A program made the position numbers and the translations under genes. Below are positions 1-64,000 of a stretch of 64,000 nt of DNA, piece after piece. Under the pieces are notes generated by a model, which was not told the DNA's origin, made no database searches, and saw only the letters and a list, made by a program, of their open reading frames with translations. Each line of letters starts with the position of its first letter. The first letter of the stretch is position 1. Source of the stretch: an uncultured Candidatus Rokubacteria bacterium (lineage in GTDB: Bacteria; Methylomirabilota; Methylomirabilia; Rokubacteriales; DASRDR01); assembly GCA_963708025.1 (NCBI GenBank), contig CAVPSB010000012.1, positions 1-64,000 on the forward strand, written 5' to 3'.

Positions 1-700
1 GGGGCGACTTCGGCCAGTCGTTCCAATACCGCTCGCCGGCCCTCACGGTGGTCGTGGAGCGGCTGCCGGCGACGATCCAGCTCACCCTGGGCATGGCCCT
101 GACCGTCGCCGTCGGCGTGTCCATCGGGAGTCGTGGCCGCCGTCCGGAAGGGGACGGGCTACGACTACGCCGGCACCGTCCTCGCCGTCCTCGGGCAGTC
201 CCTCCCGAACTTCTGGGTCGGGATCATGCTCATCCTGCTCTTCGGGGTGACGCTCCGGTGGCTCCCGACCTCGGGGTTCCAGGGGTGGTCCTACCTGATC
301 CTGCCCAGCGTCACCCTGGCGGCGTACCCCACCGCGCTGGTCGCCCGCCTTCACCCGCTCCAGCATGCTCGAGATCCTGAGCCGGGACTACATCCGGACC
401 GGACGGGCCAAGGGGCTGGCCGAGCGGATGGTGGTGCTGCGCCACGCCCTCAAGAACGCGACGATCCCGGTCCTGACGGTGATCGGGCTCCAGATCGGGA
501 CCCTGCTGGGGGGCGCCGTCATCACCGAGTCGGTGCACGCCTGGCCCGGCATGGGCAAGCTGGTCGTGGACGCGATCTTCTTCCGGGACTTCCCGGTGGT
601 GCAGACGATCCTGATCTTCTCGGCGACGATCTTCGTCGTGATCAACCTCGTCGTGGACGTGCTGTACACCGTGCTGGATCCCCGGATCCGGTACCAATGA
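1..700 (+). CDS. Dipeptide/oligopeptide ABC transporter permease (DppB/OppB-like), 5'-partial, with apparent frameshifts
   Basis: ERLPATIQL, SLPNFWVGIMLI and LILPSVTLA are followed in another frame by the EAA loop (YIRTGRAKGLAERMVVLRHALKNA) and LDPRIRY; frameshift near 350. Confidence 0.9.
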
Positions 701-1531
701 GGCGGCTCGGCCGGAGCCCGATGACGGTGGTCGGCGGGCTCATCCTGCTGGTTGTCGTCCTGGCCAGCGCCGGGGCGCCGCTCCTGACGCCCGCCGATCC
801 GGTGAAGCCGAGCTTCGGCAAGCGGCTGTCCCGGCCCTGGGCGCTCGGGGGGCCCCCCGCCTACCCGCTCGGCGCCGACAACCTGGGCCGGGACATCTGG
901 GCGCGCGTCCTCTACGGCGGCCGGATCTCCCTCGTCCTCGCCACCTGCGCGGTGATCCTGGCGACCGGTGCCGGCGTGGCGGTCGGGCTCCTGGCCGGCG
1001 CGGTCGGGGGCCGACTGGACGACCTGGTCATGCGGGTCTGCGACATCCAGCTCGCGTTCCCGGTCATCATGCTGGCCATCGCCATCGTGGCCGTCGTCGG
1101 CACCAGCCCGGCGACGCTGGTCGGCGTCCTGGCGCTGAGCGGCTGGGTCCTCCACGCCCGCACCGTACGGGCCAACGTGCTGACCATCCGCCAGCTCGAG
1201 TACGTCGATGCCGCCCGCACCCTGGGGGCCAGCGATCTGCGCGTCATCGCTCGCCACATCCTGCCCAACACGCTGGCGCCGATCCTGGTCATCGGCTCCA
1301 GCCAGTTCGCCACCATGGTCCTGCTGGAATCGGGCCTGAGCTTCCTCGGCATGGGCGTCCAGCCGCCCGAGCCGTCGTGCGGGGGGGATGCTCGCCGAGG
1401 GGCGGGACTACCTGTCCAACGCCTGGTGGCTGGCCACGGTGCCCGGAGCGGCCATCTCGCTGGTGGTGCTGGGCGCCAACCTGCTGGGCGACGGCCTGCG
1501 GGACCTGCTCGACCCCAGCCTCCGGCAGTGA
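697..1531 (+). CDS. Dipeptide/oligopeptide ABC transporter permease (DppC/OppC-like), frameshift near 1380
   Basis: ATGA overlap with the upstream gene; [22 protein letters not shown] and [12 protein letters not shown]; the C-terminus [13 protein letters not shown] lies in a shifted frame after a G run. Confidence 0.9.
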
Positions 1532-1632
1532 GCGCCTTGGGCCTGGCCGAGGGCGCCGGCGCGCGCTCGCTCTCCTGGGCTCTCGGCCGCGGCGTGTCCC
1601 TCCAGGCGGCTTGGCGCCACCCAGCCGGCGAG

Positions 1633-1651
1633 GTATGCTAGCATACGTATG
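1633..1651. promoter_or_regulatory. Probable TA operator/promoter: overlapping palindromes GTATGCTAGCATAC and CATACGTATG containing a TATGCT -10-like box
   Basis: Perfect 14-bp and 10-bp palindromes directly upstream of an RHH antitoxin. Confidence 0.6.
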
Positions 1652-1674
1652 AGCCGAGGCCCGAGGAGGTTCGG

Positions 1675-1904
1675 ATAGACGAACGACGATCTTCGCGGAC
1701 GAAGAGGTACTGAGAAAGCTGCGCGAGATTGCCAAGCGGGAGAATATCACCCTGTCCAATGCCATCAGGACCGCGCTTCAACGTTATGTCTCGCGCCGCC
1801 GCCCCAAGCGCTCCCGTCTCTCGCTCATCGGAATCGGGCGGAGTGGACGCCGCGACGTCGCCGAGCACGCTGAAGAGTTGCTGGGTAAGGGATTCGCCCG
1901 CTGA
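1675..1904 (+). CDS. Ribbon-helix-helix (CopG/VapB-type) antitoxin; start codon apparently missing one base
   Basis: Not in the ORF track. GGAGGT SD, then AT-AGA-CGA..., reading RRTTIFADEEVLRKLREIAKRENITLSNAIRTALQRYV...GIGRSGRRDVAEHAEELLGKGFAR*; TGATG overlap with the toxin. Confidence 0.8.
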
Positions 1905-2320
1905 TGCCGCCGGTCCTCGTTGACACCGGTCCGCTCTACGCCATGGCCGATCGGGATGACGACTGGCATTCTCGGGTCCTCAGATTTCTCAAACACTCAC
2001 CTGACGAGTTGATCGTCCCCGTTGCCGTACTGCCAGAAGCCGCCTATCTGCTGGCCACCCACCTTGGACCCGAGGCCGAGCAGGAGCTGATCCGGTCGGT
2101 AGTGAACGGAGAGATGGCGCTCGAGGAGCTCACACTCCAAGACTTGCGGCGCACACTGGAGCTCCTCGACCGCTATGCGGCCGCGCGAATCGGGTTCGTC
2201 GACGCCGCCGTCGTCGCGACCGCCGAGCGCCTGAAGATCTCGCGCATTCTGACGACTGACCGACGCGATTTTTCACTCATCCGGCCCCGTCATTGCAAAG
2301 CCTTCGAGTTGCTCCCCTGA
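1904..2320 (+). CDS. vapC: PIN-domain VapC toxin
   Basis: VLVDTGPL...VLPEAAY...FVDAAVVATAERL...ILTTDRRDF acidic PIN residues. Confidence 0.9.
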   Translation: MPPVLVDTGPLYAMADRDDDWHSRVLRFLKHSPDELIVPVAVLPEAAYLLATHLGPEAEQELIRSVVNGEMALEELTLQDLRRTLELLDRYAAARIGFVDAAVVATAERLKISRILTTDRRDFSLIRPRHCKAFELLP

Positions 2321-2402
2321 ACCGAATTCTGGGCCCGCCGCGTCCTGCACCGATGTAGATCGACTTCACCGGCGGCCTGATGAAACGCGCGGGGAGGATG
2401 GC

Positions 2403-3316
2403 CTGAGCGCTACCGGACCGAACCTGCTCTTCCTGGTGTCGGACCAGCACACGCAGCGGGTGACCGGCTGCTACGGCGACGGCGTGGTGCGGACGCCCAA
2501 CCTGGACCGGCTGGCCGCTCGCGGCGTCGTGTTCGACGAGGCGTATTGCCCCTCGCCCATCTGCGTGCCCTCGCGCATGTCCCTCCTCACCGGCTGTCAT
2601 CCGGCCACCCAGGAGTGCTGGACCAACGGCGACGTGCTGGCCTCCGACCGGCCCACCATGGCCCACGCCCTCGGCGCCGCAGGCTACCGGCCGGTCCTGG
2701 TGGGCCGGCTCCACGCGCTGGGGCCCGATCAGCTTCACGGGTACGCGGAGCGCGAGGTCGGGGACCACAGTCCCAACTGGGTCGGCGTCCCCCGGCACGA
2801 CATGGGGGCGCTGGACAAGACCAACGACCCGTTCCGCGACAGCCTGCGCAAGTCCGGCGCGGGCCAGAGCGCCTACGAGTTGCACGACGTGGACGTGGTC
2901 GAGGCCGCCTGCGCCCGCCTGGAGGCGATCGCGCAACGGCGCCGGGACGGTGACGCGACGCCCTTCAGCCTCACCGTCGGGCTCATGCTGCCGCACCAGC
3001 CGTACGTGGCCCGCGCGGAGGACTACGAGCCGTACGTCGGCAAGGTCGGGCTGCCGGACACCGCGCCCCCCGACCCCGCCCGCGAGCACCCCTATCTCCG
3101 GTGGTGGCGGGACAGCACCGACACGCGCCACGTGACCGAGGCGGAGATTCTAAGATCCCGCACGGCCTACTACGGGCTGGTGACCCGGCTCGACGCGATG
3201 GTCGGCCGGCTCCTCGACCGGCTCGAGGCCCTCGGCCTCGCCGACGACACCCTGGTCGTCTACACGACCGACCACGGTGACCAGCTCGGCGAGCGCGGGC
3301 TCTGGTGGAAGCAGAC
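2403..3316 (+). pseudogene. Sulfatase (choline-sulfatase-like), 3'-truncated
   Basis: GPNLLFLVSDQH, CVPSR formylglycine motif and TDHGDQLGERGLWWKQT; similarity ends abruptly at about 3316. Confidence 0.8.
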
Positions 3317-3453
3317 ATGGCCACGAACCCCGGCGCGTGGTCGCTGGCGGTGCCGGCGCCGATCTTGATGTCGATGGGATGGGCCGCCGGCGCCGGCCTC
3401 GCGGCAAGGATCAGCAGGGCGGCGGCCAGCACCCGAAGGATTCGGATCGTCAT
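3316..3453 (-). pseudogene. 5' stub of an ABC substrate-binding protein (SsuA/NMT1-like)
   Basis: GGAGGT SD, signal peptide MTIRILRVLAAALLILAARPAPA, then IKIGAGTASDHAPGFVAM; breaks at the same point as the sulfatase. Confidence 0.65.
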
Positions 3454-3739
3454 CGTGGACCTCCCCGCGGGCAGCCGGCTCGGGCCGGTACCCATCGCGT
3501 CCTTCATCTGGGCCGTGGCGCGCTGGGCCTGCGCCGTTAAAACGGCGTTCGGCCCTGGGCGGACGTCCCGGCCTATGGTCGTCCTCGACCGCCGGGCTGC
3601 TCGGACTGCGACCCGATGCTCCGGTCACCACGGCGCGGGGTGTCTCGTGACCGGCCGCGACACCGCGCGAGTGGCCAGCCGGCTGCATACCGACACGGCC
3701 GGGAAACAGGCGTCAACGGCGTGGGCCCCGGGGACGGCG

Positions 3740-3922
3740 ACAGCGCCAGCTCGGGCGGCCTCGCGTGCCATCGGCGTGGGCGCGACCGCGGGGCGGCTTG
3801 CCATCGGCTGCCAGGCCGACGTGCTGGTCGTGTGCGGGGACCCGACCCGGGACCTCGGCGCGCTCTGGAACGTCCTCGACGTCTGGCAGGCTGGCCATCG
3901 GGTGGAACGGGGCGTAGCGTAG
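3740..3922 (+). pseudogene. 3' remnant of an amidohydrolase-family gene
   Basis: ASRAIGVGATAGRLAIGCQADVLVVCGDPTRDLGALWNVLDVWQAG matches the amidohydrolase C-terminal GxLxxGxxADxxxxxGDP pattern; no N-terminal part. Confidence 0.65.
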
Positions 3923-4108
3923 CCCCCGGGAGCGGCAGGTGCTGCATCCTCCCGGCGCGCGAGCGCCGTCCGCCGGGGAGTCCCCTGGGAGGGTGCTGAG
4001 CCCGCCCCCGCCTTGCTCCTCCGGCGCGTCTTCGATTATTCTGACCGCACGGCTGTCACGCTCGCACGGTCGGCTGTCCACCACCACGACACCAAAGGAG
4101 TCGGACCC

Positions 4109-5068
4109 ATGCGCACGCGTCTCGTCGCGCTCGTCGTCGCCGCCCTCGTCCTGGTCGCCGCGCTGCCGGGCCAGGCCGATCTCCCCTCGCTGAATGTGCT
4201 CATTCCCGCCAACCCCGGGGGCGGGTGGGACCAGACTGGCCGGGCGATGGAGCAGGCGCTGCGGGCCGAGAAGCTCGTCACCGGCGCGATCCGCCTGAAC
4301 AACCGGGGGGGCGCGGGCGGCACCATCGGCCTGGCCGAGTTCGCCAAGTCCAAGGGGCAGGGCGGCTCGCTCATGATCATGGGCCTGGTCATGGTCGGCG
4401 CCATCATCACCAACAAGTCGCCGGTCACGCTGGAGGCGACGACGCCGATCGCCCGGCTCACCTCCGAGTACGAGGTGATCGCGGTGCCGGCCGCATCGAA
4501 GTTCAAGACGCTGAAGGAACTCACCGACGCGCTCAAGGCCGAGCCCGGCGCGGTGGCGATCGCCGGGGGGTCCCGGGGCGGCAGCGATCACATCCTCGCG
4601 GCGCTCATCGCCGAGGCCGTCGGCGTGCCGGGAGCCAAGGTGAACTACGTGGCCTTCGCGGGCGGGGGCGAGGCGGTGGCGGCGCTCCTCGGCGCCCAGG
4701 TGGCGGCGGGGGTCAGCGGCTACGGCGAGTTTCAGCCGCACATCGACTCGGGCAAGCTGCGGGCCCTCGCCGTCAGCTCGCCGGCGCGCCTGGCCGGCAT
4801 CACCGTGCCGACCCTGAAGGAGCAGGGCATCAACGTGGAGTTCGGCAACTGGCGCGGCGTGGTGGCCCCGGAGGCGATCGGCGCCGCCGACCGCAAGGCG
4901 CTCCTCGACACGATCGACAAGCTGGTGAAGTCGGCGGCCTGGAAGGAGCAGCTCAAGACGAAGAACTGGGACGACGCCTATCTCGCCGGCGACCCCTTCG
5001 CCGCCTTCCTCAAGGCCGAGAACGACCGCGTCAACAAGGTGCTGCAGAGCGTCGGCCTCGCGAAGTAG
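4109..5068 (+). CDS. tctC: Tripartite tricarboxylate transporter substrate-binding protein
   Basis: Signal peptide, PANPGGGWDQTGR, GGAGGTIG, GGGEAVAALLG and NWRGVVAP. Confidence 0.92.
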   Translation: MRTRLVALVVAALVLVAALPGQADLPSLNVLIPANPGGGWDQTGRAMEQALRAEKLVTGAIRLNNRGGAGGTIGLAEFAKSKGQGGSLMIMGLVMVGAIITNKSPVTLEATTPIARLTSEYEVIAVPAASKFKTLKELTDALKAEPGAVAIAGGSRGGSDHILAALIAEAVGVPGAKVNYVAFAGGGEAVAALLGAQVAAGVSGYGEFQPHIDSGKLRALAVSSPARLAGITVPTLKEQGINVEFGNWRGVVAPEAIGAADRKALLDTIDKLVKSAAWKEQLKTKNWDDAYLAGDPFAAFLKAENDRVNKVLQSVGLAK

Positions 5069-5120
5069 GAGCCGTGAAGCGGTCGCCTTGCCCGGGTAGC
5101 CACGAAGTCGCAGGCGGCCG

Positions 5121-5297
5121 GCTCCCCTCTCCCCGGCCATAGGCCGGGGGCCGTCCAACGGCGGCGGGGAGGGGGAGGTTCCAGCTGAGAGCGTGTGAAG
5201 CAATGGGTCCTCCGACTCCCCCCTCCCCCGGCCACAGGCCGAAGGCCGTCCAACGGTGGGGGAGGGGGGTTGGGGGGGTAGGAGGGAGGTCCCGAAC
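5121..5297 (+). repeat. Two copies of a C-rich/G-rich palindromic element, each with a GGCC-N3/4-GGCC cassette in the loop; the second ends in GGGAGGTCCCGAAC
   Basis: CCCCCCTCCCCC...GGGGGAGGGGGG arms; related copies at 27436, 28333, 32775, 36909 and 55549. Confidence 0.85.
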
Positions 5298-5777
5298 TGA
5301 GCACGGCGAAAGCCGGTCCGCTGGCGATCGCCGCCGGCGTGATCGGCCTCGGCCTGTTCTTCCTCCTGGGCGCGCTCCGGCTCTCCGGCGAGGCGGCCTA
5401 CGCCGGGGTCGGCCCCCGGGCCTTTCCGGTCACCATCGGCGGCGCCCTCGTCGTCCTCGGAGTGGCGCTCGCCGTGGCGCTGCTTCGCGGCCTGGAGATC
5501 GAGCCCGAGAGCGGCGAGGACGTGGACGCCAGCCGCGAGGCCGACCTGCGGCCCGCTGGGCTGGATCGTGGCCGGCATCGCGCTCTCGGTCTTCATCCTG
5601 GAGCGGGCCGGGTTCCCCGTCACCGCCGCCATCGTCTTCACGCTGACCGCCCGCGCATTCGGCTCCCGCCGGCTGCTGCGCGACGCCGCGATCGGCCTCG
5701 TCCTGGCCACCCTGACCTACCTGATCTTCGCGCGCGGCCTCGGCGTGTCGCTGCCCGGCGGTCCGTTCCTGGGCTAG
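5297..5777 (+). CDS. tctB: Tripartite tricarboxylate transporter small membrane subunit, frameshift near 5555
   Basis: VGPRAFP motif, hydrophobic segments and terminal LGVSLPGG; located between tctC and tctA; start codon uncertain (CTG after GGAGGT). Confidence 0.85.
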
Positions 5778-5780
5778 TCC

Positions 5781-7271
5781 GTGGACACCCTGGTCGCGCT
5801 CGGCCACGGCTTCACGGTCGCCCTGGCGCCGATCAACCTCCTCTTCGCCCTCGTCGGCGCGGCCCTGGGGACGGCGGTCGGCGTGCTGCCCGGCATCGGC
5901 CCGGCCCTGACGGTGGCCCTCCTGCTGCCGGCGACCTATCAGCTGGCGCCGACCGGCAGCTTCATCATGTTCGCCGGCATCTACTACGGCGCGATGTACG
6001 GCGGCTCGACCACCTCGCATCCTGATCAACACGCCGGGCGAGTCGGCCTCGATCGTCACCGCGCTCGAGGGCTACCGCATGGCCCAGCGCGGGCGAGGCG
6101 CGGCGGCGCTGGCGACGGCGGCCATCGGCTCCTTCGTGGCCGGCACGCTGGCCACGCTCGGGCTGACCTTTCTGGCGCCGGCGCTGGTCGGGGTCGCGCT
6201 CAGCTTCGGCCCCGCCGAGTACTTCGCCCTGATGGTGCTGGCCTTCACCACCGTCTCCGCCGTGCTCGGCGCGTCGCGGCTGCGCGGCGCCATCAGCCTC
6301 TTCTTCGGCCTCGGCCTCGGGCTGATCGGCATCGACACCCAGACCGGCCAGGCGCGCTTCACCCTGGGGGTTCCGGCAGCTCCTCGACGGGATCGACGTG
6401 GTCCTCGTCGTGGTCGGCCTGTTCGCGGTGGGCGAGACGCTCTACGTGGCGAGCCGCTTCCGCGGCGCGTCCGGCGTCATCGCGATCCACGGCTCGCCCT
6501 GGATGACGCGGCGAGGAGTGGCGGCGCTCGTGGAAGCCGTGGCTGCGCGGCACCCTGCTCGGCTTCCCGATCGGGGCGCTGCCGGCCGGCGGCGCCGAGA
6601 TCCCGACCTTCCTCTCCTACCTGGTCGAGAAGCGGCTCTGCAGCGAAGCCGGAGGAGTTCGGCAAGGGCGCCATCGAGGGGGTGGCCGGTCCGGAGGCGG
6701 CGAACAACGCGGCCGCCGCCGGCGTGCTGGCCCCGCTCCTGACCCTCGGGCTGCCCGACCTCGGCCACCGCGGCCATCCTGCTGGCCGCCTTCCAGGGGT
6801 ACGGGCTCCAGCCGGGGCCGCTCCTCTTCCAGAACAACCCCGACCTCGTCTGGGGGCTGATCGCGAGCCTGTACATCGGCAACGTGATGCTGCTGGTCCT
6901 GAACCTGCCGCTGGCGCCGCATCTGGGTGCGCCTCCTCATGATCCCCCGGCCGCTCCTCTACGGCGGCATCGTGGTCTTCGCGCTCCTCGGCGCCTACGC
7001 CGCCAACAACTCGACGGCCGACGTCGCGATCCTCCTCGTCATCGGGGTCGTCGGCTACCTCATGCGCGTGTACGACTTCCCGGTGGCGCCGGTGCTGGTC
7101 GGGATGATCCTCGGCCCGCTCTCCGAGCAGCAGCTCCGGCGCGCGCTGGCCATCAGCCAGGGCAACCCGGCGGTGTTCCTGACCCGGCCGATCGCCGCCA
7201 CGCTCCTCGCCATCGCGGCCCTGCTGCTGGTGGGGCCGCTCCTCTACCAGCTCGCCACCCGGAGGCGCTGA
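5781..7271 (+). CDS. tctA: Tripartite tricarboxylate transporter large membrane subunit, several frameshifts
   Basis: [33 protein letters not shown] and [13 protein letters not shown] are spread over successive frames. Confidence 0.9.
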
Positions 7272-8267
7272 TGCGCATCGCGCTCCTGGGCGCCGGCCGG
7301 ATCGGCGCCCTCCACGCCCGGCTCCTGAAGGCCGACCCCCGCGTCTCGGAGCTGCTCGTCGCCGACGTCGACCCGCCCCGGGCGGCGGCCGTCGCCTCTG
7401 CCGTCGGCGCCCGCGCCGTGGAGACGATCGACGCGGCGCTGGACCGGGCCGAGGCGGTGGTCATCACGGCCGCCACCGACGCCCACGCCGCCCTCATCCG
7501 GGCCGGCGCCGACCGCCGGCTGCCGGTCTTCTGCGAGAAGCCGATCGCCCTGGAGCTGGACGAGACCCGCCGGGTGGTGCAGCACGTCGAGGCCGCCGGC
7601 ATCCCGCTCCAGATCGGCTTCCAGCGCCGCTTCGACCCCGCGTACCGCGAGGCCCGGCGGCTCATCGCGACCGGCGCCCTCGGCACCGTCTACACGATCC
7701 GCCTGGCCGGCCACGACCCGGCCCCGCCCCACGAGGCCTACATCCCGGTCTCGGGCGGGCTCTTCCGCGACTTCTCCATCCACGACTTCGACGTGATCCG
7801 CTGGCTCACCGGCACCGAGGTCGAGGAGGTCTACGCCGACGGGGGCGTCCGTCGGCTTCCCGGTCTTCGCGAAGTACGGGGACGTGGACACCGCGGTGGC
7901 GACGCTCCGGCTCGGCGACGGGACGCTGGCCGTCCTGACGGTCGCCCGCCACGATCCGCTCGGCTACGACATCCGGACCGAGATCTTCGGCTCCAAGGAC
8001 AGCGTGAGCGTCGGGCTCGGGCCGCGGACGCCGATGCGCTCCCTGGAGCCCGGCGTCCCGCCGCCGGCGGGGCCGGCCTGGCAGAACTTCCTCGTCCGGT
8101 TCGAGGACGCCTACCGCGCCGAACTGGGCGAGTTCCTCCGCGTGGCCCGCGGCGAGGCGCCGAGCCCGTGCACGGGGAAGGACGGCCTGGCCGCCCTGGA
8201 GATCGCGGTCGCCGCGACCCGGGCGCTGCGGGAACACCGGCCGGTCCGCGTCGCCGAGGTGCGCTGA
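7271..8267 (+). CDS. Gfo/Idh/MocA oxidoreductase (myo-inositol 2-dehydrogenase-like), frameshift near 7850
   Basis: [32 protein letters not shown] and [11 protein letters not shown]. Confidence 0.88.
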
Positions 8268-8436
8268 TCGCGGGACCGACCGGCCGGCTGGAAACGGTCC
8301 TACCGCAATAGACGCTTGACTCCTCGCCGCACCGGCGACAGAGTCGAGTCGGACGGGCTCGTTCGGCGCGTGAGCTGGTCGCACCGCTCGCCGCAGCGCG
8401 ATCGGCCCCGCCCATGTATCAGCGAGGACCCGAGTG

Positions 8437-10056
8437 ATGTCGTCACCCCAGCCGTTCCCCACCCGGCAGTACGCCTACACGCGGCGAGCCGGCGCCGACG
8501 AGGCGCTCGACGTCCCGCTCCCCGTCCTCGAGGCGGGAGCGACCTATCGCTTCATCATGGGTCGTGACCCCGTTCCCCGGAAGCTCTCGGCCGAGGAAGT
8601 CGGCACCACGCTGCACGACCCGTTCGCTCGGCTCGTGCTCGGTCGCGACCGGTCGCCGCGGACCGCCACCGCGCTCCTGGGAGTGCTCGCCGAGGCCGAT
8701 GGCGAGACCGGCGGCCTGCCGCGACAGCGCGTCTTCCTGGTGGCGGACGGCGGACAGATCCCCTGGCGTGCCGACACTGCCGGGGTGGAGCGCGCGTTCC
8801 GGTTCCTCGTGGCGCGAGGACGGCCCGACCGGGAACCCGCGCTGCTGGTCAGCACGACCGCGCCCTTCGACTCCGAGTCGGCCTTCCTGCAGGTCATCGG
8901 CTGGGATCCGGTGAGCGAGGCCTACCAGTTCTACGACCGGCGGCAGGGCGCCTGGATCTGGGCGGGCAGCTCCTGGGACGCGCTCGCCGCCGACAGCCGT
9001 GGCCAGGGACCGTTCGACAGCCACGTCAACGGCGCCCTCAACATGAAGGAGCTGAAGGCGCCGTGGCTCCACTGGCACAGCCAGGCGGCCGGCATCCGCG
9101 AGGAGGCGCTGGCCGGAAGCGACCCGCTGCGGACGGACCCACTCTGGCAGGCCCGCGAGGGGGCCGAGCGCCTCGAGACCGAGGTCGTCCGCCCGGGCAT
9201 CCAGCGGTGGAACGAGGCACGCTTCCGCGCCTGCCGGCGAGACGGCCGTCTCACCAGGCTGCCCGAGTTCCTGCGCCAGGTGCTCGGCACGTCGACGGTC
9301 AACCTGGTGTCCTCCCCGGTGGAGAGCCGCAAGATCACCCCGGGCCAGCGGGTGCCGCTGCCGCTGACCTTCTTCGTGAACAGCGACGCCCTGGTGGACG
9401 ATCTGGGTCTGGACCCGGGCCTGGCGGCGCCCCTCGCGGTGGATGGCGCGGCCTACCTGCACTGCCTGCGGACGTACGAGGTGGCCATCGCCGACCGGGC
9501 GCACCGGTTCTCCGGCGACACCCATTTCGCCTTCGTCGTCCCCGAGCCGGCCTTCGAGGACCTTCTGGTCCTGCGGGCGCTGCGGACCCTCGGCGTCCTG
9601 CCCGACAAGCTGGCCGCCAGCCTGCTCATGGTCGACTTCAGCAACCCGGTCTTCTCCCGGCGCCGGGCGGAGCTCCTCCGCCACGTGCCCGACTCCGCGA
9701 CGGAGGGCCCCGCGAGCGACTTCCCGGACCGGTTCGTGACCGCCGTCGAGACGGCGGCGGCCGGCCTTCCGCCGGGAAGCCCGCAGCACGAGCTCCTGGC
9801 CAACTGGCGACTGCCGGAGACGGCCTGGCGACCGGAGTTCGAGCGCCGCCTCGCCGCGTTCTTCGCGGCTCTCGCCCCCCGGCTCGCCAGTGCCGAGAGC
9901 TTCGCGCCTCTCTTCGAGCTGGCGGAGTCCCGGCGGCGCGAGTTTCGCCGGCAGCGCCTGGCCGAGTTCCGGCTGACGACCCCGACGACGAACATTCCCG
10001 AGGAGGCGCCCCTTCTCGAGCTCCTCCCGGACTCGGGCATCCGCCCCAAGAGCTGA
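8437..10056 (+). CDS. Hypothetical protein (~539 aa)
   Basis: Long ORF with coding-like codon bias and a GAGGA SD; aromatic-rich core QVIGWD...YQFYDR...WIWAGSSWDAL...GPFDSHVNGALNMKELKAPWLHWHS; no function recognised. Confidence 0.85.
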   Translation: MSSPQPFPTRQYAYTRRAGADEALDVPLPVLEAGATYRFIMGRDPVPRKLSAEEVGTTLHDPFARLVLGRDRSPRTATALLGVLAEADGETGGLPRQRVFLVADGGQIPWRADTAGVERAFRFLVARGRPDREPALLVSTTAPFDSESAFLQVIGWDPVSEAYQFYDRRQGAWIWAGSSWDALAADSRGQGPFDSHVNGALNMKELKAPWLHWHSQAAGIREEALAGSDPLRTDPLWQAREGAERLETEVVRPGIQRWNEARFRACRRDGRLTRLPEFLRQVLGTSTVNLVSSPVESRKITPGQRVPLPLTFFVNSDALVDDLGLDPGLAAPLAVDGAAYLHCLRTYEVAIADRAHRFSGDTHFAFVVPEPAFEDLLVLRALRTLGVLPDKLAASLLMVDFSNPVFSRRRAELLRHVPDSATEGPASDFPDRFVTAVETAAAGLPPGSPQHELLANWRLPETAWRPEFERRLAAFFAALAPRLASAESFAPLFELAESRRREFRRQRLAEFRLTTPTTNIPEEAPLLELLPDSGIRPKS

Positions 10057-10068
10057 AACGGAGGCGAC

Positions 10069-11190
10069 ATGGCGCTGGAGAGATTCGACCCCCCCGGGTT
10101 CGTGGATGACCTGCAGGAGACGCAGAAGAAGGCCTGGAGCGACTGGATCGCCGCAGCCAGCTCGGACGAGGCGCGCGCCCGCGGGACCGGCGGGCCGGCC
10201 GCCTACGGACCACGCTTGCAGTTCTTCAACCCGCTCGACACGGCGCCCGCCACCGACGCGGTGGAAAAGGACATCACGTGGTCGGCGTTCCCCCGGGTCG
10301 TCAAGATCACCTCGGTCAGCGACGTCCAGCGCTGGCGCCGGGCGGATGGGAGCCGCGACCGGCAGGACGAGTACTGCGAGTGGAGCGTCTTCCGGGATGC
10401 GGGAACCCAGAAGATCGTGAAGGTGACGTTCACCAGCGAGGGCCCGGAGTACTGGGAGTTCCTGGCCGCCGTGAGCCCGGACCGGCTGGTCGAGCTCTAC
10501 CGGCAGCACGTGGATCCGTCGGTCAAGCGGCAGGACCTCTTCCGGGCCGATGGCGCCTACGAGGCGCGGAACCGCTGGAACAACTCCACGGACGGCGGGG
10601 CCATGCACCTCATCCAGGGCGCCAACACCCTGGGCGCCGAGATCGAGCTGGCGGCCGCGGCCACGATCGTGCGCCGGCGGAACGGCGTCCTCCTCACCTC
10701 GGAGCGCGAGCTCATCGACTGCGGGCGATACGGGGAGCCCGAGCGCTTCAGCGATCCCCACATCGGCGCCGAGGTGAACGCGCTCGCGCGGCAGAAGGCG
10801 GACCTCACCCTGGCCAACCCCGTCGGCCTGTGCATCGCCGGACTGAGCGTCGCGGGCTGGCAGACACCCGACGGCTCCGATCCCCTGGACTACTGGAAGG
10901 TGACGCGGGGGACGCCCGAGAAGGTGGTGCGCGCAGTCTACGAGGTGCCAGCCGGCCGCGGCTTCGCTGTCGGCGACATCACGATCGGGGGCCGCCGGAT
11001 CGAGTACGGGGCCCAGATCGCCGACTTCATCACCATCAAGCTGACCGGCCTCGCCACCCGCCTTGGCCAGAGCGCGGTCGGTCCCGTGGACGGCTGCGTC
11101 GGGGAGGCGGAGGGGGACGTGGGGGTGCTGGCGGCGGTGGTGCCCTCCGTGGAGTCCGTCCTGGCCCGCCGCCGGCAGGTGACGCGCTGA
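10069..11190 (+). CDS. Hypothetical protein (373 aa)
   Basis: GGAGG SD, 12 nt after the upstream stop; motif-like blocks QDEYCEW, FTSEGPEYW, HLIQGANTLGAEIELAA and FSDPHIG; no function recognised. Confidence 0.87.
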   Translation: MALERFDPPGFVDDLQETQKKAWSDWIAAASSDEARARGTGGPAAYGPRLQFFNPLDTAPATDAVEKDITWSAFPRVVKITSVSDVQRWRRADGSRDRQDEYCEWSVFRDAGTQKIVKVTFTSEGPEYWEFLAAVSPDRLVELYRQHVDPSVKRQDLFRADGAYEARNRWNNSTDGGAMHLIQGANTLGAEIELAAAATIVRRRNGVLLTSERELIDCGRYGEPERFSDPHIGAEVNALARQKADLTLANPVGLCIAGLSVAGWQTPDGSDPLDYWKVTRGTPEKVVRAVYEVPAGRGFAVGDITIGGRRIEYGAQIADFITIKLTGLATRLGQSAVGPVDGCVGEAEGDVGVLAAVVPSVESVLARRRQVTR

Positions 11191-11328
11191 GCCGCGGCAC
11201 GCTCCCGTCGGGCCGGCGCCGGCCGGCGCGTCCGGCGCCTCTCTCATCCACTTGACGCGGGCGCCGCGCCCTCGCCAGCGTGGGGCCACCGGGCACCCGC
11301 GGCGAGGCCACCGGCGGCTGCCGGGGGA

Positions 11329-12066
11329 ATGGCCATGGCGGACCAGGTGTTCGGTGCGGGAGAGTTCCGGACCACCAAGAATCCCCGCGTGGGCGTCCTC
11401 ACGCTCCGCTCGGGAGCCGGGCGGCAGTACCGGTACTCCGAGATCGACGGGATCGGCATCTTCGAGGGTGACATCGTGCTCGCCCGCGGCCTCGAGCTGC
11501 AGGGGATCGGGGTCGTGCGGCCCGGCGCACGATGGCCCGGCCGTACGATCGTCTACGATGTCAACGCCGCCCTGCCGGGCACCCAGCGCGTCACCGAAGC
11601 CATCGCCCACTGGGAAGCGACGACCGTGATCAGGTTCAAGAAGCGGAGCGCGGAGCAGGACTACGTGTTCTTCCGGGACGGCGGTGGCTGCAGCTCGGCC
11701 GTGGGCCGCATCGGGGGCGTGCAGTGGATCACCCTCGGCGCCCAGTGCTCGACGGGCAACGCGATCCACGAGATCGGCCACGCGGTGGGGCTCTGGCACG
11801 AGCAGAGCCGCGCGGACCGGGACGAGCACCTGACGATCATGTGGGACAACATCGAGCCGCTCTATCAGCACAATTTCGACCAGCACATCACCGACGGGGA
11901 CGACATCGGACCCTACGACTACGGCTCGATCATGCACTACCCGAAGGTCGCCTTCGCCATCGACCCGGCCAAGCCGACCCTCGTCACCCGGAACGGCGAG
12001 GAGATCGGCCAGCGCAATGGGCTCAGCCCGGGCGACATCGCAGCGGTGGCCGAGATCTATGCCTGA
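11329..12066 (+). CDS. Astacin-family (M12A) zinc metallopeptidase, no signal peptide
   Basis: HEIGHAVGLWHEQSRADRD, Met-turn SIMHY, propeptide FEGDI, GCSSAVG and IGQRNGLS. Confidence 0.93.
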   Translation: MAMADQVFGAGEFRTTKNPRVGVLTLRSGAGRQYRYSEIDGIGIFEGDIVLARGLELQGIGVVRPGARWPGRTIVYDVNAALPGTQRVTEAIAHWEATTVIRFKKRSAEQDYVFFRDGGGCSSAVGRIGGVQWITLGAQCSTGNAIHEIGHAVGLWHEQSRADRDEHLTIMWDNIEPLYQHNFDQHITDGDDIGPYDYGSIMHYPKVAFAIDPAKPTLVTRNGEEIGQRNGLSPGDIAAVAEIYA

Positions 12067-13258
12067 GCCGGCCCCGCCCCTCCTGTTCGACGCCCGGGCC
12101 GGTCTGGGCCGGGCCCCGGGGCTTCACGCGCTGATCGTCGGGGTCGGCTCCTACCCGAGCCTGCAGGGCGGGGCCGAGACGGTGGCGGAGCCGTGGGACA
12201 TGGGCCAGCTCTCCTCCACCGCCTCGTCCGCCCACAGGGTCTACGAGTGGCTCCGCAAGGCCGACGACGAGAAGCGCCTCCCGGTCCCGCTGGCCACCTG
12301 CCGCGTCCTGCTCTCGCCGATGCCGGCCGAGGCCCACCTGGCGGGGGTCGGCCTCCCGGCGACGCTCGCCAACTTCGGCCCCGCGGCCCACGCCTGGCGT
12401 GACGACTGCAAAGCCGACCGGGGCAGCGTGGCGTTCTTCTACTTCGCCGGGCACGGCGTCCAGCGCACGAAGGACGACGCCGTCTTCTGTCTCCAGGAGT
12501 TCCGGAAGCCCGGCTTCGGCACACTTTTCCACTCGGTCGCGCTCGCGAACCTTCGCGGCGGCATGTCACCGGCCCCGGGCTTCGAGGAGATGGCGCGCAC
12601 CCAGTTCTACTTCTTCGATGCCTGTCGCGTGCGCCCCGACCGGTTCGCGGAGTTCGAGCGGATGGGCACGAGCGACGTTTTCGAGGTGGCCCTGGCCGGG
12701 AAGGACGACCGGTGCTCGCCCATCTTCTTCGGGGCCATCTCCAACCAGGCCGCCCAGGCGCTGCCGGGACAGCAGACGCTCTTCAGTCGGGCCGTCCTCG
12801 AGTGTCTCGAGGGCGAAGCGGCGGAGGAGGTGGGCGAGACGCCCGCCGGCGAGGTGCAGTGGGCGGTGACGGTCAGCTCGCTGAGCGAGCAGCTCCAGAC
12901 CGTGAAGATCGACCAGCTCAACCGCGACTTCCAGGCCGACCAGACCTACGCGCCCGGTGGGGAGTTCCGGACGGGTACCATCTGCCGGCTCAACGCCGTG
13001 CCCGAGGTCCGACTGCGCCTGGAGGTGATCCCGCCGGAGGCGTGCCTGGTGGGCAAGCTGACGCTCGTCCGGCAGGGAGACGGCGTGGTGCTCGAAGCGA
13101 TGCCTCCGATCGACCCCCATCCCTACGAGCGGTCGCTGCCGGCCGGGATCTACCATCTCGAGCTCTCGTTCGACCCACCCCATCCCGTCTTCAAGAAGGC
13201 CAGCCGGGACTGGTACGTCCGACCCTTCCGGTTCGAGAAGAAAGTGAAGGTGGGCTGA
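12059..13258 (+). CDS. Caspase-family (C14, metacaspase-like) cysteine protease with a C-terminal beta-rich domain
   Basis: HALIVGV, FFYFAGHG (catalytic His) and FFDACR (catalytic Cys); ATG overlaps the 3' end of the astacin gene. Confidence 0.9.
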   Translation: MPEPAPPLLFDARAGLGRAPGLHALIVGVGSYPSLQGGAETVAEPWDMGQLSSTASSAHRVYEWLRKADDEKRLPVPLATCRVLLSPMPAEAHLAGVGLPATLANFGPAAHAWRDDCKADRGSVAFFYFAGHGVQRTKDDAVFCLQEFRKPGFGTLFHSVALANLRGGMSPAPGFEEMARTQFYFFDACRVRPDRFAEFERMGTSDVFEVALAGKDDRCSPIFFGAISNQAAQALPGQQTLFSRAVLECLEGEAAEEVGETPAGEVQWAVTVSSLSEQLQTVKIDQLNRDFQADQTYAPGGEFRTGTICRLNAVPEVRLRLEVIPPEACLVGKLTLVRQGDGVVLEAMPPIDPHPYERSLPAGIYHLELSFDPPHPVFKKASRDWYVRPFRFEKKVKVG

Positions 13259-14572
13259 TGCCGCGCCTGTCCTTCACGCTCGGCTTCCAGTTCGACCGAG
13301 ATGAACGCCCTCGACCTGCCGATCGAGGTCCGCAAGCCCAGCTCGGCTCTGGTGGCCCGGACGCGGTCGTCGCAGGCGGTCGACCTCCCGCCGGGCGTGT
13401 ACTACGTGACGACCCGGTTGCCGGCCGGCCAGCAGATCACGCGCTCGGTGGACCTCACCGGGGGGTCGCGCCAGCTCCGGCTCGAGCCCGACCCCGAGGA
13501 TGCCGGGGACCACGAGTGGGACGAGCAGCGGCACTTCCTCGACCCCGCGCGCCCGGCGGCGATGGCGCGCGGCCGGGCGGAGTGGGCCGCTCCGGAGGAG
13601 GCGGCGCCGGCGCCGGGCACGCTGGACGCCGCGCCGCCGCCGGCCGGTGCCGGCGCGGAGTCGGCCCTCGTCGAGGGCCGCGGCGCCCTGCGGGTCTTTT
13701 CGGGCAACCTCCTCCTGGGGCCGGGGACGCTCGAAGCGGCGACCGTCGTGCTGCGCCTGCAGCAATTCGAGGCCGGCCGCGTCGTGTACCTCGGGGTGCA
13801 GGCGTCGTCCCCGGTCGTGGTGCAGCTCCTCGAGGTGGGGTCCGCCGCCCTGAACCAGGTCGTGCCGCCGGGCGCCCGGCTTGCGGTCAGCCACCGCCCC
13901 ACCCCGGAGATCAAGGCCGGCAGCCTCTTCAAGCTGGAAGCCTTCACCCGGAACCCGATAGCCAACCTGCAGCTCCGCTACTGTCGCCAGGGAGCCTACC
14001 GGCGGGCGGGCTCCGCCGCCGAGTCGGAGCGCCTGCTGTACGAGAAGATCGACGATCCGGTAGCCGCCGCGATCGGGGCGTACAGCCTCTTCCGGATCGG
14101 CGCGCTGGAGCGCCTCCACGACTGGACGGCGAACCTGGACGCGATGTTCCCCTGGCTGCCGGACGGCGCCGCGATCCGTGGCGAGCATCTGGCCCGGCTC
14201 GGGCGGCACGTCGAGGCGCTTGCCGCCTTCGCCAGGCTCCCCGAGCGCGGGCTCCCGGTCGTGGCCGACGGGCTGTTCTACGCCGTCGAGCGGATGAAGC
14301 TCTACTCGCGCCTGTCTCCCGAGCGGTCGGAGGGCGTCGGCGTGGAGCAGGCCCGCGCGGTGCTCGCGAAGCTCGAGCGCTTCGCGGGTGTCGTGCACCA
14401 GCAGCGCCCCCTCACCAGCTTTCCGGGTGTCGATCCCGCCCGGCCCGACGCCCGCCTCCTGAGGGCGGGCGAGGCCTTCCCGGGCATGCTCCAGCTGGAC
14501 TGGCTGGTGGCCCCCTCGGCTCCGGGGCCAGGGACCGACCCGCCGCCGGCGGCGAGCGCCCGCTCCGCCTGA
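13258..14572 (+). CDS. Hypothetical caspase-adjacent protein (~437 aa; start probably ATG 13258 with a 1-nt indel before 13301)
   Basis: TGATG coupling to the caspase gene; N-terminal VDLPPGVYYV beta motif, acidic/Pro-Ala linker, helical C-terminus (LLYEKIDDPVAAAIGAY...WTANLDAMFPWLPDG). Confidence 0.82.
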
Positions 14573-14577
14573 GCCAC

Positions 14578-14931
14578 GTGGCCGAAGAGGTCGTCGAGGG
14601 ACGCATCGTATTCGGCGAGGACTCGGTGCCCTTCGAAGGCGCTTCCGTCGAGGTGACCATCGAGGACACGACCTACGCGGACGCGCCGGCCGTGCGGCTC
14701 GCCCGTCTCGTGCTCAGGGCGGTGACGCACGACGGGCGGGCGGGCGGGAGCATCCCGTTCTCGCTGCGCCGGGACGCTTCCGCCCCGCACCGGCGGCAGA
14801 GCCTCCGCGTCGTGGTGGACGTGGACGGCGACGGCCGGCTCGGCGTCGGCGACTACCGGAACGCCGAGAGCGTACCGGTGCCACCCGGGCCGGTGACGGG
14901 CCTGGTGGTCAGGATGCGACGCCTGAGCTGA
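14578..14931 (+). CDS. YbaY/YscW-like beta-sandwich protein without a lipoprotein signal
   Basis: GTG start 5 nt after the upstream stop; VEVTIEDTTYADAPAVRLA and IPFSL; DVDGDG loop. Confidence 0.72.
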   Translation: MAEEVVEGRIVFGEDSVPFEGASVEVTIEDTTYADAPAVRLARLVLRAVTHDGRAGGSIPFSLRRDASAPHRRQSLRVVVDVDGDGRLGVGDYRNAESVPVPPGPVTGLVVRMRRLS

Positions 14932-14961
14932 CCCGAGGCTGCCGGTGGCTCCCGCGGCCGC

Positions 14962-15843
14962 TCAGAAGGGGAGGATCGGCTCGGGGGCCGTCGGGAGGCA
15001 CCAGCCGACGGGCATGAAGGGCGTGGAGCCGGCGAAGCCGATCCGGCCCCGCCAGTCCATCAGGATGAGGCCGCCCACGCCCCGGCCGTCCTCGCGCAGG
15101 ATGTCGATCGCCACCTGGGCGGCCAGCTCCGGGTCGTCGAGGTCCTTCAGGATGTCCACCGCCGTCTTGGCCAGCGCCGTCCGGATGAACGCCTCGCCGT
15201 CCCCGGTCGTCGACACGCCGCCCAGCCGGTTGTCGGCGTAGGTGCCGGCGCCGATCTGCCCCGAGTCGCCGACGCGCCCCGGCCGCTTCCCGATCATGCC
15301 GCCCGTCGACGTCGCCGCGGCGATCGTCCCGCGCCGGTCGATGGCGACGGCGCCGACCGTGCCGCCCGCCGCCGGCGCCGGCTCGCGCCGGGCCAGCCGC
15401 TCCCGGAGCCGGTCGCGCTGGCGCTCGGTGACGAGGGCGGCGGGGTCGCAGAGGGCGACACCGTGCTCCCGCGCGAAGGCGACCGCGCCCTCGCCGACCA
15501 GCAGGACGTGGTGGCCATCCTCGAGGACGCGGCGGGCGAGCGTGACGGCGTTCGGTACCCCGGTGACCGCGCCGACGGCGCCGGCGGCCAGGCGCGCGCC
15601 CTCCATGATCGAGGCGTCGCACTCGACGGTGCCGGCCTCGGTCAGGACGGAGCCGTAGCCGGCGTTGAACCGGGGGTCGTCCTCCATCGCGGCCACGCAC
15701 GCCTCGACGCCGTCCAGCGCCGAGCCTCCGGTCACGAGCCGGCCCCAGCCAGCCCCCAGCGCCGCCCGCAGCGAGTCACGATAGCCGGCCCGGTGGTCGG
15801 GGTCGGCGCCGGCGCCCCCGTGAGCGATCAGGACGGGCAGCAT
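14962..15843 (-). CDS. iaaA: Isoaspartyl peptidase / L-asparaginase (Ntn hydrolase)
   Basis: AHGGAG, FNAGYGS, GTVGAVA autoproteolysis site, ATSTGG and GRVGDS. Confidence 0.92.
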   Translation of the reverse strand: MLPVLIAHGGAGADPDHRAGYRDSLRAALGAGWGRLVTGGSALDGVEACVAAMEDDPRFNAGYGSVLTEAGTVECDASIMEGARLAAGAVGAVTGVPNAVTLARRVLEDGHHVLLVGEGAVAFAREHGVALCDPAALVTERQRDRLRERLARREPAPAAGGTVGAVAIDRRGTIAAATSTGGMIGKRPGRVGDSGQIGAGTYADNRLGGVSTTGDGEAFIRTALAKTAVDILKDLDDPELAAQVAIDILREDGRGVGGLILMDWRGRIGFAGSTPFMPVGWCLPTAPEPILPF

Positions 15844-15849
15844 GGCGCC

Positions 15850-15897
15850 ACGGTAGCGGCCGGCCGGACCGGCTGTCAAGGCGGCGCGTGCTATACT
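15850..15897. promoter_or_regulatory. Divergent sigma70-type promoters
   Basis: Minus strand TTGACA-N18-TACCGT, 6 nt before ATG 15843; plus strand extended -10 TGcTATACT at 15889-15897. Confidence 0.6.
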
Positions 15898-15925
15898 CGC
15901 TCGCGCTCCGCGGGAGGCCCACGGT

Positions 15926-16637
<712 letters not shown>

Positions 16638-16657
<20 letters not shown>

Positions 16658-17369
16658 CCGGCGCCCGCGTCCGGCCGCCGCCCTGACGGCGATCCAGGCG
16701 CGGATCGTCGGCTGTCGCCGGTGCCCGCGCCTGGTGGCGTACCGGCGCGCGATCGGCGCCGACCCGCCCCGGCGGTTCCGCGGCGAGCGGTACTGGGCAC
16801 GGCCGGTGCCGAGCCTCGGCGCGGTCGGCGCCCGGCTCCTGCTCGTGGGGCTGGCGCCGGCCGCCCACGGCGGCAACCGGACCGGCCGGATGTTCACCGG
16901 GGACGCGGCCGGTGGCAGCGGGGCATGGGTGGCGCGGGCACTCCACGCCCACGGCTTCGCCACGCAGCCGACCTCCCGCCACCGCGGCGACGGCTTCCGC
17001 CTCATCGACGCCTACATCACCGCCCCCGTCCACTGCGCGCCGCCGGACAACCGGCCGCTGCCGGAAGAGTTCGAGCGATGCGCGCCCTACCTCCGCGCGG
17101 AGCTGGTCCTGCTCCAGCGCGTCCGGGTCGTCGTCGCCCTCGGCCGGATCGGCTTCGACGCGTACCTCCGCGCGCACGCGGCGCTCGGCTGGCCGCGGCT
17201 CCGGCCGGCGCCGCGGTTCGGGCACGGGGCCGTGGTGGAGCTGCCGGCCGGGATGACGCTGCTCGCGTCGTACCACCCGAGCCGGCAGAACACGCAGACC
17301 GGCAAGCTCACCTGGGACATGTTCGACGCAGTCTTTGCGGAGGCGCGCCGCCGGCTGCCAGCAGACTAG
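16638..17369 (+). CDS. udgB: Uracil-DNA glycosylase family 5
   Basis: CRRCPRL Fe-S motif, GLAPAAHGGNRTGRMFTGD and YHPSRQNTQTG. Confidence 0.92.
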
Positions 17370-17413
17370 GATCCATTTGCTTCGATCCGGGACGCGGCAG
17401 GGTTGTCTTTCCG

Positions 17414-17498
17414 GGGGCGGGGCCGAGGAGCGAGCAGCGCCCACAGGCCGAAGGCCGTCCGAAGGACGACGCGATGCGACGCTCCTCGGCCCCGCCCC
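17414..17498. repeat. 19-bp perfect inverted repeat enclosing the GGCCGAAGGCC cassette
   Basis: GGGGCGGGGCCGAGGAGCG ... CGCTCCTCGGCCCCGCCCC. Confidence 0.85.
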
Positions 17499-17550
17499 CT
17501 AGTGAAGCAAATGCTCGCGCGGCGCGGGTGCTTGCGGTAGGATGCCGCGT

Positions 17551-18370
17551 ATGGTGGGGGCCAGGGGAGGGCGCCTCACGGGTCCGCTCCTTGTGCGCCG
17601 CGTCGCTGGCGCTCGCGGCCGGGTGCGCCCTCCATCCGCCCCGCCCGCCGACCCGCGGCCAGGTCCTCGAGCGCATCCTCCCGGCCACCGTCCAGGTCTC
17701 GCTCGAGCAGGAGGGCCGCCGGTTCCGCAGCGGATCGGGCGTCCTGATCGCCAGCCGGCCGGCGGCCCACGGCAGCGACTGCTTCGTCCTCACCAGCGGG
17801 CACACCCTGGCCGGCTTCGCCGCGCCCCAGGAGGTCTACGTGCTGCTGGACCGCCATCAGGGCAAGGGGGCGAAGATTCGAGCCCGCCTGCTGGCCCGTC
17901 GCGACGCCGAAGGCGTCGACCTGGCGCTGCTGGCCGTCGAGGCCCGTCACTGCCCGGTGACCCGACTCGGCGAGCCGCCCGCGCTCGGCGACTCGATCTG
18001 GGTCGTCGCCTTCCCGTGGGGACGGAACATGACGCTCGTCGGCGGGATCGTGAGCCAGCTCAACGCCGATCCGCCCACCGGCCAGGAGGGTGAGTCACGC
18101 CTGATGATCGACGCCTCGGTGAGCTACGGCGCGAGCGGCGGGGGCGTCTTCGACGCGGAGAGCGGCCGGCTGGTGGGGCTGATCGAAGGCTACCGGACCG
18201 CCCGCGTCTCGTTCAAGGGCGACGGCGCCCAGCGCTACCTCGAGGTGCCGGTGCCGGGCGAGACCTACGTGACGCCGCTCGCGGCCGTCCGCCGCTTCCT
18301 CACCGAATCGGGCTTCGCGCATCTCCTCGGCACGCCGCCGACCAGCACCCTCGCCACACCCCGGCCGTAG
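17551..18370 (+). CDS. Trypsin-like (S1) serine protease, probable lipoprotein; 1-nt indel near 17597
   Basis: LAAGC lipobox, GSGVLI, LTSGH, DLALL and GASGGG. Confidence 0.85.
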
Positions 18371-18381
18371 CCAGGCCGCTG

Positions 18382-19311
18382 CTACGCGCGCCGGCGAGCG
18401 AGCGCGACGAAGCGACGCCAGCGTCGGGGCGCGGCGAGGCCGCCCGGCAGGAAGAGGCCGACCAGCACGAGCATCACGCTGTAGATGGTCAGCGCGAGAT
18501 ACGGCGTCTTCAGGCGGAGCACCTCGCGGATGGTGTCGACCACGATGGCGCCCAGCACCGGGCCGATCACGGTGCCCGAGCCGCCCAGCATGGCCATGAC
18601 CACCGGGCCGATCGCGACGTCCAGGCCGAAGACCGTGCTCGGGATGATGTAGGTCAGGTACCAGCAGTAGAGCCCGCCGGCCAGCCCGGCCACCCCGGCG
18701 CTCGCGACCAGGACCAGGCACTTGACTCCGTACGCGTTGACCCCGAAGGCGCCCGCGACCTCCTCGTCGTCCCGGATCGAGACGAGGGCCAGGCCGAGCC
18801 GCGAGCGGGCCAGCCACGCCGTGGCGGCGACGAGCCCGGCGAGGAGGACGAGCGCCGCGTAGTAGGCGTGGTAGAGCCGGTCGCCGGTCGGGATCGTGAG
18901 CCCCTCCGAGCCCCCGGTGAGCCCGGAGAGGTTCGAGGCCAGCAATTCGAGCAGCGCGACCAGGCCGAAGGTGGCGAGGGCGAAGTAGGCCCCGCGCAGC
19001 CGGAGGAAGGGGTAGCTGATGGCCAGCGCGAACGCGGCCGCCAGCAGCACACCGGCGGCGAAGGCGACGACGAGCGGCTGGCCGGCCTTGAAAAGGATGC
19101 CGAACGTGTAAGCGCCGATGCCGAAGAACGACGCGTGACCGAGGTTCAGGTAGCCGAGGTGCCCGCCGACCCAGTCGTAGCTCTGGGCCAGGATCGCCGC
19201 GATGAAGACCACCAGGAAGAAGGCGACCAGGTACGTCGAGGGGGTGAGGAGCGGCAGGGCCGCGAAGAACGCCAGCGCCGCCAGGCCCAGCCCGGCCAGG
19301 GCGGCTCGCAT
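18382..19311 (-). CDS. Branched-chain amino acid ABC permease (LivM-like)
   Basis: GYLNLGHASFFGIGAY, RLRGAYFALAT and IRDDEEVA. Confidence 0.92.
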   Translation of the reverse strand: MRAALAGLGLAALAFFAALPLLTPSTYLVAFFLVVFIAAILAQSYDWVGGHLGYLNLGHASFFGIGAYTFGILFKAGQPLVVAFAAGVLLAAAFALAISYPFLRLRGAYFALATFGLVALLELLASNLSGLTGGSEGLTIPTGDRLYHAYYAALVLLAGLVAATAWLARSRLGLALVSIRDDEEVAGAFGVNAYGVKCLVLVASAGVAGLAGGLYCWYLTYIIPSTVFGLDVAIGPVVMAMLGGSGTVIGPVLGAIVVDTIREVLRLKTPYLALTIYSVMLVLVGLFLPGGLAAPRRWRRFVALARRRA

Positions 19312-20171
19312 CAGCCGAGCAACCCGCGGGGCCGGGCCAGCAGGATCGCGATCAGGATCAGGAACGCGACGGTGAGCGACCACTGGGCCCCCACGTAGAA
19401 GGACACGATCGACTCGGAGAGCCCCAGGACCATGCTGCCGGCCAGTGCGCCCGGCAGGCTGCCCACCCCGCCCAGCACGATGATCGCCAGGTACTTGAGG
19501 GTGAGCGGAATGCCGATGTGAGGGTCCACGGGGATCAGCGTCACGAAGAAGACCCCGGCGGTGGCGGCCAGGCCGGTGCCGAGAGCGAAGGCGACGGTGG
19601 ACGCGGTCTGGATGTTGATCCCGGCCAGGGCCGCCCCCTCCCGGTCCTCCATGACCGCCCGGAGGGCCTTGCCCATGTAGCTCCGCCGCAGGAAGAGGTG
19701 GATGACCACCGTGAGCCCGATGATGATCGCCAGCAGGATCAGGCGGAGCGACGAGATCACCACGGTCCCGATCCGGAAGGGCGGGAGAAAGTAGTCGATG
19801 CCCTTGATGGGCTGGGTGAGCGAGAAGGCCGTCACGTCCTCGATGGCCAGCGAGATGCCGAGGGTGATCAGGATCGAGGCGACGAGGAACTCGTGGTGCG
19901 GCATGCCGGCGATGGGCCGGATCAAGCCGCGCTCGACGACGAGCCCGCCCAGGAAGAAGAGGGGGAACACCGCGAGCAGCGCAGCCCAGGGCGGGAGCGC
20001 CCAGGTCGTGTAGAGCCAGTAGGTGACCATGCCCCCCAGCATGAGGAAGTCGCCGTGGGCCACGTTGAGGATGCGGAGGACCCCGAAGATGATGGAGAGG
20101 CCGAAGGCCCCCAGCGCGTAGATGCCGCCCTGGAGGACGCCGCCGATCAGGAGCTGGACGAACGTCTGCAC
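19311..20171 (-). CDS. Branched-chain amino acid ABC permease (LivH-like)
   Basis: GLSIIFGVLRILNVAHGDF, GKALRAV and VLGGVGSLPGA. Confidence 0.92.
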   Translation of the reverse strand: MQTFVQLLIGGVLQGGIYALGAFGLSIIFGVLRILNVAHGDFLMLGGMVTYWLYTTWALPPWAALLAVFPLFFLGGLVVERGLIRPIAGMPHHEFLVASILITLGISLAIEDVTAFSLTQPIKGIDYFLPPFRIGTVVISSLRLILLAIIIGLTVVIHLFLRRSYMGKALRAVMEDREGAALAGINIQTASTVAFALGTGLAATAGVFFVTLIPVDPHIGIPLTLKYLAIIVLGGVGSLPGALAGSMVLGLSESIVSFYVGAQWSLTVAFLILIAILLARPRGLLG

Positions 20172-20190
20172 GCCGTGCCCGGCGCGGAGA

Positions 20191-21972
20191 TCACCAGAGC
20201 GGGCCGCGGGGGGTGACCACGGGGAGCGGGTCGGGGGTGGGCATGGCGGCCCGGGCCGCGCGGGTGGCGGCCTCGTCCACCGTCATGGCCGTCGGGTCGA
20301 TGACGACCCCGTAGTCGCGTCGGGCGCCCTCGATCGAGACGTAGTCCTCGAGCACGTCGCGCAGCACGGCTTGCGGGTCCCGCTCCGCCGGCGGGCCGTA
20401 GCCCCCGGCGCCAGGCTGCTGGAACGACACCACGTCGCCGTGCTCGAAGGTGTCGGAGGCCTTCGAGTGAACGCGCCGCTCGCCCGGCGTGCCGGGGTTG
20501 AGCAGCGTGACCCCCGGCTGCCCGGGCTGGCCGCCGAAGAGGCCCCACGGGGCGAAGCGCTGTCGCTCGGTGTTGTTGGTGAGCTTGCCGCCCTCGAGGA
20601 AGAGCCGGAGGTCCCGCCGGATGCCGGTCCCGCCCCGGAAGCGGCCGGCCCCGGCCGAGTCGCGGATCAGCTCGAAGCGGTCGATGAGGACCGGCTGGTT
20701 CGCCTCCTGGGACTCCACCGGGATGTTCGAGGCGTTGAAGGCCATCGACATCGCCTCGCAGCCGTCCCGGTCGGGGCGGGCGGCGGTGCCGGACAGCACC
20801 AGCTCGTAGACCACCGTCCGCCGGCGGCGCCGCGGGTCGAAGCCGCCGAACGTCGGGTTGGCGAAGTGCGAGCCGGCGGCGGTGACGCGGTCGGGCAGGG
20901 CGGGGGCGAGCGCCCCGATGACGGCGTCGAAGAGCCGGTAGCAGAACACGGCCCGGGGCCCGCCCCCGGCCGGCGGGCGGGGGTTCAGGAACGAGCCGAG
21001 CGGCGCCTCGATCCGGACCGCGCGGAACGCGCCGTCGTTCTGGGGCCCGGCGGGATCGGTGAGGCACTTCACCGCCGCGTAGCAGTACGAGCGCGTGTAG
21101 TTGATGTAGGAGTTCATCCCCGATTCGGTCTGGGGGCCGGTGCCGTCGAAGTCGATCAGGATCTCGTCGCCGCGGACGGTGACGGTGACGCGGAGCCTCA
21201 TCGGCGGAGTGCCCGGGCCGTAGTCGTCCATGAAATCCTCGAACGGGTAGGCGCCGTCCGGGATGGCGCGGATCGCCTCGCGGACCTTGGCCTCCGTCCG
21301 GTCCATGATCTCCACCATCGCCGCCTGGACCGTCTCGTAGCCGTAGCGCTGCGCCAGCTCCTGGAGCCGGAGCTCGCCGACTCGCAGCGAGTTCCGCTGG
21401 GCGCGCAGGTCGCCGAGCATCGAGTCGGGCATGCGGGTGTTCCCCAGGATGATGGCCAGGATCCCTTCCTGCTCCTCACCGCCCCGCCAGATCTTGACCG
21501 GCGGGATGTGGAGGCCCTCCTGGAAGAAGTCCGAGACGCCCTCGACCGCCTGGCTCCCCGGCCGCATGCCGCCGACATCGGTGTGGTGGAGGATGTTCGC
21601 GCCGAAGCCGATGAGGCGGCGGCCCTCCCCCTCCCGATCGAACGCCGGCTGGATCATGAAGAAGTCGGGGAAGTGGCCGGAGCCGAGATGCGGGCTGTTG
21701 AACAGGACGACGTCCCCCGGGTGGAGGGCGTCACCCGGAAACGCCGCGATGGCGTTCTTCGCGGCGAACGACATGGCGCCCATGTGGCCCGGGCTGTAGG
21801 GGCCCTGGGCGACCATCCGGCCGGCCGGGTCGAAGAGGCAGACCGAGAAGTCCTGGCCCTCGCGCGCCTGCTGGGAGTGCGCGGTGCGGTGGACGGTCGT
21901 GCCGACCTCCACCGTGATGGACTGCAGCGCCCCCCAGACGACGCCCAGGGTGATGGGATCGACCCGATTCAT
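20191..21972 (-). CDS. Hydantoinase B / oxoprolinase family protein
   Basis: REGQDFS, GHFPD, HHTDVGG, FQEGL, DSAGAGRFRGG and PGAGGYG. Confidence 0.92.
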   Translation of the reverse strand: MNRVDPITLGVVWGALQSITVEVGTTVHRTAHSQQAREGQDFSVCLFDPAGRMVAQGPYSPGHMGAMSFAAKNAIAAFPGDALHPGDVVLFNSPHLGSGHFPDFFMIQPAFDREGEGRRLIGFGANILHHTDVGGMRPGSQAVEGVSDFFQEGLHIPPVKIWRGGEEQEGILAIILGNTRMPDSMLGDLRAQRNSLRVGELRLQELAQRYGYETVQAAMVEIMDRTEAKVREAIRAIPDGAYPFEDFMDDYGPGTPPMRLRVTVTVRGDEILIDFDGTGPQTESGMNSYINYTRSYCYAAVKCLTDPAGPQNDGAFRAVRIEAPLGSFLNPRPPAGGGPRAVFCYRLFDAVIGALAPALPDRVTAAGSHFANPTFGGFDPRRRRRTVVYELVLSGTAARPDRDGCEAMSMAFNASNIPVESQEANQPVLIDRFELIRDSAGAGRFRGGTGIRRDLRLFLEGGKLTNNTERQRFAPWGLFGGQPGQPGVTLLNPGTPGERRVHSKASDTFEHGDVVSFQQPGAGGYGPPAERDPQAVLRDVLEDYVSIEGARRDYGVVIDPTAMTVDEAATRAARAAMPTPDPLPVVTPRGPLW

Positions 21973-21986
21973 CGGCCTCGACCGCT

Positions 21987-22085
21987 TCTCCCTCTCCCTT
22001 CCAGGGAGAGGGTAGGGGTGAGGGTTCCGCAGCTCACCGACGACCCCCCTCACCCTGTCCCTCTCCTCCAGGGGGGGAGAGGGAA
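21987..22085. repeat. Two inverted copies of a CCCTCACCCTxxCCCTCTCC...GGAGAGGG palindromic (BoxC-like) repeat
   Basis: GGGAGAGGGTAGGGGTGAGGG near 22004-22024 and CCCCTCACCCTGTCCCTCTCC...GGAGAGGG at 22046-22083; the second overlaps the 3' end of hydantoinase A. Confidence 0.75.
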
Positions 22086-24160
22086 GAGGAATCGAATGTC
22101 ACCAGCAGGTTCGCCCAGGTATCCACCTCGGCGGTCGCGCCCGGCGGCAGCACCGTGGTGGACTCCGCCTCCTCCACGACCGCCGGCCCGGCGACGCGAG
22201 CGCCGACCGGTAGCCGGATCCGGTCGTAGATCGGGCACGCGACGTAGCCGTGGAGCTCCGGGAAGTAGACGGGCCGGTCCACCTTGCGAGCCTCCGCGAT
22301 GTCCCGCGTGCCCGGGCGATGCGTGGGCAGCCGGACTTCCGGCCCGGCGCCGATCACGGTGGCGCCGACCGTGACCAGCTCCACCTCGGCCTTCGGGTCG
22401 GCGTAGCCGTACCGGTGGGCGTAGACGGCGTGGAAGGCGTCGCGCAGCGCCGAGGCGATCCCGTCGCCGACCGCCCCCTCGGGAAGGGTCACGGTCAGCT
22501 CGTACCCCTGGCCCGCGTAGCGGAGATCGGCGGTCCGCACGACCGTCAGCGGCCCCGTCACGCCCGCCTCCCGGATCACATCCGTCCCCGTCGCCGTCAT
22601 CTCGTCGAGGATCCGCCGGAGGTGGCCCGGGTCCACCGCGCCGAGCCGCGCCACGTACGACCGGGAGAGGTCGAACTTGACCTCGGCGGCGAGGAGCCCG
22701 ATTGCCGAGGTGACGCCGGCGGCGGCGGGGAGCACGACGCGCGGGATGCGGAGGGCCCGGGCCAGCCGGCAGCCGTGCACCGGACCCGAGCCGCCGAAGG
22801 CGGCGAAGGCCAGCCGCCGCGGGTCGTAGCCGCGCTCGATCGAGACGACCCGGGTGGCCAGCTCCATGTTGGTGTTCACGATCTGGTGGGTGCCCCAGGC
22901 CGCCTCGGCCACCGAGAGCCCGAGCGGGCGGGCGACCTGCGCCTCGATCCCGCGTCGGGCGGCCTCGACGTCCAGCCGCATGCGGCCGCCCAGGAAGTAG
23001 TCGGGGTTGAGGTAGCCGAGCACGGCGTTGGCGTCGGTGACGGTCGGCTCGCGGCCGCCCAGGCCGTAGCAGATCGGCCCCGGGTCGGCGCCGGCCGAGT
23101 CGGGGCCGACCGTGATGACGCCCATCGCGACCCGGGCGATCGAGCCGCCGCCGGCCCCGATCTCGACCAGATCGATCGCCTGGATGTTCATGGGGATCCC
23201 GCTTCCCGGCTGGAGACGGACCCGGTGCAGCTCGAACTCGCGGATGGTCTGCGGCCGGCCGTCGATGACGAGCGAGAGCTTGGCGGTCGTCCCTCCCATG
23301 TCGAACGCCACCAGGTCGGGGTGGCCGGTCAGCTTCCCGTAGGCCGCCGCCATCAGCGCGCCGGCCGCCGGCCCCGACTCGATCATCCGGACCGGGAAGC
23401 GGACCATCGTCTCCGCGGTCGCGATGCCCCCACCGGACTGCATGACGAAGAGCCGCCCGCGGTAGCCACCGCCGGGCATGTCGGCCAGCGCGCGCTCCAG
23501 CCGCTCCAGGTAATCGCGCACCGCCGTCATGACGTAGGCGTTGACGACGGTCGTCGACGTGCGCTCGTACTCCCGGAGGACGGGGGAGACGTCGGAGGAG
23601 AGGCTGACCGCGATGTCGGGCGCCTCCTCGCGGACGATCTCGGCCGCCCGCCGCTCGTGGGCCGGGTTCGCGTACGCGTGGAGGAAGCAGACGGCGAGGG
23701 ACACGACCCCTTCCTTGGCCAGCCCCCGCACGGTCGCCCGCAGCTCCGCCTCGTCCAGCGGCGTCAGGACCTCGCCGTCGAAGGCGATCCGCTCGGTCAC
23801 CTCGCGGATCCGCGAGCGCGGCACCAGCGGCGCCGGCTTCTCGATGAAGAGGTCGTAGAGCTGGTAGCGCTTCTCGCGCCCGATGATCAGGACGTCTCGG
23901 AAGCCCCGGGTGGTGAGGAGCGCGACGCCCTTCCCCTTGCGCTCGATGACGACGTTGGAGCCGAGCGTCGTCCCGTGAATGGCCTGGGCCAGGTCGGCCC
24001 AGCCGAGCCCGGCGCCCGCCACCAGCTCCCGGAGCCCCTCCAGGCAGGCCCGGGCCGGGTCGTGGGGAGTGGTGAGGCGCTTGCCGGTCAGGAGGCTGCC
24101 GTCGTCCGCCTGCAGGGCGAAATCGGTGAAGGTCCCGCCGACGTCGAAGCCGACCCTCAT
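22034..24160 (-). CDS. Hydantoinase A / oxoprolinase family protein
   Basis: DVGGTFTD, EYERTSTTVVNAY, ESGPAAG, DMGGTT, IGAGGGS and SAGADPGP. Confidence 0.94.
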   Translation of the reverse strand: MRVGFDVGGTFTDFALQADDGSLLTGKRLTTPHDPARACLEGLRELVAGAGLGWADLAQAIHGTTLGSNVVIERKGKGVALLTTRGFRDVLIIGREKRYQLYDLFIEKPAPLVPRSRIREVTERIAFDGEVLTPLDEAELRATVRGLAKEGVVSLAVCFLHAYANPAHERRAAEIVREEAPDIAVSLSSDVSPVLREYERTSTTVVNAYVMTAVRDYLERLERALADMPGGGYRGRLFVMQSGGGIATAETMVRFPVRMIESGPAAGALMAAAYGKLTGHPDLVAFDMGGTTAKLSLVIDGRPQTIREFELHRVRLQPGSGIPMNIQAIDLVEIGAGGGSIARVAMGVITVGPDSAGADPGPICYGLGGREPTVTDANAVLGYLNPDYFLGGRMRLDVEAARRGIEAQVARPLGLSVAEAAWGTHQIVNTNMELATRVVSIERGYDPRRLAFAAFGGSGPVHGCRLARALRIPRVVLPAAAGVTSAIGLLAAEVKFDLSRSYVARLGAVDPGHLRRILDEMTATGTDVIREAGVTGPLTVVRTADLRYAGQGYELTVTLPEGAVGDGIASALRDAFHAVYAHRYGYADPKAEVELVTVGATVIGAGPEVRLPTHRPGTRDIAEARKVDRPVYFPELHGYVACPIYDRIRLPVGARVAGPAVVEEAESTTVLPPGATAEVDTWANLLVTFDSSSLSPPGGEGQGEGGRR

Positions 24161-24240
24161 GGGGTCAGGCCTTTCAATCTTGACGATGCGAGACCGTCAC
24201 CCCGAATTCGCAAGATTGTAAGATTGAAAGGCCTGACCCC
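24161..24240. repeat. 80-bp element with perfect 21-bp terminal inverted repeats (REP/MITE-like)
   Basis: GGGGTCAGGCCTTTCAATCTT ... AAGATTGAAAGGCCTGACCCC; half copy at 52597-52616. Confidence 0.88.
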
Positions 24241-25440
24241 CTACCGTGGGTAGACGTGCTTGCCCGAGGCGATCTCGGCCGGCCAGAGCGTCACGTACTT
24301 GCCGTCCTGGATCTGGGTCGGGAAGGCGTTCAGGGTCCCCTGGCCGGTCGCCGGGTCGAAGCGGAGCCGCCCGCCGATCGTCTCGATGTCGAGGCTCCGG
24401 ATCGCGGCCATCAGCTTGTCGCGGTCGAGCGTCCCCGCCTTCTCCAGCCCGGCTACCAGCGCCTCGAAGCCGAAGTAGTGGATCCCCGACCACGGGTAGT
24501 CCTCGATCTTGACGCCGAGCTTCTGGATGAGCTCCTCGAAGGGCTTCGGGTTCCCGGCCTTCACCCCCGGCATCCAGTACGCCTCCCCGGTCACCAGGTT
24601 CGCGTTCTTGATCCCCACCGCCCCGTAGAAGGCGACGCCGTGGTGGATGATGTGGAACTCCCGGGGGTTCAGGCCCTGCTCGAGGGCCTGCTTGAAGAAG
24701 GTCACCTCCCGGGGCGGGAAGGCCGCCATGTAGACGATGTCCGGGTTGGCGGCCTTCAGCTTGGTGATGATCGGGGTGAAGTCCTGGGTGGCGACCGGGA
24801 AGTACTCCTCGACCTTCACCTCGAGGCCGATCTCCTTCGCCTTCGGGATCGAGCCCGAGCCGACCTCCTTGGGATGCGGCGTGTCCTCGATGACGAAGCC
24901 GATCGACTTGGCCTTCCCCTCGGCCTTCAGCATGTCGAAGTAGTGATACGACCACTTGGTGCCGTCGTCGATGACGCCGACCAGCCACTTGAATCCGCGC
25001 TTGAAGATGCCGGTCGAGTTGGCCTCCAGGGCGATCATCGGGACCTGGTGCTTCTCGGCCACCGTGGAGGCGGCCACCGTGATCGGCGAGGAGTAGGGGC
25101 CGAGGAGGACGTGCACCTTGTCCTCGGTCACCAGCTTCTCATACAGGCGCACCGCGTCGGGGGGCTTGGAGGTGTCGTCGTACACCACCATCTTGATGGG
25201 CAGCTTCTTGCCGTACTCCTTCAGCATCACGCCACCCTGGGCGTTGATGGTTTCCGCCCACAGCTCCATCATCTTCTTGAAGTGGCCGACTTCCGCCGAC
25301 GCCGGCCCGGTCACGGCGACGGTGGCGCCCACGCGGATCTCGGTCGGCGCCTGGGCTGTCGCGTCGGTGGCGGGGCCGAGCAGCGCGGCCCCGACGAGGA
25401 GGACGGCGATGAGGACGGGCGCGACGCTCCGGTAGTGCAT
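24241..25440 (-). CDS. Amino-acid ABC substrate-binding protein (LivK/LivJ-like)
   Basis: Signal peptide, INAQGG, YDDTS, LLGPYSS and QDFTPIITKLKAANPD. Confidence 0.92.
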   Translation of the reverse strand: MHYRSVAPVLIAVLLVGAALLGPATDATAQAPTEIRVGATVAVTGPASAEVGHFKKMMELWAETINAQGGVMLKEYGKKLPIKMVVYDDTSKPPDAVRLYEKLVTEDKVHVLLGPYSSPITVAASTVAEKHQVPMIALEANSTGIFKRGFKWLVGVIDDGTKWSYHYFDMLKAEGKAKSIGFVIEDTPHPKEVGSGSIPKAKEIGLEVKVEEYFPVATQDFTPIITKLKAANPDIVYMAAFPPREVTFFKQALEQGLNPREFHIIHHGVAFYGAVGIKNANLVTGEAYWMPGVKAGNPKPFEELIQKLGVKIEDYPWSGIHYFGFEALVAGLEKAGTLDRDKLMAAIRSLDIETIGGRLRFDPATGQGTLNAFPTQIQDGKYVTLWPAEIASGKHVYPR

Positions 25441-25543
25441 GAGGGTCCTCCGTGCTCGGGAAGTGTCGGTCAGAACAGCTGAAACCGTGGCCTCACTCTA
25501 AGGGAATCGCCCGGGGGAATCAAGGGTTCCCCCGGGGCGTCGC

Positions 25544-25957
25544 TCAAACGTGGAGGACCGGGATCCGCAGCGCCTCGGCGAGGAGACCGAAGTCCACGCG
25601 ATCCGCGGTGACGATCGTGGCTCCATGGCGGCGAGCGGTCAGGGCGATCAGGGTATCGTTCTGGAAATCTCGCCGCTTGGACGTCTCCCATCCCTGGGCA
25701 TCGCCGATCTTTCGGATCAAGTCTCCTGCCTCCCACCAATCCGCGGCGTGCGGCTCCCACAGGACCGCGGCCAGCCGAAGGAGGGTGTTCACGAGCCGCT
25801 GAGCCTCCCGGGTCCTGGCTCCCCGGCGCAGTTCCGACAGCACGACCGCCGAGTGTCGGACGACGAAGGCGTCCTGCACCGCGGTCAATGCCTCATCATG
25901 GAGGCCGCGCTCCCAGTGACCGATGTAGACACTGGTGTCCAGAATGGCCCAGGGCAT
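25544..25957 (-). CDS. vapC: PIN-domain VapC toxin
   Basis: ILDTSVYI, VVLSEL, NDTLIALTA and VTADRVDF. Confidence 0.9.
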   Translation of the reverse strand: MPWAILDTSVYIGHWERGLHDEALTAVQDAFVVRHSAVVLSELRRGARTREAQRLVNTLLRLAAVLWEPHAADWWEAGDLIRKIGDAQGWETSKRRDFQNDTLIALTARRHGATIVTADRVDFGLLAEALRIPVLHV

Positions 25958-25958
25958 C

Positions 25959-26162
25959 CTACGGAGCCTTGAGACTTCCCGGCCTGAGCGTTCCGCGCGT
26001 CCGCTTCATGAACTGCCAGAACGCTTCCATCTCGGCGATTCGCTCCACGGACATCCGGATGACTTCGGCGTCCGTCGTGACGCCCAGGGCCTTCTTCGCC
26101 CGACGGAGCGCCCCTTCATCCACGAAGAACGACTTGCGCTTCAAGACCGCCGACCTCGGCAT
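25959..26162 (-). CDS. VapB-type antitoxin
   Basis: GGAGGT SD; KRKSFFVDEGALRRAKKALGVTTDAEVIR; immediately upstream of the PIN toxin. Confidence 0.82.
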   Translation of the reverse strand: MPRSAVLKRKSFFVDEGALRRAKKALGVTTDAEVIRMSVERIAEMEAFWQFMKRTRGTLRPGSLKAP

Positions 26163-26240
26163 GCTACCTCCAATGCTCAGACCATGTGCATACATGATAC
26201 CGCGATCAGGCATACCAACTCAAAGAATGGAGCCTGGCGA

Positions 26241-27434
26241 TCAGGAGGCCGGGGACGCGAGCATGATGGCCCCGGCGGCGGCGAGGCGGTCGATCTCGGC
26301 CGGCGTCAGCCCCAGCTCGGCCAGCACCTCGGCGGTGTGCTCGCCCGGCAGGGGGGCCGGCCGCCGGATCGCCGCCGGCGTCGCCGAGGCGCGGAAGGGG
26401 AAGCCGAGCGTGCGCACGCGGCCGTACCCGGGCTGCTCCAGCTCGGCGACGAGGCCGAGGTGGCGCACCTGCGGGTCGGCGAGGACCTCGTCGAACTCGT
26501 AGAGCGGCCCGGCGGCGATCGAGGCCGCCTCGAAGCGGGCGACCCACTCGGCCGTGGGCGCCTTCCCCAGGGCGGCCTCGATCCGGGACACCAGCTCCGC
26601 GCGGTTCGCCAGGCGCGACTCGTTGGTCGCGAAGCGCGGCTCGGTGCGGAGCAGCTCGTCCCCGAGGACGCCGCAGAACCGGCCCCACTGGTCGGGGTTC
26701 ATCAGGACGACGGTGAGGTAGCCGTCGGCGGTGCGGTAGGTCTCGGCCGGCGTCAGATTCGGGTTCCGGTTGCCTTCACGCCCGGGGCGGACCCCCGAGG
26801 CGAAGTAGTGGGCGACGGGGTCCGGCAGGAGCCCGAGGGTCGAGGCCAGGAGGCTCACGTCGAGGTGCTGGCCCTCCCCGGTCCGGAAGCGGTGGACGAG
26901 CGCCGCGTTGACCGCGCCGAAGGCGACGAAGGCGGCCGCCACGTCGGCCACGGAGCCGCCGACCTTGGTCGGCGGGTGTCCGGGCATCCCGGTGATCGCC
27001 ATGATGCCGCTCATCCCCTGGGCGATCGAGTTGTAGCCGGGCCGCCGCGCGTACGGGCCGGTCTGGCCGAACCCGGTGACGGAGAGGTACACCACCGGGG
27101 GATTCGCGGCCCGGACGGCCGGGTAGCCGAGGCCCAGCTTGTCGGCCACGCCGGGCAGGAAGTTCTCGACGACCACGTCGGCGCGGCGCGCCAGCTCGAA
27201 GGCGAGCTTCGCGCCCTCGGGATGCCCGAGCTCCACCGCGATGCCGCGCTTGTTCCGGTTCACCCCGGCGAAGACGGCGCCCATGCGGCCATCGCCCCGG
27301 AGCGCTCGGAGATCGTCGCCGCGCCCGGGGCGCTCGAGCTTCACCACGTCGGCGCCGAGATCGGCGAGGAGCATCGCACAGTACGGGCCGGCGATGACGC
27401 GGGACAGGTCGAGGACGCGGATGCCCTGGAGAAT
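26241..27434 (-). CDS. Class III CoA transferase (CaiB/BaiF); start uncertain
   Basis: LQGIRVLDLSRVIAGPYCAMLLADLGADVVKLE, NRNKR, ENFLPG and GFGQTGPY. Confidence 0.92.
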   Translation of the reverse strand: MLQGIRVLDLSRVIAGPYCAMLLADLGADVVKLERPGRGDDLRALRGDGRMGAVFAGVNRNKRGIAVELGHPEGAKLAFELARRADVVVENFLPGVADKLGLGYPAVRAANPPVVYLSVTGFGQTGPYARRPGYNSIAQGMSGIMAITGMPGHPPTKVGGSVADVAAAFVAFGAVNAALVHRFRTGEGQHLDVSLLASTLGLLPDPVAHYFASGVRPGREGNRNPNLTPAETYRTADGYLTVVLMNPDQWGRFCGVLGDELLRTEPRFATNESRLANRAELVSRIEAALGKAPTAEWVARFEAASIAAGPLYEFDEVLADPQVRHLGLVAELEQPGYGRVRTLGFPFRASATPAAIRRPAPLPGEHTAEVLAELGLTPAEIDRLAAAGAIMLASPAS

Positions 27435-27435
27435 T

Positions 27436-27548
27436 GTTCGGGACCTCCCTCAACCGATGTTTGGGTCCTCCCTCAACCCCCCCAGACCCCCCTTCCCCAC
27501 CGTTTGACGGCCTTCGGCCTTTGGCGGGGGAAGGGGGGAGTCGGAGGG
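27436..27548 (-). repeat. Copy of the C/G-rich palindromic element with cassette and a duplicated SD-containing tail
   Basis: Reverse complement matches 5205-5297. Confidence 0.82.
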
Positions 27549-27607
27549 TGAGGTGGAGGTGTGGGGCAGGGGTGGGGAAGACGGCGGGCGTCCTTCGGTC
27601 ACGCCGC

Positions 27608-28333
27608 TCACTCGTGGTCGAGGAAGCCCTCGGTCATCGCGTTGACCTCCGGGATGCCGGTCCGGGCGATCGCGTTGATCCGGGCCTTGACCTCGGCCAG
27701 CGGCCGGAAGGGCTTCGCGGAGAGCCGCGCGGCATACTCCCGCACCGCCTGCTCCAGCCCGGCGCCGGGGAGGACCCGGTGGACGAGCCCCAGCGCCTGG
27801 GCCTCGGTCGCCGGGTAGCGCCGGCCCTCCATGATGATCTCCTTGGTGCGAGCCGGGCCGACCAGTCGCACGAACCGGGTGGTGGAGGCGACGCCGAGGG
27901 GGACGCCGAGATCCACCTCGGGGATCCAGAGCTGGGCCTCCTCGGCCGCCCAGCGGAAGTCGCAGGCCAGGGTCAGCCCCCATCCCCCACCGACGGCGTG
28001 GCCGTTGATCATGGCGATGGTCGCCTGCTCGAGGCTCTCCAGGAGCCCGTTGGCGCGCTCGAAGAGGCGGCGGAACTGGCTCTTGCGCTCGGCGAAGACC
28101 CGCCGTCGCTCCTCGGCCGACATGCGGCTGGTGAGGGGCGCGTCGGCGCCGGCCGAGAAGACCGGGGGCGCGCCGGTGACGATGACGACGCGGGTCGTCG
28201 CGTCGTCCCGCAGCTCGGCGAACGCCGCGGCCAGCTCGGTCAGCATGGCGTCGCTGAGCGAGTTGCGACGCTCCGGCCGGTCGAGGGTCACCGTCGCGAT
28301 CCGGCCGTCGCGGGCGAGCCTGACGTTGTCTAT
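27608..28333 (-). CDS. Enoyl-CoA hydratase/isomerase family protein; start uncertain
   Basis: TLDRPERRNSL, FSAGAD, INGHAVGGG and PEVDLG. Confidence 0.9.
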   Translation of the reverse strand: MDNVRLARDGRIATVTLDRPERRNSLSDAMLTELAAAFAELRDDATTRVVIVTGAPPVFSAGADAPLTSRMSAEERRRVFAERKSQFRRLFERANGLLESLEQATIAMINGHAVGGGWGLTLACDFRWAAEEAQLWIPEVDLGVPLGVASTTRFVRLVGPARTKEIIMEGRRYPATEAQALGLVHRVLPGAGLEQAVREYAARLSAKPFRPLAEVKARINAIARTGIPEVNAMTEGFLDHE

Positions 28334-28402
28334 TGGGGACCTCCCTCCTACCCCCCCAGCCCCCCTCCCCCACCCACTGGGGGGAGGGGGGTGCCGGAGG
28401 AG
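28333..28402 (-). repeat. Copy of the C/G-rich palindromic element
   Basis: Minus strand CCCCCCTCCCCCCAGTGGGTGGGGGAGGGGGGCTGGGGGGGTAGGAGGGAGGTCCC. Confidence 0.85.
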
Positions 28403-28426
28403 GCCATTTCCGAGCGAGTTCTCGGA

Positions 28427-28717
28427 TCAGGCGACGCCTTCGACCAGGATGATGCTCCCCCGGGCAGTCCGCTGCCGGAGGGCCTTCAGCTCGCGATAGT
28501 CCTCCGAGTGATACCACTGCTTGGCCTGCGCCACGCTCGGGAACTCGAGGACGGCGACCCGCTTCGGCGTCCAGGCGCCCTCGATGGTCTCCAGCGTGCC
28601 CCCGCGCACCAGGTACCGGCCGCCGTACCGCTCGATGGTCGCCGGCACCCGCTTCCGGTAGTCCTCGAAGCCGGCGGGATCCGCGATGTCGATCTCGACG
28701 ATGAAGTAGGCTGCCAT
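28427..28717 (-). CDS. DUF1330 family protein
   Basis: YGGRYLVRGG, LEFPS and WYHSEDY. Confidence 0.9.
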   Translation of the reverse strand: MAAYFIVEIDIADPAGFEDYRKRVPATIERYGGRYLVRGGTLETIEGAWTPKRVAVLEFPSVAQAKQWYHSEDYRELKALRQRTARGSIILVEGVA

Positions 28718-28816
28718 CGGTCCTCCACGTTGGAGTCTCGCCACATCGGGCGGTGCCGCGAGCTTAGCGCCCGGTAGGGCGCGGGGTCAACCGACCCATG
28801 CTACACTCGCGCGGTC

Positions 28817-29603
28817 ATGCCGGTCCGATTCGACGCGCAGGCCGCGGCCCGGCTCGAGCGGATGTACGCCGCGCCGGAGATCGTCGAGCAGCGGGCGCGG
28901 ACCCGGGCGGCGCTCCGCGCCCGGCCGGGGGAGCGCGGGCTCGACGTCGGCTGCGGCCCGGGCTTCCTGGCCTGCGAGCTGGCGAGCGAGGTCGGACCGA
29001 CCGGTCGCATCGTGGCGATCGACGCCAGCCCCGAGATGCTGGAGGCGGCCCGGGCCCGGGTCGCCCGCGAGGGCCTGGCCGATCGCGTCGAGCTGGCCGC
29101 GGGCGACGCGGCCCGGCTCCACGTTCCCGAGCGGCGCCTTCGACTTCGTGGTCGCCGTGCAGGTCTATCTCTACGTTCCCGGCGTCGAGCAGGCCCTGGC
29201 CGAGGCGGCGCGCGTCCTCCGCCCCGGGGGCCGGCTGGTGGTCGTGGACACCGACTGGGACTCCTGCGTGTGGCTGACGGCCGACCGCCAGCGTCACCGG
29301 CGGGTGATGGAGGCGCACGCGGGCCGGTTCGTCCACGCGCACCTGCCGCCGAGATTGCCGGGGCTCCTGCGCACGGCTGGTCTCACGCCGACCGAGGTCG
29401 CGGCGATCCCTGTCGTCAACCTCCGTTACGAGGCCGGCTCGTTCAGCGTGGGGATCATCGGCTCGACCCGGGACTGGGCGATCCAGCAGGGCATCCCGCG
29501 CGAGGAGGCCGAGGCGTGGGAGGCGGATCTCCGGGGACGGACCGCCGACGGGGACTACTTCTTCAGCGTGAACCGCTACCTGTTCGTCGCGACGAAACCC
29601 TGA
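28817..29603 (+). CDS. SAM-dependent methyltransferase, frameshift near 29125
   Basis: LDVGCGPG motif I, followed by RVLRPGGRLVVVDTDWDS in a shifted frame. Confidence 0.88.
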
Positions 29604-29619
29604 TATTCGGGCGAGGCAT

Positions 29620-31251
29620 TCAGCGCTCGGATCCCCGGGCCTCCTGCTGGCGCAGCTCGACGCGCTTGATCTTGCCGGTCTCGGTGCGGGGGAGCTCGGT
29701 GACGAACTCGATCCGCCGCGGATACTTGTAGGGCGCCAGCTCTGCCTTCACGTATTCCTGCAGCTCTGCCGCCAGCGCCTCGGAGGGCGGCACCCCGGCC
29801 TTGAGCACGACGAAGGCCTTGGCGACGTAGCCCCGCAGCTCGTCGATCGCGGCCACCACTGCCGACTCCGCCACCGCCGGGTGCTCGTCGAGCACGTGCT
29901 CGACCTCGGGCCCCGGGATCTTGTAGCCGCCGGTGACGATCATGTCGTCGGAGCGGCACTGGTAGGTGAAGTAGCCGTCCTCGTCCTGCACGTACACGTC
30001 GCCGGTCACGTTCCAGCCGCCGAAGCGCACGTATTCGGCCTGGCGCTCGGGCTTGCGCCAGTACCGGCAGCCGGTCGGCCCCTTGATGGCGACGAGGCCG
30101 GCGGTCCCGCGCGGCACCTCGTCGCCGCTCTCGTCCACGACGCGGCAGTCGTACCCCGGCACGGGGACCCCGGTCGCGCCCGGCCGGACCTTCCCGGGGA
30201 GCGACGAGATGAAGATGTGGAACAGCTCGGTCGAGCCGATGCCGTCGAGGCACTCCTTGCCGGTGCGCGCAACCCACTCCTGGTAGGTGGCGGCCGGGAG
30301 CGGCTCGGCCGCCGACACGCAGAGGCGCAGGCTCCCCAGGTCGAACCGGTGCTCCAGCTCGGGCGCGCGCAGCATGAGCCGGTACGAGGTCGGGGCGCAG
30401 AAGACGACGGTGACGCGATGGCGCTGGATCGTCTCCAGCATCCCTTCCGGCTCGAAGGGGCCCGAGAGGACGGTGGAGGCGCCGAACCGGAGCGGGTAGA
30501 CGAGGAGACCGCCGGTGCCGAAGGTGAAGGCGAGGGTCGGGTGGCCACCGAAGCGGTCCTCCTCCGACGGCGTCAGGACGTGGCGAGCGTAGGAGTCCGC
30601 CGACGCGAGGATGTCCACGTGCTGGTGGACGCATCCCTTGGGGACGCCGGTGGAGCCCGAGGTGTAGGCGATCATGGCGACGTCGCGGGCCAGCGTGTCG
30701 GCGGCCTGGAGGCGCGCCGACTGCCCGTCCATCAGGCCGGCCCAGGCGACGTCGCCCGGGCGGGTCTCGCCGACGACGATCAGCCGCCGGAGCTCGGGCG
30801 CCTGGGCCCGGGCCTTCTCCAGCTCCTCCCGGAGACCGCCCCACACCACGGCGGTCTCCGTCCCGGCGTCGCTGGCGATGTAGGCCAGCTCGCGCGCGCG
30901 CAGCATCGGCATCGTCGAGACGGTGATCGCGCCGAGCTTCTGGCAGGCCAGCCAGGTGACGACGAACTCGGGGCAGTTCGGCAGCCGCATCAGGACCCGG
31001 TGGCCGCGGTCGACGCCGGCCGCGCGGAGGCCGTTGGCCAGCCGGTTCACGCGCTTCTGCAGCTCGCCGTAGGTGAGCACCTGGTCCTGGAAGTGGATCG
31101 CCGGCCGGCCGGCCCGGCCGCCGTCGGCGTGGGCGTCCAGCAGCTCCCGGGCGACGTTCAGCCGGACGGGGTAGCGGTGCTCGGCGAGGGTGTAGACCCG
31201 CTCCGGCCAGAGGTGCCGGGGCGGCAGTCCTTCCTCGAGCGCGACAGGCAT
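29620..31251 (-). CDS. Aryl-CoA ligase (2-aminobenzoate/benzoate-CoA ligase family)
   Basis: YTSGSTGVPKG, LAFTFGTGG, DGIGSTELFHIFIS, KGPTGCRY and PRTETGK. Confidence 0.9.
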   Translation of the reverse strand: MPVALEEGLPPRHLWPERVYTLAEHRYPVRLNVARELLDAHADGGRAGRPAIHFQDQVLTYGELQKRVNRLANGLRAAGVDRGHRVLMRLPNCPEFVVTWLACQKLGAITVSTMPMLRARELAYIASDAGTETAVVWGGLREELEKARAQAPELRRLIVVGETRPGDVAWAGLMDGQSARLQAADTLARDVAMIAYTSGSTGVPKGCVHQHVDILASADSYARHVLTPSEEDRFGGHPTLAFTFGTGGLLVYPLRFGASTVLSGPFEPEGMLETIQRHRVTVVFCAPTSYRLMLRAPELEHRFDLGSLRLCVSAAEPLPAATYQEWVARTGKECLDGIGSTELFHIFISSLPGKVRPGATGVPVPGYDCRVVDESGDEVPRGTAGLVAIKGPTGCRYWRKPERQAEYVRFGGWNVTGDVYVQDEDGYFTYQCRSDDMIVTGGYKIPGPEVEHVLDEHPAVAESAVVAAIDELRGYVAKAFVVLKAGVPPSEALAAELQEYVKAELAPYKYPRRIEFVTELPRTETGKIKRVELRQQEARGSER

Positions 31252-31367
31252 CGGGCCCTCCACAAAGTGGTCGCGACCGGCGATCCCGGCTTCATGGTAG
31301 CGGACTCGGCGGGGAGGGACAACGAAGACATGCCCCTTCTGGCTGATTCACAAGAACCGAACTCAGG

Positions 31368-31637
31368 GTGGAGGAGGAGGCGCTGCTCCGCCACCTCCAC
31401 GTCCAGGCCCCCGACGGCCGGCTCTACGTCGGCGCGGCGGCCGTGGCCGCGCTGGCGCGGCTCTTCGGGCCGACGGCCCCGCTGGGCTGGCTCGCCGAGC
31501 GCCCCGGCCTCGCCGCGCTGGCGGGGCGCGGCTACGACTGGATCGCCCGTCACCGCTACGGTCTGAGCCGCTGCCGGGGCGGCGCGTGCGGGCCGACCGG
31601 CTTGCCGACGGTGTACGAGGTCCGCTGGCGCGCCTGA
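31368..31637 (+). pseudogene. C-terminal part of a DCC1/DUF393 thiol-disulfide oxidoreductase-like protein
   Basis: LHVQAPDGRLYVGAAA...YDWIARHRY...CRGGAC; the N-terminal YDGxCxxC motif is absent. Confidence 0.65.
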
Positions 31638-31746
31638 TCCGGCCCGCCCCGGCCCGGATCGGTGACCTCGCCGCTTGACCGGCGGCGGCGGGCGGAGGTA
31701 GCGTCTCGGCTGGACCCTGTCTTCACCCTTTGCCTGCGAGGTGACC

Positions 31747-32586
31747 ATGCACGTCGGCGCCTTCATGTTCCCGACTGAGTACGCCATCCGGGTCGACGAG
31801 CTGGCCCGGGCCCTCGAGGAGCGGGGCTTCGAGTCCCTCTTCGTCCCCGAGCACACCCACATCCCGGTCAGCCGGCGGACGCCGTTTCCGGGAGGCGAGC
31901 CGCTGCCCCGGGAGTACTCCCACACCCTGGATCCGTTCGTCGCGCTGACCGCGGCGGCGGCCGCGACCTCGCGGCTCCGGGTGGGGACCGGCATCTGCCT
32001 GCTCATCCAGCGGGACCCGATCGTCACCGCCAAGGTGGTGGCGAGCCTCGACCTCCTCTCCGGGGGGCGCTTCCTCTTCGGGGTCGGCGCCGGCTGGAAC
32101 GCCGACGAGATGGAGAACCACGGCACGGCGTTCAAGACCCGCTTCCGCCTCATGCGGGAGCGGATCCTCGCGATGAAGGAGATCTGGACCAAGGACGAGG
32201 CGGTCTTCCACGGCGAGTTCGTCCGTTTCGACCCGATCTGGTCGTATCCGAAGCCTCACCAAAAGCCGCACCCGCCGGTGCTGCTGGCCGGGGAGAGCGG
32301 CCACACGCTCGAGCGTGTGGTGGAGTTCGGCGACGGCTGGTTTCCGCGCGGGCGGGCCGGCGAGGCGGCCATCCTGGCCGGGCTGGCCGACCTCCGGGCC
32401 CGGGCCGCCAAGGTCGGGCGGGACATGGCGACGATCAGCGTCTCCGTCTTCGGCGCCCGGCCCGAGCCGGCTACGCTCGAGAGCTTCAGGGGAGCCGGGG
32501 TGACCCGGGCCATCCTCCGGCTGCCGTCCGAGGGCCGGGACAGCGTCCTGCCGCTCCTCGATCAATACGCGAAGCTCCTTCACTGA
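31747..32586 (+). CDS. LLM-class F420-dependent oxidoreductase
   Basis: GFESLFVPEHTHIP, DPFVAL, LSGGRFLFGVGAGWN and YPKPHQKPHPP. Confidence 0.9.
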   Translation: MHVGAFMFPTEYAIRVDELARALEERGFESLFVPEHTHIPVSRRTPFPGGEPLPREYSHTLDPFVALTAAAAATSRLRVGTGICLLIQRDPIVTAKVVASLDLLSGGRFLFGVGAGWNADEMENHGTAFKTRFRLMRERILAMKEIWTKDEAVFHGEFVRFDPIWSYPKPHQKPHPPVLLAGESGHTLERVVEFGDGWFPRGRAGEAAILAGLADLRARAAKVGRDMATISVSVFGARPEPATLESFRGAGVTRAILRLPSEGRDSVLPLLDQYAKLLH

Positions 32587-32737
32587 CGCCATTGAAAGGA
32601 ACCGGTCGCTCCACCTTGGGGGGGCGGGAGGTCCCGAGTCGAGTCCGGCCGCGGTCGGGCAGATTTCGGCGAACCGTTAGGTGACAGCTAACGCGTCCTC
32701 GGATGCCGCGCGAGAGGTGCCGCAAGACTGACTCTCC

Positions 32738-32846
32738 CCACCCGCTCCCTGGAAGGGAGCGGGTGGAGGAATTCGGGTCCTCCGCCCCCCCCTCCCCCCG
32801 GTGGGTGGGGGAGGGGGGTTGGGGGGGTGGGCGGGAGGTCCCGAAC
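32738..32846 (+). repeat. 12-bp hairpin followed by a copy of the C/G-rich palindromic element
   Basis: CCACCCGCTCCC/GGGAGCGGGTGG stem; element at 32775-32846 ending GGGAGGTCCCGAAC. Confidence 0.82.
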
Positions 32847-32886
32847 TGATGTCTCAGGACCCCTCCCGGCTCTCGGTGTCCGAGGG

Positions 32887-33492
32887 CTACTCCAGGCCGC
32901 GCTCCAGTCGTGATTCGCGGAGGAGGTTCAGGAACGTCTCGCGGAGCGGTGGGGCGAGATGGTCGGCGAACGCGTCGGTGAGCCCATTGGCCCGGATGAG
33001 GCTCTGGACGTCGGCCAGGTCGCGCATCCGGTGGCCCCAGACGCCGCTGGCAATCTTGAACCCGACGAGCGCCTCCAGGGTGGGCAGGCGGAGTCCTTCG
33101 AGGTCCACGAAGGCGGCGGAGTCGGGCGACGGGTACTCGACGGGGCTCTCCGGCGAACCGGCGTGCTCGCCCGCCGTGACGATGTCAATGTCCACTTGGT
33201 GCTCGGTTTCGCGAAGACTCTTGCGAAGTCCGGGCGCGCGGGTGACTAGCCCCCGACCGACGAGGCTGGCGTGGATCCGATCGAGGCCATCCCGCGTCGT
33301 GAGTATGTCGATGTCCTCCGTCAGGCGGACATAGCCGTAGTACCTGAGCGCCAGGGCGCCGATCAGGGCAAACGGGATGCCCTCGTCCGCCAGACGTCGG
33401 CGCAGCGACTCGAGGACGGCGGCGATGTCGCGAGCATGCACCTGGTCCCTCCGGAGCTGGTCGATGAGTGGACCCCGGACAGCGCGTGCCAC
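32887..33492 (-). CDS. Nucleotidyltransferase-fold protein (AbiEii/MenT-like, standalone)
   Basis: IGALAL...RLTEDIDIL and later K..SG...RDLADV. Confidence 0.7.
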   Translation of the reverse strand: MARAVRGPLIDQLRRDQVHARDIAAVLESLRRRLADEGIPFALIGALALRYYGYVRLTEDIDILTTRDGLDRIHASLVGRGLVTRAPGLRKSLRETEHQVDIDIVTAGEHAGSPESPVEYPSPDSAAFVDLEGLRLPTLEALVGFKIASGVWGHRMRDLADVQSLIRANGLTDAFADHLAPPLRETFLNLLRESRLERGLE

Positions 33493-33537
33493 GCCCCGAT
33501 TGTAGCCTTGCCGGGCCGTGCCGTGACAAGATCCGGG

Positions 33538-34647
33538 CTACGGGGCGAGGAGGTCGTCCACCAGGGCGACGAGCGCCGCCCCGTCGCGCGCGCGCTCGGA
33601 CAGGAGTCCCCACCAGGGCCGCGGGCCCGTGTGGTGGAAGCTGTGCAGGATGGCCAGGCGCGCGCGGCCACCGGCCGCCTCGGCCAGCCGCAGGCTCTCG
33701 GTAAAGGGGATGGAGTCGTCGGCGGCGCCATGGGCGATCAGGAAACGCCCCGGCAGTCGAGGCACGGCAGGCAGGGGAGAGAGGCGGACGAGCGCCTCGC
33801 GAGCCGATGCGGGGAGCTGGGCCAGGAGGGGCGCCACGTCCTCCTCGCGACGGTTGACGGCGACCGCCAGCACGGCGCGCCCGCCGGGGCCGAGCTCGGC
33901 CTCGAGCGCGCCGGCCTCCGCGGTGGGATTCGCGAGCTTCCGCTCGGCGATCTCGCCGAGCAGGGCGCGGTCCCGCTCCTCGTCGGCGAAGGCGGCCAGG
34001 AGGGCGAGCAGCTTCCAGCGGTTGTACTCCTCCTGCCGGGCCGTGTAGCGGTGCCCGCCGAACCGATGGACGCCAGTCGTCACGTAGTCGATGACGTGCC
34101 GGAGATCGGCGTAGCCGCCGAAGCTGCCGGCCAGCCGGAGGCCCGGCTGCCGCGCCGCCGCCAGCAGGGCGGGTCCGGCCCCGAAGCTGAACCCGGCGAT
34201 GCCGGTCCGGTCGCCAGCGCCGCGCAGGTGGCGGAGGGCGGCCTCGATCTCCTCGACCTCGCGGCCGCCGAGCCGGAAGGCCGCCAGGCCGTCGAACTGG
34301 GGAACGAGGACGAGCTGGCCGTGCCGGCTCAGGAGCCGGGCGAGTCGCACCAGCTCGGGGTGGCGCCGGCCGGCCCGGGAGAGCCCGTGGACCAGCAGCA
34401 GGGCGCCTCGCGGCGCGGCCGGCCGGTAGAGGTCCGCGAGCAGGCGGCCGCCGTCGGCGGGGATCGTCACCTCGTCGCGGATCGGTGCCGGCGACAGGCC
34501 GTCGAGCCAGGCGTCGAGGGACGGGGCGGCCAGCGCGAGCGTCAGGCCGAGCGCGGCGCCGAAGCGCAGGGTGACGCCGAGCAGCGCGAGGACGATGGCG
34601 ATCGCGGCGCCCATCAGGTAGGCTCGCCCCGGTCGGGTGATACGCAT
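33538..34647 (-). CDS. Alpha/beta hydrolase with an N-terminal membrane anchor
   Basis: LLVHG, GFSFG nucleophile elbow, HGAADDSIP and a C-terminal His. Confidence 0.75.
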   Translation of the reverse strand: MRITRPGRAYLMGAAIAIVLALLGVTLRFGAALGLTLALAAPSLDAWLDGLSPAPIRDEVTIPADGGRLLADLYRPAAPRGALLLVHGLSRAGRRHPELVRLARLLSRHGQLVLVPQFDGLAAFRLGGREVEEIEAALRHLRGAGDRTGIAGFSFGAGPALLAAARQPGLRLAGSFGGYADLRHVIDYVTTGVHRFGGHRYTARQEEYNRWKLLALLAAFADEERDRALLGEIAERKLANPTAEAGALEAELGPGGRAVLAVAVNRREEDVAPLLAQLPASAREALVRLSPLPAVPRLPGRFLIAHGAADDSIPFTESLRLAEAAGGRARLAILHSFHHTGPRPWWGLLSERARDGAALVALVDDLLAP

Positions 34648-34706
34648 CAGGGCTGCCGGACAGGCGCCGGGTCGCGGGAACGGGGTCCGGCGCCAAGGAG
34701 GGGAGC

Positions 34707-35468
34707 ATGAGCACGCGAGCAGGGGTGGCGATCGTCACCGGCGCCTCGCGGGGGATCGGCCGGGCGATCGCCCGGGCGGTCGCGGCCGCCGGCTACGACG
34801 TCGCGGTGAACTACCGGGACCGCGAGCGCGATGCCCGGACGGTGGTCGAGGAGATCACGCGGGCCGGAGGACGGGCGCGAGCCTTCCAGGCAGACGTGGG
34901 CGAGCGGCAGGCCGGCCAGGCGCTGGTGCGGGAGGCGCTCGACGCCTTCGGGCAGGTCGACGTGCTGGTGAACAACGCGGGCGTCCACCTGCCGGGGGTC
35001 GGGCTGGCCGACGTCGCGGCGGAGGACTGGGAGCGCATCGTCCGGGTGAACCTGTCCGCGCCCTTCTACCTGATCCAGGCGGTGCTCCCCCACATGCGGG
35101 CGCGCCGATCCGGACACATCGTGAACCTCTCGTCCAACGTGACCCAACGCTTCCCGGCCACCTACGGGCCCTACACGGTGTCGAAGAGCGGGCTGGAGGC
35201 CCTGACCCGCATCCTCGCCAAGGAGGAGGGGCGCCACGGGGTCCGGGTCAACGCGGTCGCGCCCGGGCCGATCGACACCGACATGATGGCCGAATCGCTG
35301 GCCGCCATGGGACCGGAGCGGGCCGCGGCGTTCATCGCGTCGGTGCCGCTCGGCCGCGCCGGCCGCCCCGACGAGATCGCCGCGGTGGTCCGGTTCCTGG
35401 TCTCGGAGGCGGCCAGCTACCTCACCGGCCAGGTGGTGTACGTCAACGGGGGCGGCCCCGGGGGGTAG
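34707..35468 (+). CDS. SDR family oxidoreductase
   Basis: TGASRGIG, NNAG and YTVSK. Confidence 0.93.
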   Translation: MSTRAGVAIVTGASRGIGRAIARAVAAAGYDVAVNYRDRERDARTVVEEITRAGGRARAFQADVGERQAGQALVREALDAFGQVDVLVNNAGVHLPGVGLADVAAEDWERIVRVNLSAPFYLIQAVLPHMRARRSGHIVNLSSNVTQRFPATYGPYTVSKSGLEALTRILAKEEGRHGVRVNAVAPGPIDTDMMAESLAAMGPERAAAFIASVPLGRAGRPDEIAAVVRFLVSEAASYLTGQVVYVNGGGPGG

Positions 35469-35690
35469 GCGGGTTCCCATCCAGGACGTGCGAATTTGTT
35501 GACAGCGCCGGCGCCGAAGGCGTAACGATATGGAGGCCTTGGGGCCGAGCCAGGCGGCCGCGATGCGCGGTCGGCCCGAGGCCCGGGGGCATCACGACCG
35601 ACACGAAGGCGCCGAGGCGCCCGGCCGAAGCGATCCGGAAGGTCCGGGCGGCGGTCGGTCGGAGCGCGAACCGGACACGCCGGAAAGGCG

Positions 35691-35957
35691 GTGGGATTGC
35701 TCCTCATCCTCCTGGCGGTCTTGACCCTCGGATTCCTCACATCGCTCGTGCCCTTCATGTACCCGGACACGATCCTGAACGTCCTCGGCGTCGTCCTCAA
35801 CGGCATGCTTGCCCAGTTGATCTCCGAGTGGGTGCCGGCCGCGAACGGGCTCATGGTCTCCTCAACCCAGGGCGGGCCCGCGCTCACCCTGACCGGGGTG
35901 TTCGCGATTTACGGCCTCCCGCTCATGCTGGTGCTGGTCGCCCTGCGCAACCGGTAG
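35691..35957 (+). CDS. Small hypothetical membrane protein
   Basis: 88-aa hydrophobic ORF with coding-like codon bias; TTGACA about 190 nt upstream. Confidence 0.65.
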   Translation: MGLLLILLAVLTLGFLTSLVPFMYPDTILNVLGVVLNGMLAQLISEWVPAANGLMVSSTQGGPALTLTGVFAIYGLPLMLVLVALRNR

Positions 35958-36027
35958 GCGCCCGGTCACCCGCGGGTTCGCCCGCGGCTGACACGGCCAG
36001 CGGCCGGCCCCCGTCTCGCGAACGACG

Positions 36028-36492
36028 TCAGCCGCCGGCGCCGGCCGACGACGGCTGATAGAGCTCCACGGTGAACCCGTCGGGATCGCGCAGATAGACC
36101 CCGTACGCTCCCTGGTGGACGCCGGCGGTGATCTTCACCGGCTCGTCGGAGATCAGCCGGACGCCCCGCCGGCGCAGCTCCGCGCAGGCCTCCTGGATGT
36201 CGGAGACCTTGAAGCACACGTGGCCGTTGCCCGGCCGGTTGGTTTCCCGCTCGGTCGGCGGGGCCGGGTGCGTGACGTACTGGAGCAGCTCCAGCAGCGC
36301 GCCCCCGTCCGGGGTCTTCAGCAGCGCGATCTCGAGCCGGACCCCCGGGAAGCCGGTGATCCGGGAGAGATACTCGGCCGTCCCCTGCTGGCGCACGTAC
36401 AGCGTCATCCCGAGAAGGTCCCGGTAGAACTCGATGGATCGCTCGATGTCGGTGACCGTGAACCCCACGTGGTACAGGCTCTCGACCTTCAT
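36028..36492 (-). CDS. VOC/glyoxalase family protein
   Basis: HVGFTVTDIERSIEFY, LELLQY, HVCFKV and YLRDPDGFTVEL. Confidence 0.9.
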   Translation of the reverse strand: MKVESLYHVGFTVTDIERSIEFYRDLLGMTLYVRQQGTAEYLSRITGFPGVRLEIALLKTPDGGALLELLQYVTHPAPPTERETNRPGNGHVCFKVSDIQEACAELRRRGVRLISDEPVKITAGVHQGAYGVYLRDPDGFTVELYQPSSAGAGG

Positions 36493-37007
36493 CGCCCCGT
36501 CGTCTCCTCTCCGACCACCGCGATCCCATCGATCTCGATGAGCGCGTCGTCGTCCCAGAGGGCCCGGACCTCGACCAGCGTCGTCGCGGGGTAGTGCCCG
36601 CCGAGCATCTCCCGGTAGACCTGGCCGATCGGCTTGGCTTTCGCCCGGTAGTCCGCCTTGTCGCGCACGTAGAAGGTCACCTTCACCAAGTCCCGGAGCG
36701 TGCCGCCCCGGGCCTGGATGACCGCGCCCACGTTGGCCAGCGCCTGGCGGAACTGACCGACCAGGTCGCCCCGGGCCACGATCCGGCCCTCGGCATCGAG
36801 CGCCGTCTGGCCGGCCAGGAACAGGATGCCCCGCGCCTCGATTCCGTGCGAGAACCCCGACGGCCGGGCGAGCTTCGCCGGATTGACTATTTGAAACCTC
36901 CCATGATCGCGACCTCCCTCCCACCCCCCAACCCCCCTCCCCCACCCACCGGGGGGGAGGGGGGGCCGGACAAGGACCGGACGAACCGATTCCGTGCTGT
37001 CGGTCAT
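36489..37007 (-). CDS. RidA/YjgF family protein with a repeat-derived N-terminal extension
   Basis: PSGFSHG, FLAGQ, HYPATTLVEV and IEIDGIAV; ATGA overlap with the upstream hydratase gene. Confidence 0.85.
   Translation of the reverse strand: MTDSTESVRPVLVRPPLPPGGWGRGVGGWEGGRDHGRFQIVNPAKLARPSGFSHGIEARGILFLAGQTALDAEGRIVARGDLVGQFRQALANVGAVIQARGGTLRDLVKVTFYVRDKADYRAKAKPIGQVYREMLGGHYPATTLVEVRALWDDDALIEIDGIAVVGEETTGR
36909..36970 (-). repeat. Copy of the C/G-rich palindromic element inside the RidA reading frame
   Basis: Translates as RPPLPPGGWGRGVGGWEGG. Confidence 0.8.
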
Positions 37008-37801
37008 CGGCCGGTGAAGCGGGGCGGCCGCTTCTCGGTGAAGGCCCGGTAGAACTCCTTGTGGTCCTCGGCCATCAGGAGGAGAGCCTGGGCCTGCGCC
37101 TCCGCCTCGATGGCTGCGACGAGGTCCATGCCCCACTCGTTGTTCAGCATGCGCTTCGTCGTGCCGAGCGCCTGGGTCGGCCCGTCCGCCAGCCGCCGCG
37201 CGAGGGTCCCGGCTTCTCCGGCCAGCCGCTCGGCCGGCACCACCCGGTAGGCCAAGCCGTAGCGCTCGGCGGTCGCCGCGTCGATGGTGTCCCCGAGCAT
37301 CAGCAGCTCGGTCGCCCGGCCGAAGCCGACCACCTTCGGGAGCAGGAAGGCCGCGCCCATGTCGGCGCCCGTGAGCCCGACCTTCGTGAAGAGGAAGGCG
37401 AACCGGGCGGAATCGGCCATGAGGCGGAAGTCCGAGGCCAGGGCCAGCACCGCGCCGGCCCCGGCGGCGATGCCGTTGATCGCGGCGATCACCGGCTTCT
37501 CCAGAAGGCGCAGGTTCCGCACCACGGCGCCGGTCATGCGGGTGAACTCGAGCATCCCCTTGACGTCGCGCTTCTGCAGCTCCCCGATGATCGCGTGCAC
37601 GTCGCCGCCCGAGCAGAAGCCCTTGCCGGTGCCGGTCAGCACGAGGACCCGGACCGCCGGGTCGGTCTGGCAGGCCCACGCCAGCCGCTCCAGCTCCGCG
37701 TAGACCTCGAAGGTGAGCGAGTTCAGTGTGTCCGGACGCGCGAAGGTGACCGTCGCCACCCCGTCCTCCACCCGGTAGTCGAACGTGCGGTACCCGCTCA
37801 C
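37004..37801 (-). CDS. Enoyl-CoA hydratase family protein (aminobenzoate-cluster type)
   Basis: NSLTFEVY, FCSGGDV and FTKVGLTGADMGA. Confidence 0.92.
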   Translation of the reverse strand: MSGYRTFDYRVEDGVATVTFARPDTLNSLTFEVYAELERLAWACQTDPAVRVLVLTGTGKGFCSGGDVHAIIGELQKRDVKGMLEFTRMTGAVVRNLRLLEKPVIAAINGIAAGAGAVLALASDFRLMADSARFAFLFTKVGLTGADMGAAFLLPKVVGFGRATELLMLGDTIDAATAERYGLAYRVVPAERLAGEAGTLARRLADGPTQALGTTKRMLNNEWGMDLVAAIEAEAQAQALLLMAEDHKEFYRAFTEKRPPRFTGR

Positions 37802-37867
37802 CGGCTCGGCTCTACCTGGTACACACGCTGTCCGGCATGCTGACCATGGTGCCCGGCCCGGGCTCGC

Positions 37868-39424
37868 TCACCCGAAGGGATCCCAGGTGCTGACGCGCCT
37901 CGGCGCGATCTTGTAGATCCGCCGCACCTCGCCCGGGAAGCGCCAGCTCGCCGGGTAGGTGTCCAGGCCGAGGTACCGCCGGGCCAGCCGGTCGAGGTGG
38001 GCGTCGGCCCCGGTCTCGGTGATCTCCGCCACCGGCCCCCGGACGTGGAGGTAGCGGTTCGGATTGTCGGGGTCCGGGATCTCGATGGCGACGTGTCGCC
38101 GCCCGGCCATGTTGAGATCCTTCTGCCGCCCGGCCGCGGAGTTCACCAGGACGTACTGGCCGTCGTAGTCGACCCAGACCGGCGTCACGTGCGGCGTGCC
38201 GTCGGGCATCAAGGTGGCCAGGTGGGCGAACGTCCGCTTCTGGAAGAGGTCGAGGAACTCCCAGGGGATCGGCCCGGTGCTGGGCTGCTGTGCACGCCAG
38301 GCGTCGTAGGCCGCGATGAAGGCCGGGTCCCGGCGCTTGAGCCGCTCGTAGCCGACCCGGCGGCTCCGCGTCATCAGGCGATAGGTGAACGGCACCGGCT
38401 CCAGGTGGAGGTTGTCCTCGACGTGCTCGAGCCAGATCAGGCTCGCGTAGGCGGCGTCCTGGAACTCGTCCACGGTGGGCTTGCGCACCCGCTGGAAGGC
38501 GGCCAGGGCGTCCGGCACCGCCTGGTGCTCGGCGAAGCAGCCGGCCAGCGCGATCGAGTCCTCCAGGGCCAGCTTGGTCCCGGAGCCGATGGAGAAGTGG
38601 GCGGTGTGGAGGGCATCGCCCAGCAGGACCAGGTGGCGGTGGTGCCAGTGCCTGTTCTTGATCAGCGGGAAGTTGAGCCACTTGACGAAGTTGTTCGAGA
38701 GCAGCGGCTGGCCCTCCAGGTCGTCCTTGAAGACCTCGGCCAGGTACGCGCAGGTCTCGGGGTCGGACATCCGGGCGAACCCGGCCCGGGTCCACGTCTC
38801 GGGCGGGCACTCGACGATGAACGTGCTGGTCTCGGGGCTGAACTTGTAGGCGTGGTAGATGAACAGCCCGGCGTCGGTCTCCCGGAAGCCGAGGGTCAGG
38901 CCGCGGAAGAGCTGGGGGGTGCCCAGCCAGATGTAGCGGTTCTGGCGCACGTCGATGGAGGGCTGGAAGAAGTCGGTGTACGTCCGCCGGACCAGGCTGT
39001 TGGCGCCGTCGGCGCCGACCAGGAGATCGCAGGCCTCGACAGGGTCGCCGGGGGCGACACCGCCGACGCCGGCGTGGAAGCGGAGATCGACGCCCAGGTC
39101 GAGGCACCGCTGCTGAAGGATGTTGAGGAACGCCAGGCGGGCGATCCCCGAGAACCGGTTCCCGTGGACCGAGATCCGCGTGCCCTTGTGGACGACGTCC
39201 ACCGGGTCCCAGGTCTGGGAGGCCCGGGTGATGGCGGTGTAGGTGGGCTCGTCGTGGTCGCGCAGGAAGCCGTAGGTCCGGTCGGAGAAGACGATGCCCC
39301 AGCCGAAGGTGTCGTTCGGGCCGTCGCGCTCGAAGATCGTGACGGCGTGAGCCGGGTCGAGCTTCTTCAGCAGGATCGCGAAGTAGAGCCCGGCCGGCCC
39401 GCCGCCGACGACGTGGACCTTCAT
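37868..39424 (-). CDS. FAD-dependent monooxygenase (2-aminobenzoyl-CoA/salicylyl-CoA hydroxylase N-domain-like) fused to a PPOX-class F420-dependent domain
   Basis: GGGPAGLY, DTFGWGIVFS, DG and GDALHTAHFSIGSGTKLA; C-terminal AHLATLMPDGTPHVTPVW...RQKDLN. Confidence 0.88.
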   Translation of the reverse strand: MKVHVVGGGPAGLYFAILLKKLDPAHAVTIFERDGPNDTFGWGIVFSDRTYGFLRDHDEPTYTAITRASQTWDPVDVVHKGTRISVHGNRFSGIARLAFLNILQQRCLDLGVDLRFHAGVGGVAPGDPVEACDLLVGADGANSLVRRTYTDFFQPSIDVRQNRYIWLGTPQLFRGLTLGFRETDAGLFIYHAYKFSPETSTFIVECPPETWTRAGFARMSDPETCAYLAEVFKDDLEGQPLLSNNFVKWLNFPLIKNRHWHHRHLVLLGDALHTAHFSIGSGTKLALEDSIALAGCFAEHQAVPDALAAFQRVRKPTVDEFQDAAYASLIWLEHVEDNLHLEPVPFTYRLMTRSRRVGYERLKRRDPAFIAAYDAWRAQQPSTGPIPWEFLDLFQKRTFAHLATLMPDGTPHVTPVWVDYDGQYVLVNSAAGRQKDLNMAGRRHVAIEIPDPDNPNRYLHVRGPVAEITETGADAHLDRLARRYLGLDTYPASWRFPGEVRRIYKIAPRRVSTWDPFG

Positions 39425-39438
39425 GCCGGTAGTCTACC

Positions 39439-40215
39439 CTACGACTGAACGGCGCCGCCGTCCACGTTCCAGGCCTGGGCCGTCACCCCGCGCGCCTCGT
39501 CCGAGGCCAGCACCACGGCCAGGGCCGCCACCTCCTCCGGCTCGATCAGCCGCCGCTGTGGCGAGAAGGCCGCCAGCGACTCGATCGCCTGCTCGTACGA
39601 GCGCCCCGTCTTCTCCTGAATCCGCCGGGCGCTCTCCCGGGTCAGGTCGGTCGCCACGTAGCCCGGGCAGATCGCGTTGACGGTGACGCCGGCCGTCACC
39701 ACCTCCATGGCCAGCGCCCGTGTCAGCCCCAGCAGGCCGTGCTTGGAGGCGACGTACGCCGCCACGTACGGGAAGCCCTCGCGGGCCGCGGTCGAGGCGA
39801 TGTTGACGATGCGTCCCCACCGGGCGGCCAGCATGCCGGGGAGGACGGCCCGGCTCATGTAGAAGGCGCCGGTGAGGTTGACGCGGAGGTGCCGCTCCCA
39901 GAGCGCGTCGTCGGTGTCGAGCACCTTCGCCGAGACCGCGAGGCCGGCGTTGTTGACGAGGATCTGGATCGGCCCCAGGACCTCGGCGGCCGCCCGCGCC
40001 ACCGACTCGACCCGGGCCGAGTCGGTCACGTCACCCGGCAGCGCGATGGCCTTCCGACCCTGGGCCCGCACCTCGGCGGCGACCGCCTCGACCTCGGCCG
40101 CGGTGCGCGCGACGACGGCGACGCTCGCGCCCTCCCGGGCGAACGCCAGGGCGATGGCGCGACCGATGCCGCGCCCCCCGCCGGTGATCAGAGCGACGCG
40201 ATCGACGAGCCGCAC
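39439..40215 (-). CDS. SDR family oxidoreductase
   Basis: TGGGRGIG, NNAG, YVASKHG and CPGYV. Confidence 0.93.
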   Translation of the reverse strand: MRLVDRVALITGGGRGIGRAIALAFAREGASVAVVARTAAEVEAVAAEVRAQGRKAIALPGDVTDSARVESVARAAAEVLGPIQILVNNAGLAVSAKVLDTDDALWERHLRVNLTGAFYMSRAVLPGMLAARWGRIVNIASTAAREGFPYVAAYVASKHGLLGLTRALAMEVVTAGVTVNAICPGYVATDLTRESARRIQEKTGRSYEQAIESLAAFSPQRRLIEPEEVAALAVVLASDEARGVTAQAWNVDGGAVQS

Positions 40216-40415
40216 GGCCGCCTCAGCGGCCCCCGCCCGCCACCGGAGCGAGGCCGCGGACGAGGATTCGAGCCATCGCGCGCCTCCTTTCGAGGTGCAC
40301 GGCTATGCTATCACCCCGGTCACCCCTCACCGGACCTGGGCCACCACCGAGGACGACGTCGAGAAGAGCCTCGCCGCGATGCTTCGCGTGGCCCGGCGGG
40401 CCACGGCGCCGGAGG

Positions 40416-41920
<1,505 letters not shown>

Positions 41921-41924
<4 letters not shown>

Positions 41925-42928
41925 GGCGCCCGCCCCCCGAAGTGAGGGATCACGCGCTCGCCCAGCAGCCGGACCGCCTCGGCGTGGTCCGGACCGAGCG
42001 GGGGTTTGAAGATGACGTGACGAACGCCGGCCGCGGCCAGCGTCTCGACGCCCCGGACAACGTCGGCCGCCGTGCCGCAGAAGCCGAAGGCGCGGGCGGT
42101 ATCGTCGCCGACGTGACGGACGGCGGCGTCGACGTCGCGGCGCCCGACGTCGGCGGCGATGGCGTCCAGGTCCCGCCGGTCCACGCCGGCGGCCTCCGCC
42201 AGCGCCGGGATCAGGGGAAGCCGGTGCACGAGCAGGCGCTTGACCAGGGCGACGGCGGCGGCCGCGTCGGGGCCGATCGATGTCCAGCAGCTCGACGCCA
42301 GCTCCACGCGCTCCGGCGAGCGGCCGGCGGCCGCCGCGCCGGCGGCGATTTCCCGGCGCGCCATCGCGATCGCTGCCGCGTTCAGGAGCCCAGCGGCGTG
42401 GACCCCGTCGGCCACCTCCCCGGCCAGCCGGAAGCCGCGGGGCCCGGTCGTGCCCAGGTAGACGGGCACGTCGGGCCGGAGCGGGCGGAAGCCGAGGCCG
42501 AAGTTCGCCGCGACGGGGAAGAGCTCCCCCGCGAAGGCGTCCTGGCTCCCGGCCAGCGCGTGGCGGGTGAGGGCCACCGCTTCCCGCAGTGCCCGGAGGG
42601 GGCGGGGCATCGCCAGGTGCAGGGCCCGGTGGTCGCTCGCGTCGCCGCGGCCCCAGCCCAGAAACGCGCGGCCGCCGCTCAGCTCGTCGAGGGTGGCGGC
42701 GTTCGCCACCGTGACCAGCGGATGGCGCTGGTAGGGATGCGTGACCGAGGGGCCGAGGTGGACGCGTCGCGTGTGGCGCGCCAGGTCGAAGAGGATGCCC
42801 CAGCAGGACTTGAAGTTGGGGATGTCGTCGATCACCAGGAGCGAGAAGTCGTGGCGCTCGACGAGCCCGGCCAGCCGGGCGTAGGCCGCGAAGGGCAGGT
42901 TGGGGGGGAGGCCGATGCTGAAGCGCAT
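41921..42928 (-). CDS. LLM-class flavin/F420-dependent oxidoreductase (Mer-like)
   Basis: GPSVTHPYQRHP, ATLDELSGGRAFLGWGRG and GPRGFRLAGEVADG. Confidence 0.88.
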
Positions 42929-42996
42929 GTCTCCCCGATGATACTCCGCCGGCCCGCCGCCGATGGCGGCCCGGACCCCGTGTTAGAGTACCGGCC

Positions 42997-43932
42997 GTGC
43001 GCATCGCGGTCATGGGGGCCGGCGGCATCGGCGGCTTCTTCGGAGCCCGGCTCGCGCGCTCCGGCGAGGCCGTGGCCTTCGTCGCGCGCGGCGAGCATCT
43101 GCGCGCGATCCAGGCCGGCGGCCTCCGCATCCGGAGCGTCGAGGGCGACTTCACGATCGACGCCCCGGCCACGGATCGACCGCCGCAGGTGCCGGCGCTC
43201 ATCGGGCCCGTGGATCTCGTCCTCTTCTGCGTGAAGCTCTACGACACCGAGGCCGCCGCCGAGGCGCTCCGCCCGCTCATGGGTCCGGGCACGGCCGTGC
43301 TCTCCCTCCAGAACGGCGTGGCCAAGGAGGACGTGCTGGCCCGCGTGCTCGGCCCGGAGCCCGTCATGGGCGGGCTCTCCTCCGCGTTCGTCGCCATCGA
43401 GGCCCCGGGCGTGATCCGACACTCGCACGGCGGCAGCATCGTCTTCGGCGAGCGGGACGGCCGGGCCAGCGAGCGGGCCGCGCGCTTCCTGGAGGCGGGA
43501 CGCAAGGCCGGGATCCGGATGGAGCTGACGGCCGACATCCGGCGCGCCCAGTGGGAGAAGTACCTGATGATCCTCGGCCTGTCCGGCCTGTCGGCCCTGA
43601 CGCGGCGGCCGATGGGCGAGATCCGAGCGTGCCCGGAATCGCGGCAACTCTACCGGACGGTCTTCGAGGAAGTGGCGGCCGTCGCGCAGGCCGAGGGCGT
43701 GGACCTCGGCGACGACGTGGTCGCCCGGACCATGGCGACCGGGGACGCCCTCCGGCCCGACTCCTACTCGTCCATGTACCACGATGTCACGCACGGGCGC
43801 CGGCTCGAGCTGGACTGGCTCCACGGCCACGTGATCCGGCTGGCCGCCGGGCACGGGATCCCGACGCCCGCGCTCTTCGCCCTCTACGCCGGCCTGCGCC
43901 CGGCGGCGCTCGCCGCCGAGCGGACCGGCTGA
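42997..43932 (+). CDS. panE: 2-dehydropantoate 2-reductase family protein
   Basis: GAGGIG, CVKLYD, LQNG, WEK and SSMYHD...E. Confidence 0.88.
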   Translation: MRIAVMGAGGIGGFFGARLARSGEAVAFVARGEHLRAIQAGGLRIRSVEGDFTIDAPATDRPPQVPALIGPVDLVLFCVKLYDTEAAAEALRPLMGPGTAVLSLQNGVAKEDVLARVLGPEPVMGGLSSAFVAIEAPGVIRHSHGGSIVFGERDGRASERAARFLEAGRKAGIRMELTADIRRAQWEKYLMILGLSGLSALTRRPMGEIRACPESRQLYRTVFEEVAAVAQAEGVDLGDDVVARTMATGDALRPDSYSSMYHDVTHGRRLELDWLHGHVIRLAAGHGIPTPALFALYAGLRPAALAAERTG

Positions 43933-43960
43933 TCGGCTCGCAGCCCAAAGGAGGTCCAGC

Positions 43961-44947
43961 ATGGTCCGGGTGCGGTGGTCTCTCGCGTGCGTCCTGATGG
44001 CCGTTGTGCTGGCCGGCGCCGTGACCGTGGCGGTCGCGCAGCCGAAGCCGCTCGGCAAGGTCACGGTCGGGCTCGGCGTCGCCAAGACCTTCACGTTCCT
44101 GCCGGCCTACGTCGCCGAGGACCTCGGCGCCTGGAAGAAGCGGGGGCTGGAGGTGGAGATCGTCCCCTTCGCGGGGGACGCCAAGCTCCAGCAGGGGTTC
44201 GCCGCCGGCAGCGTGGACTTCGCCCTGGGCGGCGTGGCCGGCTCCCTGGTGGCGATCACCAAGGGCCAGGAGACGCGGCTCGTCGGCGGCCTCGCGAACT
44301 CCGTCACCCTGATGGGACTGGTGGCCGCCCCCGACGTCCGCTCCAAGGAGGACCTCAAGGGCAAGGTCGTCGGGGTGACGAGCCCCAACAGCGTCACCGA
44401 CATCCTGGTCCGCTACCTCTCCAAGAAGCTGACCGGGGACGCCGAGCACGGGATCCGGCGGGCCTTCCTGGGCGGCTTCCAGAGCCAGGTGGCGGCGCTG
44501 AAGACCGGGCAGATCCAGGCCTTCACCTGGACACTGGACGGGATCTTCGACGTCGAGAAGCAGGGGATCGGGAAGTTCCTGCTGAGCTTCGGCGACGAGG
44601 TCCCGGACTTCGCCTTCGAGTCGGTCGTCGCGACCCGCAAGATGATCGAGGAGCGGCCCGAGGTCGTGCGCGCCTTCCTGGAAGGGGTGTACGAGGCGGT
44701 CGGGCACATGAAGGCCAACAAGGAGTACACGCTCGACATCTTCCAGCGGAAGATGGACGTGTCCCGGGACATCGGCGCCCGCGTCTTCGACCTCGACGCC
44801 CACGCGCTCGTGGACGACGGGGCGTTCAGCGACAAGGCGCTCGTCACGGCGGCGCAGGCGATCGTCGAGACCGGCGCCATCAAGGAGGTGCCGCCGCTCC
44901 CGGCCTGGGTGGACAAGCGGTTCCTCCCGGTCCGCTGGCGGCGCTGA
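43961..44947 (+). CDS. ABC substrate-binding protein (SsuA/NMT1-like)
   Basis: Signal peptide, GLEVEIV, DLKGKVVGVT and ALKTGQIQA. Confidence 0.88.
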   Translation: MVRVRWSLACVLMAVVLAGAVTVAVAQPKPLGKVTVGLGVAKTFTFLPAYVAEDLGAWKKRGLEVEIVPFAGDAKLQQGFAAGSVDFALGGVAGSLVAITKGQETRLVGGLANSVTLMGLVAAPDVRSKEDLKGKVVGVTSPNSVTDILVRYLSKKLTGDAEHGIRRAFLGGFQSQVAALKTGQIQAFTWTLDGIFDVEKQGIGKFLLSFGDEVPDFAFESVVATRKMIEERPEVVRAFLEGVYEAVGHMKANKEYTLDIFQRKMDVSRDIGARVFDLDAHALVDDGAFSDKALVTAAQAIVETGAIKEVPPLPAWVDKRFLPVRWRR

Positions 44948-44950
44948 GCC

Positions 44951-46346
44951 GTGACCACCGCGCCAGCCCCGATCGACCTCCTGGTCGCCGACGGGCTCGT
45001 TGCGACCCTCGACCTGGCCCGGCGCGTGCTGAGCGACGGGGCGGTGGCCGTGAAGGATGGGCGGATCGTCGAGGTCGGGAAGACGGCGGACCTCCGGGCC
45101 CGCTACCGCCCGGCCCGGGTGATCGACGCGACGGACTTCGTGGTGATGCCGGGCCTCGTGGACGGCCACGTCCACGTCTCCGCCGAGCACCTGGCCCGTG
45201 GCCTCGCGCCCGACGACGCCGGCCACCGGTGGACCATGGACTGGGCGGTGCCGCTCTACGCCGCCGTCACCCCCGAGGAGGAGCACGCCTCGGCCCTGCT
45301 CTCGTGCCTGGAGATGATCAAGAACGGGACGACGGCGTTCGGCGAGGGCGGCACGGTCCGGGACATGGGCGTGGTGGCGGCGGCGGTCGAGCAGGCGGGG
45401 ATCCGGGGGACCCTCGGGCTCTGGACGTGGGACCGCGTGCCCGAGCCGGCCGCGCTCCGCCGCTCGGCCGACGAGGCGCTGAGCCGGACGGAGGCGGCGA
45501 TCGATCGGTTCCACGAGACGGCCGGCGGGCGGGTCCGCGTCGCGGCCGCCTGCATCCACCTGATGTCGTGCTCGCGCGAGCTGCTGCTCGGGCTCCGAGA
45601 CCTGGCCCGGGCCCGCGGCGTCACCTTCGCCTTCCACCACGCCAGCTCGCGCCAGCCGGTCGAGCAGTACGTGGCCACCCACGGCCGCCGCCCGCTCCTC
45701 GACGGGGCCGACCTCGGCCTGCTCACCCGGAACGCCCGCGCGACCCACATGGTCCACCTGGACGACGACGAGCTGAAGGTCGCTGGCGGCGTCCGGGGCC
45801 ACGGTCATCCACTGCCCGCAGACGGCGCTCCGCCTGGCCTACGGGGCGACCGCGGTCGGGCGGTTCCCCGAGATGCTGGCGGCGGGGGTGACGGTCGCGC
45901 TGGGCACCGACGGGGTGATGAGCTCCGACAACCAGGATCTCTTCAAGGCGATGCAGCTCGCCGCCGGGCTCTTCAAGGACGCCCGCCAGGACGCCACGCT
46001 GGTCCCGGCCGAGCGGGCGGTGGAGATGGCCACGCTCGACGGCGCCCGGACGCTCGGCCTCGAGGCCGAGGTCGGCTCGCTCGAGGCCGGCAAGCGGGCC
46101 GACCTCGTCCTGCTCACCCGGCGCGCCCCCGAGCTGACGCCGCTCTGGGACGTGGCGAACGCGCTGGTCTACGCCACCGACGGGCGGAACGTGGACACGG
46201 TCATCGTGGACGGCCGGGTCGTCATGGAGGGCCGCCGCGTCCTCACGATCGACGAGGCGGCGCTCTACGCCCGCGTCCGCGAGCTGGCGCCGGGGCTGGT
46301 CGCCCGGGCCGGACTCAGGCCGCGCCCCCGCTGGCCGGTCGTCTAG
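44951..46346 (+). CDS. Amidohydrolase (MtaD/SsnA-like), frameshift near 45785
   Basis: MPGLVDGHVH, HMVH, LGTDG and GSLEAGKRADL. Confidence 0.88.
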
Positions 46347-46504
46347 CCTCAATCCGAAGGAATCGAGTCGGCCGTGGACGACCGCACCCATTCCGCAATC
46401 CGGCTCGGTCTGGCTTCTCGCAACCCATCGAATTTTGGCCTCGCGGCCACGGCGTTCCACTTCGAGCGGCGGCTTTGCCGCCGCCCTCCCTCCTGGGGGA
46501 GGTT

Positions 46505-46533
46505 CCGGAGGGGGCCGTCGAGGCCCCCTCCGG
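46505..46533. terminator. 12-bp GC hairpin between convergent genes (terminator or REP-like)
   Basis: CCGGAGGGGGCC-GTCGA-GGCCCCCTCCGG. Confidence 0.5.
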
Positions 46534-46534
46534 C

Positions 46535-46963
46535 TTAGAGCGTCGGGTGGACGCGCTTGTAGAAGAGCAGCTCGCGGTAGCCCTGGGGCAGGTTGTCGAT
46601 GTACCCGGTCTGGACGAAGCCGAGCGCCCGGTGCATCTGGATCGCCGCCGCGTTGACCTCCTCGGTGGAGGAGAAGAGCCGCGGTCCCGGGCTCCGCTCC
46701 TCGGCGGCCTCGAAGAGGGCGCGGGCCACGCCGCGGCGGCGCCGGTCCGGCTTGACGCTGACCAGCGTCACGAAGGTGCAGGCGAACCAGTCGGTGCGGT
46801 AGGCGAGGGTGCCGACGACCTCGCCGTCGTCGAGGGCGACCAGGAGCTGCTGGCGGTCGAGCGCCGCCTGGACGAGGCCGCCGCTCCGCCGGCCGCCGAC
46901 CACTGCCTCGGCCAGGTCGATGCACCGCGGGGCTTCCTCGGGGCGCGCGGCCCGAATCTCCAT
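46535..46963 (-). CDS. GNAT N-acetyltransferase
   Basis: VKPDRRRRGVARAL and N..A..MHRALGF. Confidence 0.9.
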   Translation of the reverse strand: MEIRAARPEEAPRCIDLAEAVVGGRRSGGLVQAALDRQQLLVALDDGEVVGTLAYRTDWFACTFVTLVSVKPDRRRRGVARALFEAAEERSPGPRLFSSTEEVNAAAIQMHRALGFVQTGYIDNLPQGYRELLFYKRVHPTL

Positions 46964-46986
46964 CCTGCCCAGGATAACGCATCGCG

Positions 46987-47505
46987 ATGGGACGGGCCTG
47001 GCTCCTGACCGGCCGACCGGGCGCGGGCAAGACGACGTGCCTGCGCCGCACGCTCGAGCTCGTCGGGCGGCCGGCCGGCGGCTTCCTCACCGAGGAGGTG
47101 CGCGAGGGCGGGGCGCGGGTGGGCTTCGCCCTGGTGACGCTGGCCGGCGAGCGGGGGATGCTCGCCGACGCGCGCCGGCCCGGCGAGCCGCGGGTCGGCA
47201 AGTACGGCGTGGACCTCGAGACGCTCGAGCGGATCGGCGTGCCGGCCATCCGGGAGGCAGTCCGCGCTCGCCGGCTGGTGGTCATCGACGAGATCGGGAA
47301 GATGGAGATGGCCTCGGCGGCGTTCCGGCAGGCGGTGGAGGAGGCGCTGGCCAGCCCGGCGCCGGTGCTCGGCACGATCCTCGCCGCGCCCCACCCGTGG
47401 GCTGACCGGGTCAAGGCCATGCCCTCGGTCACGCTGGTCACCGTCACGCCCGCGAACCGCGACACGCTGCCCGGCGAGCTCGCCCGACGGCTCGGCGTCC
47501 CGTGA
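46987..47505 (+). CDS. NTPase_1 / THEP1-type nucleoside triphosphatase
   Basis: TGRPGAGKTT, GGFLTEE, RVGKYGV and VIDEIGKME. Confidence 0.92.
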   Translation: MGRAWLLTGRPGAGKTTCLRRTLELVGRPAGGFLTEEVREGGARVGFALVTLAGERGMLADARRPGEPRVGKYGVDLETLERIGVPAIREAVRARRLVVIDEIGKMEMASAAFRQAVEEALASPAPVLGTILAAPHPWADRVKAMPSVTLVTVTPANRDTLPGELARRLGVP

Positions 47506-47683
47506 CACGCCTACGAGCGCCGAGCGCAGGACGGGCGACGGGCCCGAGCCCTCGTGAGCCAGCTGCCTGCCAGACGCGGTGACACGACGAGTGAGGTGCC
47601 ACGACCGAAGGACGAAGTGAGCCGACAGGGCGCATTCGGCGCCCGCGCGCACACCAGGCGACTCGGACCGGCATAGTGACACC

Positions 47684-48110
47684 TCATCGGGGCTCGAGTG
47701 GGAGCCCCTCGCGAACCCACTGCCCTAAGCCGCCGGCCAGAACCCGGACGTTCCGGAAGCCCGCCTCCTGCAACCGACGGTAAGCACCAATGGCGTCTAG
47801 GGTGGTCTCGCCGTAGATCACGAGGATTCCCGTGCGAGGTAGCCGGGTCAGCTCCTGGGGCAGGGTAGCAGCCGGCACTGACCGAGCCCCTGGAACATGG
47901 GCGTGCCGGTGAGCCGCTTGGTCCCGCAGATCGACGATGGTGACAGGCTCCGACCGCGGGGGGTCAAGGAGTTGGTGGAGCTGTCGCGGCTGGATGGTCA
48001 GGGCGACAGAGCCCGCCTCGTGCCACGCGTGTCCGGGACCCGCCAGGATCACGCTCGACACCAGGAACCACGCGCTCACGGCGAACCACACGAACCTCAT
48101 CCGGCGACAT
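47684..48110 (-). CDS. Exported rhodanese-like domain protein lacking the catalytic Cys
   Basis: N-terminal hydrophobic segment, IVDLR...HVPGA, VIYGE and GFRNVRVLAGGLGQW. Confidence 0.75.
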
Positions 48111-48383
48111 GCCAGGGCACGAACGCGAAACCGTAGGGCGACCGGCGGGCCAACGGCTAGCATCGACACACACGGTGCCCGATGAACTCGATGCGCAGCC
48201 CAATCGCCTCCTCGTCCTTGATCTTCAGCATCAGGCGGCCCCTGTGGATCTCGAACACGGTCACGTCAGAGGTCGCCGGGTGCAGCACACGCGTTGGCCG
48301 CGGCGCCCCAGCCGGGGGCGATGAGGGGGCGAAGTTTTTGAGCGGCGAATCTCGTGGACCAACGGCCCAACCCCGCGGCGCGG

Positions 48384-48413
48384 TTGACACTCCCGGGCGA
48401 CGGGGGCTACAGT
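48384..48413 (+). promoter_or_regulatory. Sigma70-type promoter for the trpB2 operon
   Basis: TTGACA-N18-TACAGT. Confidence 0.6.
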
Positions 48414-48495
48414 CGAGCACGCCGAGTCGCATCGTCACGGGCCCGAGTTCCGGCGTCCCGCCGACCCGCCCGCATCGCCCCGAAGGGAGGCTGAC

Positions 48496-49860
48496 GTGCC
48501 GCAGACCAAGTTTCTCCTCGACGAGAAGGACATGCCGAGCCGCTGGTACAACATCCAGGCCGACCTGCGCGAGCCGCTCCCGCCGGTCATCCATCCCGGG
48601 ACGCTGCAGCCGATCGGGCCCCAGGACCTGGCCCCGCTCTTCCCGATGGAGATCATCAAGCAGGAGGTGAGCCAGGAGCGCTGGATCGAGATCCCGGAGC
48701 CGGTCCGGGACGTCTACCGCCAGTGGCGGCCGACGCCGCTCTACCGCGCGCACCGCCTGGAGAAGGCGCTCGATACGCCGGCCCGCATCTACTACAAGTG
48801 GGAGGGCGTCTCGCCGGCCGGGAGCCACAAGCCCAACACGGCCGTGGCCCAGGCGTACTACAACAAGCAGGAGGGCGTCCGGCGACTCTCCACCGAGACC
48901 GGCGCGGGCCAGTGGGGCTCGGCGCTGGCGTTCGCCTGCCAGGCGTTCGACCTCGAGTGCAAGGTCTACATGGTGCGGGTCTCCTACGACCAGAAGCCGT
49001 ACCGCCGGATCATGATGGAGTGCTGGGGCGCGAAGGTCCTGCCGAGCCCCTCCATGGACACCCAGGCCGGCCGCGCCATCCTCGCCAAGGACCCCCAGTC
49101 GCCCGGGAGCCTCGGGATCGCGATCTCGGAGGCGGTGGAGGAGGCGGCCCAGCGCGAGGACACGAAGTACTCGCTGGGGTCGGTCCTGAACCACGTCCTG
49201 ATGCACCAGACGGTCATCGGCCTCGAGGCCCAGAAGCAGCTCGAGCTGGCCGGCGACCGGCCGGACATCCTGATCGGCTGCATCGGCGGCGGCTCGAACT
49301 TCGGGGGCTTCGCCTTCCCGTTCCTGGCCGACAAGCTCACCGGCAAGCGGAAGGACCTCCGCGTGATCGCCGTCGAGCCCCAGGCCTGCCCGAGCCTCAC
49401 CAAGGGCGAGTACGTCTACGACTTCGGCGACACCGGCCAGATGACCCCGCTGGTCAAGATGTACACGCTCGGCCACTCGTTCATCCCGGCGCCGATCCAC
49501 GCCGGCGGGCTCCGCTACCACGGCATGGCGCCGCTGGTCTGCGCGCTCTACGACCAGAAGGTCATCGAGGCGACCGCCGTCCACCAGAACCCGACCTTCG
49601 AGGCGGCGCTGACGTTCGCCAAGGCCGAGGGCTTCCTGCCGGCACCGGAGGCCGCCCACGCGATCCGGGCCGTGATCGACGAGGCGGTGAAGTGCAAGCG
49701 CTCCGGCGAGCGGAAGGTGATCGCCTTCAACTTCTGCGGCCACGGGCACTTCGACCTGTCGGCCTACGAGCGCTACCTCAGCGGGAAGCTCGAGGACTTC
49801 GAGTACCCGACGGACAAGGTGAGGGAGGCGCTCGCCGGGCTGCCGAAGGTCGAGGTGTAG
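48496..49860 (+). CDS. trpB2: TrpB-like PLP enzyme (tryptophan synthase beta, TrpB2)
   Basis: [23 protein letters not shown] and HAGGLRYHG. Confidence 0.95.
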
Positions 49861-49866
49861 CCCCGG

Positions 49867-51027
49867 TTGGACTTCCGGCTGACCGAGGAGCAGGAGGCCT
49901 TCCGCAAGGCCGTCGCCCGCTTCGTCGACACCGAGATCGTGCCCATCGCCGACCGGATCGACGAGGCCGGTGAGTTTCCCCGGGATCTCTTCCGGAAGCT
50001 CGGCGAGCAGGGCTACCTCGGCCTCCGCTACCCCGAGACCTACGGCGGCTCGTCCGCCGACATGGTCACCTACTGCCTGTTCGCCGAGGAGATGGCCCGG
50101 GGCTCCATGTCGCTGGCCGCGCTGGCCGCCATGCAGGGCCTGATGGGCACGTACTTCGTCTTCAAGTACGGGAGCGAGGAGCTGCGCCAGCGCTACCTGG
50201 TGCCGGCCCTCCGCGGCGAGAAGGTCGCCACCTTCGCCCTCACCGAGCCGAACGCCGGCTCCGACATCGGCAACATCACGACCTACGCCGAGCGGGCGGA
50301 GGGCGGCTGGCGCCTCACCGGCGCCAAGACCTGGGTCACCAACGCGCCGGTGGCCGACATGCTGACCGTCTGCGCCAAGACCTCGAAGGAGCGGGGCATG
50401 AAGCACATCGCCCTGTTCCTGGTGGACCGCGGGTTCCCCGGCGTCACGCTCGGCAAGAAGATCGACAAGCTCGGCGTCCGGGCCTCGGCGACCGGGGAGA
50501 TCCTCCTCGACGGCGTCTTCGTCCCCGACGGGCACCTGCTGGGCGGGGAGACGGGCGGGGTCGAGAAGGTCGGGACGATCCTGTCGGAGATCCGGATCAT
50601 GACCGGGGCGCTCTCGGTCGGCCTGGGCCGGGCCGCCTACGAGGCCGCGCTCCGCTACTCGAAGGAGCGGGTGACGTTCGGCAAGCCGATCGGCGAGCAC
50701 CAGGCCATCGCCTTCAAGCTGGCTGACATGCTGACCCAGCTCCACGCGGCGACGCTCCTCGTCTACCACGCGGCGTGGGCCGTCGACCAGGGGCTCCCGG
50801 TCACCCGCGAGGCGGCCATGACCAAGCTCTTCGCCTCCGAGGCGGCCAACCGGATCTGCGACGAGGCCTCCCGCGTGTTCGCCTCGTACTCGTTCGCCCG
50901 GGAATACCCGGTCGAGCGCTACTTCCGGGACGCCCGCTTCCTGCTGTGGGGTGGGGGCACCTCGGAGATTCTCCGCGTCATCATCAGCCGTGACCTCGAT
51001 CGCCCGCCGACCCTGGGGTCGGCCTGA
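49867..51027 (+). CDS. Acyl-CoA dehydrogenase
   Basis: ALTEPNAGSD, GAKTWVTN, RVTFGKPI and GGTSEI. Confidence 0.93.
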   Translation: MDFRLTEEQEAFRKAVARFVDTEIVPIADRIDEAGEFPRDLFRKLGEQGYLGLRYPETYGGSSADMVTYCLFAEEMARGSMSLAALAAMQGLMGTYFVFKYGSEELRQRYLVPALRGEKVATFALTEPNAGSDIGNITTYAERAEGGWRLTGAKTWVTNAPVADMLTVCAKTSKERGMKHIALFLVDRGFPGVTLGKKIDKLGVRASATGEILLDGVFVPDGHLLGGETGGVEKVGTILSEIRIMTGALSVGLGRAAYEAALRYSKERVTFGKPIGEHQAIAFKLADMLTQLHAATLLVYHAAWAVDQGLPVTREAAMTKLFASEAANRICDEASRVFASYSFAREYPVERYFRDARFLLWGGGTSEILRVIISRDLDRPPTLGSA

Positions 51028-51039
51028 GGAGGCAGCCGG

Positions 51040-51499
51040 ATGGCCTACACGCCGCGCGGTCGGTACTGGGACGACTTCAAGGAAGGGGAGACCTTCACCA
51101 CGGCGGCCCGCACGGTGACCGAGGGCGCCGTCGACCTCTTCGCCGGGCTGTCGGGCGACTTCAACCCGCTTCACACCGACGAGGAGCAGGCCCGCCAGAC
51201 CCCGATGAAAGGGCCGGATCGCCCACGGGATGCTGGTGCTGTCCGTGGCCACCGGCCTGGCCAACCAGCTCGGGCTCTTCGAGGGGACGACCCTCGCCCT
51301 GCTGGGGATGGACCGGATCAAGTGGACCGCGCCGGTCCGTCCCGGGGACACCGTCCACGTCGAGCTGACGATCCGCCAGAAGAAGGAGTCGTCGAAGCCC
51401 GACCGGGGGGTGCTGACGACCGAGGTGGGGGTCAGGAACCAGAGGGGCGAGGCGGTGATGACGGCCGAGTGGACCACGCTGATGGCCCGGAAGGCCTGA
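51040..51499 (+). CDS. MaoC-family dehydratase, frameshift near 51210
   Basis: FAGLSGDFNPLH followed by IAHGML and PVRPGDT in a shifted frame. Confidence 0.88.
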
Positions 51500-51513
51500 C
51501 GGGAGGGCGGACG

Positions 51514-52257
51514 ATGCCACTGGCCGGTCGGGTCGCGCTCGTCACCGGCGCCGGGAGCGGGATCGGGGAGGCGACGGCCCGACGGTTCGCCGCCGAGGGC
51601 GCGGTCGTGGTCGTGAACGACGTGGACGTGGACCGGGCCCGGGCTGTCGCCGACGCCATCCAGAAGGATGGCGGGAAGGCCTCGGCCGTCGGCGCCAACG
51701 TGACCCGGCGGGACGAGGTCGAGCGGATGGTGGCGGGCGTGGTGACCGAGCACGGTCGGCTCGACATCCTCATCAACAACGCCGGCATCAACCGGGACGC
51801 GATGAGCCACAAGATGACCGAGGAGCAGTGGGACCAGGTCCTGACGGTGAACCTGAAGGGCACCTTCCTCTGTGCCCAGGCCGCCCTGCCGAGGATGCGC
51901 GAGCGAGGCTGGGGACGGGTGGTCAACACCTCCTCGGTGGGCTCGCTCGGCAACATCGGCCAGGCCAACTACGCGGCCTCCAAGGCCGGCGTCATCGGGC
52001 TGACCAAGACCCTGGCCCTCGAGTACGCGAAGTACGGGATCACGGTGAACTGCATCGCGCCGGGCGCGGTGCTGACGCCGATGCTGGCCGGCGTGCCCGA
52101 TCCCATCAAGGAGAAGATCACCGCGCAGATCCCGGTGGGCCGCATCGCCGACCCCGCCGAGATCGCGGCGGTCCACGCCTTCCTGGCCTCGGACGAGGCC
52201 GCCTACATCACCGGCCAGGTTCTCTTCGTCGACGGCGGCATGTCGGTCGGCATCTGA
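51514..52257 (+). CDS. SDR oxidoreductase (FabG/PhaB-like)
   Basis: TGAGSGIG, NNAGINRD and GNIGQANYAASKAG. Confidence 0.92.
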   Translation: MPLAGRVALVTGAGSGIGEATARRFAAEGAVVVVNDVDVDRARAVADAIQKDGGKASAVGANVTRRDEVERMVAGVVTEHGRLDILINNAGINRDAMSHKMTEEQWDQVLTVNLKGTFLCAQAALPRMRERGWGRVVNTSSVGSLGNIGQANYAASKAGVIGLTKTLALEYAKYGITVNCIAPGAVLTPMLAGVPDPIKEKITAQIPVGRIADPAEIAAVHAFLASDEAAYITGQVLFVDGGMSVGI

Positions 52258-52282
52258 TAAGGCTGAGACGGGGGAGGGCAGA

Positions 52283-52508
52283 ATGAAGTGTTTCTGTCAG
52301 CGGGTGCTCCGGAGCCTACGAAGGGAAGAAGATCGTTCACACCGTTCGGCGGACCGGGCAAGTGATTGTCATTGACGGGGTTCCGGCCGAGGTCTGTTCG
52401 GTGTGCGGGGACGTTCTCCTGAAGCCGGACACCGTGCGACGAATCGAGGCGATCCTGCGTGAGGCCGGCACGCCTCAGCGAACGGCGCCCGTGTACGAGT
52501 ATGCATGA
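52283..52508 (+). CDS. YgiT-type zinc-finger protein (MqsA-like Zn ribbon), 1-nt indel after codon 3
   Basis: Not in the ORF track. Reads MKC/SVSGCSGAYEGKKIVHTVRRTGQVIVIDGVPAEVCSVCGDVLLKPDTVRRIEAIL...VYEYA*. Confidence 0.8.
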
Positions 52509-52616
52509 GGAGATTCTGCTTGAGCCGCGCCCAGGGGCCCAGGCCTTACAATGGCATCGGTGTCGCTGTCGGTGGCCGGCGGGCGATGAAATGTCGAGAA
52601 TGAAAGGCCTGACCCC

Positions 52617-53786
52617 ATGCGTAAGGTAGCGCTGGTCGGCGCGGGTGTGTCGAAGTTCGGGGTGCGGAAGGCGACGTACCGGGACCTGATCTGGGAGGCG
52701 GGCAAGGCCTGCTTCGACTCGCTGCCGGCGCTCCGCCCGGCGGACCTGGAGGGGCTGGTGGTCGGCTCGGTGATGCCGGAGCGGACGGTCTTCCAGAGCC
52801 ACATCTCGTCGCTGGCGGCCGAGGCGCTCGGGATCAAGCCGAGCCGCCTGTCGGCCCGCACCGAGCACATGTGCGCCTCGGGCACCGTCGGCATCCGCTA
52901 CGCCTACGCCTTCATCGCGGCGGGCCTGGCCGACCTCGTCATGGTCCTGGGAGTCGAGAAGCTGAACGTGCCGGCCGGCGAGGAGGCGCTCCTCAACATG
53001 GGCACCGGCGTGGACCGCGAGTGGGAAGCCGCCCACGGGCTCACGGCGCCGCCGGTCTTCGCCCTGGCCGCCCAGGCCCACATGGCGAAGTACGGGACGA
53101 CCGAGGAGCAGCTCGCGATGGTGAGCGTGAAGAACCACAACCACGCCGCCCGGAATCCCAACGCTCACTTCCAGAAGGGCGCCACGCTCGAGCAGGTCCT
53201 GTGCTCGCGGATGATCTCGACGCCGTTCCGGCTCTTCATGTGCTCGCCGATCACCGACGGGGCGGCCGCCGTGATCCTGGCCAGCGAGGAGCGGGCGCGC
53301 GATCTGACCGACCGACCCGTGTGGCTCCGGGGAACCGGCCAGGCGCTGGACGGCTTCATGCTGTCGTCGCTCCATCCCGACTACGCCCACTGGCCGGCCC
53401 TGAAGCGGGCCGGCGAGGACGCCTACCGGATGGCCGGCGTCACGCCGGCTGACGTGGACGTGGCCGAGGTCCACGACTGCTTCTCGATTGCCGAGATCAT
53501 CGCCTACGAGGAGCTGGGCTTCTGCGCCAAGGGGGAGGGCGGCGCCTTCGTCGAGAAGGGGCTCTCCGACTACGGCGGCCAGGTCGTGGTGAACCCGCGC
53601 GGCGGGCTGATCGGCTGCGGCCATCCGCTCGGGGCGACGGGGATCGCCCAGGCGGCCGAGGTCTTCTGGCAGCTCCGGGGCGAGGCCGGCGCTCGCCAGG
53701 TTCCGGACGCGCGGATCGGGCTCACCCACAACAACTCGGGCATGGGCGAGCACGTCGTGGTCGTGTACGGGAGCGAGGCCGCATGA
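52617..53786 (+). CDS. Thiolase (SCP2-thiolase/type II-like)
   Basis: EHMCASG, CSPITDGAAA, EVHDCF and GHPLGATG. Confidence 0.93.
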   Translation: MRKVALVGAGVSKFGVRKATYRDLIWEAGKACFDSLPALRPADLEGLVVGSVMPERTVFQSHISSLAAEALGIKPSRLSARTEHMCASGTVGIRYAYAFIAAGLADLVMVLGVEKLNVPAGEEALLNMGTGVDREWEAAHGLTAPPVFALAAQAHMAKYGTTEEQLAMVSVKNHNHAARNPNAHFQKGATLEQVLCSRMISTPFRLFMCSPITDGAAAVILASEERARDLTDRPVWLRGTGQALDGFMLSSLHPDYAHWPALKRAGEDAYRMAGVTPADVDVAEVHDCFSIAEIIAYEELGFCAKGEGGAFVEKGLSDYGGQVVVNPRGGLIGCGHPLGATGIAQAAEVFWQLRGEAGARQVPDARIGLTHNNSGMGEHVVVVYGSEAA

Positions 53787-54301
53787 GAGCGCTCTATCAC
53801 CCGCGGCTGCCGCCCGGCGGGCGCCTGTGGGGGGCGAGCCGCCCCGGCTATCCGGCCACGCCGGCGACCCCGCAGCAGATCGAGGCGACGGTGCGGGATT
53901 GGGCGGGGGCCGGCGTCGACGCGGTGGTGACCCTGATGGAGGAGACCGAGATCGTCCGGATCTGTCCGGGCTTCCTCCAGTCGCTCGACCGGCATGGCCT
54001 CGAGTCGCTCCGCTTCCCGATCCCCGACTTCGGCGCGCCGGCCCCGGCCGAGGCGGAGGACTTCTGCGTCTTCGTGGCCGACGCGCGCGTGAGGCTCGCC
54101 CGCGGCCAGGCGCTCCTCGCCCACTGCAACGCCGGCCTCGGGCGCACGGCCGTCTTCCTGGCCTCCCTCCTCAAGGGCTGCGGCCATCCCGGTGACCCGG
54201 TGGAGGAGATCCGGCGGATCTACGAGCCCGACGCCATGCGCGGGGACGTCCAGGAGGCGTTCGTCCGGGGTCTGCTGTTCCGGTCCGACGGAAGCCCATG
54301 A
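53783..54301 (+). CDS. Cys-based protein-tyrosine/dual-specificity phosphatase
   Basis: FPIPDF and HCNAGLGRT (CX5R). Confidence 0.88.
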   Translation: MRALYHPRLPPGGRLWGASRPGYPATPATPQQIEATVRDWAGAGVDAVVTLMEETEIVRICPGFLQSLDRHGLESLRFPIPDFGAPAPAEAEDFCVFVADARVRLARGQALLAHCNAGLGRTAVFLASLLKGCGHPGDPVEEIRRIYEPDAMRGDVQEAFVRGLLFRSDGSP

Positions 54302-54358
54302 GGCGCCCATGACGATCGACTGGAGCCGTCCGGTCGGCCGGGAGGGGCCGATCCTCTC

Positions 54359-54829
54359 ATGAGTCAGCCGGAGAAGGCGGTGGCACCGGTCTACCTTCGG
54401 GTGGTCGACGCCTTCCCGCTCGAGTCCGCCGACTTCAACAAGCTCCACGAGTTCTACTCGTTCCTGGCCGCCGAGCGGCTCACCACGACCCGCTGCCGGG
54501 GCTGCGGGCGGATCGACTGGCCGCCCCGGGGCTTCTGTCCCGCGTGCACGAGCGACGCGTACGAGTGGATCGACCTCCCCCACCAGGGGCGGCTCCACGG
54601 CTTCACGGTGCAGGAGACCGGCGTCCCCGCGGGGTATCCGCGCCCGCTGGTCTTCGCGATCGTGGAGGTGGCGGGTCTCCGGATCTTCGCCCCGCTGCTG
54701 GAGGTGCCCGATCCGGCGCGGCTCGCCGTCGGCATGCCGGTGCGCTTCACCCGGGTGCGGGTGGCCGACGACCCAGCCGGGAAGCCGCGCTATCTGCCGG
54801 CGTTCACCCTGGCCGAAGCGGGTCCATGA
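54359..54829 (+). CDS. DUF35 Zn-ribbon/OB-fold acyl-CoA-binding protein
   Basis: [16 protein letters not shown] and VGMPV. Confidence 0.9.
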
Positions 54830-54888
54830 TCGGGCTCGGGCCGATACCCGTCGCAACCTTCATCTCGGCCGTGACGCGCTCGGCCTGC

Positions 54889-55043
54889 GTCGATCGGACG
54901 GCCTTCGGCCTGGGGGCGGACGTCCCGGCCTATGGTCGTCGTTCGGACGGCCTTCGGCCTTTGGGGTCGTCGCCGATCCTCGGCGTACTCGGAGTACGCC
55001 TGCGGTCGGCGACTCCCTGCGTCGTTCGGACGGCCTTCGGCCT
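54889..55043 (+). repeat. Three direct copies of GTCGWTCGGACGGCCTTCGGCCT
   Basis: Copies at 54889, 54938 and 55021. Confidence 0.85.
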
Positions 55044-55115
55044 GCGGGGGCTGCTCGGGTCTCGGCCCGGCACCACGGTCACCGTGCCGGACGTCTCTTG
55101 GGCCACGGCAGGGCC

Positions 55116-55520
55116 ATGAGTGATCGGCCGCTCCGCGTCCTCGTCGCCAAGCCCGGCCTCGACGGCCACGACCGGGGCGCGAAGGTCGTTGCCCACGGGC
55201 TCCGCGACGCCGGCTTCGAGGTGATCTACTCGGGGCTCAAGCGCACCGCCGAGGAGATCGTGGCCGAGGCGGTCCAGGAGGACGTGGACGTGATCGGGCT
55301 ATCGATCCTGTCCGGGGCGCACCTCACGCTCTCGCGCAAGGTCCTCGACCGGCTGCGGGAGGCGGGGGCCGACGACGTGGCCCTGGTGGTTGGGGGCACG
55401 ATCCCGGCCCGGGACGCCGAGGCGCTGGTGGACCTGGGGGTGCGGCGCGTGTTCCCGATGGGGACGCCGCTGCCCGACATCGTGGACTTCTTCAAATCCA
55501 TCGAGCGAGGGGCGAACTGA
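55116..55520 (+). CDS. Cobalamin-binding small subunit of an acyl-CoA mutase
   Basis: [19 protein letters not shown] and VGGTIP. Confidence 0.93.
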
Positions 55521-55548
55521 GAGCGTGTGACTGAATCGCTCGCTTTCA

Positions 55549-55606
55549 CACCCCCTCCCCCCAGTGGGTGGGGGAGGGGGCTGGGGGTGGGCGGGAGGTC
55601 CCGAAC
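55549..55606 (+). repeat. Copy of the C/G-rich palindromic element supplying the mutase SD
   Basis: ...GGGTGGGCGGGAGGTCCCGAAC-G-ATG. Confidence 0.85.
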
Positions 55607-55607
55607 G

Positions 55608-57242
55608 ATGGCGGACCAGCCGGCGAAGCGAAGCGAGCCGAAGCTCCGGGACGCGACCTATCTGGACGGGATCTCGATCAAGCCCGTCTACGGGCCGGCC
55701 GACCTGGCCGGCTTCGACCACGCGCGGGAGCTGGGCGAGCCCGGCCAGTACCCGTTCACGCGTGGGATCCACCCCCAGATGTACCGGGCGCGGACCTGGA
55801 CCATGCGGCAGTACATCGGGTTCGGGACCCCCACCGAGACGAACGCCCGCTTCAAGTACCTCATGGCCCACGGCCAGGATGCCCTGAACGTCGCCTTCGA
55901 CCTCCCGACCCAGCTCGGGCTCGACTCGGACGACCCCCGGGCCGAGGGGGAGGTCGGCCGGGTCGGCATGGCCGTCGACTCGCTCGTGGACATGGAGGAG
56001 GCCTTCGCCGGCATCCCGGCCGACCGGGTCTCCATCTCGTTCACCATCAACTCGATGGCCGCCTTCATCCAGGCGATGTTCCTGGTCGTGGCCGAGAAGC
56101 AGGGCGTCGGGTGGGACCGGGTGGTGACGACGCCCCAGAACGACATCCTCAAGGAGTTCGTCGCCCGGGGCACCTGGGTCTTCCCGGTGGATCCCTCGCT
56201 CCGCCTCGTCTGCGACATCGCCGAGTTCTGTGCCCGCCAGGCGCCCCGGGTGAACCCGATCTCGGTCTGCGGCTACCACATCCGCGAGGCCGGCTGCACG
56301 CCGGCCCAGGAGATGGCCTACGGGCTGGCCATCGTGGCCGCCTACACCGAGCTCCTGATCCGGCGCGGCCTCAGCGTGGACGACTTCGCCCCCCGGCTGT
56401 CCTTCAACTTCACCTGCTGGGGCCGGCTCTTCGAGGAGGTCGCGAAGTTCCGCGCCGGGCGCCGGCTCTACGCCCGGATGATGAAGGAGCGGTTCGGCGC
56501 GACGAACCCGAAGTCGATGATGTTCCGATCGCTGATCGGGGGCGGGGGCTCGGGGTTCACCGTGCAGGAGCCGGAGAACAACATCGTCCGCGGCGCCTAC
56601 TACGCGCTGGCGGCCGCCCTCTCCGGCGCCCAGACGATGGCCTTGCCCACCTACGACGAGGCCTACACGATCCCGTCGCCCAAGGCCCAGCTCCTGGCGC
56701 TCCGCACCATGCAGATCTGTGCCGAGGAGACGGGCGTCGCCGACACGGTGGACCCGCTGGCCGGCTCGTACTTCGTCGAGACGCTGACCAGCGAGATGGA
56801 GGCGAAGATCCGGGAGGAGATGGCCCGCGTGGACGGCATGGGCGGCATGATCGAGGCGGTGAAGTCGGGGGCCATCCAGGCCGAGGTGGCGCGGCAGGCC
56901 TACCGCTTCGAGCAGATGATGCTCTCCGGCGAGTACCCGAAGGTCGCCGTCAACCGCCACGTGGCCCCGGACGCCGAGCGGGAGGCGTCCCAGGCCCTCG
57001 AGCTGTACGGCTTCGATCCGAAGGCGGCGGAGGCCCAGGCGGCCAAGCTCGCGCGGCTGCGCCGGGACCGGGACCGGGCGGCGGTCGAGCGGACGCTGGG
57101 CCGGCTCCGCGAGGCGACGCGAGGGACCGACAACCTCATGCCCCCCATCATCGAGGCGGTCCGGGCCTACGCCACGCTCGGCGAGATGGCGGGCGTGCTC
57201 CGCGAAGTGTGGGGCGAGCACAAGGAGCCGCTGGTCTTCTGA
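55608..57242 (+). CDS. Methylmalonyl-CoA mutase family large subunit, atypical
   Basis: PGQYPFTRG, WTMRQYIGFG, AFDLPTQLG, QNDILKE, GYHIREAG and DPLAGSY. Confidence 0.92.
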   Translation: MADQPAKRSEPKLRDATYLDGISIKPVYGPADLAGFDHARELGEPGQYPFTRGIHPQMYRARTWTMRQYIGFGTPTETNARFKYLMAHGQDALNVAFDLPTQLGLDSDDPRAEGEVGRVGMAVDSLVDMEEAFAGIPADRVSISFTINSMAAFIQAMFLVVAEKQGVGWDRVVTTPQNDILKEFVARGTWVFPVDPSLRLVCDIAEFCARQAPRVNPISVCGYHIREAGCTPAQEMAYGLAIVAAYTELLIRRGLSVDDFAPRLSFNFTCWGRLFEEVAKFRAGRRLYARMMKERFGATNPKSMMFRSLIGGGGSGFTVQEPENNIVRGAYYALAAALSGAQTMALPTYDEAYTIPSPKAQLLALRTMQICAEETGVADTVDPLAGSYFVETLTSEMEAKIREEMARVDGMGGMIEAVKSGAIQAEVARQAYRFEQMMLSGEYPKVAVNRHVAPDAEREASQALELYGFDPKAAEAQAAKLARLRRDRDRAAVERTLGRLREATRGTDNLMPPIIEAVRAYATLGEMAGVLREVWGEHKEPLVF

Positions 57243-57306
57243 CGGCCATGCCGTGTCGATCCCGGCAAGAGTTGAATCCGCTGGTAAGACGGGGTAGTCT
57301 TACGCC

Positions 57307-57603
57307 ATGCGGAGACGCCTGTCAGTCGTGCGTGTGAGTTCCAAGGGGCAGATCGTGATCCCCGCTCCGATTAGGCGCAAGCTCGGATTTCGGACCGGTC
57401 AGCCCCTCGCGGTGCGGACCGGGAACGGCCGCGAAGTCGTGTTCGTTCCGATCGAAGAACATGCCGGAGACGTGCAAGCGATGCTCGGACGGATCCGTGC
57501 CGCGGCGGCGAAGTCTCGACGGGATCCCGTAGAAGAGCTGCATCGGCGCCGCCGAGCAGAGCGCGAGCGGGAGAACAAGACCGCTGAACGTTGGCGTAAT
57601 TGA
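57307..57603 (+). CDS. AbrB/MazE/SpoVT-family antitoxin
   Basis: VSSKGQIVIPAPIRRKLG. Confidence 0.9.
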   Translation: MRRRLSVVRVSSKGQIVIPAPIRRKLGFRTGQPLAVRTGNGREVVFVPIEEHAGDVQAMLGRIRAAAAKSRRDPVEELHRRRRAERERENKTAERWRN

Positions 57604-57976
57604 CGCCGGTATCGCGATTGGCTGGATGCACGGCCGCCATCGGTCGCTCCCCAAGCTCAATCATCTCTTCGCGGAGTCTCGCGGTGGAAAGATCGCGCTC
57701 GTCATCTCCGTCGTCAACCTGGCTGAGGTACTGCTCCACACGGCGGAGTTCGCTCGTTCGAGCGGGGTCGATCCGGTCGCTCTTCTGAAAGCCAGCGGCG
57801 TGCGATTTCACTCACCGGACGAGACCGTGGCCCGCCGTGTCGTCAAGTTTCGCACCTCACTCGCGGACGCGTTTGCTGCCGCCACCGCTCAGGAGCTGGG
57901 GGCCCGGCTGCACACCACCGACATGGAACTGGTCCGGCAAATCGCCGGGACCCGCCTGTCGGTGACGCACTACTGA
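57584..57976 (+). CDS. vapC: PIN-domain VapC toxin; start uncertain
   Basis: The frame extends upstream to VGVIDAG; SVVNLAEV, SLADAFAAATA and TTD. Confidence 0.85.
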   Translation: MNVGVIDAGIAIGWMHGRHRSLPKLNHLFAESRGGKIALVISVVNLAEVLLHTAEFARSSGVDPVALLKASGVRFHSPDETVARRVVKFRTSLADAFAAATAQELGARLHTTDMELVRQIAGTRLSVTHY

Positions 57977-57990
57977 TCGGGCAGGGAGGC

Positions 57991-58770
57991 GTGACGCACC
58001 TCGCGGGGGCGGACGGGCGCCAGGCGGATCGAGACGGTGCGCCCTACGCCTCGCTGGCGCCGTACTTCGCCCGGCTCTTCGAGCCCCACGGCATCCGTAG
58101 CTGGTTCAACCGGGCGCGGACGCTGGTGGCCGCGGCCGGCGTCACCGGAGGCCGTCACCTCGACGTGGGGGCCGGCACCTGTCGCTACAGCCGCTACTGG
58201 ACCCGGGCGGGGTTCCAGTCGGTGTGCCTGGACTTGCTCCACGAGATGCTCTCGCGCGCCCGGCTCGATGGCACCGAGGGACGCCTGCGCCGCGTGTGCG
58301 GGACCATCGAGTGCCTGCGCCCGAGCGGGGCCTTCGACCTGGCGACCGCCATCGACGACGTCGCGGCCTACGTGGGGGCGCAACCGGGCGGCCTGGAGCG
58401 CTTCCTGCCCGAGCTGCGCGAGCGGCTCCGTCCCGGCGGTGTGTTCCTCTTCGACTTCATCACGCCGGACGGCCGCCAGCGCTACACATTCCGGAACTCC
58501 CGGCGAGTCGGCGCCGCCCGGATCACCGCCGACAGCCGCGGCCGCTTCGACGAGCAGGGCCGCCTGCTCCGCGTGGACCTCACCCTCACCGCACCCGACC
58601 ACGTCGCCCACGAGCGCCATGTGCTGCGGCTGTACACGACCGAGGAGATGGAAGCCCTCCTCCGCGGCGCGGGCTTCGAAGTGCTTGCGCTGACCGACCT
58701 CTACGACGGGGACGGCGTCGGCTACCGCGCGAACCAACCGTCCTACGACGTCCTGGCTCGGAGGCTGTGA
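57991..58770 (+). CDS. Class I SAM-dependent methyltransferase
   Basis: HLDVGAGT and LRPGGVFLFD. Confidence 0.85.
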   Translation: MTHLAGADGRQADRDGAPYASLAPYFARLFEPHGIRSWFNRARTLVAAAGVTGGRHLDVGAGTCRYSRYWTRAGFQSVCLDLLHEMLSRARLDGTEGRLRRVCGTIECLRPSGAFDLATAIDDVAAYVGAQPGGLERFLPELRERLRPGGVFLFDFITPDGRQRYTFRNSRRVGAARITADSRGRFDEQGRLLRVDLTLTAPDHVAHERHVLRLYTTEEMEALLRGAGFEVLALTDLYDGDGVGYRANQPSYDVLARRL

Positions 58771-58772
58771 TC

Positions 58773-59075
58773 ATGAGCACGTGGGCTCCCGACCTGAAGC
58801 GCGAGGGCCAGATCACCCGGAGGAACCTCTTCGAGAACGACACCCTGAAGGTGGACGAGGTCGTGTTCACGCCGGGCGCCTCGCCGGGCGTCCACAGCCA
58901 CGACGTGGCAGGTGTCCGCTACGTGCTGGAAGGGGAGATCCTTTTCCAGGAGGCCGACGGCCGCCGCTGGAGCAAGAAGACCGGCGACGTCTACTGGGAG
59001 GGCAAGGGCGTCACGCACTACACCAAGAATGTCGGCGGCGGCCGGCTGGTCCTGCTCGAGGTGCTGCTGAAGTGA
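58773..59075 (+). CDS. Cupin-domain protein
   Basis: PGASPGVHSH...YVLEG...GDVYW...H..KN. Confidence 0.85.
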   Translation: MSTWAPDLKREGQITRRNLFENDTLKVDEVVFTPGASPGVHSHDVAGVRYVLEGEILFQEADGRRWSKKTGDVYWEGKGVTHYTKNVGGGRLVLLEVLLK

Positions 59076-60263
59076 GCCTCTTCGAGGGCGTGCGCGTCCT
59101 CGACCTCTCCCGCATGCTGGCCGGGCCCTACGGCTCGATGCTGCTGGCCGATCTCGGGGCCGAGGTGATCAAGATCGAGGACCCGCGGGGCGGGGATCCC
59201 ATGCGCGTCATGGGACCGCCGTTCCTGGATGGCGAGAGCGCCTACTTCCTCTCGATCAACCGCAACAAGAAGAGCGTGGCGCTCGACCTGGAGCGGCCGG
59301 AGGGGCGCGAGGTCTTCCTGGACCTCTGCCGGGTGGCCGACGTGGTGTGGGAGAACTTCCGGCCGGGCGTGATGGCGCGCCTCGGCTGCGCCCCCGAGGC
59401 GCTGCGGGCGCCTCAATCCGCGGCTCGTCGTCTGCTCGATCTCGGCGTTCGGCCAGACCGGGCCCTACCGCGACTGGCCGGCGTTCGACCTGGCCCTCCA
59501 GGCGATGGGCGGGGCCATGAGCATCACCGGGGAGGAGGGCCGCCCGCCGGTGCGGATGGGCCTGCCGATGGGGGACCTGGCCGGTGGGATGTTCGGCGCC
59601 CTGGCCGTGGCCGGCGCGCTCTTCCGCCGGACCCAGACCGGCGAGGGCGCACACTTCGACCTCTCGCTCCTCGACTGTCAGGTCTCCCTGCTCACCTACG
59701 TCGCCCAGTACTTCTGGGCGGACGGTCGGGTTCCTGGGCCCGTCGGCTCCGGGCACGCCTCGGTCGTCCCCTACCAGGCGTTCGAGACGCGGGACGGCTT
59801 CCTGATCGTTGCCGTCTTCGCCGAGAAGTTCTGGAGCGGCTTCTGCCGGGCGCTGGAGCGCCCCGATCTCGCCGCGGACGGGCGGTTCGACACCAACGGC
59901 AAGCGCGTCGCTGCCCGGGCCGAGCTGGTCCCGATCCTGGAGGCCATCTTCCACGACCGGCCGACGGCGGAGTGGCTCGAGCGGCTCCACGCCGCCGGGG
60001 TGCCGGCGGCGCCGATCCAGCGCGTGGACGAGGTCCTGCGTGATCCCCAGGTGCTGCTCCGCGAGATGGTCGTCGATCTCGAGCACCCGAAGCTCGGCAC
60101 CGTGAAGACCCTCGGCACCCCGGTCCGGCCGGCCGGCGCCACCGCCCTCCGCCCGGCCCCCCCGGCGGTGCTCGGCGAGCACACCGAAGCGGTCCTCCGT
60201 GACCTCCTCGGCTACCCGGCCGACCGCGTCGAGGCCCTGCGGCGGAGCGGGGCGATCGGGTAG
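59072..60263 (+). CDS. Class III CoA transferase (CaiB/BaiF), frameshift near 59410
   Basis: GVRVLDLSRMLAGPY, NRNKKS, ENFRPG and LGEHT. Confidence 0.9.
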
Positions 60264-60272
60264 ACTCTGAGC

Positions 60273-60818
60273 ATGGCGACCCGGATCGTCCTGACCTACG
60301 CGGACTATGCGGCGATCCCGAACAACGGGCGGCGCTACGAGCTGCACGAGGGGGAGCTATCCGTGACGCCAGCTCCGGGAACCAGGCACCAGCGAGTGGT
60401 CGGAGAGCTGTTCATCCTCCTCTCCCAACACGTCAGGGCTCGTGGCATGGGGCAGGTGTTCGTCTCTCCGATCGACTGCATTCTCAGCGACACCACGGTG
60501 GTGCAGCCGGATCTCGTCTACGTCGAGCAGTCGCGCCTCGACGCCATCAGCGAGCGCGGCATCGAGGGGCCGCCGACCCTGGTGGTGGAGGTGCTCTCAC
60601 CCTCGACAATCCTGATCGATCGGAGCGTCAAGGGGCAGCTCTACGCGAGGCACCGGGTCCCGTACTACTGGATCGTCGACGCGGAGGCGCGGACCGTCGA
60701 GGCGTTCGAGCTGGCCGGCGCCGGCTATCGGCCGGCCGGCGGGCTCGAGGGAAAGCGATCGGCTGCCCTGCCGCCGCTTCCCGATCTGACCCTCGATCCC
60801 TCGGCCGTCTGGCCCTGA
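60273..60818 (+). CDS. Uma2/DUF820 PD-(D/E)XK family endonuclease-like protein
   Basis: RYELHEG, VQPD, VVEVLSPST and YWIVD. Confidence 0.92.
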   Translation: MATRIVLTYADYAAIPNNGRRYELHEGELSVTPAPGTRHQRVVGELFILLSQHVRARGMGQVFVSPIDCILSDTTVVQPDLVYVEQSRLDAISERGIEGPPTLVVEVLSPSTILIDRSVKGQLYARHRVPYYWIVDAEARTVEAFELAGAGYRPAGGLEGKRSAALPPLPDLTLDPSAVWP

Positions 60819-61667
60819 TGCGCCCACACTTCGCCTATCACCGCCCGTCGAGCGTCGAGGAGGCCTGCCGGCTCCTCGCCCGCGAGCCGGAGGCGGCGGT
60901 GCTGGCGGGGGGCACCGACCTGATGGTCCACCTGGGCCAGGCCTGGCGCGGCCGGCGGCCACCGGCCGTCGTGAACGTCAAGCGCATCCCCGGGCTCGAC
61001 GCGATCGGCGTTACCGACAGCGTCGTCCGGCTGGGCGCGCTCACCAGCTTGACGGCCCTGATCGAGCACGCCGTCATCCGGCGCGAGTACCCCGTGCTCC
61101 CGTTCACCGCCCGCTACATGGGCTCGCCGGCCATCCGGAACCTCGCCACCGTCGGCGGCAACCTCTGCAACGGCTCGCCGGCCGCCGACCTGCCGCCGGT
61201 GCTCCTGGCCCTCGACGCCGAGGTCGGCATCGCCGGCCCGGACGGGGAGCGGCGGCTGCCGTTGGAGGCGTTCTTCCGGGGACCGGGGCATACCGCGCTC
61301 CGGGCCGGTGAGCTGCTCACGTGGGTCGAGTTCCCCCGGCGGCGGCCCCCGTGGCCGATCCGCTACGAGCGCCTCGACGTCCGGCGGGCGATGGACATCG
61401 CGATCGCCGGCGCGGCGCTCTCGATCCGCCGCGACGGCGGGGGGGTCGGCGAGGCCCGCGTGGCGCTCGGCGCCGTCGCCCCGACGCCCCTCCGGGCGCG
61501 CGAGGCGGAGGCCGTGCTGGTGGCCGAAGGGTTGACGGCTGCCGCCATCGAGCGGGCCGCCGAGCGGGCTATGGCGGCGGCCCGGCCGATCAGCGACGTC
61601 CGGGCCAGCGCCGAGTACCGGTGGGAGATGGTCGGGACGCTCGTCCGGCGCGGCCTCGAGGCGCTCC

Positions 61668-61678
<11 letters not shown>
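60818..61678 (+). CDS. Xanthine dehydrogenase-family FAD subunit (CoxM-like)
   Basis: AGGTDL and IRNLATVGGNLCN. Confidence 0.92.
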
Positions 61679-62174
<496 letters not shown>

Positions 62175-62204
<30 letters not shown>

Positions 62205-62480
62205 TGAGGATGACGAGGACGACGCGGACGACGCGGAACGTCGGCCCCCAGGTGGGGGGGGCCAGGGGGGACCACCGGAAGGGCGGGACGCACGCGAGGC
62301 CGCAGGCCGAGCGCGTCCCGGTGATCGGCTGGTTGGGACTCCCCCCCTGCCGGAGATGCGGGCGGCGCTGGCCGGCCGGGCATGACGAGGATGACGCGGA
62401 CGACGCGGAACGTCGGCCCCCAGGTGGGGGGGTCCAGGGGGGAGTGGTTGGGACTCCCCCCCTGACGGAAGTGCGGGCAC
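62175..62480 (+). repeat. Imperfect tandem duplication (copies start 181 bp apart) including the 3' end of the 2Fe-2S gene
   Basis: ATGCGGGCGGCGCTGGCCGGCCGGGCATGA at 62175 and 62356; shared GGAACGTCGGCCCCCAGG and TGGTTGGGACTCCCCCCC blocks. Confidence 0.85.
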
Positions 62481-62481
62481 C

Positions 62482-64000
62482 ATGAGCGGGACACCGGCCC
62501 GCACGAAGCCGTTCAGGGTCATCGGGACCCGGGTCCCCAAGCTCGACGCGGTCGAGAAGGTGACCGGCGCCGTCCGCTATCTGCCGGACCTCGAGGTCCC
62601 CGGCATGGTGTGGGGGAAGATCCTCCGCACCACCGTCCCGCACGCCCGCATCCGCCACATCGACACCCGCAAGGCGGAGGCACTCCCCGGCGTCCTGGGC
62701 GTCGTCACCGGCTACAACGTGGAGCAGCGCCCCTTCGGCTACGCCCGGGACCACCTGGCCCTCAAGCGGGACGTCGTCCGCTGCATCCGGGACGAGGTCG
62801 CGGCGGTGGCCGCCGAGACCGAGGAGATCGCGGCCGAGGCCTGCCGGCTCATCGACGTCGAGTACGAGGAGCTCCCGGCCGTCTTCGATCCCAGCGAGGC
62901 GCTCCAGCCCGGCGCGCCGCAGATCCACCCGCAGTTCCCCGGCAACCTGGTCAACTTCTCCTACCGGTTCCAGGCCGGCGACGTGGACCGCGCGCTTCGC
63001 GAGGCCGACGTCGTGGTGGAAGGCCGGTACACGCTTCGCTACGTCACCACCGCGTGCCTGGGCACGATGGCGGCGATCGCGGCCTGGGACCCGCGCGGCC
63101 AGCTCACGATGTGGTCGACGACCCAGATCCCGTTCCTCTACCAGCGCGACCTCGCCGAGGCCCTCGGCATCTCGGGCGACCGCATCCGGGTTCTCCAGCC
63201 CCCGGTCGGTGGGAACTTCGGCCGCGGCCTCGACCTCTATCCCATCGACATCATCGCCGCGCTCCTGGCCCGTCACGTCCAGCGACCCGTCAAGCTCGTC
63301 TTCGACCGCGAGGAGGAGTTCCTGGCCAGCCCGACCCGCGAGCCGTGCGTCTTCACCCTCCGCACGGCTGCCCGGGCCGACGGGACGCTCCTGGCCCGCG
63401 ACGCCCAGGTCGTCATCGACAACGGGGCGTATGTCTCGTGGGGGTCCACGACCCCCTACGTGATGCTCACCACGGCGGCCGGCTTCTACCGCTGCCCCAA
63501 CGTCCGATTCGACTCGACCATCGTCTACACCAACAACGTCTACTCCGGGTCGATGCGCGGCTACGGGAACCTCGAGTCCACCTTCGCCATCGAGGCCCAG
63601 ATGGACGACCTGGCCGAGCGCCTCGGCCTCGACCGGCTGGCGATCCGGAAGCGGAACGCCAACCGGCCGGGCGACGTCACGCCCCAGGGCCTCCGGATCA
63701 CGAGCTGCGCGCTGGCGGAGTGCTTCGACGCGGTCGAGCGCGACATCATGAAGCCTCTCGCGCGCCCGCCGCGACCGGGCTGGAAGCGGGGGATCGGCTA
63801 CGCCGGGATGTTCCACGTCGGCGGCGGCGCCCGCGTGTACCGCTCCGACGGCTGCGGCGCCATCGTGAAGCTCGACGACTTCGGCAAGGTGTCGCTGATC
63901 ACCGGCGCCAGCGAGATCGGCCAGGGCTCGGAGACGGTGCTGGCCATGATCGTCGCCGAAGAGCTGGGGATCCCGCTCGACCGGGTCCAGGTCCTCAACG
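62482..64000 (+). CDS. Xanthine dehydrogenase-family molybdopterin-binding subunit, 3'-partial
   Basis: Open to the window end; EKVTG, PHARI, STQIP, GGNFGRG, SMRGYG and EIGQGS. Confidence 0.92.
   Translation, partial: MSGTPARTKPFRVIGTRVPKLDAVEKVTGAVRYLPDLEVPGMVWGKILRTTVPHARIRHIDTRKAEALPGVLGVVTGYNVEQRPFGYARDHLALKRDVVRCIRDEVAAVAAETEEIAAEACRLIDVEYEELPAVFDPSEALQPGAPQIHPQFPGNLVNFSYRFQAGDVDRALREADVVVEGRYTLRYVTTACLGTMAAIAAWDPRGQLTMWSTTQIPFLYQRDLAEALGISGDRIRVLQPPVGGNFGRGLDLYPIDIIAALLARHVQRPVKLVFDREEEFLASPTREPCVFTLRTAARADGTLLARDAQVVIDNGAYVSWGSTTPYVMLTTAAGFYRCPNVRFDSTIVYTNNVYSGSMRGYGNLESTFAIEAQMDDLAERLGLDRLAIRKRNANRPGDVTPQGLRITSCALAECFDAVERDIMKPLARPPRPGWKRGIGYAGMFHVGGGARVYRSDGCGAIVKLDDFGKVSLITGASEIGQGSETVLAMIVAEELGIPLDRVQVLN

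Follow-up and report, generated by a model that had tools for sequence, protein, structure and literature searches.

The window analysed here, a 64,000-nucleotide stretch from an uncultured Candidatus Rokubacteria bacterium (GCA_963708025.1, CAVPSB010000012.1:1-64000), carries six co-oriented open reading frames, A to F, on the + strand between positions 8437 and 14931 (Table 1). ORF calling on the window confirmed the six co-oriented genes of the original prediction as well as the lengths it gave for A and B, and the transport and catabolic genes it placed around the cluster are there (TctA, GFO/IDH/MocA and Asparaginase_2). The GC content of the cluster, 0.69-0.75, is close to that of its flanks, 0.73-0.76, and composition therefore gives no sign of recent insertion. 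Judged by hydropathy, the sole basis of these calls, none of the six proteins contains a signal-peptide-like or transmembrane stretch (max KD19 1.44), in line with the earlier remark that signal peptides are not obvious. Gene A has an alternative GTG start at 8434, and GAGGA lies 9-10 nt 5' of its ATG; B starts 12 nt 3' of the A stop. A consensus scan of the spacer that follows B revealed no promoter-like or terminator-like site, and a search of public sequencing runs found no RNA runs containing the stretch.

Table 1. Features of the six-gene locus, in window coordinates.
Feature	Position	Strand	Description
Gene A	8437..10056	+	539 aa from ATG; no Pfam family; first half of the A-B pair
Gene B	10069..11190	+	373 aa; precomputed PF26676 label; partner of A
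Spacer	11191..11328		138 nt, between A-B and the four tightly packed protease-module genes
Gene C, leaderless astacin (M12A) zymogen	11329..12066	+	245 aa; PF01400
Gene D, caspase-family (C14) protease	12059..13258	+	399 aa; PF00656; C-terminal beta-rich extension
Gene E, caspase partner	13258..14572	+	ORF as given 13301-14572 = 423 aa; precomputed PF27295
Gene F, small beta protein	14578..14931	+	117 aa; GTG start; predicted astacin active-site inhibitor

How tightly are the last four genes coupled? The three landmarks claimed for them are all present: the astacin stop overlaps the caspase ATG by 8 nt, a TGATG joins D to E, and 5 nt separate E from F. The TGATG carries a complication, since its ATG (13258) is out of frame with the body of E. 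Homologues of E share the conserved N-terminal peptide MPRLSF.LGF, which in the window is read in frame 1 while the remainder of E is read in frame 2, indicating an apparent 1-nt insertion near 13290; it is this extra base that puts the conserved start out of frame. In a public contig that is nearly identical (run X1; 343 nt at depth 5.2, with 4 mismatches) one letter is missing at 13291, and this absence would restore a 437-aa gene E.

At the family level gene C encodes an astacin, matching PF01400 over residues 68-244 (E 3.7e-50, 170.7 bits against a cutoff of 22.5). In a six-sequence alignment of the window protein with five relatives, its zinc motif, HEIGHAVGLWHEQSRADRD, is conserved together with the SIMHY Met-turn and the FEGDIVL propeptide segment, and the patterns HExxHxxGxxHExxRxDRD and SxMHY are invariant. 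The FEGDIVL segment corresponds to the FXGDI aspartate switch of the propeptide, in which Asp is found in five of the six sequences and Cys in the Methylocystis protein (L048). The earlier description of the astacin as a zymogen is thus borne out by motif. No hydrophobic stretch precedes the domain (max KD10 1.10), and the N-termini of the five relatives are likewise free of one. The residues just N-terminal to the predicted maturation site are Q, R, R, K, F and E in the six relatives, with no common caspase cleavage site evident, a point against activation of the astacin by the caspase. The window astacin shares the M12A domain and the full zinc and Met-turn motifs with other bacterial astacins (LegP of Legionella, myroilysin and flavastacin), and it resembles LegP, as described by NCBIfam, in being leaderless; it differs from them in sitting in a caspase-containing operon. 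It was considered as LegP itself and rejected, scoring 258.2 bits against a cutoff of 300 for the NCBIfam equivalog NF045530. According to a 2023 review, the FXGDI motif is common to animal astacins and missing in myroilysin (PMC9848320), and in this respect the window protein and myroilysin differ.

What is the role of the small protein encoded by F? It had been called YbaY-like, and by direct comparison it falls below the cutoff for YscW/YbaY (PF09619, E 0.009, 16.8 bits where 22.6 are required). Relatives of F number 379 in a representative library, and a profile built from F relatives nevertheless matches PDB entry 5wec_A, deposited as 'Lipoprotein', with E 8.8e-11, so that a related fold is likely. 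This entry, a structure of the protein alone, is the only solved relative of F. In seven of eight astacin loci F lies in the cluster of the astacin, directly adjoining it in five and following the caspase-E pair in the window and in the metagenome contig L073; F-like matches in nine other genomes of the phylum of the window have no astacin within 1.5 kb. Three predictions of the astacin-F complex gave ipSAE values of 0.95, 0.94 and 0.95 (best control 0.00), a mark that 58 of 80 solved complexes attained, as did 2 of 110 mismatched pairs, with the caveat that custom alignments and a riding zinc make this calibration hold only roughly. Partner pLDDT was at least 89, and contacts agreed between runs to at least 96%. 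The predicted interface joins astacin residues His147, Glu148, His151 and His157 to F residues 29-38, among them the nearly invariant Asp35. On these models F is predicted to plug the astacin active site and is a putative inhibitor. Protease-inhibitor gene pairs are familiar from serralysin-Inh and staphopain-staphostatin; F differs from the inhibitors of such pairs in that it shows no sequence relation to those that could be compared and in that its inhibition is predicted. F recalls the fetuin-B/astacin pair as a small beta protein predicted to occupy the active-site cleft with an Asp near the zinc, and the position of this Asp echoes the aspartate switch of astacin zymogens as given in the review (PMC9848320).

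Gene D matches PF00656 with 26.9 bits against a gathering cutoff of 21.4 (E 4.6e-6), and alignment with relatives shows that its catalytic residues are kept, as originally claimed, with His in FYFAGHG and Cys in DACR. Among the profiles of PADLOC-DB 2.0.0 (2023), the generic 'caspase' model matches D (E 1.9e-12, profile positions 2-130 of 453) and the other five proteins match nothing, which agrees with the earlier remark that the locus was not recognised as a named system. The literature search returned no paper describing this locus, none combining 'astacin' and 'anti-phage', and none naming PF26676 or PF27295. Of 28 loci with E, 23 have the caspase gene immediately 5' of it; in three of the remaining five E begins the contig. 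Caspase and E are a conserved gene pair, and E can be described as an obligate caspase partner; its PF27295 assignment is a precomputed label on database matches only. The caspase-E pair also adjoins hemocyanin/tyrosinase-like genes. An AF2 model of an E homologue, P0122 (pLDDT 89.1), contains two beta domains and a TPR-like domain, and the structures it matches best are TPR repeats and beta sandwiches of the Ig-like or CnaB type. We therefore regard E, on the strength of this model, as a probable beta-sandwich and TPR-like scaffold and not as an obvious effector. Bacterial gasdermin-protease operons reportedly encode a caspase-like protease beside a partner on which it may act, and the window caspase is similarly placed; the structure matches listed for the E model are TPR and beta-sandwich chains with no gasdermin among them, and A and B match nothing.

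A further comparison is offered by the effector-associated conflict systems of multicellular bacteria (Kaur, Burroughs, Iyer and Aravind 2020, PMC7159879). In the EACC1-caspase systems a caspase-family protease is combined with a constant non-enzymatic partner, and the effectors are variable enzymes that different systems have in common. The likeness extends to the EAD1-trypsin genes beside some A-B loci and to the actinomycetes and myxobacteria among A-B hosts. In contrast, the window lacks the EACC1 transmembrane protein, and the partner E is soluble and encoded downstream. D was rejected as an EACC1-type caspase: NF047832 gives 19 bits against a cutoff of 140, the gene upstream is the astacin, and no TM segment is present in any of the six proteins. 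The excerpted text of PMC7159879 describes neither LodA nor an astacin system, the word 'astacin' occurring there solely in the reference list.

The remaining genes, A and B, belong to a large and conserved family pair. At least 575 homologues of A were scored, 50-75% identical and spread across phyla, with no match to A in Pfam, NCBIfam or PADLOC and no Pfam 38.1 family on its Atlas clusters. Residues of A conserved at 95% or above include Asp195-Ser196-His197, Glu371, Glu375, Asp376, Asp401 and Arg500-Arg502; conserved residues of B include Cys103, His180, Cys218 and Cys343, and its PF26676 assignment is a precomputed label on database matches only. Of 65 related loci, 63 have B after A. Some taxa encode natural A-B fusions of 909-918 aa, and B is 67% identical to the C-terminal half of one such protein (P0092, 917 aa). 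The confident AF2 model of fused A-B (pLDDT 89.3, pTM 0.74) has no solved relative by Foldseek (0 matches at E<=1e-3), VIA (best Z 3.6) or PDB sequence search (best E 0.41). Gene order, fusions and model together suggest that A-B behaves as one heterodimeric protein whose fold matches no solved one. Across phyla A-B is 50-68% identical, in which it resembles a housekeeping enzyme more than a component of an arms race, an observation that counts against a role in conflict. Soil bacteria, predatory myxobacteria and actinomycetes among them, make up most of the hosts; homologues also occur in Glomeromycota fungi and a green alga.

What do A and B keep company with? Fusion partners of B include PLDc_2 (in about half of the 109 long matches), S8, trypsin with EEP and Endonuclease_NS, and a STAND-type AAA_16/TPR protein. 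Within the 65 loci the neighbours include LodA (8), LodB (8), An_peroxidase (5), galactose-oxidase-like (4), S8-S41 (5), trypsin or EAD1-trypsin (6), astacin (6) and caspase (8). An EAD1-trypsin is recognised by Pfam in L062, and its BLAST cluster takes in L013, L017 and L062. Large operons in L052, L055, L056 and L059 bring together LodA, LodB, haem peroxidase, radical SAM and ferritin-like genes. Overall, leaderless protease or oxidase neighbours occur at about 35 of the 65 loci as a raw count, and about 30 have no recognised partner; 18 of 19 neighbour proteins inspected by eye and by hydropathy have no N-terminal signal peptide. An analogy, and only that, can be drawn to CBASS, a two-gene immune architecture of enzyme plus sensor-effector. 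Here too a constant first protein, A, precedes a second with variable C-terminal effectors (PLD, protease or nuclease), but no nucleotidyltransferase, SAVED, CARF or other known signalling domain is detected in A or B, which moreover are also fused to each other and are both unusually conserved.

Do the six genes form one system? Homologues do co-occur across genomes, so that the original prediction passes the refutation test it set on this point: a Methylocystis genome (L048) carries the full set, arranged A-B-E-F-C-D, and subsets occur in L010, L011, L012, L016, L018, L040 and L044. The prediction of a single six-gene unit does not stand; the locus resolves into three independently conserved pairs, A-B, astacin-F and caspase-E. 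A and B are absent from all 28 loci fetched with E, seven of them with 13-21 kb of sequence, and L073 carries C-D-E-F in the window's order with A-B absent. The link between A-B and the protease module is thus facultative and could reflect island-like clustering. Nor do the neighbours of the two proteases, earlier called uncharacterised effectors, look like evident substrates or effectors, E having a modelled scaffold fold, F being a predicted inhibitor, and A-B being a constant module fused to effector enzymes elsewhere.

We propose, with a probability of roughly 0.45, that the whole locus is a latent, latched protease system acting within the cell, of a kind with conflict or regulated cell-death systems, beside a modular A-B core. 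The locus would join two units, the A-B pair and a four-gene intracellular protease module with several latches. One latch on the astacin is the propeptide Asp, which by motif blocks the zinc of the zymogen; another would be F, whose conserved YADAP loop is predicted to plug the active site of the mature enzyme. The caspase-like D, with its intact His/Cys dyad, would work with the scaffold E, which may sense or recruit. Upon a trigger, D may remove the astacin propeptide, cleave F, or both, and with the latches off a broad-specificity metalloprotease would be freed inside the cell; we infer in this sense a caspase-to-astacin cascade. A-B may be the constant part of a modular system whose variable part, a leaderless hydrolase or oxidase, is either joined to B or encoded by a neighbouring gene, and may act as an upstream switch or as a second effector platform. 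A broader version, which we hold tentatively and consider unlikely as a whole, makes A-B the core of an unrecognised, very widespread modular system in soil bacteria of many phyla, a heterodimeric switch of new fold that would hold back leaderless enzymes that degrade or produce ROS (astacin, caspase, subtilases, PLD, nucleases, LodA and peroxidases) and free them when triggered, with astacin-F-caspase-E as one effector cassette and F as a new metzincin-inhibitor family.

A different reading, which we judge unlikely at about the level of that broader version, is that the three pairs are independent two-gene systems with no mutual action, gathered as in defence islands. Each pair is conserved on its own, the spacer parts A-B from the coupled four, and the E loci and L073 show that the protease genes can do without A-B. 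Against this, 8 of the 65 loci, from six phylum-level groups, encode close relatives of C, D, E or F no more than 10 kb from A-B and in shuffled order, which for families this rare makes chance grouping hard to accept; and in some B proteins another protease, a PLD or a nuclease domain shares the polypeptide.

The leaderless enzymes could instead be directed outward. The astacin and caspase here, and elsewhere LodA, peroxidase, subtilase and lipase, would then be weapons or feeding enzymes released by lysis or by an A-B-assisted export route, with F protecting the producer as staphostatin protects its producer from staphopain. The partner families are all typical secreted enzymes, yet without signal peptides here, F is predicted to inhibit the astacin, and the soil and predatory habit of many hosts fits such a use. 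We consider this improbable: A and B have neither transmembrane or signal features nor a fold like that of a known secretion component, and nucleases and PLD on a cytoplasmic B fit self-directed or contact-independent killing equally well. A nutritional exoprotease set seems to us less favoured than a system of the conflict or cell-death type. Most doubtful of all is the suggestion that A-B serves in a maturation or cross-linking pathway, as a two-subunit enzyme or as a structural protein, for a resting-cell envelope or a natural product, say, with the proteases and oxidases processing A-B or its product. The very high conservation, with its acidic, Cys and His residues, and the four oxidase-rich operons are consistent with it, whereas the fusions of B to PLD, endonuclease and EEP and the neighbouring EAD1-trypsin do not fit biosynthesis, and no carrier, transporter or precursor gene is common to A-B loci.

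If our preferred reading of a latched intracellular protease system holds, A-B would be an entry to a large unstudied family pair, with at least 575 homologues, many effector fusions and a fold that remains unmatched, and F would be a candidate new inhibitor family for astacin metalloproteases. It would likewise define a caspase-scaffold pair, whose hemocyanin/tyrosinase-like neighbours recall the protease-activated phenoloxidase cascades of animals. Finally, it would mean that bacterial astacins can be cytoplasmic and carry the animal-type aspartate switch, and such an enzyme would bear on the view that bacterial astacins are a recent import from animals.

What is the organization of the genes surrounding the astacin and the caspase? 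The window has a GC content of ~72% and many spurious ORFs; six real genes are discernible on the + strand from 8437 to 14931, as the original prediction had it, and they are sound apart from a frameshift in gene E. The cluster is flanked by TctA, a GFO/IDH/MocA oxidoreductase and asparaginase. The 8-nt overlap of the astacin and caspase genes and the 5-nt gap between E and F were found as described, and hydropathy analysis of the six proteins revealed neither signal peptides nor membrane segments, in keeping with the claim that none carries an obvious signal peptide. In Pfam, the astacin matches PF01400 (E-value 3.7e-50), the caspase domain matches PF00656 (26.9 bits versus a cutoff of 21.4), F gives only a sub-threshold YscW match, and no model in the copy used matched A, B or E. 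The NCBIfam model closest to the astacin is LegP (258 bits, below the cutoff of 300), and caspase D scores 19 bits against the EACC1-type caspase model, far under its cutoff of 140. A PADLOC scan of the locus proteins, which addressed whether the system is already catalogued, yielded a generic caspase match alone. A promoter and terminator scan of 8200-15200 returned nothing exceeding shuffled controls, and among the public runs listed there was no RNA run containing the stretch.

Locations of the cluster genes and of other features discussed in the text (window coordinates unless a locus or contig is named)
Feature	Location	Strand	Description
A	8437-10056	+	First gene of the A-B pair
B	10069-11190	+	Second gene of the A-B pair; family label PF26676
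C	11329-12066	+	Astacin
D	12059-13258	+	Caspase
E	13258/13301-14572	+	Caspase partner; family label PF27295
F	14578-14931	+	117-aa predicted astacin inhibitor
TctA	5781-6942 and 6884-8311		Upstream; divided between two ORFs that overlap in different frames
GFO/IDH/MocA ORF	5781-6942 / 6884-8311 stretch		Long N-terminal extension; tail resembling out-of-frame high-GC sequence
Trypsin_2 protein	16721-18370	+	549 aa; C-terminal Trypsin_2 domain after a 337-aa N-terminal part without an assigned family
Second A-like ORF	contig 16, 375244-375627 (locus L111, 10245-10694)	-	Partial match to A in the same genome
Methylocystis astacin	locus L048, 14398-15207		CEGCIVLG propeptide motif
Caspase paralogue	locus L011, 6991-8139		First of several tandem paralogues adjoining fused A-B
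Copper protein	locus L075, 6393-8357		654 aa, hemocyanin/tyrosinase type

The TGATG overlap attributed to the caspase-E junction is present, but its ATG (13258) and the body of E lie in different frames, the first in-frame start being 13301. Since the conserved N-terminal peptide of E homologues (MPRLSF.LGF) is encoded from 13258 in the other frame, the window has one extra base near 13290. A 343-nt contig from public run X1 (depth 5.2, four mismatches) has one letter fewer, at 13291, and this version restores a 437-aa E gene. Because TctA is also split, an indel-prone assembly is as likely a source of the extra base as a true mutation; taken together, the shift in E, the divided TctA and the odd GFO/IDH/MocA ORF suggest such an assembly.

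Comparison of homologous loci indicates that the cluster is made up of three conserved pairs, A-B, caspase-E and astacin-F, instead of the single six-gene unit initially envisaged. Scored homologues of A number 575, at 50-75% identity, and come from many phyla; A is followed by B in 63 of the 65 loci retrieved by an A-profile scan of one genome per species. Natural A-B fusions of 909-918 aa occur; in one of them the C-terminal half shares 67% identity with window B. Similarly, among 28 loci recovered by scanning metagenome contigs with an E profile, 23 have a caspase directly upstream of E, and in three of the other five E stands at the contig start. An astacin of this type is found in eight loci, window included, and F is present in seven of the eight; F mostly adjoins the astacin, and it follows the caspase-E pair in the window and in the metagenome contig L073.

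These pairs are combined in several ways. The Methylocystis locus L048 contains all six genes in the order A-B-E-F-C-D; L011 contains astacin, F, fused A-B and caspases; in L010 and L012 caspase-E adjoins A-B; in L016, L018 and L040 A-B comes after astacin, F, a caspase of a second type and a 788-aa protein; and in L044 A-B is followed by an astacin. Joint loci exist, yet A and B are found in 0 of the 28 E loci and L073 carries C-D-E-F without A-B (5.3 kb upstream and 9.6 kb downstream covered), which argues for a real but facultative association of A-B with the protease block. The 788-aa protein encoded after this second kind of caspase (L016, L018, L040 and L061) was considered as a relative of E and rejected (hhalign probability 1%). 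Other caspase-E pairs, on metagenome contigs, have different neighbors: a hemocyanin/tyrosinase-type copper protein precedes the pair in L070, L074, L075 and L076, and elsewhere the pair is followed by a metallo-beta-lactamase-fold protein (L091, L095, L096) or, in L081, by a ferritin-like protein. A paralogue search of the genome that holds the window returned just one copy each of E and the astacin, and for A one partial second match, in which only A residues 3-155 align (40% identity), with no B or protease genes within 10 kb. We also note that A and/or B are split into several short ORFs in L060, L063, L066 and L067, which are possibly decaying copies or poor assemblies.

What might the A-B core do? 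A natural A-B fusion was modelled confidently with AF2 from an alignment of 53 sequences (pLDDT 89.3, pTM 0.74). Searched whole, this predicted structure matches nothing solved: Foldseek against the PDB gave no match at E-value <=1e-3, the highest Z from VIA over 48,161 chains was 3.6, and profile searching of PDB sequences reached an E-value of 0.41 at best. In the ESM Atlas, B had no match above 0.78 and the A family fell in unnamed clusters only. The residues conserved in A include a D-S-H triplet (D195/S196/H197), a cluster of acidic residues (E371/E375/D376/D401) and an R-R-R motif, and those conserved in B include C103, H180, C218 and C343; they may point to a catalytic or metal site. 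About half of 109 longer relatives of B are fusions to PLD-like domains, some of them A-B-PLD proteins of ~1400 aa. In others B is fused to a subtilase; one protein joins B to trypsin, EEP and endonuclease domains, and another carries STAND-type AAA_16/TPR domains. Eukaryote-annotated PF26676 proteins of 656-1114 aa (P0255-P0261, P0272), 37-52% identical to window B, come from Glomeromycota (Funneliformis, Rhizophagus, Dentiscutata) and the green alga Chromochloris; they could reflect bacteria-eukaryote transfer or contamination.

Pfam scans and BLAST counts over the 65 A-B loci identified LodA and LodB (8 loci each), trypsin or EAD1-trypsin (6), ferritin-like proteins (5), animal haem peroxidase (5), a 1349-aa S8-S41 protease (5, the same loci where B carries PLD), galactose-oxidase-like proteins (4), GMC oxidoreductase (3), lipase-S8 (2) and RoxA-like cytochrome c (2). 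At least one such enzyme is found in about 35 of the 65 loci by raw count, astacin and caspase loci included, and about 30 have no recognised partner. As these frequencies are raw counts, the B fusions are the strongest evidence. Among 19 neighbor N-termini inspected, that of the RoxA-like protein alone is signal-peptide-like. In the window, the Trypsin_2 protein lies 1.8 kb downstream of the cluster, past the oppositely oriented asparaginase gene, and does not match the EAD1-trypsin neighbors of other A-B loci at E-value 1e-6.

Rather than as substrates, the companion proteins of the two proteases are better read as a scaffold (E), an inhibitor (F) and a constant core (A-B). An intact E homologue was likewise modelled confidently (pLDDT 89.1, pTM 0.86); the model begins with an Ig-like or CnaB-type sandwich (Z 7.5-8.5), followed by a second beta domain and C-terminal TPR-like repeats (Z 8-11, a range flagged by the tool as possibly generic for helical repeats); the E profile matches designer PPR and solenoid repeats in the PDB. 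From these domain matches, E looks like a scaffold or adaptor, neither enzyme nor pore. F resembles PDB 5wec_A, a structure deposited as 'Lipoprotein' (E-value 8.8e-11), and 379 relatives of F were found among cluster representatives. When the mature astacin domain was modelled together with F and a riding zinc, three runs returned ipSAE values of 0.95, 0.94 and 0.95, compared with 0.00 for the best of three controls; the mark was reached by 58 of 80 solved complexes and 2 of 110 mismatched pairs, a calibration that holds only roughly because the prediction used custom alignments and a riding ligand. Partner pLDDT is at least 89, and at least 96% of contacts agree between runs. The predicted interface joins F residues 29-38, its most conserved motif, including the nearly invariant D35, to astacin residues H147, E148, H151 and H157 and edge strand 120-125. 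The prediction supports binding of F at the mature astacin active site. F-like proteins occur in 10 of 251 genomes of the window's phylum, and in none of the other nine is an astacin within 1.5 kb of the F-like gene; linkage to astacins is thus confined to a subfamily of F.

The astacin retains all catalytic motifs and a FEGDI propeptide; in the available text of a 2023 review, motifs of this type are the aspartate switch of animal astacins and are absent from bacterial myroilysin (PMC9848320). Caspase D, as claimed, keeps both His and Cys. A common caspase cleavage site was sought before the conserved astacin GIG, the expected maturation site; the residues immediately preceding it vary from relative to relative (Q, R, R, K, F, E), so that sequence alone gives no support for a single shared cleavage specificity. 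In the Methylocystis astacin Cys replaces the switch Asp, which suggests a cysteine-switch variant of the same propeptide. The listed L011 caspase paralogue has Gln for His and Asn for Cys and is probably a pseudo-protease.

Among known systems, the closest in concept are the effector-associated conflict systems that multicellular bacteria carry, of which the EACC1-caspase pair is one (PMC7159879, in its available text). Shared features are the pairing of a caspase with a constant partner, effectors that vary, neighbors of A-B that bear EAD1, and actinomycetes and myxobacteria among the hosts. However, the locus has no EACC1 protein and its caspase falls far below the model cutoff, and by these tests it is not a member. 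The resemblance to gasdermin operons, to CBASS-like two-gene layouts and to protease-inhibitor pairs is no more than an analogy. Neither a LodA nor an astacin system appears in the available text of PMC7159879 (Kaur 2020), whose supplementary neighbourhood lists may add to this, or in that of Kaur 2021, and the available text of the LodA genomics paper does not mention an A-B-like pair. Among the papers searched, we found no published description of the caspase-E pair in the orthocaspase/TPR literature, nothing relevant in the LodA/caspase/astacin literature, and no publication mentioning PF26676 or PF27295 or combining 'astacin' with 'anti-phage', although supplementary tables may hold relevant neighbourhoods.

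The original proposal, a conflict-type proteolytic system not yet described, finds partial support: the locus is built of three pairs, and we infer the function of the locus proteins as follows. F would block the active site of the mature astacin, as predicted by the complex. The caspase, guided by E, may be the trigger that frees the astacin, which would then act intracellularly, and A-B could serve as an upstream switch or as a parallel effector platform.

What the first reader, a model, noticed from the sequence alone, without database searches (positions are those of the whole stretch)
12059..14572. Caspase and translationally coupled partner look like a protease-substrate pair
Seen: the caspase ends with a beta-rich domain containing SLPAGIYHL, and the next protein begins with a similar motif, VDLPPGVYYV. 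That motif is followed by an acidic, Pro/Ala-rich linker (DPEDAGDHEWDE...APEEAAPAPGTLDAAPPPAGAG) and a helical C-terminal domain. Inference: the two Ig/PEGA-like domains could dock the proteins, and the exposed linker could be the cleavage site releasing an effector domain.
Basis: partly seen in the sequence, partly recalled or inferred. Interest (0 to 1): 0.7.

Follow-up and report, generated by a model that had tools for sequence, protein, structure and literature searches.

The report
Nuclease-free Canu protease with astacin zymogen
The two genes are relatives of the protease pair (CanA, CanB) of the known bacterial anti-phage system Canu, but the DNA-cutting enzyme that pair normally switches on is missing here, and the pair likely switches on a neighbouring latent metal-dependent protease instead.

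Summary
The observation largely holds. The caspase (12059-13258) has an invariant His132/Cys189 dyad, a MALT1-like fold and a C-terminal Ig-like domain. The partner is modelled as an Ig-like domain, a disordered linker, a second beta domain and a TPR-like domain (PF27295). Its coupled start (ATG 13258) is out of frame by one extra base at 13291, probably an assembly error. The pair is conserved: 27 of 29 informative metagenome loci have the caspase directly upstream, and fusions occur. It is homologous to CanA/CanB of Canu (Tuck 2025), where CanB is a complex partner and the MBL pro-nuclease CanC is the substrate, so the partner is more likely a cofactor than the target. No canC is linked here. 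The upstream astacin carries the FEGDI latency motif and LELQG at its predicted pro/mature junction, resembling CanC's gating sites (LEGLG, LESMG). The same tag marks other CanAB neighbours: alpha/beta-hydrolases (4 of 9), prophenoloxidase-like (6 of 6) and ferritin-like proteins (2 of 2). Best reading: CanAB is a general zymogen-activating protease, here acting on astacin. Cleavage, binding and defence are untested.

The parts
11329..12066 (+). Astacin (M12A) metalloprotease gene with a propeptide and no obvious signal peptide (start may be 11335); proposed substrate. Its stop overlaps the caspase start by 8 nt.
   Evidence: PF01400 E 3.7e-50; HExxHxxGxxHE and SxMHY motifs; same-length contigs hold astacin, caspase and partner homologues (matched by eye)
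11461..11475 (+). FEGDI propeptide (aspartate-switch) latency motif of the astacin
   Evidence: motif defined in PMC9629494
11491..11505 (+). LELQG putative CanAB recognition tag at the predicted pro/mature junction, ten residues before the conserved Trp
   Evidence: cleavage is inferred
12059..13258 (+). CanA-like caspase (399 aa): caspase domain plus C-terminal Ig-like domain (residues 316-397)
   Evidence: PF00656; H132 (12452-12454) and C189 (12623-12625) invariant in 108 sequences; model pLDDT 95; top Foldseek hits are MALT1, E 3e-9
13258..14572 (+). CanB-like partner (PF27295 Y4kD_C): Ig-like domain, conserved acidic helix, disordered linker, second beta domain, TPR-like domain. The ORF as assembled starts at 13301.
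   Evidence: by-eye match to KaeCanB; blastp E 1e-8 to 3e-7 to second genes of four of five caspase-X-MBL loci
13291..13292 (+). One extra base that shifts the partner's coupled start out of frame; probably an assembly error
   Evidence: homologue N-termini; contig of run X1 lacks one base at 13291
13541..13681 (+). Variable Pro/Ala-rich linker of the partner; holds only a degenerate tag (TLDAA, 13619-13633)
   Evidence: low conservation; pLDDT 58-67 in the homologue model
14578..14931 (+). Small YbaY/YscW-like beta protein; recurs in astacin-type CanAB loci; role unknown
   Evidence: PF09619 E 0.009, below cut-off; homologues in L010, L011, L013, L016, L024, L025 and an annotated YbaY in L005
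8434..11190 (+). Two upstream unnamed genes (540 aa at 8434-10056; 373 aa at 10069-11190) on the same strand; membership of the module is doubtful
   Evidence: no Pfam, NCBIfam or PADLOC hit; no homologue in loci L001-L039; no tag in the 540-aa protein and one buried-looking loose match in the 373-aa protein; both have unnamed relatives elsewhere

Best explanation
The two genes encode homologues of CanA and CanB of the Canu anti-phage system, which likely form one protease complex and, lacking the CanC nuclease here, would likely cut the propeptide off the neighbouring astacin zymogen to unleash it. CanA supplies the His132/Cys189 active site. CanB (Ig + beta + TPR-like) is inferred to be a non-catalytic subunit that stabilises or regulates CanA and may sense the trigger or recruit substrate. 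On a trigger (phage infection, by analogy with Canu; inferred), the complex would cleave at or within the LELQG tag. That would remove the FEGDI zinc-blocking propeptide and give an active cytoplasmic metalloprotease as the toxic output: a two-protease cascade. Across the family the same core appears to be paired with exchangeable latent enzymes bearing the tag.
For: Homology. KaeCanA and KaeCanB (supplement Table S1; compared by eye) share the window proteins' motifs in order: PG.HALI.GV..Y, GQLS, LLSP, AGHGVQ, D.CR (C187 vs C189), PAGIY; and PG.Y.V, L.EK..DP, WLPD. The caspase's best fold match is MALT1, as reported for CanA. The window proteins hit genes 1 and 2 of caspase-X-MBL plasmid loci (blastp E 1e-27 to 2e-13, 5 of 5; and 1e-8 to 3e-7, 4 of 5). 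Pairing. Of 32 metagenome loci found with the partner as query, 3 have no upstream DNA and 27 of the other 29 have the caspase directly upstream; 22 of 31 junctions overlap by 1 or 4 nt; fusions in L002, L003, L045, L059, L060 and P0207. No CanC. The only hits of an MBL profile in G000 are a full-length one on C16 beside an S8 protease, without the tag, and a short partial one on C18; 0 of 32 metagenome loci carry an MBL in the DNA held. Tag. The CanC glycines needed for defence lie in LEGLG104 and LESMG189. [LIVFYW]E-x-[LMFYQ]G occurs in MBL 6/6, astacin 5/6, hydrolase 4/7, prophenoloxidase-like 6/6 (11 hits, 1.0 expected) and ferritin-like 2/2; controls 7/29 (7 hits, 4.0 expected). The last two classes were first seen after the motif was fixed (then). 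Astacin. The window's caspase groups with the three other astacin-linked metagenome caspases (100/100). A distant astacin-like gene beside a distant caspase (L004) has FEAFG at the same place. Astacin maturation is thought to need preliminary cleavages or partial unfolding (PMC9629494).
Against: No binding, cleavage or defence was measured, and no complex was modelled. The CanC cut sites are hypothesised from Gly mutants, not mapped in the text I read, so the tag's scissile bond is unknown. Gly at the astacin junction is common without known linkage (76 of 106 unlabelled homologues). The tag is in 42 of those 106 and falls with distance from the window's astacin (32/40, 18/40, 4/39), which shared ancestry alone could give. 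Linkage labels for the 13 astacins rest on equal contig lengths only. Members of each substrate class are kin, so 6/6 counts as about one event. The motif was drawn from MBL and astacin sequences, so those two classes are not independent tests. Five of 9 hydrolases lack it, as does the L005 astacin. Many CanAB loci show none of the four profiled neighbours. The genes flanking the cluster are transporters and metabolic genes (partly by eye), not an evident defence island. L038, L039 and one copy in L029 have no caspase upstream.
Confidence: 0.5

Rival explanations
1. One reading: the partner itself is the main substrate. The caspase cuts its linker and frees the C-terminal part as the effector.
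For: The linker is variable and low-confidence. The tag is enriched in family linkers: 25 of 129 vs 0.7 shuffled (max 5), LES 21 vs 2.2. The window's L108-D109 aligns to the tag column. Some homologues carry C-terminal enzymes (trypsin+PLD, trypsin+Endonuclease_NS), three with LESLG just before the trypsin domain.
Against: The window's linker has no tag match, and about 80% of family linkers lack it. The C-terminal region is TPR-like with no enzyme family hit. The domains model as one rigid unit (pTM 0.90). KaeCanB co-elutes with wild-type CanA as a complex, and CanC is the activated effector. The window's partner has no fused enzyme.
Confidence: 0.13
2. CanAB acts on an unlinked host or phage protein, or is a broad executioner itself. 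The astacin is a co-inherited neighbour that matures by itself or through another protease.
For: Several complete CanAB loci have no profiled substrate neighbour (L023, L030, L032). An effector-independent defensive caspase has been reported (PMC12642450 discussion). Gly at astacin junctions is general.
Against: Astacin-linked caspases form a supported clade with the window's. The tag recurs in unrelated neighbours. The astacin and caspase genes overlap.
Confidence: 0.2
3. The protease chemistry is as proposed, but the role is not anti-phage: for example stress-triggered or developmental activation of proteases, oxidases and hydrolases.
For: The surroundings are not an evident defence island. 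Partners such as prophenoloxidase-like and ferritin-like/LodA proteins are not established phage effectors.
Against: Distribution is patchy (1 of 251, 1 of 401 and 1 of 401 genomes). Homologous loci lie on plasmids near restriction, TIR, Qat, S8/AAA and IS genes. The Klebsiella system is anti-phage.
Confidence: 0.12
4. A decayed Canu locus: canC lost and canB truly frameshifted.
For: The assembled canB is frameshifted; no canC is linked.
Against: A near-identical contig lacks the extra base. Other genes of the window also look frameshifted (by eye). The astacin-caspase-partner arrangement recurs intact in L005, L011, L024 and L025, and with the YbaY-like gene interposed in L010. The catalytic residues are intact.
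Confidence: 0.05

Closest known systems
Canu (KaeCanABC), Tuck et al. 2025 Science, PMC12799240 (seen: passages, section 8, supplementary Table S1/S2 rows)
   Same: MALT1-like caspase with C-terminal Ig domain followed by an Ig/TPR partner; shared sequence motifs with KaeCanA and KaeCanB; gene order A then B.
   Different: No linked MBL pro-nuclease CanC; an astacin zymogen upstream and a YbaY-like gene downstream instead; the window's caspase lies apart from the six MBL-linked caspases in the tree.
Protease-effector modules (MBL, alpha/beta-hydrolase, EACC1, Pepco), bioRxiv preprint PMC12642450 (seen: passages, section 7)
   Same: A linked protease activates a latent effector by site-specific cleavage; caspases pair with MBL and alpha/beta-hydrolases.
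   Different: Those proteases are mostly fused to STAND or other sensors; the LcHydrolase site is Arg-Gly; 'astacin' and 'metalloprotease' do not occur in the main text.
Y4kD of Sinorhizobium fredii NGR234 / Pfam PF27295 Y4kD_C
   Same: Same family; the pNGR234a member, taken to be y4kD from its length (recalled), follows a caspase gene.
   Different: That locus has an alpha/beta-hydrolase upstream and a longer partner (549 aa); I found no paper on it.
Astacin zymogens, PMC9629494 (seen: passages)
   Same: FEGDI aspartate-switch propeptide motif, HExxHxxGxxH-E zinc site, Met-turn.
   Different: Animal astacins are secreted (general knowledge); this one shows no obvious signal peptide and sits in a caspase operon. 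Weak likeness to LegP (NF045530, 258 bits, below the 300 cut-off).
Human MALT1 paracaspase
   Same: Caspase plus Ig architecture; best Foldseek match.
   Different: 9-12% identity; the domains do not superpose jointly (rmsd ~17 A; caspase domain alone 4.9 A).

Membership tests
Canu (CanABC) | CanA: caspase with His/Cys dyad, MALT1-like fold, C-terminal Ig-like domain | tested here: met
   by-eye match to KaeCanA
Canu (CanABC) | CanB: adjacent downstream gene with Ig-like and TPR-like domains | tested here: met
   (TPR-like Z 7-9, Ig-like Z 6.4-7: middling); by-eye match to KaeCanB; blastp to second genes of caspase-X-MBL loci
Canu (CanABC) | Linked gated MBL pro-nuclease (CanC) | tested here: not met
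   No MBL hit on contig C12; the genome's full-length MBL hit lies on C16 beside an S8 protease and lacks the tag
Canu (CanABC) | CanA and CanB form a complex | not tested
Canu (CanABC) | Anti-phage activity dependent on the catalytic Cys | not testable with these tools
   needs a phage challenge
Canu (CanABC) | Location in defence islands or near transposases | tested here: inconclusive
   Only six cluster proteins were scanned with PADLOC (one caspase hit, E 1.9e-12); the immediate flanks look metabolic; the rest of the window was not annotated
Caspase with a dedicated cleaved effector (EACC1 or hydrolase type) | The adjacent partner is a latent effector with a conserved cleavage site | tested here: inconclusive
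   No effector domain recognised; tag absent from the window's linker, present in 25 of 129 family linkers
Astacin (M12A) zymogen | HExxHxxGxxH-E, Met-turn and F-E/Q-G-D-I propeptide motif | tested here: met

The most novel reading that the evidence does not exclude
CanAB is a general bacterial zymogen convertase that reads one short tag (consensus L-E-[S/A/T]-[L/M]-G) in exchangeable latent enzymes: MBL nuclease (known Canu), astacin (this window), alpha/beta-hydrolase, trypsin-nuclease fusions, ferritin-like proteins beside LodA and, most strikingly, hemocyanin/prophenoloxidase-like copper enzymes (9 of 32 metagenome loci). That would give bacteria a caspase-to-metalloprotease cascade and a caspase-triggered counterpart of arthropod prophenoloxidase (melanisation) immunity.
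Probability: 0.4. Interest if true: 0.82.

Novelty: new variant of a known kind. Interest (0 to 1): 0.62.

Why it matters
Canu was defined from its nuclease, and CanB's role and the caspase's specificity are open. Starting from CanB shows that nuclease-free loci are common (0 of 32 metagenome loci had an MBL, though the query was biased towards this clade) and that unrelated neighbours share a candidate cleavage tag. This gives direct tests: map the cut in the tag, swap substrates between loci, and assay astacin or prophenoloxidase-like proteins as new effectors. It also links the unnamed family PF27295 (1634 cluster representatives at E<=0.001) to a characterised protein.

Tried and rejected
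The genome-contig scan gave one hit, L001, which no profile confirmed: spurious. L048 was a weak hit with no profile support; dropped. L049's partner scored only E 8e-6, fell below the cut and is not in that tally. No phage record matches the caspase. Foldseek found no partner match at E<=0.001; VIA matches are middling. Literature searches with no relevant result: PF27295, y4kD, caspase+astacin+operon+anti-phage, prophenoloxidase/hemocyanin with caspase in bacteria; two searches returned only the Canu paper as relevant. Passages of 10.1101/2025.09.30.679545 and PMC13069673 added nothing on this pair. The Canu paper's text supplement (Figs S2, S18-S21) was not among the files searched and the supplement of PMC12642450 was not looked at; either may already show nuclease-free or astacin-containing loci. 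Earlier scan findings: none. Rejected: that the shared xLPxGxY motif implies docking (weak profile match; from general knowledge a common feature of such beta-sandwiches); that the acidic stretch is the exposed site (conserved helix); that the two upstream orphans are core parts (no homologue in L001-L039). Some fusion partners (ABC permease, alpha-amylase, phycobilisome) may be gene-calling artefacts and were not used.
Full report
What is there. The + strand carries a run of genes: two unnamed ORFs (8434-10056, 10069-11190), an astacin (11329-12066; PF01400 E 3.7e-50), a caspase (12059-13258; PF00656 E 4.6e-6), the partner (ORF 13301-14572) and a small YbaY/YscW-like gene (14578-14931). The ATG overlapping the caspase stop (13258) is one base out of frame with the partner. 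Close homologues have about 14 more N-terminal residues that match the 13258 frame. One contig of run X1 lacks a base at 13291 (a single contig at depth 5, with 4 other differences in 343 bp). I read this as an assembly error, so translational coupling is probably real. In relatives, 22 of 31 junctions overlap by 1 or 4 nt.

Anatomy. The caspase has His132 and Cys189 invariant in 108 aligned sequences. It models at pLDDT 95 with an all-beta domain at 316-397, and its best fold matches are MALT1. The partner belongs to PF27295 Y4kD_C (all 72 hits), a family of at least 1634 cluster representatives. An intact homologue (P0005, 64% identical) models at pLDDT 92, pTM 0.90: Ig-like 1-75, helix 86-94, low-confidence linker ~100-135, second beta domain 141-225, helical domain 229-372. 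The helical part matches TPR proteins at Z 7-9 and the N-terminal part matches Ig/CnaB-like domains at Z 6.4-7; these scores show a common arrangement only. The two Ig-like domains are weakly alike (hhalign 25%), which says little about docking.

The pair is conserved. Of 32 metagenome loci found with the partner alignment, 3 lack upstream DNA, 27 of the other 29 have the caspase directly upstream, and 2 (L038, L039, both partial matches) do not; L029 has an extra copy without one. Some loci are near-duplicates. Fusions of caspase and partner domains occur in L002, L003, L045, L059, L060 and P0207. The module is rare and patchy: 1 of 251 genomes of the window's phylum (the window's own), and 1 of 401 in each of two samples of another group.

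What it is. Six plasmid loci read caspase, partner, MBL hydrolase. That is the Canu layout of PMC12799240 (section 8): CanA is a MALT1-like caspase with an Ig domain, CanA and CanB co-elute as a soluble complex, and CanAB turns CanC into a nuclease. The published KaeCanA and KaeCanB sequences, compared by eye, share the window proteins' conserved motifs in order. The window proteins hit the corresponding genes of the MBL loci by blastp. So the finding is the CanAB core. It is not a full Canu member: no MBL is linked, and the genome's full-length MBL relative sits on another contig beside its own S8 protease and lacks the tag. None of the 32 metagenome loci has an MBL in the DNA held; their neighbours are prophenoloxidase/hemocyanin-like genes (9), alpha/beta-hydrolases (5) and astacins (4).

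The likely substrate. The two CanC glycines needed for defence lie in LEGLG and LESMG, and the six MBL neighbours show matching loops. The window's astacin has the FEGDI latency motif (PMC9629494) followed by LELQG, which ends ten residues before the conserved Trp, where I place the mature N-terminus from recalled astacin numbering. With a motif fixed, the only clear match among the six cluster proteins at a plausible processing site is this one. The partner's linker has none; other loose matches are two in the caspase, two in the partner's helical domain and one in the 373-aa ORF. The window's caspase forms a 100/100 clade with the caspases directly upstream of the partner in L010, L011 and L024 (35 rows, near-duplicates and partial caspases left out). 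Neighbours seen only after the motif was fixed also carry it, in a stricter form: prophenoloxidase-like 6/6 (11 hits vs 1.0 expected, each with an N-terminal copy) and ferritin-like 2/2, against controls 7/29 (7 vs 4.0). Against this: classes are internally related; Gly at astacin junctions is general (76 of 106); tag frequency falls with sequence distance; 5 of 9 hydrolases and the L005 astacin lack the strict tag; and whether the cut is after Glu or after Gly is unknown.

The tag is enriched in partner linkers across the family (25 of 129 representatives vs 0.7), and three trypsin-fused partners have LESLG just before the trypsin domain. In some members the partner is therefore plausibly cut. 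In the window the site is degenerate (TLDAA), no enzyme is fused, and the C-terminal domain is TPR-like, so release of an effector is unlikely here.

Mechanism and status. Shown: gene arrangement, conservation, folds, catalytic residues, homology to CanA/CanB, absence of a linked canC, presence and enrichment of the tag. From the literature on a homologue: the A-B complex, pro-enzyme activation, phage defence. Inferred: a complex in this organism, cleavage of pro-astacin, toxicity of mature astacin, and a defensive role. I put the CanAB-complex reading at about 0.85 and the whole cascade at about 0.5.

Novelty. The core is known. The nuclease-free, astacin-linked form and the shared tag across unrelated neighbours did not turn up in my searches, and 'astacin', 'hemocyanin' and 'tyrosinase' do not occur in the Canu paper's main text; its figure supplement, which I did not see, may show such loci. 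Verdict: new variant of a known kind, interest 0.62, with a family-level extension (general zymogen convertase, prophenoloxidase-like effectors) that would be considerably more interesting if confirmed.

Noticed in passing
L008:4306-6306, L012:4339-6315, L018:1087-3186, L019:281-2293, L033:1218-3263, L034:4497-6446 (also L017, L021, L035): Bacterial hemocyanin/prophenoloxidase-like genes (PF00372 + PF03723 + PF00264) directly upstream of CanAB, with an N-terminal LE[SAT][LM]G tag and mostly a second copy about 100 residues later.
   Followed up: partly
L018:6313-9512, L021:2932-4182: Ferritin-like (PF12902) gene with an N-terminal tag right after canB; followed by a LodA-like lysine oxidase in L018, which has a tag match near its C-terminus.
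   Followed up: partly
L004:7383-12749, L005:7269-11393, P0265, P0275, P0282, P0321, P0247, P0316, L029:4706-6538, L012, P0249: CanB-like module fused N-terminally to trypsin, trypsin+PLD, trypsin+Endonuclease_NS, sigma-70 region 4, Hsp70, metallophosphoesterase or DUF5995.
   Followed up: partly
L011:1-4049; P0086, P0118, P0124, P0172, P0176, P0182: Loci with several CanA-like caspases in a row around the astacin, and longer 610-660 aa caspase proteins, one with two caspase domains.
   Followed up: no
G000:C16:186070-189444 (L061): S8 subtilase followed by an MBL hydrolase: a second protease-effector pair in the same genome.
   Followed up: partly
G000:C16:371292-375765 (L062): Fragment paralogous to the window's 540-aa orphan (E 1e-24) upstream of an M4 metallopeptidase and a CHAT protease gene. 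A homologue of the 373-aa orphan in L056 is fused in a 954-aa protein after an M4 peptidase. Both orphans seem to travel with metalloprotease clusters.
   Followed up: partly
window 5300-8300: Tripartite tricarboxylate transporter-like and dehydrogenase-like genes appear split across frames, suggesting frequent indel errors in this assembly (by eye).
   Followed up: no
L043:6334-7711, L045:5806-7682: TIR-domain genes (with a second caspase in L043, resembling type IV Thoeris) lie next to Canu loci.
   Followed up: no
L002, L003, L060 hydrolase genes: Hydrolases beside fused CanA-CanB carry L-[LI]-G-M-G instead of the Glu-containing tag, hinting that the constant part is hydrophobic-Gly and that specificity co-varies by clade.
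   Followed up: partly
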